DNA of 63,987 nucleotides, counting the filler, from Anaeromyces robustus (Eukaryota), in the NCBI GenBank assembly GCA_002104895.1. It is 3 parts of 3 records of this genome, joined end to end, with 100 filler letters (N's around TTAATTAATTAA, not from the genome) between each part and the next. Parts side by side here need not be neighbours in the genome. Positions count along the whole stretch, not along the records: positions 1 to 24,187 come from MCFG01000608.1; 2 more parts are not named here. One strand, 5' to 3'. The notes beneath the pieces were generated by a model. The model worked only from the letters and a program-made list of their open reading frames with translations. It searched no databases and was not told where the DNA came from. The stretch's first letter is position 1. Each line of letters begins with the position of its first letter. Below are positions 1 through 63,987 of the stretch, one piece after another. A program made the position numbers and the translations under genes.

Positions 1-14979: not shown

Positions 14980-16625
14980 ATTTTTTTTTTTTTAGACTAA
15001 AGGAAGAGAATACACTTCCATGTTTTTTATTTATTATAAAATAGTTATTAATACATTTAGATTAAGTACATTAATAAAATAGATAAAAAGAAAAATTTCT
15101 ATCTAAAAAAAATCTACAACATAAATTTAATATAAAGAAAAATATAATAAATTTCTGAAATAATTATAATTTCAGTGTAGGGTACTGTTCGGATTTCACT
15201 CCTCTCTAAATGGTAAAATAATATAAAGCAAAGAAGTAACATCTGAATTAAAGATAGTGTGGTGTCCACTAAACTCTCCCTTGGGCAATCTTCATCATTT
15301 CTAGTAAAAGAAGATGACTCCGAAGGCCCTGTGGTAGAAATAACATCGCGATTCGAGATATTATTATTATGTCTTATCGATTCGACGTCGACGCTCTTGG
15401 TAATAATGGGTGTTGATTTATACCGATCAAATAACAACTCCAAAAAGCTGCATATGACTGGTACTGTTTTTGTTAGATATTCAGCCAACCCCACAAAGTA
15501 TGGAACAGGAAACTCTTTTGAACTTTTATAAAGATGTTCAATTAAATGCTTCCGTTCCCCTTTATCGAAATGCAGCTCTTCTAGAGCTGAAGTTCCACCA
15601 AGAAGGAATAGATATATTTTATGGTTGATATATTTTTTTCATACTCTAAGATTGAGGTGTAATTGTTATATAAAGAGTGTCTCTTTATTTTGTCTGCAAA
15701 TGTGATGAAGAGGTCATTGATGAAATCTAGTGAATTCCATCTAATAAGAGAAAAGAAAGGGCAGTCAAAGATCCAATGTTCAAAGGATTGCTCTCCTTGT
15801 TGACAGCAGGGGCAATAAGAAGGGCATTCTTTTGAAACCTTTCCACTCTTATAGGCTATTTTCGAGTTATATACATATCCACAGCGTAAACGTATTATCC
15901 ATTTGATACCTAGATTAATATGAGGGTATTCATAACCCAACATAATAATATGTTTAGAATCACAAAATTTATATTTATCATAGTTTTTACCTTTAATTCC
16001 TTGTTTTTTAGCAAGATCATTCCAGTACCAATTTTTAATTTCTCTGTATTCACTAATTGACACATTTAGGAGTCTTTCCACTAATGAACTAGATTTAACC
16101 GCTCAAGAAGAGAATCTATTAATTCTTTCATAATGTAAAACAAGATCTTTAATAATACAATGTGAAATTTTCCATTTTTTGAAGCACTTAACTTGTCTAG
16201 CAGCGTAAACTCCTGCGATATGAGGTATCTGAAGGTTTCGAGAGAGAGCATAAGTACTCATATAGCTATACCTTTTATCCAAGGAGACTTTAGGAATTAC
16301 ATACATATTAAGATAGAAGGTAGGTTTTAAATAATCAGGAGGTTCTGTAAAAGACATAGGTTTGATTACCATAGTAACACATTTTTGAATACCAAAAGAC
16401 ATTTCATTTAGATCAGCCCATTTTAAAACTCTTTTTAAAATTTTTTGTAATCTTTTTTCAGAAGGTGCTTAAAGGACGATGTCATCAGCAAAAAATCCAC
16501 CACAGCAGTGTTTATCACCAATTTTAACACCGAGATTTTCACAATTATTTAAAATATCATTAATAAAAAGATTAAAAAGAATGGGTGAAAGAGGACAGCC
16601 TTGTCGAACACCTCTATTTATATTA
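14980..16625 (-). mobile_element. 5'-truncated decayed LINE: RT core, C-terminal zinc knuckle, 3' UTR and poly(A)
   Basis: Minus strand reads RGVRQGCPLSPILFNLFIND...CCGGFFADDIVL*APS...MSFGIQKC, then IRLRCG...CPCCQQGEQSFEHWIFDC and VPYFVGLAEYLTKTVPV. The T-tract at ~14981 is the poly(A) tail. Stops, frameshifts and an internal deletion are present. Confidence 0.92.
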
Positions 16626-16629
16626 TTAA

Positions 16630-17080
16630 TCTTTATTTATATTATTAATTTAAAAGAACATATATGTGACATATATATTACATTAAAGAAAGAAATATAT
16701 AATACATAAAATGTAAATTAAATACAAGTAATAAAAGATACAAAAAATAAATAAAATTTATTACAGATATTAATCAAATTAAAATATTAAATAAAAAAAA
16801 AGGAAAGAAGTTAAACTTCTAACTTCTCCCATTCAACGAATGAGATGTCATTCGAATCCGTATCGGAATAAATTCCATGCCTTATCTTTTCGACGTCGAC
16901 GCCCTTGAAGCCGCCCGGAGTGTTCTTATTGTTATTATACCAATTGAGAAGAATCAGAAAGGATATACTCACAATTGGCATAACAACAGTAAGAAAGTAC
17001 GACAGACCCACAATATACGGAACAGGAGACTCAGATGAACCTTTGAAAAGTTGTCCATGCCATTGTCTCCAGAGGACTAA
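16630..17080 (-). mobile_element. 3'-end fragment of a related LINE family
   Basis: ESPVPYIVGLSYFLTVVMPIV...GVDVEKIRH resembles VPYFVGLAEYLTKTVPV...SVDVESIRH of the adjacent LINE; followed by an AT-rich 3' UTR. Confidence 0.75.
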
Positions 17081-17089
17081 AAAATGATA

Positions 17090-17220
17090 AAATATTTTTT
17101 AAAAATATTGATCAAATTAAAAAGGTTAAATAAATAAAAAAGAAAGTAGTCAAACTTTTAACCTCCAATTCAACGAATGGAATACCATTTGAACCCATGT
17201 CAGAATAAATTTATGTCTAT
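17090..17220 (-). mobile_element. Third, very short LINE 3'-end relic
   Basis: 17105-17212 (ATATTGATCAAATTAAAA...GTCAAACTTTTAACCTCCAATTCAACGAATGG...GAATAAATT) is a diverged copy of ~16767-16875. Confidence 0.65.
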
Positions 17221-17727
17221 TTTTTTTTTTTTACTTTCACACTATTGAACAGATATAAATAACATAAATATATATATATATATTTAATTTTTACAAAATT
17301 AAATATTTATTATTTTTATTATTATTTTTATTATTATTTTTATTATTATTTTTTATTATTTTTTATTATTTTTATTATTTTTATTATTTTTATTAATAGA
17401 TTTTTTCATATTACATATTACTAGTATACTGTTTCAAAATTTTTATTATAATTATCAATTAAAATTACTTGTTTAAAAAATTTTTTTTCCATTTTTTATG
17501 CAAAATGATAATTATAATAAAAATTATGCAAAATGATAATTATAATAAAAATTATAATAAAAATTATGCAAAATGATAATTATAATAAAAATTATAATAA
17601 AAATTTTTTTTCTTTAAGTAACTCTTGAAAGAATTTATACAAATAATATTTAATTTTTATAATTTTAAAAAAAAAATTAATGTTGTAAATTGATTTTTAA
17701 TTTATCATTAGCAATAGATATTACACT

Positions 17728-17901
17728 TTATAAATTTTCATAATAACCTGTAAGAATTTCTATACCACTATTTTCAAATTTTGAAGGAATTGATTTAATA
17801 TCTTCATTATTTCTTAAATCTCTATAGAACAAATTAATTATAATATGAAAATTAATTAAAATATAATTATTATTATTATTTATTATTATTATTATTTATT
17901 A

Positions 17902-17937
<36 letters not shown>

Positions 17938-20475
17938 AGTTATTATATTATAAAATAATATTATAAATTAGTTATTATAAGTAATATATATTTATTTAAA
18001 TATTTACATTAAGTTTTTTAAGTTTCATAATTCCAGATGGAATATCTGTAATTTTGTTGTTATATAATATTCTATATATTAATTTGATTATTTAATTTTT
18101 TAAAACAAAATACAAGAATATTATTTAAGGAAATATTAAATTATTATAAAATGTAAATGACGAAAATATTTTAATTAATTTATTAGTTTATCAATATTAT
18201 TAACTAATTATTATTATTCGTTTTTATAAATATATAAATATTTACAATTCTTGAAGATTATAAAATTTCAAAAATCCTGTAATTTTAGATAAGTTATTAT
18301 TACTTAAATCACTGTATATTGTAATGTGTTGAGTTGATTTTTTCATTTTTTATTATAAAAATTAGAATAAATATAATAAAATAAATATAAAAATTAGAAT
18401 AAATATAAAAAATAAATATAAAAATATTTTAAATGGAAAAATAAATTTAAAAAATAAATATAAAAATATTTTAAATGGAAAAATAAATTTAAAAAATTAA
18501 TTATTATAATTATCAATATTTACAGTGATTTAAGATTTTTAAGTATATTTAATGGATATGGCATAGTAGAAAATGAATTTTTACCTAATAATCTATATAT
18601 TAATTTAATTAATTTTTTAAAAGAAAATACAAAAAAAAATATATTTAAGACAATATTAAAATATTAGAAAATTGTAAATGATAATAATATTTTTAAGTGT
18701 ATTTTCTCTTTTTTTAATTTATTAATATTACTAACTAATTATTAGAATTCGTTATATAAATATTTACAATACTTCAAGATTACTTAAATCGTCAAGTCCT
18801 TTAAAATTTTCTAAACCATTATCACTTAAATCTCTGTATATTGCAATGAGTTGAGTTGATTTTTTCATTTTTTATTATAAAAATTAGAATAAATATAATA
18901 ACATGAAAATAAAAATATTTTAAAAGGAAAAATAATTTCTATTAAAAAATTAATTATAACTATAAATATTTACAATGATTTAAGTTGTGTAAGTTTCAAA
19001 AGTTCAGATGGTACTGTAGATAATTTATTTCCACTCAGTATTCTATATATTAATTTAATTAATTTTTTAAAATAATATACATACAAAAACATATTTAAGA
19101 TAATATTAAAATATTAAAAAATTATAAATGAAAATAATATTTTAATTTTATTTTATTCTTTTTTTTAATTTATCAATATTATTAACTAATTATTAATATT
19201 CTATTTATTATAAATATTTACAATACTTCAAGACTTCTAAGTTTCCAAATATCTTCAAGGTTAATTGAAATATTATTACTTAAATTTCTGTAAAATGATG
19301 TTTATTGATTTAATTAGTTCATTTTTATAATAAAATTTAGAATAAATAATAAAATAAAAATAAAAATTATTTTTATTTGAAAAAAATTTTTTATTAAAAA
19401 ATTAATTATTATAATTTATCAATATTTACAATGATCTAAGTTTATTAAGTTGCTCAAGTCCAGAAGGTATTTCAGATAATTTATTTCCACTCAATGATCT
19501 ATATATTAATTTGATTAAACAATTTTTTAAAAGAATATACAATAATATATTTAAAATATTTGAAAATTGTAAATTAAATAATATTTTGAACTTTATTTTT
19601 TTTTGTTAAAATTTATCAATATTAATTAATTATTAATAGTCATATTTATAAGTAATTTACAGTTCTTGAAGTTTACTAAGTTTATTAATTTCAGAAAATT
19701 TAACTAACATATTATTATTTAAATCTCTGTATAATGAAGCATATTGATTTTATTATTTTATTTTTTATAATAAAAATAAGAATAAATAATAAAATAAAAA
19801 TAAAAATATTTTAAATTTAAAAGTAATTTTTATTAAAAAATTAATTATTATAATTATCAATATTTACAATGATTTAAGTTTATTAAGTTGTACAAGTCCT
19901 GACGGTATATCAAATAATCCATTTCCACTCAATGATCTATATATTAATTTGATTAAATAATTTTTTAAAAGAATATACAATAATATATTTAAGACAATAT
20001 TAAAATATTAGAAAATTGTAAATTAAATAATATTTTGAACTTTTTTTTTGTTAAAATTTATCAATATTAATTAATTATTAATAGTAATGTTTATTAATAA
20101 TTTACAATTCTTGAAGATTACTAAGTTTCTCAATATTTGGAAAGTCATCTAATCTATTATTACTTATATCTCTGCATAATGAAGTATATTTATTTGATTA
20201 TTTTATTTTATAAAATAAAATTTAGAATAAATTTAGTAGATTAAAAATAAAAATATTTTAATTTGAAAAAAATAAATTGGTTTAAAAATAATTAATTATT
20301 TTATTTATAAATATTTAATCGTTAATATTCATATCTATATGTACTTACAATTTCAAAAGGTTTGTCAAATTAGTAATCCCGGTTACATCTTTAACATAAC
20401 AATCTTTTATTGTTCTTCATAATGTAATGCATTAAATTTATTTATTTGTATTTCAAATAAAAAATAAATATATTA

Positions 20476-20555
<80 letters not shown>

Positions 20556-21262
20556 ACAATTATTATTTTTTTTTTTGTGATTTTTAAATGTAATGAATAT
20601 ATATTTAAAAATATAAAAATCAAATAAAAATATAACAATATATATCTATACAAAACTAATTAAAAATGACTATTATATTATGATTAACAAAAATTTTCTT
20701 TATTTTTCTTTTATTTACAATTCTTCTAAAGTAATTATTTTACTAATAATAGATGGAATTCCACTAGTATAATCTTGATCATGAATTTCTCTGTAATAAA
20801 TAAAAATTAGTTATATATTAATATATATAATATTCTTTATTTCAATTAATATAAATTCTTTATATATATTTACTTACAAACTATATATATTATTTTCACT
20901 ATTCATTTTACATATAAAATTATTTGATTCACAATTTTTACAAACTTCCTCTTTTAATTTATCACATGTCAAGCATTTATTAATATTATTTTGTTCATAT
21001 GAACTTTTATGATAATTAAATAATATATTATATTATATTATATATTATATATTTGAATATATCAATTATTAAATTATTTATTATATTCTATTTTTAATTT
21101 ATAATTATAAATTTATAATAATAATTTAATTATATAATTACACTGAAACATTTTCATTATCAATTGTATTCGGAATAGACTCCAGACAATTATAAAAAAT
21201 AAAAAAAGTTTTTTTATAATTAGTAATAACAAAAATTATTAATATTAATATTATTATTATTA

Positions 21263-21303
<41 letters not shown>

Positions 21304-21320
21304 TATTATTATTATTATTA

Positions 21321-21358
<38 letters not shown>

Positions 21359-23600
21359 TATTATTTATTTTATTTTCATTTATCTTTATTAATAATTAAT
21401 TATTGATTATTGATTTTGAATAATATATTATTCTTTTATATACTAACAATCTTTTAAGATTAATAAGATTTCCAATTGTTTCAGGAATTGAAGAGATTTT
21501 ATCATTTAGTAAATATCTTTATAATATTATCAGTTAATTGACAAAATATTAAAATATAATAATAATATAAAAAAAATGTAATATATTTATTTTATTTAAG
21601 TATATAAGTATATATAATAAAATTAATAGTATAAACATAAAGAAATATGATATTTTTATTATTTATTATAATTTACAATTCTTTTATGGATGTTAACTCA
21701 AAAATAACATCTGGAATACCCGAACTAAAATCTTGATTATTAATTTTTCTATAATATACAATTATAATGAATCATTTTTAATATAAATATTATATTTTTT
21801 TTTTGTCTTTCAAGTATAATAATTTATATAAATATATATAATCTTTAATATTTATCAATTAAACATAATAATAAAACAAATTTACAAGTGATATATTTTG
21901 TCACTACTATTAACTACACATTCAAAGTCATCGCCATTACATGAAGGACATATTTGATTTTTTAATTCATCACACGAATAACAATAACTTTTATTATTGT
22001 TTTCGAAGGATCTATTAAAATAATTCATTTATAGGTATAATTGATATAATTGATATAATTGACATATATATATATAGGAATATATTTTTTAATTAAATTA
22101 ATTATAATTAAATGATGTATTTGATTTAATAAAAATTTTAGTAGTTTTCTTAAAAAATATCTTACACATATGTTTTCCCAACAAGTTTTGATGGTAATTC
22201 ATTTATACAATTATTATCTAAAACTCTTTAATAAAGATTTTTTAAAATAGTTTTTTTACAAAATTTAATTTAATGAATAAATAATGTATCATTAATACAA
22301 TATTTTATGTATTAAAAATAAAAATATATTATATTCAAAAAAATTATATAATAAAACTTTTTACTTACAATTCTTTTAATTTTTTTAAATTTCCAATTTC
22401 ATTAGGAACTATATAATAAAACTTTTTACTTACAATTCTTTTAATTTTTTTAAATTTCCAATTTCATTAGGAACTGACTTTAAATTATTTTTTTTTAATA
22501 ATCTGTAAATTAACACAATAAAAAAATATAAAAAATTTAATGCATAAATAAAAAAATAACAAAGTATTCATATTAATAATTTTAATTAATAATATGAAGT
22601 ATTTCAACTATATATTTATGATTCTATTATCATTTTTAATGTTTTTTTATTAAATATACTAACAAATTTTCAAGATTAGAAAGATTTCCAATTGATGTAG
22701 GAATTGATGTTAATTTACAATTAGTTAAATATCTATTATATATAATATAATATATGTTCGATTTGACGATAACATAATAAATATATATTATATTATTAAT
22801 TAATAAATTTATTAATATTAAATTTATTATAATATTAAATATATTAAATAATAAATTTAAAAATTTAAATAAATATTCATATATGAAAATTATTAAATCT
22901 ATTCTTTTTATTTAATAATTATTTTGTATTATATATATATTTTCTTACAAACTAATAAGTGCTTTAAGATTTCCAATGGATGAAGGAAGAGAACTTATAT
23001 CATTATTACTTAATTTTCTAAATATAAAGTGTATTACATAAAAAAAAATAGTAATAAGTTTAATTACATTTAAATTAAAAAAAAAATTAAAATAATAGAA
23101 AAATAAAATATTAACGAATTATATTATTATTTTTAAAAATTTTAAATTTTATTTCATCAATAACTTACAAATATTTGAGATTATTGAGTTTTCCAATATC
23201 CTTAGGAATAGTTGTTAATTTATTTGTTCTTAGATCTCTATTTATAAATATAAATATATTATTTTTATGGATTATTCAGTAATTTGTTTTTATTTTTATC
23301 ATTATTCAATTTAAAATAATATACTCTAATATATTTTTCTAATGATGAATTATTAATATTAATTATAAATGTTATATTTTATTTTTTAATAAACTTACAA
23401 TCTTTTAAGTTTCTTAAGATTTACGATTTTTTGAGGAATTGATGAAATTTTATCATTAATTAAATATCTTTTTGTATTATTAATTAGAAAATTTAAAAAT
23501 ACAAAAAAAATAATAATAAATTTAATTATATATTATTTAAATAAAATAATTTAAATATATGTATAATTTAAATTATAAACACTTATTTATTTATCATAAC

Positions 23601-23652
<52 letters not shown>

Positions 23653-24033
23653 TTATTATTATTATTATCGATTTATTATATATAAACATACAAATCCTTT
23701 AAAGAAGTTATACTGAAAATATTATCTGGAATACCACTACTAAAATCTTGATTATTAATTAATCTATATATAAAAATAATTTATAAAAAAATTAATGATC
23801 CATTTTAATTATAGATATAAATTAAATAATTGAAATATATTTAATAATTATTAAGAAATATTTATATTATTGATTACTAACAAAGAATATATATTTCCAT
23901 TTTCATCAGTTTTACATTGAAAATTATCATTACCACATGAACTGCAAATTTGTTTTTCACTTTGTTACATGTAAGAGTTGCTGCAAGAGCAACTGAAATA
24001 TATGATAAAATAAATAATAGAATTTTTATTCAT
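17728..24033 (-). CDS. Multi-exon (~26 exons) leucine-rich-repeat protein, probably secreted, one LRR per exon; possibly partly disrupted
   Basis: GT-AG bounded 66/69/72-nt exons each encode one LRR, e.g. 23763-23692 LINNQDFSSGIPDNIFSITSLKDL, ~23237-23169 DLRTNKLTTIPKDIGKLNNLKYL, ~22732-22664 YLTNCKLTSIPTSIGNLSNLENL, 20171-20106 DISNNRLDDFPNIEKLSNLQEL, 19936-19868 SLSGNGLFDIPSGLVQLNKLKSL. Signal-like IKILLFILSYISVALAA in exon 1; last exon DLRNNEDIKSIPSKFENSGIEILTGYYENL*. Defects: two frameshifts in exon 1, no clear acceptor at ~21200, and a 64-nt exon at 18071-18008. Confidence 0.88.
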
Positions 24034-24187
24034 TCTTTTTACTTTTTAAATAATTTATTATAAATTATATATATATAAAATACAAATAAACGAAAAAGAA
24101 AAAATATAATAAAAAAAAATGAAAAAAGAAAAAAAAAAAGAAAGAAAGAAAAATAAAATTATTGAGCTAAATAATAAAGATTTATAT

Positions 24188-24287
24188 NNNNNNNNNNNNN
24201 NNNNNNNNNNNNNNNNNNNNNNNNNNNNNNNTTAATTAATTAANNNNNNNNNNNNNNNNNNNNNNNNNNNNNNNNNNNNNNNNNNNN
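24188..24287. other. Artificial contig linker N44-TTAATTAATTAA-N44
   Basis: Exactly 100 bp with stops in all six frames at its centre; identical to the linker at 48162. Confidence 0.97.
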
Positions 24288-25401
24288 ATATAATTAAATA
24301 TAATTAAATATATATATAGTTTTAATTAAAATATATATAATAAAAATATTATTATATATATATGGTTTTAATTAAACAATTAAACAATTAATATAATTTT
24401 GTTATTATCATTGGTCAAAAATAATTAAAATTTTAATTAAAAGGTTTTGTCATTCTAATTTAAATTCAAAAATAAGTAAGCCACATATTAATAGAAATAC
24501 GCCATACATTTATAATTCAACTTTATGTAAAGATGGAGGTGCATTTCGAAAACTTGAATTTCGTAAAAGTGCTATCGTGCTGGACATAATTTACTTATTA
24601 TAGAATAAAATTTTGAAATTGAGATCTTGAAATTGCAATTTCATAATTTTGAAAATTATTTAAGCTATAACGAAAATTGAAAATTTAAAACAAAAGGCTG
24701 AAATAATATTTACTATATTTGGAATGAAAGTTATAACTAAATAAATTAAATCCAAAATGAAAATTTGAAATTTAAAATTTGAAATTTAAAATTTGAAATT
24801 CAGAAAATAAGCAAACAATTTAAAATTTAAATAAAATAATTATCTTAAATTTAATGAAGTTATAAATAAATAATTAAATATATATTAGCGATATAATTTA
24901 TGACCCAAGATTTATTGCAGGACTTTTAGGAAACTTACACTATGAAATATTAATGGCAGGGACCAGGAGAATTTGCATATTTTCTTTTATAAGAAATGAA
25001 TAAAAAAAAAATGACACAACTTATAATATTTATCATTTAATGGTCAATTTCATTTTTATTTTTTATTTTTTTATTTTTATTTTTATTCTTTATTTTTATT
25101 TTTATTTTTATTTTTTATTTTTATTTTTATTTTTATTTTTATTATTTATTTTAGAATATAAAACAATTTATATTCTTTAAAAAAATTTTTTTTTGCTTAA
25201 TATATAAAATATTTATATATTATTGAATTAAAAAGAAAATAAATTAATAAAATAAAAATTAAATAAAGAATTATATAAAGAAATAGAAAGGAAAGGAAGT
25301 AAAAAAAAATTTTTTAAGAGGAAAAAAAAAAGATAGTTTTTTTTGTTATTTTTTTTTTTTTTTTTTTGATTACTGATTAATAATATAAATATTATAAAAT
25401 A

Positions 25402-25444
<43 letters not shown>

Positions 25445-26010
25445 TAATATTTTTTGTGTGTATATATATACTTGTATATATATTATTATATATACATATA
25501 TACATATATACTGATTAAGATAGTATTCATTTTTTTTATTTTTTTTTATTGAAAATTATTATTACTATTATTACTATTATTACTATTATTATTGGTATTA
25601 GTATTGCGATGAATTGTAAATGAAAAAAATAAAATAAAAAAAAAAAGTAAATATTGTTAAGGTAGTGTATATAAAAAAAATATTTATAATAGATTTTAAA
25701 TATGAATTTATATTATAAATATGTTAATAATGATTATTATTATTATCATTATTATTACTAATTTTTTTTTTTTGTTATTATTATTATTATTATTGATTAA
25801 TAAGTTATTTAATTTAATTTAATTTAATTTTTATTTTTTTTTTTTTTTTTTATTTTTTCCTTTTCCTTTCGTTTTTTTTTTTTTTTTTATATATATTATA
25901 TATTTTTATTTTTATTTTATTTTTATGTTTGTTTGTTTTTTTTTATGTTTTTTTTTTTTTTTTTATGTTTTTTTTTTTTTTATGTTTATGTTTTTTTTTT
26001 CTTTTTATAT

Positions 26011-28212
26011 CTATAAATAATCAACTAAACCTAAAATGGCATCTTCTGGGAAATGAGTTTTAGCATAAAATAATACAGTTCTTTTACGATTATCTTTTAT
26101 ACTTAAATCAGCTCCTCTTTTATATAATTTTAAATAATATTTACCAAAATCATTCCATTTTAAATTAATATCCATAGCTATATACATTAATAAGGTACGT
26201 CCATTTTCATCTACTAAATTAACATCTACATCTTCTACATTTAATAATAAATCTAATGTATCATAATATCCTTCTTGTACTGCTATCATTAATGCTGTTT
26301 TACCATTATCATTTTGTTTATTAATATTTACTGCATTAACATATAATTTTTCTTGTATATATTCATCACTTAATCCTTGTTGATGTTTACAACATAATAA
26401 AGTTTGTATAATAGATCTATAATCTATATATTTATATTTTAATAATATTTGTATAGTTTTATTACGTCCATGTTTGGCTGCAAACATGATTGCTGTATTA
26501 CCCTTATTATCTTTTATATTTAAATTGGCATGATATTGTAATAATACTTGAATAGTATTATAAAATCCTCGATCACTAGCTAACATTAATGCTGTTTGAC
26601 CTTTGAAATTTTGTAAATCTACTAATTTTGGATGATGTTTTAATAATATACTAATAATTTCTGTATTTTGATTAATTTCTCTAAAAGTTGGCATACGTAC
26701 GGCATAATTTTGACAAGCACTTGTTAATACTGTGTCTTGACTTTTACTACGTAAATAAACATTGGCTCCATAATCTAATAATAATTTTACTATATTAAAA
26801 TGCATTAATCTTGCCGCTACCATAATAGGCGTTTCTCCTTTAAAATTATGAATATTTGGATTAGCCCCTCGACTTAATAAAAGTTTTGCTAAATCAGCTT
26901 GTTCATTTTTTATTAAACAAACATACATTAATGGTCCTGGACATCTTACTGTTTTACAATTTACATCTCCTCCATATTCTATTAATAATTTAAAAGCAGA
27001 TTTATAATAATTTATTTTTTCACCATTTAAATCTAATGTAACATCACCACCATCAACAAGAAATTCTAATTCTCTAATCGTTAATAATAATTCATTTTCT
27101 TTTTCTTTATTTTGTATATTGACATCAGCACCATGTTGTAAAACTAATTTAAATACTTCTATATTACGACTTTTATTAGCATACATTAATGCAGTATCAC
27201 CACAATCATTTTGTAAGTTAACATCTGCTCCGTATTGAAGTAAAAGTTTTACAATTTCTAAATTACCTGTCCAACATGCATGCATTAATGCTGTACGTCC
27301 ATATTTTTTTTGTATATTTGGATTAGCATGATGTTCTAATAAAATTCTTACTAATTCTACATTATCTTTACTTGTAGTAATCATTAATACTGTTTTACCT
27401 CCTTCAAATTGATCATTAATATTAACTTTACATTCTAAAAGAAGATTAACAATATTTATATAAGAAAATCGACAGGCATATAAAAATCCATTATTACCTT
27501 TTTTATTTTTTGCAAAAATATTACAACTATTTTCAATTAATAATTTAACAATATCAAGTGATCCAACTCTACATGCTATAATAAAAGCGGTTTCTCCCTT
27601 TTTATCTTTCATATCAATATAATTAATTTTACAATTAAAACTATCTGATAAAAATGGTAATAATAATTTATTATATTTTCTACTACAATCTTTTGTTGAT
27701 TGTAAACAATTTAAACTCTTTTTTTTAACAATTTTATTAATATTATCATTACCATTATCATTATTATTACCATTATTATTACTATTATCATTATTATTAC
27801 CATTATTATTATTAATATTATTATTATGATTTTGATTATTTATTGCAGTAATATCACTTGTAAGTTGTGATGTTATATTGATCGAATTTAGGGTTGTGTT
27901 ACCAAGATTATTATTAATAATATTAGGATTTAAAATATTAAATGAATTATTATATGTTGTTGTTGTAGTTGTTGTTGTTGTATTTATAGCAGTTGTAGTA
28001 ATATTTGTAGTAGTAGTATTTGCAATATTATTACTACTAAAAGAATTAATTGTATTGACATTAGAATTAATTGTACCAATTGTAGTATTACCAATACCAA
28101 TATCTACATTATTAGTTAATATACTGTTTATAGTACCTATTGTTGTATTACCAATACCATTATAATTATGATTACTACTAATATTATTAATATCATTATC
28201 ATCATCATTATC

Positions 28213-28259
<47 letters not shown>

Positions 28260-57100: not shown

Positions 57101-58438
57101 TATATTTTTAAAATCATATATACATTATTTAATGGTATATTTTATTATATTATTAATTAATAAAATTAAAATAGTAATCAAGAAATATTATATATAATTC
57201 AAAATTGAAAAAAAAATTTATAATAGGTATTAAAAAAAAAAAAAAAGTTTATATATAATATATTTATATTTAATTATTCAAAATTATTATTAAAATAAAA
57301 TAAATAATAAAAATTCATAATATCTATTCATTCTTAATATCAATTCTAAAATTAACTTTTCTGATTAAAAAAAATTATTAAAGAATAACAAAGAATAAAA
57401 TATTGAAAAAAGAAAATATATTACAAGATAAGGAAAACAAAAAAAAAAAAAAAAAAAAAAATTAAAAATGTTATATCCACAATTGGAGTAATTGTAAAAG
57501 TTAAAATAAAATTATGAAATTATATTGATTTTATATATAATAAAAATTAACAATAATATAGCTAATATAACAAAGCAAAACTTTTATTAAAAATATTCCA
57601 TATAAACAGAAAAAAAAAATAACAGAAAATAAAATATAAACAGTGGATAAATAATCATAGGAAAAAAGTTTTAAAATCAGATAAACTTATTTCATATCAA
57701 TTTTTCTTTTTTCTTCTTTTTATTGAAGATTTGTTAATATTATAAATAGTTAATATAAAAGTCAAGGTTAATATTATTTTTTATGTTGAATTATCGAAGA
57801 AAACAAAATTAATGAAATATATTTTTTTCATAAAATATTATTGAAATACATATATACATCCCTTTTTTTTTTTTATTTAATCTACAATAATTTTATAATA
57901 TAACGAAGGATATTAACATTTATTAAAGGGAATATATTATTAATATATTTATAAAAGTAAATTAAAAAAAATAATTATTATGTTTGTTAAAGATTAATAT
58001 AAACAAAACATATTTTAATAAAATAAAATAAAATAAATTAGAAAGAATGATATGTCATATAACTATATTAAAAATAAAAATAATTAATAAAAATAAGAAG
58101 GATTAATATAAATATTTATTTTTTTTCCTATAATTTATTCTTTTTTATACTTTTTTTATAGTATTATTTTTGTTTTATGTAAAATAGAAATCAATTTTTT
58201 TTTTTTTAAAAAAAAAAAAAAAAATATTAGTTTTATTAATATTTTTCTTTATTATTATTATAATTTATTATTAATCTGTATATAAATATTATTATGAAGT
58301 ATTTAATATAAACGATATACAAATATTTTCGACAAAGTATATATAATTTTCATCGATAAATATAATAAATCAATCAATTCTCAATATTAATAAATAAAAA
58401 TAAAAATAAAACAAAATAAAATAAAATAAAATAAAAAA

Positions 58439-61400
58439 ATGGAGGAGCCTCAACAGGATATTAATTTCAATTATCCTTTTTCATTAACTACATCAACTTC
58501 AGCAGTAAGAGATTATGATTATATCACAAGTAAACCTCAAGTTCAACAAAGACCATTCTCTAATTCAAAAGGTGTTAGTTTATAAAAAACAGTTTATCGT
58601 TCATTAATTCCATCTAATAGGAAAAATAAAAAATTACTTAAAAGTGTAAGTAGTTAAAAAAAAAAAAAAGAAAAATAAATAAATTATATATATATATATT
58701 TAATATATTATATAGCAAAAAGAGTCCTTTATTAAAAAAGGGAAAAAAAAAAGAAAAAAAATATGAAATATTGAATAGTGAATAATGAAAAAGAAAAATG
58801 AAATATTGAATAGTGAATAATGAAAAAGAAAAATGAAATATTGAATAGTGAATAATGAAAAAGAAAAATGAAATATTGAATAGTGAATAGTGAAAAAGAA
58901 AATAATATATATATACTGTTATTATTACTTGTTATTATAGGAATGTGTATCAAGAGATGGATTAGATAAAATGAATGATATTTTGGATAGAATGTCAGTT
59001 CTTTCGGTTGGAAATGGACAAACTAATACTGTATATTTAAGTCGATTATTTTATCAAAATTGTGGTAAAATAGTTAATTTTATATTTACTTATTTATATT
59101 AATATGTTATATATAGATATTTTTTATTAATATATATGTTGAAATAAAAAAAAAAAATTTTTTTATATTAAATAATAAATAATAATGGTATTTTTACATA
59201 TGTATTTTCTTTCTTTTCATCATTATAATTATTATTATATATATATTTACAATAAAAAAAAAGCACCATTTGTTGTTTTTAGAGTTATAGCAGATATGTA
59301 TTCATATGAATCTATTATAGAACAAGTTGAATTAAAAGAAAGAATATTTTGGGGTGTAACAGATCCAGCTACTCTGCAAATTCCTGGTGCTGAAACAAGA
59401 AAAGTAATTTAATATATATACTTATTATTATTATATTATTAAAAAATAAAAATAAATTAATTTTTTTTCCTTTTTCTTCATTTAATATTTACAATAAATA
59501 TATCAATAATCATCAATTTATAATAATTTTTTTTTCATTAATGTAATAATAAAGGAACAATATAATCCAATTCATTGGATTAAAAGATTAATTAAAAAAT
59601 GTCAAAATGTTATTTTAAATAAAGAAGCACAAGATTCACCATGGTGGTATTTACATAGATTATGTTTATTAATTGGGTTTTTAGTGGAATTAAGATTGGT
59701 AATTTTTTTTTTTTTTTTTTTTTTTTTAAAAATAATTATATAATAAATTTTATTATTTTTCTTTTAATATATATATCTATACTATCAAATATATTTTTTT
59801 TAATAATATAAAAACTTTTTAATGAAAATTAATAAATTTAATAAAATAAATAACACAATAAAAACGAAAAACAAAATGAAATAATAATAATTAATAAATA
59901 ATTTGAAAAAATGAAACATGAAATAAAATAAATAAAATATACAAAAAAAAAAAAAAAATAAAAAAAAGCCTGAACCTGTTCTAATAGAATTAAGAGATAA
60001 ATTATGGATTATATCAAGTTTAGATCAAGCAAAAACAGATGAAAAAGTATGGAATAGAATTGCAGAAACTTTATGTAGAATTGTATATAAAATTGAAATG
60101 AAAGATAAATTTAAAAATAAAATTATGGAAGCTAATAATCTTAATCCACTTTGTAATGCTAATAATTTCTTATCCTCTCAACAAATTAATAGTTATGAAC
60201 CTTTCAAAAATAATTATATTAATAATGATAATGTAGAAGATTGTTTTAAAAGTGATAGTACTTTAACTTCTAATAATAATATATATAATTCTTCTGGTGG
60301 TATAAACTTTAATAATAATCAATATCAAACTAATACTGTTGGAATTTTCTCAATTGCTACTACTTTCACCAACAATAATAATACTATCTATAATAATAAT
60401 AATAATAATTTAAATTCTTTTCCAACTTCTATAAACAGTTTAACCAATGATTTTTCTAAAGGTTTAAAAATATCACAAGTTCAACAAAATTTAATGAATT
60501 CATCTGCTACAGTTAATAATTCCAATTTATCCAGTATTTCTAATGATATGAATAATGATAGTGATAGTATGAAAAATAGTATGTCTTTAGAATATGATGC
60601 TTCATTTTCAATTATGAGATCAGAAGATGGCTTACCTATGTTACTGGCATTACAATTTGAATATATATTTTCAAAGTAATTAATTACACATTAAAAATAA
60701 ATATTATATATATATATTAAATGCTAAATTATAATAATAATAATAAATTTTGTTGTAAATAATGATAATAACATATATTATACATATAGAAGAAATTATA
60801 AATTATTAGTTTAGATAAAATAATAATAATATTTACATGTATATATATTATTATATATAATTATTTTATTTTTATTATATTATTTTTATAAATATAAAGA
60901 CCTGTATCAGCTATTTTACCTTCAGAAATGTTCTTATCTTTTAGAAATTGTATAGAAAGTTTTTCAAGACCTATATCAGAAGATATAATAAATGAAGTTC
61001 AACTTTCAACGGAATATTTATGTAGTTCTGAAATTCCCGAAAAAGGTAATTATTAATTAAAGAAAAGAAAAATTAGGATATTACATTAATATTTTAATTA
61101 TATTTTTAATTCAAAAATTATGGGTTTTTTTTTTTTAAAAAAAAAAAAAAAAAGAAAAATATTTAAAAAATAAAAATAATATTATATATTTATATATAAA
61201 TTTTTAATAATATTTACTTAATTTTTATATATAAAAAGAATATACAAGATCAAGTAGGTGGTTTAGAATATCACCAAGAGTACAAGAACTTAAAAATATT
61301 GATAATGAAGGATTTTTAAAATACAAAGAAAATCAATATAAAGTATATTTAGAACGTCGATCTCAGGATAATGATATGAATATACCATTTTATGTTGATT

Positions 61401-62445
61401 GTGTTGTTGTTGCAAGTCACATTAAATCATTAATTAAAACTATACCAGGTGGTTTAATTCCATATTCAATACAATTGGCATTAATGAATATTATTGAAAG
61501 AATAAATGATCAATCTGAAAAAAATAGTAGTAAATATTTTTATTATAAATATTATTATAATATATTATTTATATATATTAAAATTTTATTTATTTTTCAT
61601 TAATAATAAAAAAAAAAAAAAAAAAAAAATATTATAATAATTTATGATATATATATAATATATTTTATATTAATATTGTAATATATTATCAATTTTTATC
61701 ATTTGTAAATATTAAATCTATTAATTTATTTATATTAATATTACTATAAATTAATGTTTATAAAAAAAAAATTAGAAAAGGGATTCTCATATTCTCAGAT
61801 GTATGAACAAGAAAAATCAGATATTGAAACTATAAGATTATTATTAAAACTATCTCCAGGAAGATTTAAATTACTTCAAATGATTATTAAGGTAGCTCAA
61901 AGAATTTTATCAGATTGTGTTATTGATCAAATGACACCTGCAGCTTTAGCTAGAGTTTTACCTGTAGAAGATCTTTCAAGTTTAAGTGGTGATGTTGCAC
62001 CTAAAAAACAACAAGTTGTTTTTGGTTTAGAAGGTGCTCCATCAAATTCATCTAATGGTTTTAACTTTTTCTCTTCTAACACTATTAATTCTAATAATAG
62101 TAAAGGTAGTGGTGAACAAAATTCACTAACAAGTGTATTAGATATTTTAGAAAAATGGCAAGCAGCTTGGTCTTATTTGGTTGAAAATCCAGATGAATTT
62201 TTCTTTAAGGTAAAGGCGAAATATATATATTTATATATTTATAAATATTTATATATTTATATATACCAATTTTTTTTTTTTTTTTATTTTGTATTTAATA
62301 TATATATATGAAGCAGGATGACCATAGTTTTGATGTACAAACTGAATGTTTCAAAAGGTCATTAATTCGAATTTTCTCAAATATATTTATTGTTGGATAT
62401 AACAATATTTATACGATTATATACTATTTGACAAATAATATTTAA
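58439..62445 (+). CDS. Multi-exon (~9 exons) protein with a divergent C-terminal RhoGAP-like domain; one in-frame TAA in exon 1
   Basis: Spliced exons MEEPQQD.../ECVSRDG.../APFVVFR.../EQYNPIHW.../PEPVLIE.../PVSAILP.../...WFRISP...VVASHIKSLIKTIPGGLIP.../...LSPGRFKLLQMIIKVAQRI...QMTPAALARVLP.../DDHSF.... The motifs resemble the RhoGAP FR finger, ASLLKxxLRxLPxxLIP and NxMTxxNLA. Position of the last exon is less certain. Confidence 0.75.
58762..58902. repeat. Intronic minisatellite, ~4 x 35 bp
   Basis: ATGAAATATTGAATAGTGAATAATGAAAAAGAAAA repeats within intron 1 of the RhoGAP-like gene. Confidence 0.88.
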
Positions 62446-62452
62446 AAAAATT

Positions 62453-62483
<31 letters not shown>

Positions 62484-62959
62484 TAATATAACTTTATATA
62501 TTCTATCTTTATTTTAAAATTATAATAATATCACATATATTAAAAAAAAATATTATATAAGTATTCTTTTTTTTTTTTTTTTTTTTTTTATCTTTTATTA
62601 TTATTATTATTACTATTATTACTATTATTATTATTATTATTTCTTTATATATACTTTAACTATTAGAAAATAAATACTATTTTTTTTTTTTGTTTCTTTT
62701 TTTTTTTTTAATATTAATAAATATTAATTACTTTTTAGTAATATTAAATAATATAATAATAATAAAAATAAATTAATAAAATAAATTAATAATAATAAAA
62801 ATAATAAAATAAAAAATAATAATTTTTATATATAATATTATTAATAAAGAATATAAAATAAAAAAAAATAAAATAAAAATAAATAAATAAATAAATAAAT
62901 AATATAAATAAATAAATAAATAAATATGAGTAATATTTAATTATTGTTATATATAATAC

Positions 62960-62991
<32 letters not shown>

Positions 62992-63720
62992 TTATATATT
63001 ATATATCTTTTATTCATTTAATTATTTTTTTTTCTATTTACTCTTGCTCTTTATAATTTATTGTTTTTTGTTCCTTTTTCATTTTATTTTATTTTATTTT
63101 ATTTTTTTTTATTTATTTATTTACTTTTGTTTATTTACTCTTTTTTTCTCTTCTTATTTTTTTTTTCCATAATCATTTTTAAACATCTTAAATTATTAAG
63201 TCAATGGATTAAAAGTCAATTCAATTATTCTTCATTTATATAATCTCTTTTACTCTTTATATAAATAACAAGTAATAGTAATAATTTATTATAATATAAA
63301 TATAACATATAAATAATAAATAAAACAACAACTATAAAAAAAACTAAGTAATGTAAATATTTTAATAGAAATATCCTTTAAATTATATATAAAAATAAAA
63401 GTAAAAAATATAGTATAATTATTAGTATGAAAAATCAAATTATAATTTATTGAAAAAAAAAAAAAAAAATAATAATAATATTTATAAAGTAAAAATAAAG
63501 TATTATATTAAAAAATTATAAAAAATTTTTTTCTTTTCCTTTTTTTTTTTTTTTATTAAATCTATATGCGAATATTATGTACTTATTTATTTAATTATTT
63601 ATTAGAATTATTTTGCAATTTATATTAATATATATAATTAATATAATTAAAAAGTTTGACGTTGTTGATATTAATAATAAAATTTTTTTTTTTTTTTTTT
63701 ATGTATGTATATATATAAAA

Positions 63721-63751
<31 letters not shown>

Positions 63752-63845
63752 AAGTAGATAATAATTTAATATATATATTTACAAATATATATATAATTTT
63801 TTTAAAAAAAAAATTTCTTTATAAAATATTTTAAGGTAGTTAAAA

Positions 63846-63953
63846 CTACCATTCAAAATCTCCAGTAGCTTTCTGGAAAAGATAATCTTTTCCATTAACA
63901 TTAATGATACCATCTTTTAGTGAACACTTCCACTTATTCTTAATTCTTGTTAC
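63846..63953 (-). CDS. TOA1: Last exon of transcription initiation factor IIA large (alpha/beta) subunit; gene continues beyond the window
   Basis: After an AG acceptor it reads VTRIKNKWKCSLKDGIINVNGKDYLFQKATGDFEW*, the conserved TFIIA C-terminus. Confidence 0.93.
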   Translation of the reverse strand, partial: VTRIKNKWKCSLKDGIINVNGKDYLFQKATGDFEW

Positions 63954-63987
63954 CTTTTATTATATTATATAATTAATATTTTGAATT

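What the first reader, a model, noticed from the sequence alone, without database searches (positions are those of the whole stretch)
17728..24033. Hidden LRR gene made almost entirely of symmetric single-repeat exons: candidate combinatorial recognition locus
Seen: about 20 exons of 66, 69 or 72 nt each encode exactly one LRR, and nearly every intron is phase 2, splitting the same Leu codon (TT|gt...ag|A), so any exon can be skipped, duplicated or swapped in frame. The residues at and after the splice junction, the predicted concave beta-strand, vary strongly (DLRTN, KLSNN, YLTNC, LLKKN, SLSGN, ILSGN, LLGKN, ILYNN) while the scaffold is conserved. There is a signal-peptide-like N-terminus and no transmembrane segment. 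Established: one-LRR-per-exon genes are substrates for exon shuffling in other eukaryotes, e.g. brown algal ROCO genes. Inference: a diversifying secreted binder or immune-like receptor repertoire in a gut fungus. The ORF track misses it entirely.
Basis: partly seen in the sequence, partly recalled or inferred. Interest (0 to 1): 0.85.

Follow-up and report, generated by a model that had tools for sequence, protein, structure and literature searches.

The report
Secreted LRR gene, one repeat per exon
This is a real but slightly damaged gut-fungus gene for a secreted leucine-rich-repeat protein in which each repeat is its own exon; that layout lets repeats be gained and lost over evolution, but nothing here shows it works as a mix-and-match immune receptor.

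Summary
On the minus strand (24033-17728) lie 19 clean single-LRR exons of 66/69/72 nt, all AG...GT. Of 25 junctions, 21 split a Leu codon in phase 2. Shuffles of the locus give 0.3 such exons against 20 observed.

The gene has three LRR modules. Each opens with a 41-residue Cys-rich cap exon. A profile of that cap finds 7 proteins among 1.84 billion, six of them Anaeromyces robustus models deposited as 'L domain-like' or 'RNI-like'. Paralogues carry the same cap-plus-7-LRR module ahead of CotH or GH1 domains.

That argues against a diversifying receptor.

Module 3 grew by tandem duplication of a 445-bp two-exon unit, and its exons diverged 1.4-3.1 times more than its introns. Whole-repeat gain and loss is evident.

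The copy carries four lesions. Two are frameshifts in exon 1.

Verdict: a new member of a known kind, of moderate interest.

The parts
23882..24033 (-). E1: ATG, signal-peptide-like stretch and Cys-rich cap 1. Broken as assembled: ATG in frame 0, hydrophobic stretch in frame +1, cap back in frame 0.
   Evidence: Three-frame translation. tblastn of P0005 gives two HSPs in different frames, 24008-23955 (83%) and 23964-23866 (70%).
23692..23763 (-). E2: 72-nt LRR exon, module 1 repeat 1, with the 'SGIP' 24-residue type.
   Evidence: 76% identical to P0002 residues 6-34
23399..23467 (-). E3: 69-nt LRR exon, module 1 repeat 2
   Evidence: 83% to P0005
23169..23237 (-). E4: 69-nt LRR exon, module 1 repeat 3 (DLRTN)
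   Evidence: 91% to P0005
22949..23017 (-). E5: 69-nt LRR exon, module 1 repeat 4 (KLSNN)
   Evidence: 87% to P0013
22664..22732 (-). E6: 69-nt LRR exon, module 1 repeat 5 (YLTNC)
22434..22502 (-). E7: 69-nt LRR exon, module 1 repeat 6 (LLKKN)
22345..22475 (.). Perfect 65-bp tandem duplication (2.0 copies, 100%) that repeats the 3' part of E7, its donor and 24 nt of intron. It leaves a partial LRR copy in the intron.
   Evidence: partial profile hit at 22409-22368
22166..22225 (-). E8: 60-nt short closing LRR of module 1 (VLDNNCINELP...), ends GT|, Val junction
   Evidence: 79-86% to P0001/P0002/P0004
21886..22011 (-). E9: 126-nt Cys-rich cap 2, phase 2 on both sides
   Evidence: 70% to P0001 residues 27-70
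21677..21748 (-). E10: 72-nt LRR exon, module 2 repeat 1
21448..21516 (-). E11: 69-nt LRR exon, module 2 repeat 2
21142..21191 (-). E12 remnant: closing LRR of module 2 (NCLESIPNTIDNENVSV) with a gtaatt donor. The 5' 10 nt and the AG acceptor are replaced by a T-rich run. Repeats 3-6 of module 2, present in relatives, are absent between E11 and here.
   Evidence: relatives read ...MLDNNCLESIPNTIDTDKVSV|SYEQN. No LRR profile hit between 21447 and 21004. My coordinates were off; these are recounted.
20878..21003 (-). E13: 126-nt Cys-rich cap 3
20719..20790 (-). E14: 72-nt LRR exon, module 3 repeat 1
20349..20414 (-). E15: 66-nt LRR exon
20106..20171 (-). E16: 66-nt LRR exon (type A, unit 1)
19868..19936 (-). 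E17: 69-nt LRR exon (type B, unit 1)
19661..19726 (-). E18: 66-nt LRR exon (type A, unit 2)
19430..19498 (-). E19: 69-nt LRR exon (type B, unit 2)
19222..19287 (-). E20: 66-nt LRR exon (type A, unit 3)
18974..19042 (-). E21: 69-nt LRR exon (type B, unit 3)
18768..18833 (-). E22: 66-nt LRR exon (type A, unit 4)
18524..18592 (-). E23: 69-nt LRR exon (type B, unit 4)
18246..18311 (-). E24: 66-nt LRR exon (type A, unit 5)
18008..18071 (-). E25: last type-B LRR (ILYNN...), only 64 nt up to the GT. It is 5 nt short of its sisters, so the phase into E26 is broken. Read-through ends at TAA after VNI.
   Evidence: 5 gap columns; profile score 25.8. Relatives end this repeat ...KLKLV|DLRNN.
17728..17821 (-). 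E26: final degenerate LRR and C-terminus (...SGIEILTGYYENL, then stop), in frame only if entered in phase 2
   Evidence: 59-69% to the C-termini of P0005/P0004/P0002
18451..20317 (.). Tandem repeat of period 445 bp, 4.2 copies, 77% matches. One unit is a 66-nt exon, an intron, a 69-nt exon and an intron.
   Evidence: intron and exon identities

Best explanation
This is a 26-exon gene of an anaerobic gut fungus. It encodes a secreted, non-membrane protein made of three LRR modules. It belongs to a small family so far seen only in Anaeromyces, deposited as 'L domain-like' or 'RNI-like' protein.

Shown:
- Each module opens with a 41-residue Cys-rich cap exon (C-x2-C-x7-C-x2-C-x4-F-x-C ... IY-x-L), followed by LRRs that are each one 66/69/72-nt phase-2 exon.
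- In evolution, whole repeats have been added and removed in frame. Module 3 grew by tandem duplication of a 445-bp two-exon unit. Module 2 kept 3 of 7 repeats.
- Modules 1 and 2 have repeat-position-specific concave residues that are conserved among paralogues.
- Paralogues carry the same cap-plus-7-LRR module in front of CotH or GH1 domains.

Inferred:
- The cap-LRR module is a fixed-specificity binding or anchoring device that takes secreted proteins to a conserved partner, on the fungal surface or on the substrate.
- The long alternating 22/23-residue array of module 3 is the fast-evolving part.
- The symmetric exons work as a germ-line device for changing repeat number. They are not, on present evidence, a splicing-based repertoire generator.

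Status of this copy: it carries four small lesions. These are two frame changes in A-runs of exon 1, a lost acceptor at E12, and a 2-5-nt loss at the E25 donor. They are either assembly errors or very recent decay.
For: Gene model and non-randomness. The E2..E24 reading frame is open over 538 aa, and no segment is hydrophobic enough for a transmembrane helix.

Family: the cap profile hits 7 of 1,835,955,588 representatives. Six are A. robustus models. Pfam finds LRR_8, LRR_4 and LRR_14 in all six at E<=1e-12, and CotH in P0006. The precomputed domain lists give PF00232 (GH1) for P0011 and PF08757 (CotH) for P0013. Window exons are 60-91% identical to these proteins, exon by exon.

Collinear 7-repeat module.

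Concave face conserved between paralogues: 0.370 against 0.561 convex. The same positions differ at 0.851 between repeats of one module.

Tandem growth. Introns of the units are 81-96% identical, exons 61-87%. The exon/intron divergence ratio is 1.39-3.11 in 6 of 6 unit pairs, with p<0.05 in 5 of 6. pN/pS is 1.03-2.74.

The divergence happened under coding constraint: unconstrained placement of the 107 observed changes leaves all 9 exons open in 0.12% or fewer of 5000 trials.

Structure: the AF2 model of paralogue P0003 has two capped LRR solenoids, with 10-residue block means of pLDDT from 76 to 97 over residues 21-410. The nearest solved structures are Leptospira LIC LRR proteins and SHOC2.
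Against:
- As assembled, the gene cannot be translated from its ATG, and E25 to E26 is out of phase.
- The anchoring role rests only on domain fusions in deposited gene models, several of which are visibly imperfect. P0002 is fused to a reverse transcriptase, and P0001 and P0004 are truncated.
- The partner is unknown.
- The position classes (concave, convex) come from the generic LRR geometry, which I recalled; they were not measured on a structure of this protein.
- Pairwise counts are not independent, so the Fisher p values are only indicative.
- In the A. robustus relatives P0001 and P0002, the repeats of module 3 differ more at concave positions (0.58-0.69) than at convex ones (0.42-0.44). 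This is the pattern a diversifying surface would give.
- Part of the exon-over-intron excess is due to fast-mutating G/C sites. With A<->T changes only, the excess is significant in 3 of 6 unit pairs.
Confidence: 0.6

Rival explanations
1. Recently dead gene: the locus is a decaying member of the family and makes no functional protein. The tidy exon array is what is left of a gene that was functional until lately.
For: Four lesions are present:
- The ATG frame stops after 22 codons, and the signal-peptide stretch is in another frame (two-frame HSPs).
- The E12 acceptor is gone and four repeats of module 2 are missing.
- E25 is 5 nt short and breaks the phase.
- A 65-bp duplication sits at the E7 donor.

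Other signs:
- The window's type-A repeats of module 3 have lost the FPEIEKL motif kept in relatives, with scaffold differences of 0.36 against 0.20-0.25.
- pN/pS is about 1 or above.
- Retroelement remnants lie next door.
- The neighbouring 1112-codon ankyrin ORF is intact, so frameshift errors are not everywhere in this assembly.
Against: - 19 of 19 LRR exons keep AG/GT, and the frame is open over 538 aa.
- Under unconstrained change, all 9 exons tested stay open in 0.12% of trials or fewer.
- The three small lesions (those in E1 and at the E25 donor) sit in A5, A5 and GT-GT-like contexts, typical of assembly indels, and E1 lies about 150 nt from N runs.
- Skipping the E12 remnant keeps the frame.
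Confidence: 0.25
2. One reading: the symmetric exons are skipped, repeated or swapped during splicing, so that one locus yields many secreted binders and acts as an immune-like recognition repertoire.
For: - Every internal exon from E2 to E24 is phase 2 on both sides, so any skip is in frame. Skipping E12 in silico indeed keeps the frame.
- The deposited A. robustus model P0005 (133 aa) consists of the equivalents of E1, E3, E4, E5 and the tail of E26. That is an exon-skipped product, if it rests on a transcript.
- Brown-algal genes with the same layout have several splice variants (PMC11378527, passages).
- In P0001 and P0002, the repeats of module 3 vary most on the concave face.
Against: - No transcript was seen here.
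- Concave residues of modules 1 and 2 are conserved between paralogues, and exon order there is collinear.
- In the window's own module 3, the concave face is the less variable one.
- The same module is fused to enzymes (CotH, GH1) in paralogues, which fits a fixed binder.
- There are no LRR exons on the opposite strand or spare cassettes in the introns, apart from one 65-bp partial copy and the E12 remnant.
- Inverted repeats in the locus are only 70-78% A/T-rich matches, with no docking/selector-like pairs.
- P0005 may simply be a poor gene prediction.
Confidence: 0.08
3. Artefact: the array is a chance pattern or an assembly collapse or expansion of a repeat, not a gene.
For: A perfect 65-bp duplication and a 445-bp tandem repeat lie in the locus. 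N runs lie beside the locus.
Against: - 20 candidate exons are observed against a mean of 0.3 in shuffles.
- There is exon-by-exon homology to six deposited proteins.
- The repeat units are only 77% alike, too diverged for a mis-assembly of one unit.
Confidence: 0.02

Closest known systems
Anaeromyces robustus 'L domain-like' / 'RNI-like' proteins ORX71036 (P0005), ORX68906 (P0002), ORX77341 (P0001), ORX68905 (P0004), ORX83851 (P0003), ORX83717 (P0006), and P0013
   Same: They share the Cys-rich cap, the same ordered 7-LRR module, and the same alternating 22/23-residue third array. P0005 has the same C-terminal ...TGYYENL. Exons are 60-91% identical.
   Different: - None is identical to the window's gene, and the window's product is not in the collections.
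- The window's module 2 has 3 repeats, not 7.
- P0006 and P0013 end in CotH. P0011 (an unnamed JGI record) ends in GH1. P0003 ends in an unassigned 165-residue domain.
- Their exon-intron structures could not be fetched.
Brown-algal type I LRR exon genes (Ectocarpus ROCO and 46 other LRR loci; Zambounis et al. 2012, PMC3341825; Teng et al. 2024, PMC11378527; passages read)
   Same: One LRR per exon, phase-2 symmetric exons, local duplications within one locus, inactivated exons left in introns, and many damaged copies.
   Different: - There the exons are uniformly 72 nt and begin at G-x-x-P. Here they are 66/69/72 nt and begin inside the LxL Leu codon.
- ROCO proteins are cytoplasmic with ROC-COR. 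This protein has a signal-peptide-like start, Cys caps and no ROC-COR.
- No LRR exons lie on the opposite strand here.
- Positive selection on the concave face is reported there, and is not found here for modules 1 and 2.
Glycoprotein-hormone receptor ectodomains (LRR exons all phase 2; as quoted in PMC11378527)
   Same: An extracellular LRR domain built from single-repeat phase-2 exons, with a fixed ligand-binding concave face.
   Different: Those are animal 7-TM receptors. Here there is no membrane segment, and there is no sequence kinship beyond the LRR.
Leptospira interrogans LIC10831/LIC11098/LIC12759 and human SHOC2 (closest solved structures)
   Same: The 23-residue LxxLxLxxNxLxxIPxxIGxLxxL repeat type. 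phmmer E values are 6e-72 to 1e-49, and these are the top Foldseek hits for paralogue P0003.
   Different: No Cys-rich caps and no module repetition. They are bacterial or cytoplasmic proteins, with 26-31% identity in the top 10 Foldseek matches.
Lamprey VLR and insect Dscam (repertoire generators; recalled, not searched)
   Same: Only the idea: many alternative repeat units at one locus.
   Different: VLRs are assembled from cassettes without splice sites. Dscam uses mutually exclusive exon clusters with docking and selector RNA pairs. Here all units have ordinary AG/GT borders in one linear gene, and no such pairs were found.

Membership tests
Leucine-rich repeat proteins (Pfam clan LRR: LRR_1, LRR_4, LRR_8, LRR_14) | Tandem 20-29-residue repeats with LxxLxLxxN/CxL | tested here: met
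   The consensus of the 19 exons is xLxNNxLSxIPxxIxxLxxLxx. Single exons reach only E 0.003-0.08 for LRR_4 or LRR_1, in 4 of the 15 single-LRR exons scanned; the other 11 gave nothing. The homologous full proteins score E 1e-12 to 1e-57.
Anaeromyces cap-LRR family (ORX71036, ORX68906 and relatives) | 41-residue Cys-rich cap with C-x2-C ... C-x2-C-x4-F-x-C ... IY | tested here: met
   Three copies in the window. Their profile retrieves only this family.
Anaeromyces cap-LRR family (ORX71036, ORX68906 and relatives) | Ordered module: 24-residue 'NNQDFSxGIP' repeat, then LYLxND, LDxRxN, LKLSxN, LYxxNC, LLLxxN, and a closing xLDNNC repeat | tested here: met
   Module 1 has all seven in order. Module 2 has repeats 1, 2 and a remnant of 7.
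Anaeromyces cap-LRR family (ORX71036, ORX68906 and relatives) | N-terminal signal peptide | tested here: inconclusive
   The hydrophobic stretch is homologous to the N-termini of P0003, P0005, P0006 and P0013 but is out of frame with the ATG. No signal-peptide predictor was available.
Brown-algal type I LRR-exon / ROCO genes | One LRR per symmetric phase-2 exon | tested here: met
   definition from PMC11378527
Brown-algal type I LRR-exon / ROCO genes | ROC-COR GTPase domains | tested here: not met
   No Ras, Roc or COR family in the six relatives. No further coding exon in the locus beyond caps and LRRs.
Brown-algal type I LRR-exon / ROCO genes | Spare or inverted LRR exons in introns; non-collinear exon order between paralogues | tested here: inconclusive
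   No hit on the opposite strand. There is one 65-bp partial copy and one inactivated exon. Order is collinear in modules 1 and 2 and not collinear in module 3.
Brown-algal type I LRR-exon / ROCO genes | Alternative splicing of LRR exons | not testable with these tools
Plant-type extracellular LRR proteins (PGIP, LRR-RLP/RLK) | 24-residue repeats with LxGxIP throughout, paired-Cys N and C caps, usually a TM or kinase | tested here: not met
   Only 3 of 19 exons are 24-residue 'SGIP' repeats. The cap motif differs. There is no TM. The best solved matches are Leptospira proteins and SHOC2, and plant receptors rank lower.
Splicing- or assembly-based repertoire loci (Dscam, VLR) | Mutually exclusive exon clusters with docking/selector pairing, or cassettes without splice sites | tested here: not met
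   All units have AG/GT. Inverted repeats are only 70-78% A/T-rich matches. The definitions are recalled.

The most novel reading that the evidence does not exclude
Anaeromyces fungi may use in-frame skipping of single-LRR exons to secrete a graded set of LRR binders from a few loci. The 133-aa deposited model P0005 (equivalents of E1, E3, E4, E5 and the tail of E26) would be one such isoform. The fast-diverging, independently expanded third arrays would be the variable recognition part. This would be a fungal counterpart of the brown-algal LRR-exon system, acting outside the cell in the gut.
Probability: 0.08. Interest if true: 0.75.

Novelty: new member of a known kind. Interest (0 to 1): 0.35.

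Why it matters
The one-repeat-per-phase-2-exon layout, and its use for evolutionary gain and loss of repeats, is already described in brown algae and in vertebrate hormone receptors. The architecture itself is therefore not new.

Three things are worth keeping:
- A lineage-restricted secreted LRR family of anaerobic gut fungi has its own Cys-rich cap. I found no paper on it in four literature searches, judged from the listings only.
- The same capped 7-LRR module precedes CotH and GH1 domains in paralogues. This hints at a protein-targeting system other than the fungal dockerins.
- It is a clean example of tandem exon-pair duplication in which exons diverged faster than their introns while staying open.

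If the module does anchor enzymes, it bears on how gut fungi organise their extracellular machinery.

Tried and rejected
- Whole genome: none is held.
I note only that 1182 of 6421 31-mers lie wholly in my exons (0.18).
- Protein searches with single exons: cap exon E9 against longer proteins found nothing. The 23-column LRR alignment was too short for the tool. P0005 against proteins of near length found only itself.
- Metagenome scan with the cap alignment: the one locus, L001, is an unrelated B-box-like zinc finger plus phosphatase ORF at 43-53% GC. It is a chance CxxC match.
- Pfam on the cap exons gave only sub-threshold zinc-ribbon-like hits.
- Rfam on 17000-24180: no family.
- Inverted repeats as docking/selector candidates: only low-complexity 70-78% matches.
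- ESM Atlas on P0003 residues 18-215: only generic, mostly prokaryotic LRR clusters, no lead.
- Exact look-up of two neighbouring ORF products: not in the collection.
- A short 9-nt 'intron' that would bypass the TAA in exon 1 was considered and rejected as far too short.
- Introns better conserved than exons as proof of positive selection was rejected as proof. Shuffled introns already align at 0.59 identity, and G/C sites inflate exon change. I keep it as a signal, not a demonstration.

Full report
What is in the sequence.
The window is about 8-23% G+C per 2-kb bin. The region 17728-24033 has no long ORF on either strand. Read on the minus strand, it resolves into a chain of short exons with canonical borders.

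A scan for AG|exon|GT units of 57-84 nt that stay open when entered in phase 2 was refined. It gives 19 exons that each encode exactly one leucine-rich repeat: 3 of 72 nt, 10 of 69 nt and 6 of 66 nt. All 19 have AG and GT.

In my 26-exon chain, 21 of 25 junction codons are Leu split after the second base (19 TTA, 1 CTA, 1 CTT), 2 are Val, and 2 are defective.

The pattern is not chance.
- The same scan restricted to 66/69/72 nt finds 20 units in the 6.3-kb locus. One of these is a false exon created by a 65-bp duplication.
- It finds 6 in all the rest of both strands.
- 200 shuffles of the locus give a mean of 0.295 and a maximum of 3.
- A profile of the 19 exons finds further significant matches only inside 18011-23762 on the minus strand, and none on the plus strand of the locus. 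The training exons match by construction.

Anatomy.
Besides the 19 repeats there are three Cys-rich exons: the second half of E1, and E9 and E13 at 126 nt each. There is a 60-nt closing repeat (E8) and a remnant of its counterpart (E12). There is also a last 64-nt repeat (E25) and a final exon ending ...TGYYENL.

The protein is therefore three modules, each a cap followed by LRRs.
- Module 1: cap plus 7 repeats.
- Module 2: cap plus repeats 1 and 2 and a remnant of 7.
- Module 3: cap plus 13 repeats. Ten of these alternate between 22 and 23 residues.

Module 3 coincides with a tandem repeat of period 445 bp, 4.2 copies, 77% matches. One unit is two exons and two introns.

The spliced E2..E24 chain (E12 remnant skipped) is open over 538 codons. 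It has 13 Cys and no stretch hydrophobic enough for a membrane helix (highest 19-residue Kyte-Doolittle mean 1.03). Rfam finds nothing in the locus.

Lesions.
- Exon 1. The ATG frame reads MNKNSIIYFIIYFSCSCSNSYM and stops. The signal-peptide-like IKILLFILSYISVALAATLTCNKVK is in frame +1, and the cap (EKQICSSCGNDNFQC...) is back in the ATG frame. Relatives read this stretch continuously (MNIKFLLTSLSYISITFAATLTCNKVKKQICSSC in P0005). tblastn splits P0005 into two HSPs in different frames. Both frame changes fall at runs of A.
- E12. It keeps NCLESIPNTIDNENVSV and a donor, but its first 10 nt and its AG are replaced by a T-rich run. The four repeats that relatives have before it are absent.
- E25. 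It is 5 nt shorter than its sisters. Relatives end that repeat ...KLKLV|DLRNN, so the loss includes the donor region and the phase into E26 is broken.
- A perfect 65-bp duplication repeats the 3' part of E7 with its donor.

I cannot say whether the three small indels are assembly errors or real. N runs begin about 150 nt upstream of the ATG. On the other hand, a neighbouring 1112-codon ORF is intact.

Relatives.
Single exons are too short for Pfam. Of the 15 single-LRR exons scanned, 4 reach E 0.003-0.08 for LRR_4 or LRR_1 and the other 11 give nothing. The cap exons give only sub-threshold zinc-ribbon-like hits.

A profile of the three cap exons (A1) was run against 1,835,955,588 representative proteins and found 7. 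Six are Anaeromyces robustus gene models named 'L domain-like protein' or 'RNI-like protein'. One is a 55-aa metagenome fragment.

A search with P0002 gave 982 proteins at E<=1e-20, of which 120 are listed. Apart from the query itself, only three of these are 55% or more identical: P0003, P0011 and P0013. All the others are generic LRR proteins at 24-39%.

Window exons are 60-91% identical to these proteins, exon by exon, and none is identical. P0005 is closest in E1, E3 and E4 and shares the ...TGYYENL end.

The domain content of the family is informative.
- P0006 and P0013 have a signal peptide, cap-LRR module(s) and then CotH.
- P0011 has two modules and then GH1.
- P0003 has two modules and then an unassigned domain.
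- P0001, P0002 and P0004 have the long third array, like the window's gene.
- Several models are visibly imperfect. P0002 starts at an out-of-frame ATG and is fused to a reverse transcriptase, and P0001 and P0004 are truncated.

An AlphaFold2 model of P0003 with the 8-row family alignment gives two capped LRR solenoids, with 10-residue block means of pLDDT from 76 to 97 over residues 21-410. Each cap is a helix plus a hairpin. The C-terminal domain is unmodelled, with pLDDT below 50. The nearest solved structures are Leptospira LIC10831, LIC11098 and LIC12759 and SHOC2.

Is the concave face diversifying?
I assigned positions from the generic LRR geometry, which is recalled. Concave positions are x2, x3, x5, x7 and x8 of LxxLxLxxN. 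Convex positions are the non-scaffold positions after the Asn loop.

For repeats 1-6 of modules 1 and 2, I used 11 module instances: 2 from the window and 9 from P0001, P0002, P0003, P0006, P0011 and P0013.
- Left out: P0004 and P0005 for their fragmentary models, P0013 module 2, the closing repeat, and the extra Gly column of repeat 1.
- Between instances at the same repeat index, concave positions differ in 418/1130 comparisons (0.370) and convex ones in 1015/1808 (0.561).
- Between different repeats of one module, concave positions differ in 515/605 (0.851).

That is the mark of a fixed binding surface.

The window against P0002 alone is not informative (7/30 against 9/48, p=0.77).

In the window's module 3 the concave class is again the less variable. 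Type A gives 24/50 against 55/70, and type B gives 14/30 against 37/48. E15 and E25 were left out.

Against my reading, in P0001 and P0002 the repeats of module 3 differ more at concave positions (0.578 and 0.693) than at convex ones (0.442 and 0.424). Two degenerate repeats were left out.

All these pairs are non-independent, so the p values are only indicative.

Exon dynamics.
Modules 1 and 2 are collinear in every paralogue, but their length varies by whole repeats: 3, 4, 6, 7 or 8.

In module 3, the number and order of repeats differ between genes, and the nearest repeat is often in the same gene. Examples are P0002 r8A/r9A at 91% and the window's E17/E19 at 78%. The arrays therefore grew independently.

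Within the window's array, introns are 81-96% identical between units and exons 61-87%. Exon divergence exceeds intron divergence 1.39-3.11-fold in all 6 unit pairs, with p<0.05 in 5 of 6. With A<->T changes only, the excess is significant in 3 of 6. Nei-Gojobori pN/pS is 1.03-2.74 for the units.

Controls: shuffled introns already align at 0.59 identity under the same settings, and shuffled exons at 0.34.

If the 107 differences from the type consensus are scattered without constraint, 4.5-5.0 of the 9 exons acquire a stop. All 9 stay open in 0.12% of 5000 trials with exon-like base targets, and in none with intron-like targets. The array therefore diverged fast but as coding sequence.

Interpretation.
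I read the locus as a member of an Anaeromyces-restricted family of secreted cap-LRR proteins. Possibly it has been damaged recently. The symmetric single-repeat exons explain how repeat number changes in the germ line.

Modules 1 and 2 look like fixed-specificity binders. Because the same module precedes CotH and GH1 in paralogues, I infer a targeting or anchoring role. This step is inference only. Module 3 is the fast-evolving part.

The combinatorial-splicing idea is not excluded, and the P0005 model is a hint in its favour.

No spliced product of this locus is in the protein collections.

Known and new.
One LRR per phase-2 exon, exon duplication, inactivated exons and alternative splicing are described for brown-algal ROCO and other LRR genes. 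PMC3341825 reports 72-nt exons. PMC11378527 reports phase 2, splice variants, and phase-2 introns in gonadotropin receptors. I read passages of both.

I found no paper on LRR genes of anaerobic fungi.
- 'Neocallimastigomycota' with 'leucine-rich repeat': 4 papers.
- 'anaerobic fungi' with 'LRR': 9 papers.
- 'Anaeromyces robustus' with 'leucine-rich': 0 papers.
- 'anaerobic gut fungi' with 'CotH' and 'leucine': 1 paper.
I saw listings only, and none was on the topic by title or abstract.

The family members are deposited only under generic names. I therefore rate this a new member of a known kind, of moderate interest.

Noticed in passing
window 15114-16468 (-), 16283-16609 (-) and 3274-3714 (+): Reverse-transcriptase-like ORF fragments lie directly downstream of the LRR gene and elsewhere (Pfam RVT_1 hit for 3274-3714). 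The pieces at 16609-16283 and 15464-15381 match the RT tail that is fused to the LRR gene in the A. robustus model P0002, at 58% and 86%. This is either shared synteny or the same element family.
   Followed up: partly
window 26011-29349 (-): An intronless 1112-codon ankyrin-repeat ORF (Ank_2 E 1e-109) in a genome where the neighbouring LRR gene has 25 introns. Its exact product is not in the protein collection.
   Followed up: partly
window 24188-24231 and 24245-24288: Two runs of 44 N, separated by 13 bases, about 150 nt upstream of the LRR gene's ATG. They are gaps or masked stretches. The promoter region is therefore unreadable, and exon 1 lies near a possible contig end.
   Followed up: no
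window 17496-17605: Perfect tandem repeats of 28 and 40 bp (100% matches) just downstream of the stop codon. Long TAT/ATT microsatellites lie inside introns at 17862-17951, 21235-21411 and 23601-23668.
   Followed up: no
P0005 (ORX71036, A. robustus): This 133-aa deposited model equals the cap exon plus repeats 2-4 plus the last 13 residues of the final exon, reached through an internal AG that also exists in the window's E26. It is either an exon-skipped transcript or a rescue by the gene predictor.
   Followed up: partly
P0003 residues 418-582; P0011 residues ~325-908: Paralogue P0003 ends in a roughly 165-residue domain with no Pfam match and pLDDT below 50. The unnamed JGI protein P0011 joins two cap-LRR modules to a GH1 glycosidase on a 3043-nt contig, which suggests a spliced transcript.
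   Followed up: no
L001 1-3124: A metagenome contig fetched by the cap patterns is unrelated. It holds a 995-aa ORF with a B-box-like CxxC zinc finger (CPSCNGDNFC) and a PPEF-type phosphatase with EF-hands, at 43-53% GC.
   Followed up: partly
window 12872-14461 (+), 39363-39905 (-), 44965-45825 (+): Other recognisable coding pieces in the window: an ankyrin-repeat ORF, an AAR2 C-terminal fragment and a Duc1-domain ORF.
   Followed up: no

What the first reader, a model, noticed from the sequence alone, without database searches (positions are those of the whole stretch)
17985..20290. Five tandem intron-exon cassettes giving strictly alternating 22-aa and 23-aa LRRs
Seen: 66-nt exons (20171-20106, ~19726-19661, ~19287-19222, ~18833-18768, ~18311-18246) alternate with 69-nt-type exons (19936-19868, ~19498-19430, ~19042-18974, ~18591-18524, and 18071-18008, which is shortened to 64 nt). 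The introns are duplicated too: TATAAAATTAGAATAAAT...AAAAAATTAATTATTATAATTATCAATATTTAC and CTATATATTAATTT(G/A)ATTA...AAATTGTAAAT recur every ~440-520 bp. By eye, the introns look as similar between cassettes as the exons, or more so (DISNNRLDDFPNIEK, DLNNNMLVKFSEINK, NLSNNISINLEDIWK, DLSDNGLENFKGLDD, DLSNNNLSKITGFLK). Inference: recent unequal crossing-over followed by diversifying selection on the exons.
Basis: partly seen in the sequence, partly recalled or inferred. Interest (0 to 1): 0.8.

Follow-up and report, generated by a model that had tools for sequence, protein, structure and literature searches.

The report
Tandem LRR exon cassettes, conserved introns
A secreted leucine-rich-repeat gene of an extremely AT-rich anaerobic gut fungus carries five tandem two-exon cassettes whose introns are far more alike than their exons, a pattern known from other duplicated genes but seen here in a family found only in Anaeromyces.

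Summary
On the minus strand, ten one-LRR exons (66 nt and 69 nt in strict alternation, all flanked by phase-2 GT..AG introns) form five ~445-bp cassettes. Between cassettes the introns are 74-96% identical and the exons only 61-87%. Unrelated introns here score 57-68%. By maximum likelihood the exons evolved 2.25 times faster than the introns (p about 4e-9).

AT-biased mutation explains only part of this: the corrected excess is 1.67-fold. Neutral decay is rejected, with 0 stop codons against 8.8 expected and 84 of 85 scaffold residues kept.

dN exceeds intron divergence, but dN/dS is never significantly above 1. Synonymous change may also exceed intron change. The fastest codons lie outside the concave beta-strand. 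The two intron families give conflicting, well-supported trees.

The best reading is a cassette array reshuffled by unequal crossing-over and/or gene conversion. That keeps the introns alike, while selection keeps the LRR scaffold and lets or drives the surface residues apart.

The gene belongs to a cysteine-capped LRR family with hits only in Anaeromyces robustus. RNA evidence could not be obtained.

The parts
17728..24033 (-). Whole putative gene, about 26 phase-2 exons. It encodes a signal peptide and three modules, each made of a cysteine-rich cap followed by LRRs; the third module holds the five cassettes.
   Evidence: An exon scan found AG..GT-bounded open exons whose lengths are multiples of 3. 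tblastn of five Anaeromyces robustus proteins matched these exons in the same order. Spliced paralogue models have the same three-module order.
23882..24033 (-). Exon 1: start codon, signal-peptide-like stretch and the first cysteine cap. It is read in two frames, so two one-base frame shifts in A runs separate the ATG, the signal peptide and the cap.
   Evidence: Reading. tblastn of P0005 and P0004 matched 24029-23949 and 24021-23866 in different frames.
22166..23763 (-). Module A LRR exons: 23763-23692, 23467-23399, 23237-23169, 23017-22949, 22732-22664, 22502-22434 and 22225-22166.
   Evidence: with 74-91% amino-acid identity to P0002 and P0005.
21142..22011 (-). Module B: cysteine-cap exon 22011-21886, LRR exons 21748-21677 and 21516-21448, then an (ATT)59 microsatellite, then a remnant of the module's last exon (about 21196-21142) with no AG acceptor.
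   Evidence: Paralogue P0002 has seven LRRs in this module.
20349..21003 (-). Start of module C: cysteine-cap exon 21003-20878, LRR exon 20790-20719, and a 66-nt A-like exon 20414-20349 just upstream of the array.
19868..20348 (-). Cassette 1: intron I1_1 20348-20172, exon A1 20171-20106 (22 aa), intron I2_1 20105-19937, exon B1 19936-19868 (23 aa).
19430..19867 (-). Cassette 2: I1_2 19867-19727, A2 19726-19661, I2_2 19660-19499, B2 19498-19430.
   Evidence: I2_1 and I2_2 are 96.2% identical (6 mismatches in 158).
18974..19429 (-). Cassette 3: I1_3 19429-19288, A3 19287-19222, I2_3 19221-19043, B3 19042-18974.
18524..18973 (-). Cassette 4: I1_4 18973-18834, A4 18833-18768, I2_4 18767-18593, B4 18592-18524.
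18008..18523 (-). Cassette 5: I1_5 18523-18312 (lengthened by an internal 42-bp tandem repeat), A5 18311-18246, I2_5 18245-18072, B5 18071-18008. B5 is 64 nt because of a 5-nt deletion at its 3' end.
17728..18007 (-). Last intron 18007-17822 (alike to I1 only in about its first 40 nt) and terminal exon 17821-17731 with the stop codon at 17730-17728. The family's conserved C-terminal peptide is out of frame after the 64-nt exon, and the in-frame reading stops after four codons.
   Evidence: tblastn to P0002, P0003 and P0005 gave 58-69% identity.

Best explanation
The region is the 3' part of one multi-exon gene for a secreted LRR protein with cysteine-rich caps, from an anaerobic gut fungus. 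Its closest relatives are all from Anaeromyces robustus.

The repeat unit is a ~445-bp cassette of two introns and two symmetric phase-2 exons. One exon encodes a 22-aa LRR and the other a 23-aa LRR. Any number of units can therefore be gained, lost or exchanged without breaking the reading frame.

The array was built and is still being reshuffled by non-allelic exchange between the near-identical introns, through unequal crossing-over and/or short-tract gene conversion. This keeps the introns alike. The exons escape that homogenisation. Selection holds the LRR scaffold and the open frame, while the loop and convex-side residues have been replaced almost to saturation, either because change there is favoured or because constraint there is weak.

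Shown: the anatomy of the array, the faster evolution of exons than introns, the retention of frame and scaffold, and the mosaic history of the segments. Inferred: the exchange mechanism, selection against exon homogenisation, secretion, and binding as the function.
For: Anatomy.

Exons are faster than introns.
- ML partition rates are 1.77 for exons and 0.78 for introns, and tree lengths are 1.115 against 0.467 and 0.467. The likelihood-ratio statistic is 34.8 with 1 d.f..
- Nine of 10 cassette pairs are significant by Fisher's test.
- All three codon positions exceed the introns, with first positions fastest: 0.93, 0.61 and 0.73 minimum changes per column against 0.32-0.37.

Base composition is not the whole cause. 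There are 102 observed changes against 61.1 expected from intron per-base rates, and A<>T differences per A/T site are 0.161 against 0.095.

The exons did not decay neutrally. There are 0 stop codons where 8.8 are expected (0 of 4000 simulations were stop-free), and 84 of 85 scaffold residues are kept against 69.4 +/- 3.1 simulated.

Introns of this gene are not conserved in general. In the older modules A, B and C the introns are at background (59-68%) while the exons are 55-84% identical.

The history is mosaic.
- The I1 tree joins copies 4+5 (bootstrap 100) with copy 2 (94), whereas the I2 tree splits 1+2 from 3+4+5 (100).
- A run of 20 concordant polymorphic sites lies inside I2 for pair 1-2 (global p 0.009), and a run of 15 lies inside I1 for pair 4-5 (pairwise p 0.004, global 0.08).

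The exons look old. Each of the five 22-aa units is as close to a unit of paralogues P0001 or P0002 (0.45-0.68) as to its best partner in its own array (0.41-0.59).

The array is dynamic. Paralogues read ABABABAAAB and ABABAABAAAB. A perfect 65-bp tandem duplication covers an exon end plus its donor site, and a 42-bp repeat sits inside I1_5.

The same signature is documented for L/M opsin genes and attributed there to intronic gene conversion plus selection on the exons (abstract of PMC3213168; passages of PMC3924837).
Against: - There are no reads, no second strain and no DNA of the paralogous loci, so exchange events are inferred from one assembly only.
- Synonymous change against the intron expectation is ambiguous. 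The strictest count gives 11 against 9.0 (P 0.29), the middle count 14 against 9.0 (P 0.07), and path-averaging gives 18.7 against 9.0 (P 0.002). A simple recent duplication followed by fast amino-acid change therefore remains possible.
- Only 1 of 10 pairs passes the Sawyer-type test at the global level.
- Conversion tracts confined to 140-210-nt introns would be unusually short unless selection or mismatch barriers trim them.
- The gene has three frame disruptions and one exon remnant, so it may no longer be functional.
- Expression and splicing could not be checked.
Confidence: 0.55

Rival explanations
1. The five cassettes arose recently by unequal crossing-over, so the introns show the true neutral divergence (about 0.19). 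Positive diversifying selection then drove amino-acid change in the exons, with no later homogenisation of the introns.
For: dN of 0.43 exceeds the intron distance of 0.18. Non-scaffold nonsynonymous change is 2.72 times the intron expectation. First codon positions are the fastest class. The strictest synonymous count equals the intron expectation, 11 against 9.0, which gives omega of about 2 at non-scaffold codons. ML omega is 1.99 under F1X4.
Against: - Omega is never significantly above 1, and it falls to 0.77 or 0.50 under F3X4.
- Scaffold codons run at 1.10 times the intron rate despite conserved residues.
- The I1 and I2 trees conflict at bootstrap 94-100.
- Intron I1_4/I1_5, 92% identical, is flanked on both sides by exons only 64-67% identical.
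- The 22-aa units are no closer to each other than to units of other genes.
- The fastest codons are outside the concave beta-strand.
Confidence: 0.25
2. Relaxed constraint or pseudogene decay under strong AT-biased mutation. The exons are farther from compositional equilibrium than the introns, so they change faster without any selection for change.
For: Exon GC is 17-29% against 4-13% for the introns. G/C-involving site pairs differ about as often in exons (266 of 425) as in introns (234 of 387), by arithmetic on the counts. There are three frame disruptions, one acceptor-less exon remnant and a truncated module B. ML omega is near 1.
Against: After correcting for base identity the exons still show 1.67 times the expected changes (P 1e-6), and 2.31 times at loop and convex-side codons (P 4e-8). 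Change from ancestral A is 0.166 in exons against 0.075 in introns (p 9e-5). No stop codon is present where 8.8 are expected, and 84 of 85 scaffold residues are kept (0 of 4000 simulations for either).
Confidence: 0.1
3. The intron sequences themselves are under purifying selection, for example as splicing enhancers for 66-69-nt micro-exons or as pairing elements that loop out exons for regulated skipping.
For: The 3' 35 nt of I2 and the 5' 35 nt of I1 are the best-kept blocks. In the minimum-energy folds the end of I2 pairs with the start of I1 across the B exon. All exons are symmetric, so skipping would keep the frame.
Against: The folds are no more stable than shuffles, with z of +1.0 and +0.4. 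Introns at the same LRR position in the older modules of the same gene are at background similarity. The introns tolerate indels of 11 to 71 nt. Constraint would not produce conflicting I1 and I2 trees.
Confidence: 0.07
4. Assembly artefact: a repeat array wrongly expanded, collapsed or polished in an extremely AT-rich genome.
For: There are N gaps 4 kb upstream. Two of the three frame shifts sit in A homopolymers. A 100% identical 65-bp duplication is present.
Against: The cassettes differ from one another at 11-36% of sites and by many indels, which is not what mis-assembled identical repeats look like. Paralogous proteins from independently annotated scaffolds show the same kind of array.
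Confidence: 0.03

Closest known systems
Primate L/M (red/green) opsin tandem paralogues: intronic gene conversion with exons kept apart by selection (abstract of PMC3213168; passages in section 3.2 of PMC3924837; Shyue 1994 and Zhou & Li 1996 seen only as entries in that reference list)
   Same: Exon divergence is significantly above intron divergence between tandem copies. Conversion-type runs lie in introns. Exon similarity points to an older split than intron similarity does.
   Different: Here the copies are repeat units inside one gene, not whole genes. There are five units. The introns are 140-210 nt, so any tracts must be very short. No orthologues were available for the decisive exon-tree against intron-tree test. 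The diverging residues are spread over loop and convex positions, not a few tuning sites.
Mosaic divergence of tandem paralogues under interlocus gene conversion (HMA4 in Arabidopsis halleri; abstract and outline of bioRxiv 10.1101/2025.10.29.685298)
   Same: Effective conversion rates vary along the unit, which gives segments with different divergence and history.
   Different: That case concerns three whole-gene copies with population data. Here there is a single assembly and no polymorphism.
Accelerated evolution of exons relative to introns in snake-venom phospholipase A2 genes and conotoxins (recalled; no paper read here)
   Same: Introns are more alike than the protein-coding parts between paralogues.
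   Different: In those cases dN/dS well above 1 is reported (recalled). Here omega is 0.5-2.0 and never significant.
Ribonuclease inhibitor, in which 28-aa and 29-aa LRRs alternate and the duplication unit is a pair of repeats (recalled), and genes with one LRR per phase-2 exon such as the glycoprotein-hormone receptors (recalled)
   Same: Two repeat lengths alternate because the duplicated unit holds two LRRs. Symmetric exons make duplication frame-neutral.
   Different: Here each LRR has its own exon, the lengths are 22 and 23 aa, and the introns were duplicated with the exons and remain recognisable.
Anaeromyces robustus 'L domain-like' and 'RNI-like' proteins ORX77341.1, ORX68906.1, ORX68905.1, ORX83851.1 and ORX71036.1
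   Same: Same cysteine cap (C-x2-C-x7-C-x2-C-x6-C), same module order, same A/B LRR array and same C-terminal peptide. Module A exons are 74-91% identical.
   Different: The window's gene is none of these. Its array is strictly ABABABABAB, whereas theirs contain AA and AAA runs. Its units are more diverged: mean within-array identity is 0.43 for A units and 0.49 for B units, against 0.51-0.59 in the paralogues. Its module B is truncated, and it has frame disruptions.
Solved LRR solenoids: Leptospira interrogans LIC11098, LIC12759 and LIC10831; SHOC2; plant receptor-kinase ectodomains (Foldseek on the model of paralogue P0001)
   Same: LRR solenoid fold with 22-24-residue repeats. E-values run from 9e-19 to 1e-12, with 18-31% identity.
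   Different: TM-scores are low (0.25-0.43 on the query) because the fungal protein is broken into three capped modules. None of the listed structures is described as having internal cysteine-rich caps.

Membership tests
Leucine-rich repeat proteins (Pfam LRR_1, LRR_4, LRR_8) | Tandem 20-30-aa units with the motif LxxLxLxxN and hydrophobic positions at fixed spacing | tested here: met
   All ten exons carry the motif. Of the 7 single LRR exons of 22-23 aa scanned, 5 give sub-threshold LRR_4, LRR_8 or LRR_1 hits (E 5e-4 to 0.1) and 2 give none, as expected for single repeats. Spliced paralogues score LRR_14, LRR_4 and LRR_8 at E 1e-12 to 1e-57.
Anaeromyces cysteine-capped LRR family ('L domain-like protein') | 42-aa cap exon with C-x2-C-x7-C-x2-C-x6-C, followed by an INNQDFSxGIP-type first LRR | tested here: met
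   The window holds three caps. A profile of two of them hits 5 proteins among 1.84 billion representatives at E <= 0.001, all from A. robustus.
Anaeromyces cysteine-capped LRR family ('L domain-like protein') | Third module made of alternating 22-aa and 23-aa units, ending in the peptide ...SIPxxFExSxIEIL.GY... | tested here: met
   The terminal exon is 58-69% identical to P0002, P0003 and P0005 but is out of frame in the window.
Intron homogenisation by gene conversion with divergent exons (opsin type) | Divergence between copies significantly higher in exons than in introns | tested here: met
   Exons are 2.25 times faster, with a likelihood-ratio statistic of 34.8. Nine of 10 pairs are significant by Fisher's test.
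Intron homogenisation by gene conversion with divergent exons (opsin type) | Intron divergence lower than synonymous divergence | tested here: inconclusive
   The ratio of observed synonymous change to the intron-based expectation is 1.22 (P 0.29), 1.56 (P 0.07) or 2.08 (P 0.002), depending on the counting rule.
Intron homogenisation by gene conversion with divergent exons (opsin type) | Conversion tracts detected, mostly within introns | tested here: inconclusive
   One of 10 pairs is significant at the global level (I2, pair 1-2, p 0.009). Two more are significant only pairwise, one of them inside an exon. The I1 and I2 trees conflict at bootstrap 94-100.
Intron homogenisation by gene conversion with divergent exons (opsin type) | Exon trees group orthologues while intron trees group paralogues of one genome | not testable with these tools
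   No DNA of paralogous or orthologous loci could be fetched. The only proxy is that the 22-aa units are as close to paralogue units as to each other.
Diversifying selection on LRR ligand-binding faces (as in plant resistance genes; recalled) | dN/dS significantly above 1, concentrated at the x residues of xxLxLxx on the concave beta-sheet | tested here: not met
   Omega is 0.5-2.0 and never significant. Concave x codons show 1.58 times the expectation, against 2.31 times for loop and convex codons. Strand positions were taken from the model of a paralogue.
Introner-like elements (intron families spread to unrelated sites) | Near-identical copies of the intron at many unrelated gene positions | tested here: not met
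   In the other 61 kb of the window, the best matches to the I1 and I2 copies are at AT-rich background (61-97 bits, 67-74% identity), against 95-183 bits inside the array. A genome-wide test was not possible because no genome is held.

The most novel reading that the evidence does not exclude
The near-identical introns are the working part of a cassette-exchange system. They would serve as homology arms that let single LRR exons be copied or swapped within the array, and perhaps between the dispersed members of this Anaeromyces-specific family. An anaerobic fungus could then vary the surface of a secreted binding protein exon by exon. The logic resembles the copy-choice assembly of lamprey variable lymphocyte receptors, but it would act in the germ line of a fungus. 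Two observations are compatible with exon-sized replacement rather than stepwise substitution: exon cores are close to saturation (ML tree length 9.8-10.4 substitutions per codon across the five copies) and contain several codons that differ at all three bases; and the units are as close to units of other genes as to their neighbours.
Probability: 0.06. Interest if true: 0.85.

Novelty: new member of a known kind. Interest (0 to 1): 0.45.

Why it matters
The array is a clean, small and internally controlled example of introns being better conserved than exons. Older duplicates in the same gene show the opposite, ordinary pattern. It lies in an early-diverging fungal lineage whose genome evolution is little studied.

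It shows that the intron yardstick for positive selection can mislead in tandem arrays. Exchange between copies can make introns look young, and extreme AT bias inflates exon change.

It also flags a lineage-restricted family of apparently secreted, cysteine-capped LRR proteins with variable repeat numbers in Anaeromyces. Such proteins are candidates for adhesion to, or recognition of, plant material or microbial partners in the gut. That role is inferred, not shown.

Tried and rejected
- Read evidence. The look-up of sequencing runs listed one DNA run holding 0.84 of the sampled words, and RNA or possibly-RNA runs holding 0.09-0.17. Nothing was laid, so these shares are no evidence of expression, splicing or copy number.
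- Whole genome. None is held.
- The repeat finder on the minus strand returned an input error. TRF and my own alignments were used instead.
- A word-based protein search with the cap alignment found nothing (0 of 67 candidates). The exhaustive HMMER search then found the family.
- Searches with paralogue P0001 among near-length and shorter proteins found three further A. robustus proteins (P0105, P0126 and a Piromyces finnis 'L domain-like' P0173 at 40% identity), generic LRR proteins, and no protein encoded by the window.
- Metagenome scans. An exact 53-nt exon pattern gave 0 matches. A scan with P0001 gave 7 loci with only generic 31-42% LRR similarity, and these were not used.
- RNA structure as the reason for intron conservation: z of +1.0 and +0.4.
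In one search the omega values for the 17-codon and 9-codon subsets were not optimised (printed 1.00/1.00, with free lnL below the fixed lnL), so I discard them.
- A repeat-induced-point-mutation type of explanation was considered. Transitions make up only 40% of exon differences against 29% in introns, and A<>T changes are also elevated. It cannot carry the effect.
- A literature search for Neocallimastigomycota plus 'leucine-rich repeat' gave 4 papers (listing only). None is about this family by its title.
Full report
**What the window is**

The window is extremely AT-rich: 7.6-23% GC in 2-kb bins. It holds long low-complexity ankyrin-repeat genes and reverse-transcriptase fragments. The finding lies on the minus strand. 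No whole genome is held for this window.

Sequencing runs that share words with the region are labelled with one coded organism and 'fungus metagenome'. A profile built from two exons of the gene hits only five proteins among 1.84 billion representatives, all from the anaerobic gut fungus Anaeromyces robustus. I infer that the window comes from that species or a close relative.

**Checking the observation**

All ten exons sit between AG and GT exactly as listed. The one exception is the fourth 69-nt exon, which starts at 18592 rather than 18591. Every exon begins with the third base of a Leu codon and, except the last, ends with two bases of the next Leu codon. The introns are therefore phase 2 and the exons symmetric. 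The exons encode 22-aa and 23-aa LRRs in the order ABABABABAB.

TRF finds a 445-bp period with 4.2 copies and score 1883. The last exon is 64 nt because five bases are missing at its 3' end. This throws the conserved terminal exon (17821-17731) out of frame.

**Are the introns really more alike than the exons?**

Yes. Pairwise identity is as follows.

| Segment | Identity between cassettes |
|---|---|
| Intron I1 (before the 66-nt exon) | 74-92% |
| Intron I2 (between the two exons) | 81-96% |
| 66-nt exons | 65-77% |
| 69-nt exons | 61-87% |

Two things show where saturation lies in this composition. The unrelated last intron aligns at 57-64%. Any AT-rich stretch of the window gives 65-74% local matches. 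A simulation with the introns' own base frequencies and indels showed that MAFFT does not hide substitutions in the relevant range: a true d of 0.2 gives p of 0.173, and the plateau is near 0.43.

Other measures agree.
- Invariant columns: 65% and 74% of intron columns, against 44% and 39% of exon columns.
- ML with a separate HKY+F model per partition and shared branch lengths gives relative rates of 0.78 (introns), 2.17, 1.51 and 1.69 (codon positions 1, 2, 3). Tree lengths are 0.467 and 0.467 for the two introns and 1.115 for the exons.
- Allowing exons their own rate improves lnL from -1583.24 to -1565.84. That is 2dlnL = 34.8, or p about 4e-9.

**An internal control**

The gene has three older duplicated modules, each a cysteine-rich cap exon followed by LRR exons. 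Between these modules the exons are 55-84% identical, but the introns at the same positions are at background, 59-68%. Introns of this gene are thus free to diverge. The likeness of the array's introns reflects recent common ancestry of those segments, not a general constraint. RNA folding gives no support for a structural role, with z of +1.0 and +0.4.

**Could AT-biased mutation explain it?**

Only in part. Exons have 17-29% GC and introns 4-13%, and G/C sites are more mutable: intron per-lineage change is 0.16-0.25 from G or C against 0.07 from A or T. Applying the intron per-base rates to the exons predicts 61.1 changes from the majority consensus, but 102 are seen (1.67-fold, Poisson P 1e-6). 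This is conservative, because seven no-majority exon columns were dropped. A<>T differences per A/T site are 0.161 in exons and 0.095 in introns.

**Could it be a decaying pseudogene?**

Not for the bulk of the divergence. Placing the same number of changes per copy at random, with the intron spectrum, gives 8.8 stop codons on average, and none of 4000 simulations was stop-free. The real exons have none. They also keep 84 of 85 scaffold residues, against 69.4 +/- 3.1 in the simulations.

The gene does carry damage.
- Two one-base frame shifts in A runs in exon 1.
- The 5-nt deletion in the last array exon.
- A module B that has lost four LRR exons, replaced by an (ATT)59 tract, leaving an acceptor-less remnant.

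**Is it positive selection?**

Split by structural role, observed changes against the intron-based expectation are as follows.

| Codon class | Observed | Expected | Ratio | P |
|---|---|---|---|---|
| Scaffold | 27 | 24.5 | 1.10 | 0.33 |
| x positions of LxxLxLxxN | 21 | 13.3 | 1.58 | 0.031 |
| Remaining loop and convex-side | 54 | 23.3 | 2.31 | 4e-8 |

The AlphaFold model of paralogue P0001 (pLDDT above 90 over most of the array) places the beta-strand on the last two residues of a unit plus the first residue of the next. The hypervariable core therefore lies outside the concave sheet.

Three results weaken the simple reading.
- ML codon models give omega of 0.93 or 0.50 for all codons and 1.99 or 0.77 for non-scaffold codons (F1X4 or F3X4). 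None differs from 1, with p from 0.07 to 0.85.
- Synonymous change against the intron-based expectation of 9.0 is 11 by the strictest count (single-base, same amino acid), 14 with Leu codon-family switches, and 18.7 with path averaging. The ratio therefore lies between 1.2 and 2.1.
- Scaffold codons, whose residues are clearly conserved, still run at the intron rate. This suggests that the intron yardstick is too short.

**Mosaic history**

The two intron families disagree. I1 joins copies 4 and 5 (bootstrap 100) and adds copy 2 (94). I2 splits 1+2 from 3+4+5 (100). The exons weakly follow I2 (68).

A Sawyer-type permutation test finds three runs of concordant polymorphic sites.
- 20 sites inside I2 for pair 1-2 (global p 0.009).
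- 15 sites inside I1 for pair 4-5 (pairwise p 0.004, global 0.08).
- 14 sites inside the B exon for pair 2-3 (pairwise p 0.006, global 0.13).

I1_4 and I1_5 are 92% identical, yet the exons on either side are 64% and 67% identical. At the protein level each 22-aa unit is as close to some unit of paralogues P0001 or P0002 (0.45-0.68) as to its best partner in its own array (0.41-0.59).

Together these results fit exchange between cassettes that has kept or made the introns alike, while the exon cores stayed or moved apart. This is the pattern described for L/M opsin genes. There, exon divergence exceeds intron divergence, intron trees look young, exon trees look old, and GENECONV tracts lie in introns (abstract of PMC3213168; passages of PMC3924837). 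Mosaic divergence under interlocus conversion has also been modelled for HMA4 (abstract of bioRxiv 10.1101/2025.10.29.685298).

**The gene and its family**

An exon scan and tblastn with the five A. robustus proteins give one model of about 26 exons from 24033 to 17728. Its parts, in order, are as follows.
- A signal-peptide-like start. This is by eye and by likeness to P0004 and P0005; no predictor was run.
- Cap 1 plus seven LRRs.
- Cap 2 plus a truncated set of LRRs.
- Cap 3 plus two LRRs, then the array, then a conserved C-terminal peptide.

The spliced paralogue models show the same order in one reading frame. Their arrays read ABABABAAAB and ABABAABAAAB, so unit number and order vary within the family and strict alternation is particular to this copy.

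Pfam sees only LRR families in the paralogues. Foldseek places the model with Leptospira LIC LRR proteins, SHOC2 and plant receptor ectodomains. Beyond A. robustus, only generic LRR proteins were found. The metagenome scans gave nothing specific.

**Verdict**

Selection has clearly maintained the frame and the scaffold, and the exon cores changed much faster than the introns. The data cannot, however, separate 'recent duplication plus diversifying selection' from 'older units whose introns are homogenised by exchange'. The classical dN/dS criterion is not met.

The phenomenon is of a known kind, in a new and lineage-restricted gene family. Interest is moderate.

Noticed in passing
window 22345-22475 (minus-strand gene): A perfect 65-bp tandem duplication (2.0 copies, 100% identity) that repeats the last ~40 nt of LRR exon 22502-22434 together with its GTAAGT donor and 25 nt of intron. 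It is either a very recent small duplication or an assembly artefact. It creates a second possible donor site.
   Followed up: partly
window 24033-23882: Exon 1 is read in two frames. The ATG and the cysteine cap share one frame, and the hydrophobic signal-peptide-like stretch lies in another. This implies two compensating one-base length differences in A runs relative to paralogues P0004 and P0005.
   Followed up: partly
window 21142-21447: Where paralogue P0002 has four more LRR exons in its second module, the window has an (ATT)59 microsatellite (21235-21411) and a remnant of the module's last exon with no AG acceptor.
   Followed up: partly
window 15114-17098 (-), and paralogue protein P0002 residues 752-1053: Reverse-transcriptase fragments lie just downstream of the LRR gene (RVT_1, E 2e-9). 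The gene model of paralogue P0002 runs from its LRR array into a related reverse transcriptase (57% identity over 112 aa to the window, E 6e-34). The LRR gene and the retroelement are therefore neighbours at two loci.
   Followed up: partly
window 3274-3714 (+): A second reverse-transcriptase fragment (RVT_1, E 3e-13), 49% identical to the RT part of P0002.
   Followed up: no
window 18398-18501: Intron I1_5 is 71 nt longer than its sister copies because of an internal 42-bp tandem repeat (2.5 copies, 96% matches). This shows ongoing slippage inside the array's introns.
   Followed up: no
window about 24185-24290: Two runs of N (assembly gaps) lie about 150 bp upstream of the gene's start codon, so the promoter region is incomplete.
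   Followed up: no
window 26011-29397 (-) and 12872-14461 (+): Two intron-less ankyrin-repeat ORFs (1128 aa and 529 aa) with long Asn-rich or Glu/Lys/Asn-rich low-complexity inserts flank the LRR locus.
   Followed up: no
protein P0004 (ORX83851.1), residues about 415-582: One family member replaces the A/B array with a ~170-aa C-terminal domain that has no Pfam match at E <= 0.001. Its fold and role are unknown.
   Followed up: no
window 44965-45825 (+): An ORF with a Duc1 domain (PF08588, E 7e-41), unrelated to the finding.
   Followed up: no
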